Source of the DNA: Promethearchaeota archaeon
Lineage (GTDB): Archaea; Asgardarchaeota; Lokiarchaeia; Sigyniarchaeales; SOKP01
Length of the DNA: 11,103 nucleotides
Direction of reading: 5' to 3'
NCBI GenBank assembly: GCA_008080735.1
Contig: SHMW01000108.1
Location: 1 to 11,103 of the forward strand
Shown: piece after piece, positions 1-11,103 of the stretch
How positions within the stretch are numbered: the stretch's first letter is position 1
Layout: every line of letters starts with the position of its first letter
Program-made: the position numbers and the translations under genes
Notes under the pieces: generated by a model
Databases searched by the model: none
Told to the model about the DNA's origin: nothing
What the model saw: only the letters and a program-made list of their open reading frames with translations

Positions 1-942
1 ACTGTGTCTCGCCTACAAGAATTGGAACTTAATGGCACTAAAACGCTCAATATTAATACTGACGCTCACGATCTTTACTATTCGAATTCTCAAAAAAAAA
101 TACTCATCGGCAAGGAAACATGTAATGGACTGGGCTCGGGAAATAATCCAGAAATCGGAGAGGAGGCTGCTGAAGAGGATGTGGAACGAATCAGAAATTC
201 ATTAGACTCCGATATTGTATTTATTACGTGCGGACTCGGTGGGGGAACTGGCACAGGAGCAGCTCCTATAGTCGCGAGAGAAGCCAAAAGGAATGATTCT
301 ATGGTGGTCTCATTCTGTACGATTCCCTTCAAATCTGAAGGAGCGGAGCGGAGAGCAAGAGCAAGACTAGGATTGTCTAATCTTGCAAAATATTCCGATA
401 CCATTATCCCATTACCTAATAACAATTTAATCAATATTATCCCTAAAGTCCCAGTTCTTACTGGCTTTAAGATTATGGACGAGATTCTCATACGAAGCAT
501 TAAAGAAGTCGTTCATTTGATCAATAGTTGCGGTCTGATAAATATAGATTTCGCGGATGTGAAACGAGTATTTGAAAAAACAGGTAAATATCCTTCTGGC
601 CTGATAGGTATTACCGAATCACTGGGCAAAAAATCTGATTTAATCACTAAATCGAAATTAGCGATCCATAACCCGCTTCTTGAACTTGATACGCAATTAG
701 TTGATAAATGCCTATTGTCAGTCACCGGAAGTCATCGATTAACTTTAGATAAAATGGACGATATCGTCTCCACTATTTCTAATGAGATTCCCTCAGAAGC
801 TCAACTGAAAGTAGGAACCGCTATGAATCCCCAAATCGGTTCTAAAATACGAATAATGGTACTGGGAAGAGGTCCCATTTCTCCTTATGTGAAGTATGCC
901 CTTGATAACGATGATCAAGCATTCAATGATTTGATGAGCTAA
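1..942 (+). CDS. ftsZ: Cell division protein FtsZ (divergent paralogue), 5'-truncated by the window edge
   Basis: Tubulin/FtsZ signature GLGGGTGTG (GGGTGTG at 238-258), NTDAHDL, GLGSGNNPEIGEEAA, PFKSEG and T7 loop INIDFADV (538-561). The frame is open from base 1 and the N-terminal GxGGxGxN loop is absent, so the true start lies upstream and GTG at 4 is probably internal. Confidence 0.93.
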   Translation, partial: TVSRLQELELNGTKTLNINTDAHDLYYSNSQKKILIGKETCNGLGSGNNPEIGEEAAEEDVERIRNSLDSDIVFITCGLGGGTGTGAAPIVAREAKRNDSMVVSFCTIPFKSEGAERRARARLGLSNLAKYSDTIIPLPNNNLINIIPKVPVLTGFKIMDEILIRSIKEVVHLINSCGLINIDFADVKRVFEKTGKYPSGLIGITESLGKKSDLITKSKLAIHNPLLELDTQLVDKCLLSVTGSHRLTLDKMDDIVSTISNEIPSEAQLKVGTAMNPQIGSKIRIMVLGRGPISPYVKYALDNDDQAFNDLMS

Positions 943-943
943 G

Positions 944-987
944 TTTTTTCTCTCTTTTTTTAGATTTTTCAATTGATATGTTTTTTT
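944..987 (+). terminator. Archaeal-type oligo-T terminator downstream of ftsZ
   Basis: Several T5-T7 runs (ttttttctctctttttttagatttttc...ttttttt) begin immediately after the TAA stop. Confidence 0.55.
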
Positions 988-1012
988 ACGTTTATTAATT
1001 CTGATCAATATT

Positions 1013-1462
1013 ATGTCAGAACAAATGCCAAGAAAACGATTAGAAAAAGAAATTCGAGCGTTCTTGAAAACAAGAAAAATCCTCGTGCTATGTACCTGTG
1101 ATAATAACATTCCTAGAGCTACTCCGATGGACTTTTATATGGAAAAGGGGGAAGATAATTATAATCTCTATGTGGGCTTATCTCCTGGGCGAAAGATTGA
1201 AAATATCAAGAATAATCCAATAGTGAGCATAGGAATCTATACACCCATGGAAACAGGAAAGATTCAAGGAATGCAGATCACTGCTACTGGAGAAGAGCGA
1301 TTAAAATTCTTAAAAGATGGTGAAGAGGGGTTTGAAAAAGCTCAGCGCATCGTGCGAGGTAAGCGAAAACTTATCTTAAGAATTCTTCCCGAAAAAATAG
1401 AGCTCTTAGATTATGATTTCGTCAAAGAGAACTATTCACGATTTCAAATTTTAGAATTATAA
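1013..1462 (+). CDS. Pyridoxamine 5'-phosphate oxidase-like (FMN/F420-binding split-barrel) protein
   Basis: Family pattern FLKTRKILVLCTCDNNIPRATPMDF...GRKIENIKNNPIVSIGI...GMQITATG...LRILPEKIELLD; 149 aa. Confidence 0.85.
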   Translation: MSEQMPRKRLEKEIRAFLKTRKILVLCTCDNNIPRATPMDFYMEKGEDNYNLYVGLSPGRKIENIKNNPIVSIGIYTPMETGKIQGMQITATGEERLKFLKDGEEGFEKAQRIVRGKRKLILRILPEKIELLDYDFVKENYSRFQILEL

Positions 1463-1537
1463 CAAAAGTTTTAGGAAATCGAAAATTCTTTTATTTAGGT
1501 ACTAAATTTATTATCATTGTCTACTTAATGATTTAAA

Positions 1538-4495
1538 ATGCTTTCTGAAAATGAAATTGACCTTCTTAAGGATTGCCAAACAGATAAGGAATTAAAAACA
1601 GTTTTCAAGACTATTGCTTCTAAAAATCCAGATACGTATTTCCCTACCAAAGAATTAATGGATTTGGGCTATAGGAGAGAACAATGCAGTAGCTGTGGAA
1701 CTTATTTTTGGACTACTCATGAAGACCGACGAGTTTGTGGTGACCCGAGCTGCTCTGGAGGATTTAATGTGGTTCTTGACAATCCTACACCACAGAAATT
1801 GTCATATATTGAGGTATGGAAAAAAATCATTGAAGTTTTAGAACCTCGGGGTTATGTACCAATAAAACGGTATCCTTGTGTTGCCCGATGGAATCCAACT
1901 TCGGAATTCACCATCGCATCTATATCTGCGTTCCAACCATATGTCATTACTGGTGAAGAAGAACCTCCCGCGAAAAAGCTGATAATTCCCCAATTTTGTT
2001 TACGCTTTAATGATATAGAGAATGTAGGAATAACAGGCTCACATAATACGGGCTTCGTCATGATTGGACAGCACACTTTTGTCTCTCCGGAAGAGTGGGA
2101 TCAAGGAGAATTATTCATGGATATGCATGACTTTATTACCATTGGTGTAGGGCTCTCAAAGGATGAAATCACGGTCCATGAAGATTCGTGGGCAGGCGGA
2201 GGGTCATTTGGATGTAGTCTGGAGTTTTTTAGCAGGGGAGTCGAATTATTTAACCAAGTCTATACAATGTTTGAGCAGACACCAAAAGGTCCACGAGAAC
2301 TAAAACTGAAAGTATTAGATATGGGACTCGGTCAAGAACGAGTCGCGTGGTTTTCTCAAGGAACTCCGAATATGTATGAAGCCACATTTCCATATGTGCT
2401 TTCTAAGCTTAGAAAAAAAACCAAAATTGAATTAGACCATAGTTTATATAATCGATTTTCTAAATTTTCCGCTTATTTGAACGCAGATGAGGTAGAAGAT
2501 ATGGACGCTGCATGGCGGAGAGTAGCTGAGGAATTAAATATTAATGTTGAAAAATTGCGAAATACAATATTACCGATGACTGGACTTTATTCGATTGCGG
2601 AACACGCCAGAAGTCTTTTATTTGCGATTCACGATGGAAAATTACCCTCAAATGTCGGAGGGGGATACAATCTGCGTGTTATTTTCCGGAGGGCAATTGG
2701 ATTCATTGATAAATTTGGATGGAACATTGAAATTCCAGATGTATGTAAGTGGCACGCGGAAGAATTAAAGGGTCTCTTTCCTGAAGTCTCAGAGAATCTA
2801 GATGAGATAAAAGAAATTCTTGATGTAGAGAAGGAGAAATATTATGCCACTAAGAAGAAAGCGAACAAGATTCTAAAAAAGGAACTTAACAAAGGGCAAA
2901 TTGACACGGAAACTTTAATAGAGATGTATGATTCGAACGGAATCAGCCCAGATATGGTAAAAGAAGCGGCAAAAAAATACAATGTACAAGTAAAAATCCC
3001 AGATAACTTTTATAATCTTGTAATTCAAAGGCATGAACAATCCGAACAAGTTCACGCTACTAGAAAAGAGATCGAGCTGGAATTAGACGATATTCCCGAG
3101 ACAGAATCTCTGTATTATTATGATTATACCAAAACAGAAAATAAAGCGAAAGTTCTCAAAATTGCAGATCATAAGGTAATATTAGACAAATCTGTTGCTT
3201 ACCCGACCGCTGGCGGTCAACTTCACGATATAGGAACCATTAATGGACAGATTTTCAAGGATGTGTTTAAACAAGGCAATCATGTTATCCATGTACTTAA
3301 TGAGGATCCAGAATTTTCCGAGGGTGAAGAGGTAATAGTCAAGGTTGATGAAGATTGGAGGAGACAACTCTCCCAACACCATACGGCGACCCATATCGTA
3401 AATGCCGCAGCTCGAGAAATATTAGGGAGTCATGTAAACCAAGCGGGGGCTAAAAAAACACTTGAATCGTCCCATTTGGATATAACACATTATGAACAAC
3501 TCACTAACGAGCAGCTAAGCAGAATTGAAGAGAGAGCAAACGAAATCGTGAATGAGTCGATTGATCTAAATCTAAAATTTATGCCACGTGCCGAGGCAGA
3601 GCATGAATATGGCATGGAAATTTATCAAGGAGGGGCAGTTCCGGGGAGCAAAATCAGAATTGTTGAAGTTCCCGGGGTAGATGTAGAAGCTTGTGGGGGC
3701 ACTCATCTTAATAATACCGCTGAGACAGGCCAGATAAATATAATCAAGTCTCAGAAAATTCAAGATGGTGTCGTAAGACTTATCTATACCGCAGGAAAAG
3801 CATCAAAACGCTTAGAGAAGAGAAATCAAGAGATACTATATAAATTAGGATCTTTCTTAGATGTAGAAGAAGGCAAAATCGTTGGAAGAGTGAAAGAACT
3901 ATTTGATAAATGGAAAAATATCAATAAAGCACTCTCGACGGGAAATGTAAATGAAGAAGATTTGGATTTGAACTCGTCCGAAATATTCCGAGGAGACATT
4001 TTAACTGAACTTACTGAATTTCTAAACCTTCCAAAAGACAAAATATTTCCAAAAGTAAAACAATTCTACGATGAATGGGAAGAAGGGAAAGATAAATTAG
4101 ATAAAATGCAAAAACTCTTGAGCAATGATTTCATTAAAAAATTACTTTCAGATGCCGAAACCTATAAAGGGTTCAAAATAGTGGTTGAAGCTCTTGAAAA
4201 TCTCTCGCAAGAAGATTTGAAAAATGTAAATCAATCAATTCTTAAGGAAGATGATACCGCGATAACCATTCTACTCAATAAAACCCAGAGTGGATATATT
4301 GTTATGGGGATGCTAGGACCGAAAGCTTCAGAAGACTTAGATCTTCATTTAGGAAACTTTATTCGTAAGATAATTTCTCATTTCGATGGGAAAGGAGGTG
4401 GATCATCAGAATTTTTCCAAGGATTTATCGCTACGGAAGAATTGGAGCCAGACGAAATTACAGACTATATTTTAACCAAATTTAAGGAAGAATAG
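1538..4495 (+). CDS. alaS: Alanine--tRNA ligase, archaeal type
   Basis: N-terminal CSSCGTYFWT...CGDPSC Zn motif, YPCVARW, ASISAFQP, motif 2 CLRFNDIENVG, WAGGG, motif 3 DMGLGQER, G3:U70-recognition-type SNVGGGYNLR and MYDSNG, editing domain GGQLHD / HTATH / EACGGTH, and C-Ala GKGGG. Confidence 0.98.
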   Translation: MLSENEIDLLKDCQTDKELKTVFKTIASKNPDTYFPTKELMDLGYRREQCSSCGTYFWTTHEDRRVCGDPSCSGGFNVVLDNPTPQKLSYIEVWKKIIEVLEPRGYVPIKRYPCVARWNPTSEFTIASISAFQPYVITGEEEPPAKKLIIPQFCLRFNDIENVGITGSHNTGFVMIGQHTFVSPEEWDQGELFMDMHDFITIGVGLSKDEITVHEDSWAGGGSFGCSLEFFSRGVELFNQVYTMFEQTPKGPRELKLKVLDMGLGQERVAWFSQGTPNMYEATFPYVLSKLRKKTKIELDHSLYNRFSKFSAYLNADEVEDMDAAWRRVAEELNINVEKLRNTILPMTGLYSIAEHARSLLFAIHDGKLPSNVGGGYNLRVIFRRAIGFIDKFGWNIEIPDVCKWHAEELKGLFPEVSENLDEIKEILDVEKEKYYATKKKANKILKKELNKGQIDTETLIEMYDSNGISPDMVKEAAKKYNVQVKIPDNFYNLVIQRHEQSEQVHATRKEIELELDDIPETESLYYYDYTKTENKAKVLKIADHKVILDKSVAYPTAGGQLHDIGTINGQIFKDVFKQGNHVIHVLNEDPEFSEGEEVIVKVDEDWRRQLSQHHTATHIVNAAAREILGSHVNQAGAKKTLESSHLDITHYEQLTNEQLSRIEERANEIVNESIDLNLKFMPRAEAEHEYGMEIYQGGAVPGSKIRIVEVPGVDVEACGGTHLNNTAETGQINIIKSQKIQDGVVRLIYTAGKASKRLEKRNQEILYKLGSFLDVEEGKIVGRVKELFDKWKNINKALSTGNVNEEDLDLNSSEIFRGDILTELTEFLNLPKDKIFPKVKQFYDEWEEGKDKLDKMQKLLSNDFIKKLLSDAETYKGFKIVVEALENLSQEDLKNVNQSILKEDDTAITILLNKTQSGYIVMGMLGPKASEDLDLHLGNFIRKIISHFDGKGGGSSEFFQGFIATEELEPDEITDYILTKFKEE
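3833..4099 (+). repeat. Protein-level tandem duplication (55-codon period) of the helical linker preceding C-Ala in AlaRS
   Basis: ILYKLGSFLDVEEGKIVGRVKELFDKW (from 3833) vs ILTELTEFLNLPKDKIFPKVKQFYDEW (from 3998): 11/27 identical, ungapped, counted by hand. Confidence 0.75.
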
Positions 4496-4719
4496 ATACC
4501 AATCCTTATTTCTTTTCTCATATATCATAAAAGCAAAAATATATAGAAACTCTTTAGCTATTACAAAAATACGTCCTAAAACCCCCTTTTTACCAGACTC
4601 CTCTATATAGCTCAATATAGGTTTTATATAATATGTTCAAAACCAATAATAACCATCAACCTATAATTTTACTAAAGCTACAATAGAACTAATTTTATTG
4701 GTAATTTTTTGATCTTAAA

Positions 4720-5532
4720 ATGGAAATAATACATCTCTCGGATTTACATTATGGCTCTGCTGAATTTAAAGAAAAATGCTTTGAAAATATCATCGAATAT
4801 ATCGCAGGGTATAAATCTAAAATCGATTTGGTGATAATCACAGGTGATATCACTGACCATGGACGTTATGAAGAGTATGAGGGAATAAAACGATATATAG
4901 ACCGAATTCCCACGGAAAAATTAATAGTTCCAGGAAATCACGATATCTCTAAAAATGGAGCTGGAAAAATCAATTATGAAACATTTTTCGGCTCAACGAC
5001 TACAACTAACATCTCGAAAAAAAGTAATTGCCTTGCACTGGGAATATGCAGTGCGAAAGATGGAATTGCAATATCAGAAATAGGAGATCAACAATTAAGA
5101 TATATAGCAGAACAATATTTGAATAATTCTGAAAAACGAAAAATATTGGCTCTTCATCATCACCTCATTGCTGTTCCTTATAGCTCTAAAAGCTTAAATA
5201 TTCCAATAGATGCCGGAGAAGTACTGGAAATTCTTAGAATGTTTGAAATCGAGCTAGTATTGATGGGACATCGACATGTACCCCACGTATGGACATTAAA
5301 TGGGACTACATTTCTTTATTGTGGTACTAGTACAAGTGGAAAAGTCAGAGCTAATGAACCCCCATGTTTTAATCATATATATATGGATGATTTTGAATTG
5401 GAAGTTGATATAGTGGACTCTTATTCTTTGAACAAACAACCTTTACTGAGAAGAACTCCGAAGGATGTTAATTTCATTAAATACCGAAAAGCAAGAATAG
5501 AATACCTTTTACATGCAAAAATCTTAGGATAA
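4720..5532 (+). CDS. Calcineurin-like metallophosphoesterase (Icc/CpdA-like phosphodiesterase family)
   Basis: All five motifs in order: SDLH, GDITD, GNHD, ALHHH, GHRH. Confidence 0.92.
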   Translation: MEIIHLSDLHYGSAEFKEKCFENIIEYIAGYKSKIDLVIITGDITDHGRYEEYEGIKRYIDRIPTEKLIVPGNHDISKNGAGKINYETFFGSTTTTNISKKSNCLALGICSAKDGIAISEIGDQQLRYIAEQYLNNSEKRKILALHHHLIAVPYSSKSLNIPIDAGEVLEILRMFEIELVLMGHRHVPHVWTLNGTTFLYCGTSTSGKVRANEPPCFNHIYMDDFELEVDIVDSYSLNKQPLLRRTPKDVNFIKYRKARIEYLLHAKILG

Positions 5533-5587
5533 GCTTTTTAACTGGAAAAAAGTGTACATTTCACGCTATAATGATTTTTATCGCCAT

Positions 5588-5604
5588 TAAAACAGTTATA
5601 TTTA
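5588..5604 (+). promoter_or_regulatory. Putative archaeal BRE/TATA promoter for the Nudix gene
   Basis: Purine-rich aaaaca followed by ttatattta (5596-5604), about 40-48 nt upstream of ATG 5644. The AT-rich background lowers specificity. Confidence 0.3.
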
Positions 5605-5643
5605 ACTATATATTATCCTTATTGTAGTTAGCTGATAAAAAAA

Positions 5644-6057
5644 ATGCCGAGACCAGAAACTCCACTACTAACTGTGGATGCTGTGATATTATTTGATTCT
5701 GATAATCTTGTATTAATCAAGCGGAAAAATCCTCCTTTCAAAGGACAATATGCATTACCGGGTGGATTTGTAGATGTTGGCGAAACTGTTGAGGTCGCAT
5801 GCATCAGAGAGGCAAAAGAGGAAACAAACATAAATGTTAAAATTACCGAATTAATCGGCGTATTTTCTAAACCAGACCGCGACCCAAGAGGTCATACGGT
5901 TAGTATTGCTTTTTTATGTGAACCTAAATCTAATAGAGAAGATCCAAAAGCGCAAGATGATGCCGCTGAATTAGAGCTAGTTCCTATTCAAAAAATTAGG
6001 AAAATGAAACTTGCGTTTGATCACAAACAAATAATTAAGAAAGCGGGACTCATTTGA
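5644..6057 (+). CDS. Nudix hydrolase, ADP-ribose pyrophosphatase-like
   Basis: Nudix box GGFVDVGETVEVACIREAKEETN, plus LTVDAVI, PDRDPRGHTVS and LAFDH motifs typical of archaeal ADP-ribose pyrophosphatase-like Nudix proteins. Confidence 0.93.
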   Translation: MPRPETPLLTVDAVILFDSDNLVLIKRKNPPFKGQYALPGGFVDVGETVEVACIREAKEETNINVKITELIGVFSKPDRDPRGHTVSIAFLCEPKSNREDPKAQDDAAELELVPIQKIRKMKLAFDHKQIIKKAGLI

Positions 6058-6079
6058 AAAATCGAAGTGATGCCGACCT

Positions 6080-6880
6080 TTAGGATTTTGCATTATTGAA
6101 ATATTTTTTATAACACGAACAACATAATATCCCAAGATTTAGTGAGTGAGTCCATCCTGGTCCCAGATGGGTATATTTGTCTTTTAGTTCAAAAAACCTC
6201 TCTCTTAATAACATAACCTCTTCCTTCTGGCTAAAATAAAAATCTTTCAAATTGTCAATATGGTTCTTCTCCTTACAAAGTGGACATATCTGATAATTTT
6301 TCAAAAATTCAATAAAATCTTTTTCCTCTTTAGGAAATAAAAGGGATAGATCAGAATATTCTATTGAATTCTGTCCATTATATACTTCTATTAAGAATTT
6401 AAAGAAATCCTTTTTCAATATATAATTTATTTCTTCATGAGCGCTAATATTATAGTGGCCATTTATTCTATACGCTTCAAACAATCGTTTTATTTTTTCA
6501 TTAGCAACTTCTCTATGAGTGGCATCAGATTGAAAACTTAGAATTATCAAAGGGATATTTTTTATCTCATTTCTAAATTGAGTTATCCATCTTCTCGCTT
6601 CTCGATAAGAATTCATACTTGATTTGTCAATATAAATTAATCCTCCCCTCGCTCCATGACAAAATGAGGATAGCATGAATTCAAATCGCTTTTTCTGGTT
6701 TAAATGCCAAAGAATAAAAAGATAAGAATCACCGAAATTAGTCATACATTCGATTGAGTTGATAGTAATACCTATATGGGAGAAATCCTCGCCACTAAAT
6801 TCGGAATTATCGAAAAAAGGAATGATCTCTGGATTAGATACTCCCCCCATTATAATTTTAAATTTGTAAGATCGTGGCAT
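6080..6880 (-). CDS. Degenerate Rab/Ras-like small GTPase domain fused to a C-terminal Cys-rich (putative Zn-binding) domain
   Basis: Rab-like scaffold YKFKIIMGG...IGITI...ILWHLNQKKRFEFMLSSFCHGARGGLIYID...SYREARRWI...IPLIILSFQSD...YNISAH; C-terminal CPLC (6275-6286) and CCSC (6113-6124). ATG at 6880 is preferred over TTG at 6916. Confidence 0.8.
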   Translation of the reverse strand: MPRSYKFKIIMGGVSNPEIIPFFDNSEFSGEDFSHIGITINSIECMTNFGDSYLFILWHLNQKKRFEFMLSSFCHGARGGLIYIDKSSMNSYREARRWITQFRNEIKNIPLIILSFQSDATHREVANEKIKRLFEAYRINGHYNISAHEEINYILKKDFFKFLIEVYNGQNSIEYSDLSLLFPKEEKDFIEFLKNYQICPLCKEKNHIDNLKDFYFSQKEEVMLLRERFFELKDKYTHLGPGWTHSLNLGILCCSCYKKYFNNAKS

Positions 6881-6994
6881 TTCATTCAACCCTTTTGTTA
6901 TAAAAAACAATTTCAATGATTCATATAAAAAGATGGCTTAAAAAATGTTATGTTATTGTGGTATTCATATCATTTCTTCTATTTGATTTTCAGT

Positions 6995-7375
6995 CTATTT
7001 AATTTCATAGATATTTCCAAATGGGTCTTGGAGAAATAAATAATATCCCTCACTATTTTCTCTTGGGACTTGAATTACTTTAATATCCAATTCTCGTCCT
7101 TTGCTAACAATCTCGTTCCGATTCTCTACTTCCAAACATACATGAGTGAAGGTATCAGTTCTGTAGCTATTACCATCCGTAATAAATACTTCCGCCGCCA
7201 CATCCCCATGTTCATATCGTATGATTCGTTGATCCTTATTCTCTTCAAAAAATTTGTTCATTAATTTCGCGGGAACAGTAAAATCACGTGTTTTTTGAAA
7301 TCCAAGCAATTTTAGAAAAAAGGTATCACTATCTTCTTCAGAAATCGAAGCCACAGCAAAATGGTTTAATTTCAT
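6995..7375 (-). CDS. VOC (glyoxalase/bleomycin resistance/dioxygenase) family protein
   Basis: LNHFAV...FFLKLLGF, HVCLEV and FLQDPFGNIYEI; putative metal ligands H5, E62, H78, E124. Confidence 0.9.
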   Translation of the reverse strand: MKLNHFAVASISEEDSDTFFLKLLGFQKTRDFTVPAKLMNKFFEENKDQRIIRYEHGDVAAEVFITDGNSYRTDTFTHVCLEVENRNEIVSKGRELDIKVIQVPRENSEGYYLFLQDPFGNIYEIK

Positions 7376-7471
7376 AGTTTATCTTACAACGTTAATTTTA
7401 AGAATTTAAATATAATAATAAACTAATTTCTAATTAAAAGTAATAGTCTAATCAATAAAAAGGATTCAAAT

Positions 7472-8170
7472 ATGGAACTAAAAAATTATCAAAAACTACG
7501 AATCATTGCGGGTATTTTGTTGATCGCTTCTGCCATAACACATCTAGGGCAATTAATAGTTGTTGGATTTGAATGGCATGATCTTGCTGCTGCAATAATC
7601 GGAGGGCTCTATGGTGTCTTAGGGATTTTATTGTTATTATATAAAGAAAATAGACCCTTGACATTCATAGGAATAATTTATCCCTTTATCGGTGGGACTT
7701 TAGGTTTGGTGAGATTAATCTCGATTGAAATTGCTCAAAACGGAACCATCAATTGGTTTATCGTATGGCACCTTATTGTTGATATCATTGTTGTTCCCTC
7801 ATTATTCCTCTATTATATATCGTTCACAGGAATGAATGGTCAGAATCAGCTTTCATTTTTGACAATTGTTATGTTTTTCATTACTGCGTTGATTCATATT
7901 TTACAGATATATTATGGGATAAATCTTGAAAATATTGGCACAACCATCTTTGGTTTCATTTACATAGGAATAGCGGTATTAGTATGGACTAAAGAAGAGA
8001 GCAAAAGAGTCCATATCCTGGCGATTGATATCCCAATTATCGGGGGAATTATCGGTTTGATATTGTTCTTTTTCACATATAATCCGTTTCTCATTTTCTT
8101 TCTCATCGTGGATATCCTTATAGTTTATCTCAGAATTCATATATACAAAACGTATTATATGAAAAAATAG
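7472..8170 (+). CDS. Integral membrane protein of unknown function, about 8 TM helices made of two homologous 4-TM units
   Basis: Highly hydrophobic. Repeated motifs AITHLGQ/ALIHILQ, GGLY/GFIY, PFIGGTLG/PIIGGIIG and HLIVDII/FLIVDIL. Confidence 0.85.
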   Translation: MELKNYQKLRIIAGILLIASAITHLGQLIVVGFEWHDLAAAIIGGLYGVLGILLLLYKENRPLTFIGIIYPFIGGTLGLVRLISIEIAQNGTINWFIVWHLIVDIIVVPSLFLYYISFTGMNGQNQLSFLTIVMFFITALIHILQIYYGINLENIGTTIFGFIYIGIAVLVWTKEESKRVHILAIDIPIIGGIIGLILFFFTYNPFLIFFLIVDILIVYLRIHIYKTYYMKK

Positions 8171-8172
8171 AC

Positions 8173-8187
8173 TTTTTATTTTTTTTC
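8173..8187 (+). terminator. Oligo-T terminator in the 17-nt gap between convergent genes
   Basis: tttttattttttttc directly after the TAG at 8170. Confidence 0.5.
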
Positions 8188-9312
8188 TTAAATTCCGCTG
8201 ACTTTTGTGAGGAACTTAGGTGTGTCCGAGTTGATATTCTTTATTCTGGCAATCTCCAATGTGAGTAATTGAACAGCTAAAATCATTATTATTGGTTGTA
8301 AGTCATGTATGGTATTGGGAACTTGGATCCCAAAATCGATGGGGTCTGGAATGTCTTTTTCATCTTCGATTTCATAAATCCCCAAAATAGTAGCTTTACG
8401 TTCCTTTATTCTTTTAAGGAGATTGATGAGATTCTTTTTTCTCTGATCCTCTTCTTTCGGGATTATTGCTAATATCCATGCGCTCGAATCTGCTAGTGTG
8501 ATTGGTCCATGTGGAAATTCAGCGGTAGAATATGCCTGACCAAATATTCTTGCTCCTTCTTTTAATTTTAATGAAGCCTCCATTGCGGTGGCATAGTCAG
8601 ATCCCCCCCCCAAAATGAAACAAAATTCCGCAAATTTAAAATAGTTAGAATAGTCCTTAATTTTTTTATGAAGGTCAGACAAAGAATCTTCAATTTTGCT
8701 GGGTATCATTTTTAATTCTTCCCAAATCATTCTATAATAATCTTCTGTAATTTCCTTCTTATTTATTGCTGTTTCTAATGCAAGTATGGATAGACTTGCT
8801 AATTGATTAATATAGGTTTTTGTAGCTAAGACACTTTTTTCCTCTCCACAATTCAAAAAAATATCATAGTCACAAGCTTCTGCCAACTCAGATTCAGAAT
8901 TATTTGTAACAGCTATAGTTAAACACCCTCTTGATTGCTTTGCTAACCTCACAGACTCAATTGTATCTTTCGTTCTTCCGCTCTGAGAAATTCCGATAAC
9001 GCAATCATTTTTATCTAATATTGGCTCGATTAAATATTGAAATTCCATCGAAAATTCGCAGAAAGTGGGAATATGTGTAATCCTATTAAACATATAGGAT
9101 ATGGCAAATCCCGCATGGTATGATGTTCCTGCCCCTATTAAATAAATATGTCTGGTGTTATTATTGATAATTTTTTGAGCAATTGTCTCAATATGATCCT
9201 TATTTTGAATCAATCTTCGAAGAGCTTCTGGAATTTCATATATTTCCTTCTCTGTAAACTTTCCCAGTTCTTCGACCTTGAAATTATTTTTTTTGTTATT
9301 CATTCTTATCAA
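8188..9312 (-). CDS. Double-SIS-domain sugar-phosphate isomerase/deaminase (GlmS isomerase-domain homologue without a glutaminase domain)
   Basis: KEIYEIPE, GAGTSYHAG, ISQSGRTKDT, GEEKSVLATKTY, EASLKLKE, EFPHGP and C-terminal DTPKFLTKV. No N-terminal Cys-Gly Ntn domain. Start is TTG 9312 or ATG 9303. Confidence 0.9.
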   Translation of the reverse strand: MIRMNNKKNNFKVEELGKFTEKEIYEIPEALRRLIQNKDHIETIAQKIINNNTRHIYLIGAGTSYHAGFAISYMFNRITHIPTFCEFSMEFQYLIEPILDKNDCVIGISQSGRTKDTIESVRLAKQSRGCLTIAVTNNSESELAEACDYDIFLNCGEEKSVLATKTYINQLASLSILALETAINKKEITEDYYRMIWEELKMIPSKIEDSLSDLHKKIKDYSNYFKFAEFCFILGGGSDYATAMEASLKLKEGARIFGQAYSTAEFPHGPITLADSSAWILAIIPKEEDQRKKNLINLLKRIKERKATILGIYEIEDEKDIPDPIDFGIQVPNTIHDLQPIIMILAVQLLTLEIARIKNINSDTPKFLTKVSGI

Positions 9313-9409
9313 TCTCTCACTCTTTCAAATTTTTGAAAAAATAATAATTATTTGTTTTGTTAAACTCTAGCAATTATACCTATTATAATATTAATTGTGA
9401 ATCTGAATT

Positions 9410-10597
9410 ATGAACAAGGAGTTTTCAAATAAAATTGAAGCCGAACAATATTTACATAGTAAATTATTTCAGAAAAAAGATATTGTTATTAAAAACGGTA
9501 AGGGCGCTATACTAATTGACGAGAATGATAACGAGTATATAGACTGTGTTGCGGGGCATGCGGTGGTTAACATTGGTCATTCGCATCCCAAATACGTTGA
9601 AGCCGTAAAGAATCAATTGGAACAGTTGGTTATGGTCTCTCCGAGTTATCCTATGGAAATTCGTTATAAACTATTAGAAAAGTTAGCAAGAATTACTCCA
9701 AAACCTCTGAGTCAAACATTTTTAGGAAATAGTGGAACAGAGGCTATTGAGGCGGCCTTAAAATTGGCATTAGCTGTCAATAGGGATAAAAAAAATCCCG
9801 AAGTAATCGCTTTTAAAAGGGCTTTTCATGGAAGAACCTTAGGCTCCCTAGCGATGACCCATAATATGAAATATAGAAAACCTTTTCTACCGTGGTTATC
9901 ATCCCACGTAAAGTTTGCTTCATATGGCGATATAGATTCGGTGAAAGAACTGGTAAATGATAATACAATTGCAGTTTTTATTGAGCTTATTCAAGGTGAA
10001 GGGGGTGTTTATCCTGCACCATATGATTTTGTTAGAGAATTAAGAGAGTTATGTGATCAGAATAATATTCTCTTAATTGATGATGAAGTGCAAACCGGCT
10101 TTGGCAGAACGGGGAAAATGTTTGCGTTCGAACATTACGACATTGTTCCAGATGCCATGTGCATGGCAAAAGCAATTGCGGGAGGGATGCCTATGGGTGC
10201 GATGATCTCTTCTGAAGAATTATACGAAAAAATGCAGATTGGAGAGCATAGCACTACATACGGAGGAAATCCACTTTGTTGTGCGGCCGCAAATGCCGTA
10301 ATTGATATAATTCAAGAGGAAGGTATAGTTACAAACGCAGATACACAAGGAAAAAAACTTTTGAATGATTTAAACAAATACGCAGAAGAAGAGAGGCTAA
10401 TACGTGAAGTCAGAGGGAAAGGTCTCATGATTGGCGTCGATTATCGTATAAGGGTGAATGACCTTATAAATAAAGCTCAAGATATGAATGTTTTATTATT
10501 AAACGCGGGTTTAACCACCATCAGGATTCTTCCTCCTTTAGTTATAAATGATCTACAAGTAGAGAGAGTTTTGGAAGTTATGCATAAATTAACATAA
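9410..10597 (+). CDS. Class III PLP aminotransferase, LysJ/ArgD-like (acetylornithine or LysW-linked semialdehyde transaminase)
   Basis: NSGTEAIEAALKLA, AFHGRTLG, IQGEGGV, DEVQTGFGRTG, PLP lysine in MAKAIAGG, GEHSTTYGGNP, RGKGLMIG and IRILPPL. argD vs lysJ cannot be decided from the sequence alone. Confidence 0.93.
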   Translation: MNKEFSNKIEAEQYLHSKLFQKKDIVIKNGKGAILIDENDNEYIDCVAGHAVVNIGHSHPKYVEAVKNQLEQLVMVSPSYPMEIRYKLLEKLARITPKPLSQTFLGNSGTEAIEAALKLALAVNRDKKNPEVIAFKRAFHGRTLGSLAMTHNMKYRKPFLPWLSSHVKFASYGDIDSVKELVNDNTIAVFIELIQGEGGVYPAPYDFVRELRELCDQNNILLIDDEVQTGFGRTGKMFAFEHYDIVPDAMCMAKAIAGGMPMGAMISSEELYEKMQIGEHSTTYGGNPLCCAAANAVIDIIQEEGIVTNADTQGKKLLNDLNKYAEEERLIREVRGKGLMIGVDYRIRVNDLINKAQDMNVLLLNAGLTTIRILPPLVINDLQVERVLEVMHKLT

Positions 10598-10711
10598 ATT
10601 ATAAAACCCTTTCTTTTTGCACTATCTTAAAGAAATTTTAATAACCTTATTTCTATATCTTTGGTAGTAGAAACTAAATTTTTGATCCAAAATCAGAAGG
10701 GATATCATATC

Positions 10712-11103
10712 GTGACAAAAGCTACGAAGGATGAATTTTTAGACAAATTATTCAAAGTAATTAAAAAACTCGCGGGGATTGCGAAAACACAAGGATTCAG
10801 ATTTCAAGATAAATGGAAGGAGTATTTAAGTGAGGTTAGTACCAAACCTCATTCGATTCGTCCAATCTCATTGAAAGAAGAAAACTTTTTCAATGATATT
10901 GATTATCGCATTGAAACACTAAAAACAGTATCCAACGCCATAGTAGATGGCTATTATTCCATAAAAACATTGCTCCAAGCCCTTTATGACGATTATTTCA
11001 AATCAGACACTTTCAAAACGAAGTATCCCCCAGAGGATCAGATAAAAATACAATATATTGTTGCTAAAGAAATTTTAGGTAATTTAATTCAATATAATAA
11101 AAT
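10712..11103 (+). CDS. Hypothetical protein, 3'-truncated (not in the ORF track)
   Basis: Hand translation from GTG 10712 gives 130 codons with no stop to the window end: MTKATKDEFLDKLFKVIKKLAGIAKTQGFRFQDKWKEYLSEV...VAKEILGNLIQYNK. Purine-rich gaaggga lies upstream. In-frame TTGs at 10661 and 10682 are alternative starts; the upstream in-frame stop is at 10628-10630. Confidence 0.8.
   Translation, partial: MTKATKDEFLDKLFKVIKKLAGIAKTQGFRFQDKWKEYLSEVSTKPHSIRPISLKEENFFNDIDYRIETLKTVSNAIVDGYYSIKTLLQALYDDYFKSDTFKTKYPPEDQIKIQYIVAKEILGNLIQYNK

Follow-up and report, generated by a model that had tools for sequence, protein, structure and literature searches.

A probable nucleotide-free Rab-like pseudo-GTPase with a C-terminal cysteine-rich module in a lineage of Promethearchaeia

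Organization of the locus

The gene described here lies in an 11,103 nt stretch of DNA from a Promethearchaeota archaeon (contig SHMW01000108.1; hereafter the window), which has a G+C content of about 30-38%. The window opens at its edge with a 5′-truncated gene of the FtsZ/tubulin family (1-942, plus strand; Pfam Tubulin, E 2.9e-36, and FtsZ_C, E 2.5e-13), which is followed by a PNPOx-like gene and then by a gene encoding a 985 aa alanyl-tRNA synthetase (1538-4495). Pfam matches identify a metallophosphoesterase gene (4720..5532, plus strand) and a NUDIX hydrolase gene (5644..6057, plus strand), the latter convergent with the pseudo-GTPase gene that is our subject (6080..6880, minus strand), and a VOC/glyoxalase-family gene (6995..7375, minus strand) lies upstream of it and is co-directional; all three are also neighbours of this gene in related genomes, as described below. 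At 7472-8170 (plus strand) there is a 232 aa ORF with no Pfam match; some relatives have a conserved counterpart next to their own glyoxalase gene (69% identical in L033).

The pseudo-GTPase gene encodes 266 aa and ends with a TAA stop codon (6080-6082). The minus-strand ORF spans 6080-6916, and we assign the start to the ATG at 6880 rather than to the upstream TTG at 6916, since the orthologues begin at the aligned methionine and a purine-rich, Shine-Dalgarno-like element that probably serves in initiation (AAGGG, 6890..6894, minus strand; GGG at 6890-6892) is positioned 10-14 nt upstream of the ATG. A GGG or GGAGG run similarly precedes the start in most orthologues. The preliminary description of this locus covered 6340-6880, which corresponds to residues 1-180 of the 266 aa protein.

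The codon aligned to Met1 is ATT, ATA, CTG or ACG in a number of orthologues (L032, L039, L063, the second copy in L038, L042, L048, L049, L064 and L066). It directly follows an in-frame stop codon in L032, L039 and the second L038 copy, with one codon (ATC) between the two in L063, and none of these four has an ATG, GTG or TTG start upstream of it. Several in-frame codons precede it in L042, L048, L049, L064 and L066, none of them ATG, GTG or TTG save for a distant TTG in L066. As far as the alignment of these Promethearchaeia genes can indicate, near-cognate start codons may be used in them.

The N-terminal domain and its predicted fold

Residues 1-170 (6371..6880, minus strand) correspond to a predicted Rab/Ras-like G domain, the fold built of a six-stranded sheet and five helices. 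The protein matches the Pfam Ras profile (PF00071) with 37.2 bits (cut-off 21.6; E 2.9e-9) over residues 19-153, in an alignment that does not take in the profile's P-loop segment (positions 1-14); the Roc profile is a weaker match, and a search of NCBIfam with the 266 aa protein returned no match. When the PDB sequences were searched using phmmer, 247 small-GTPase chains were listed. Rab11 headed them (E 2.1e-10), and behind it came Ran/Gsp1, Rab35, Ypt31/32 and the Asgard Thor-Rab 7EZB (E 2.3e-7). Judged by these searches, the sequence resemblance to a G domain is well above chance.

An AlphaFold2 model computed from a family alignment of 55 sequences (pLDDT 89.5, pTM 0.77) was used for structural comparison, a model from only seven sequences (pLDDT 60) having been discarded. 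With the 55-sequence model Foldseek recovered only small GTPases from the PDB, with a probability of 1.00 to Rabs, and the leading matches, Rab11, Rab8, Rab27 and Rab1, have E-values of about 2e-10 and TM-scores of about 0.7-0.75 on the target (~0.73 for Rabs). An exhaustive VIA-align search, in which the matches all span model residues 1-173 only, i.e. the G domain, gave Rab23 (Z 17.3, rmsd 2.8 over 161 residues), Ypt32 (Z 17.1) and Ran (Z 16.5). The top structural matches include nucleotide-free complexes with GEFs (Rab8:Rabin8 4lhx, SH3BP5-Rab11 6ixv, TRAPPII-Ypt32 7u05 and Sec4-Sec2 2eqb) and nucleotide-free Ran (2n1b), which would fit an open and empty pocket in the model, although their scores are tied with those of nucleotide-bound entries and this is a hint only.

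Profile and structure searches thus both recover the N-terminal Rab/Ras G domain that was proposed in the preliminary description from the order and spacing of short segments, and the pairings made there with RabF-like segments reappear in the HMMER alignment to Rab11 (IGITI with IGVEF, RFEFML with RYRAIT, FCHGA with YYRGA and IYID with LVYD, with LFILW as the β3 strand ending in W). The segments equivalent to RabF1-F5 align to Rab11 by position, with few identities, and the hydrophobic triad that reads F/W/Y in Rabs reads I40/W58/C74 here. Eukaryotic Rabs (Rab11, Rab8, Rab1 and Rab23; PF00071) are the best matches in both sequence and fold, having the same order and spacing of strands and helices, and the window protein shares with them the invariant β3 tryptophan and has RabF-like segments at equivalent positions. 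Unlike Rabs it has neither the G1, G3, G4 and G5 motifs nor a C-terminal prenylation motif, and has an additional module, about 85 aa long, with a CCxC sequence 10-13 residues from the end that is paired with a conserved CPxC. The Asgard Thor-Rab (7EZB, 7EZD and 7EZE), which is matched in fold as well as in sequence, is likewise an archaeal Rab-like G domain; its crystals contained GDP or GTP-gamma-S and its C-terminus is short and free of cysteines, and the solved Asgard Rab-like proteins bind nucleotide and have no C-terminal cysteines (Tran et al. 2024, PMC10933270), whereas the window protein has a Cys-rich tail and no nucleotide motifs.

Loss of the nucleotide-binding motifs

All four motifs are degenerate, and the family alignment bears out each of the readings first made from the sequence. 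At the position of the G1/P-loop the protein has GGVSNPEII (residues 12-20; 6821..6847, minus strand), in which E18, I19 and I20 stand at the G-K-[ST] positions of P-loop-intact relatives. The G3 motif, WD(L)K in relatives, reads WHLNQ (residues 58-62; 6695..6709, minus strand), and G4, TKxD in relatives, reads FQSD (residues 116-119; 6524..6535, minus strand). The G5 region is ISAH (residues 145-148; 6437..6448, minus strand), a segment that is unconstrained in the group of orthologues sharing these losses, which we refer to as the dead clade. A regular-expression search of the whole protein found no [AG]xxxxGK[ST], [NT]KxD or DxxG anywhere. Some members of the dead clade keep a lysine at the old P-loop position (e.g. 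GGSDPEKLP in L027), which is a chance retention. G12-G13 and D85/S87 are invariant throughout the clade.

The C-terminal Cys-rich module

At the C-terminus every full-length relative has a block of about 85 aa with the pattern FPxEEKxF...CPxCxxxNH...GIPCCxC[YF]K, which in the window protein occupies residues 183-262 (6095..6334, minus strand). The AlphaFold2 model of this module consists of a helix, a β knuckle bearing the CPxC, two helices, a loop and a last helix that begins with the CCxC, an arrangement that, in the model, is treble-clef-like. The CPLC knuckle (6275-6286, minus strand), with C199 and C202 and the nearby N206-H207, follows the FPxEEKxF helix and is itself followed by the two helices, and CCSC (6113-6124, minus strand; C253, C254 and C256) marks the start of the last helix. 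In an alignment of 36 module sequences (numbered separately) C24, C27, G75, C78, C79 and C81 are invariant, giving C-P-x-C and G-I/L-P/L-C-C-x-C with a nearly invariant histidine; across 36-55 sequences C199, C202, C254 (and C253) and C256 do not vary and H207 hardly does, which gives four invariant cysteines, in two pairs, as putative ligands. From this pattern the module probably binds zinc. We considered CCSC as a prenylation motif and rejected it: it is located at residues 253-256 of 266, is followed by YKKYFNNAKS, and co-varies with the invariant CPxC.

The module has no Pfam match, a search of the ESM Atlas gave no usable match, and a profile search of the PDB returned nothing significant, the best match being the Rad50 zinc hook (PDB 1L8D; E 0.096). 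The hook resembles the module in its helix-CPxC-helix arrangement, but the module, unlike the hook, has a second invariant element, CCxC, which makes an intramolecular metal site as likely as a hook-type intermolecular one.

A profile search of 301 genomes of the phylum found the module in 62 of the 68 that belong to the window's family and gave no match in the 233 that come from 29 other families. One contig to which the submitter gave the label Candidatus Odinarchaeota, L087, has a module-only match (42% identity over residues 173-261). The module follows Ras-like domains in the family described here, dead and P-loop-intact members alike, and in longer forms (P0023, P0036, P0042 and P0045), and precedes them in P0054 and P0070. 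Nearly every genome of the family, also in a genus without the GTPase fusion, further encodes a protein of about 150-180 aa in which the module is the only domain, and proteins of about 430-500 aa contain it twice. Both forms occur in the source genome, on its contigs C19 and C41: a 164 aa module-only protein (L010:1255-1749:+) and a 459 aa protein with tandem modules, whose N-terminal 280 aa or so have no annotation (L006:358-1737:+).

Relatives, genomic position and phylogeny

Through a word-indexed search we obtained six close relatives (42-89% identity), all about 265 aa long, all with the same dead motifs and all from metagenome-assembled genomes of Lokiarchaeota/Promethearchaeia. An exhaustive search gave 608 matches, and among the best 150 of these are several dozen full-length relatives of about 255-275 aa. 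About 14 orthologues with intact ORFs (36-89% identity) share the dead motifs, and relatives at or below about 35% identity carry intact GxxxxGK[ST], WD and TKxD motifs. In most of these latter, 'live' members the G3 glycine and the catalytic glutamine are missing (the sequence being WDLKxxxRF), and for this reason we call them P-loop-intact and do not regard them as proven switches; they also have no clear G2 threonine. The P-loop-intact members (e.g. L035, L038, L041 and P0011-P0013) have the same two-domain architecture and genomic slot as the window protein, with 30-37% full-length identity, and differ in keeping the GxxxxGK[ST], WD and TKxD that the window clade lacks.

The source genome (4.1 Mb, 93% complete) encodes about 25 small-GTPase paralogues, and only the window protein joins a G domain to the Cys-rich module. 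A search of 60 related genomes gave a full-length match in 30 of the 36 that belong to the same family. When the window's neighbours were located with tblastn, the order glyoxalase/VOC - X - NUDIX (- metallophosphoesterase), where X is the GTPase-module gene, was found around dead X in L027-L034 (three genera) and around P-loop-intact X in L035-L049 (several other genera). Since the same gene order surrounds both, the dead and live genes are positional orthologues. The neighbours conserved around X have the appearance of unrelated housekeeping genes, and the synteny therefore yields no clue to function. The GTPase-module gene is single-copy in the source genome and tandemly duplicated in some P-loop-intact lineages (L038, L045, L060-L062 and L065).

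In a maximum-likelihood tree of 72 rows the window protein falls in a clade of 13-15 rows, all dead, with an SH-aLRT support of 98-99, and this clade is nested within P-loop-intact rows. The proposed test of whether homologues share the degeneracy of G1, G3 and G4 thus comes out in favour of a pseudo-GTPase, this monophyletic set of orthologues having the same losses, that of G5 included. The nearest outgroups have lost G4 alone (L037, L040 and L042) or G4 together with G1 (P0008 and L046), which suggests a loss order of G4, then G1, then G3 and G5, with a backbone support of 84-91 SH-aLRT only. Across the 72-row tree the all-lost state requires at least four origins.

A second large branch of the family (L051-L054, P0018, P0020, P0025, P0027, P0031 and others) has F, E or D after the P-loop lysine, as in GSYNSGKFD, and has lost NKxD; its pairwise dN/dS values are higher, at 0.35-0.8, at dS values of 0.04-0.2 only. 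We also note P0029, a 235 aa database protein in which an FtsH extracellular domain is joined to the C-terminal half of this family, and which probably arose by chimeric assembly or as an artefact of gene calling.

Selection and the location of constraint

Purifying selection acts on both domains of the dead-clade proteins. By the NG86 method, which is crude at about 30% GC and with dS above 1 in several pairs, dN/dS for L030/L031 is 0.13 over the whole gene (dS 0.17) and 0.11 over both the G domain and the module; for L029/L030 it is 0.14 (G domain 0.17), for L056/L027 0.17 (G domain 0.21) and for L028/L029 0.26 (G domain 0.28). These pairs are made up of other members of the dead clade, with the window's own terminal branch and its relatives P0002 (89%) and P0003 (69%) lying outside them. 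Values for P-loop-intact pairs by the same method include 0.11 (L035/L036) and 0.12 (L039/L041), and the overall ranges are 0.11-0.28 for dead pairs and 0.10-0.19 for P-loop-intact relatives. The dead set, for which a test of purifying selection had been proposed, therefore has dN/dS values as low as those of relatives with an intact P-loop. Relative to the flanking NUDIX and glyoxalase proteins, the mean divergence of X is 1.52 in dead pairs and 1.42 in live ones. From the similar dN/dS and the similar relative rate, we conclude that selection preserves the degenerate G domain just as strongly as it does the live ones.

These values bear on whether the gene is simply a small-GTPase paralogue that no longer has a function and is on its way to becoming a pseudogene. 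The disappearance of every catalytic motif would fit such decay, as would a rate of change about 1.5 times that of the neighbouring proteins, but the relative rate of the live forms is also 1.4, G-domain dN/dS (0.11-0.28) equals that of live relatives, and ORFs are intact in about 14 divergent orthologues. Many positions moreover do not vary, and there are conserved residues that the clade alone has acquired (P21, F28, D32, F33, L54 and F162), all of which make decay very improbable.

Conservation was also compared by structural element, as mean pairwise BLOSUM score over 12 dead and 18 live sequences. The dead clade scores lower than the live forms at the P-loop (2.2 vs 3.5), G4 (1.5 vs 2.3), β6 (0.9 vs 2.3) and G5 (0.3 vs 2.0), and higher at α1/switch I, residues 21-37 (3.1 vs 1.75), and β3 (4.9 vs 4.0), with smaller gains at β2 (3.4 vs 3.0) and α5 (2.7 vs 2.2). 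Constraint has thus been lost at the nucleotide-contact elements and gained at α1/switch I and β3. The best conserved part of the dead clade is the segment comprising α1/switch I, β2 and β3 (residues 21-60; 6701..6820, minus strand), which includes P21, F22, D32, F33, IGI, EC45, DSYLFI and W58, and the residues whose invariance is specific to the clade are P21, F28, D32, F33, L54 (lysine in live forms), H59 and F162. The earlier proposal that the switch/effector surface is kept is supported by this shift of constraint towards α1/switch I and β2-β3. A protein whose nucleotide pocket had ceased to matter, and whose classical effector face had turned into a fixed binding surface, would be expected to show such a pattern.

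A remodelled pocket that still binds GTP/GDP, another nucleotide or a ligand through unrecognized residues, as in a class ii/iii-type pseudoGTPase or an atypical GTPase switch, would predict the opposite, since conservation collapses at all four of the old nucleotide-contact elements. The continued invariance of G12-G13 and D85/S87 is in its favour, and the P-loop-intact relatives, themselves atypical at the G3 glycine, the catalytic glutamine and the G2 threonine, raise the prospect of a family that uses unusual chemistry. G1, G3, G4 and G5 are nevertheless lost jointly, with the acidic or hydrophobic E18, I19 and I20 at the phosphate-binding Gly-Lys-Ser/Thr site, and we regard a non-canonical binder of this kind as unlikely.

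Another alternative is that the Cys-rich module is the functional unit and the G-like domain a mere folded carrier, providing stability or solubility and having no binding surface of its own. The module does stand alone in nearly every genome of the family and doubled in proteins of about 430-500 aa, and it is conserved at least as well as the G domain. A passive carrier would not, however, be expected to have a dN/dS as low as that of the module, nor to gain clade-specific conservation at the surface-exposed α1/switch I and interswitch strands, and we think it decidedly improbable that the domain is only a carrier.

Discussion

PseudoGTPases are known mainly from eukaryotes, and their origins have been inferred from distant comparisons. 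Our literature search found no paper treating pseudoGTPases together with archaeal small GTPases in substance, and an Asgard Arf preprint makes no mention of pseudoGTPases or zinc; a paper in which the words pseudoGTPase and archaea both occur brings in archaea only where it deals with kinases. The reading that we favour, with a probability of roughly 0.8, is that the window protein is a functional, nucleotide-free pseudoGTPase of a class i-like type, derived from a P-loop-intact Rab-like ancestor and now a fixed adaptor. In sequence and model it has what would be expected of a member of class i, which is defined by the absence of both nucleotide binding and hydrolysis (PMC12490416), namely a G fold, degenerate G motifs and evolutionary conservation. 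The class i pseudoGTPases of eukaryotes (CENP-M, p190RhoGAP pG1/pG2 and the AAGAB psGD) are nucleotide-free interaction modules (PMC12490416, PMC5593906, PMC10211241), and the window protein is like them in its conserved, here predicted, G-domain fold with the G motifs lost. It is unlike them in being an independent archaeal loss, with live positional orthologues still extant and a lineage-specific Cys-rich module fused to the domain.

The ancestor that we envisage would have been Rab-like, with its P-loop intact and, at the C-terminus, a Cys-rich module that probably bound zinc, and its gene would have stood between the glyoxalase-family and NUDIX genes. In one lineage of this Promethearchaeia (Lokiarchaeia-type) family G4, then G1, and then G3 and G5 would have been lost, while the G fold and the zinc module were retained. 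The resulting protein would no longer cycle and would present its switch-I/interswitch face constitutively to a partner, with the Cys-rich module as a second contact that might act in dimerisation, in docking to another module-bearing protein or in localisation. The roles suggested in the preliminary description, those of a scaffold, decoy or heterodimer partner, may likewise apply. The whole looks like a molecular switch that has evolved into a fixed adaptor. In a bolder version of this fixed-adaptor reading the module would dock on the switch/interswitch face or in the vacated pocket, or would share a metal site with the family-wide C45/C74, and in any of these arrangements it would take over from the nucleotide the task of fixing the conformation.

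We lean, by a modest degree, towards regarding this as the first documented archaeal pseudoGTPase lineage beside live positional orthologues, in a family with a previously undescribed zinc module in which the conversion has happened at least four times. The presence of dead and P-loop-intact forms in the same slot of Asgard sister genera makes ancestral reconstruction, swap experiments and direct biochemical comparison possible. The analysis also defines an unannotated Cys-rich module that belongs, in this sample, to one family of Promethearchaeia and is almost always attached to Ras-like domains, and which bears on how Asgard small GTPases are targeted without prenylation.
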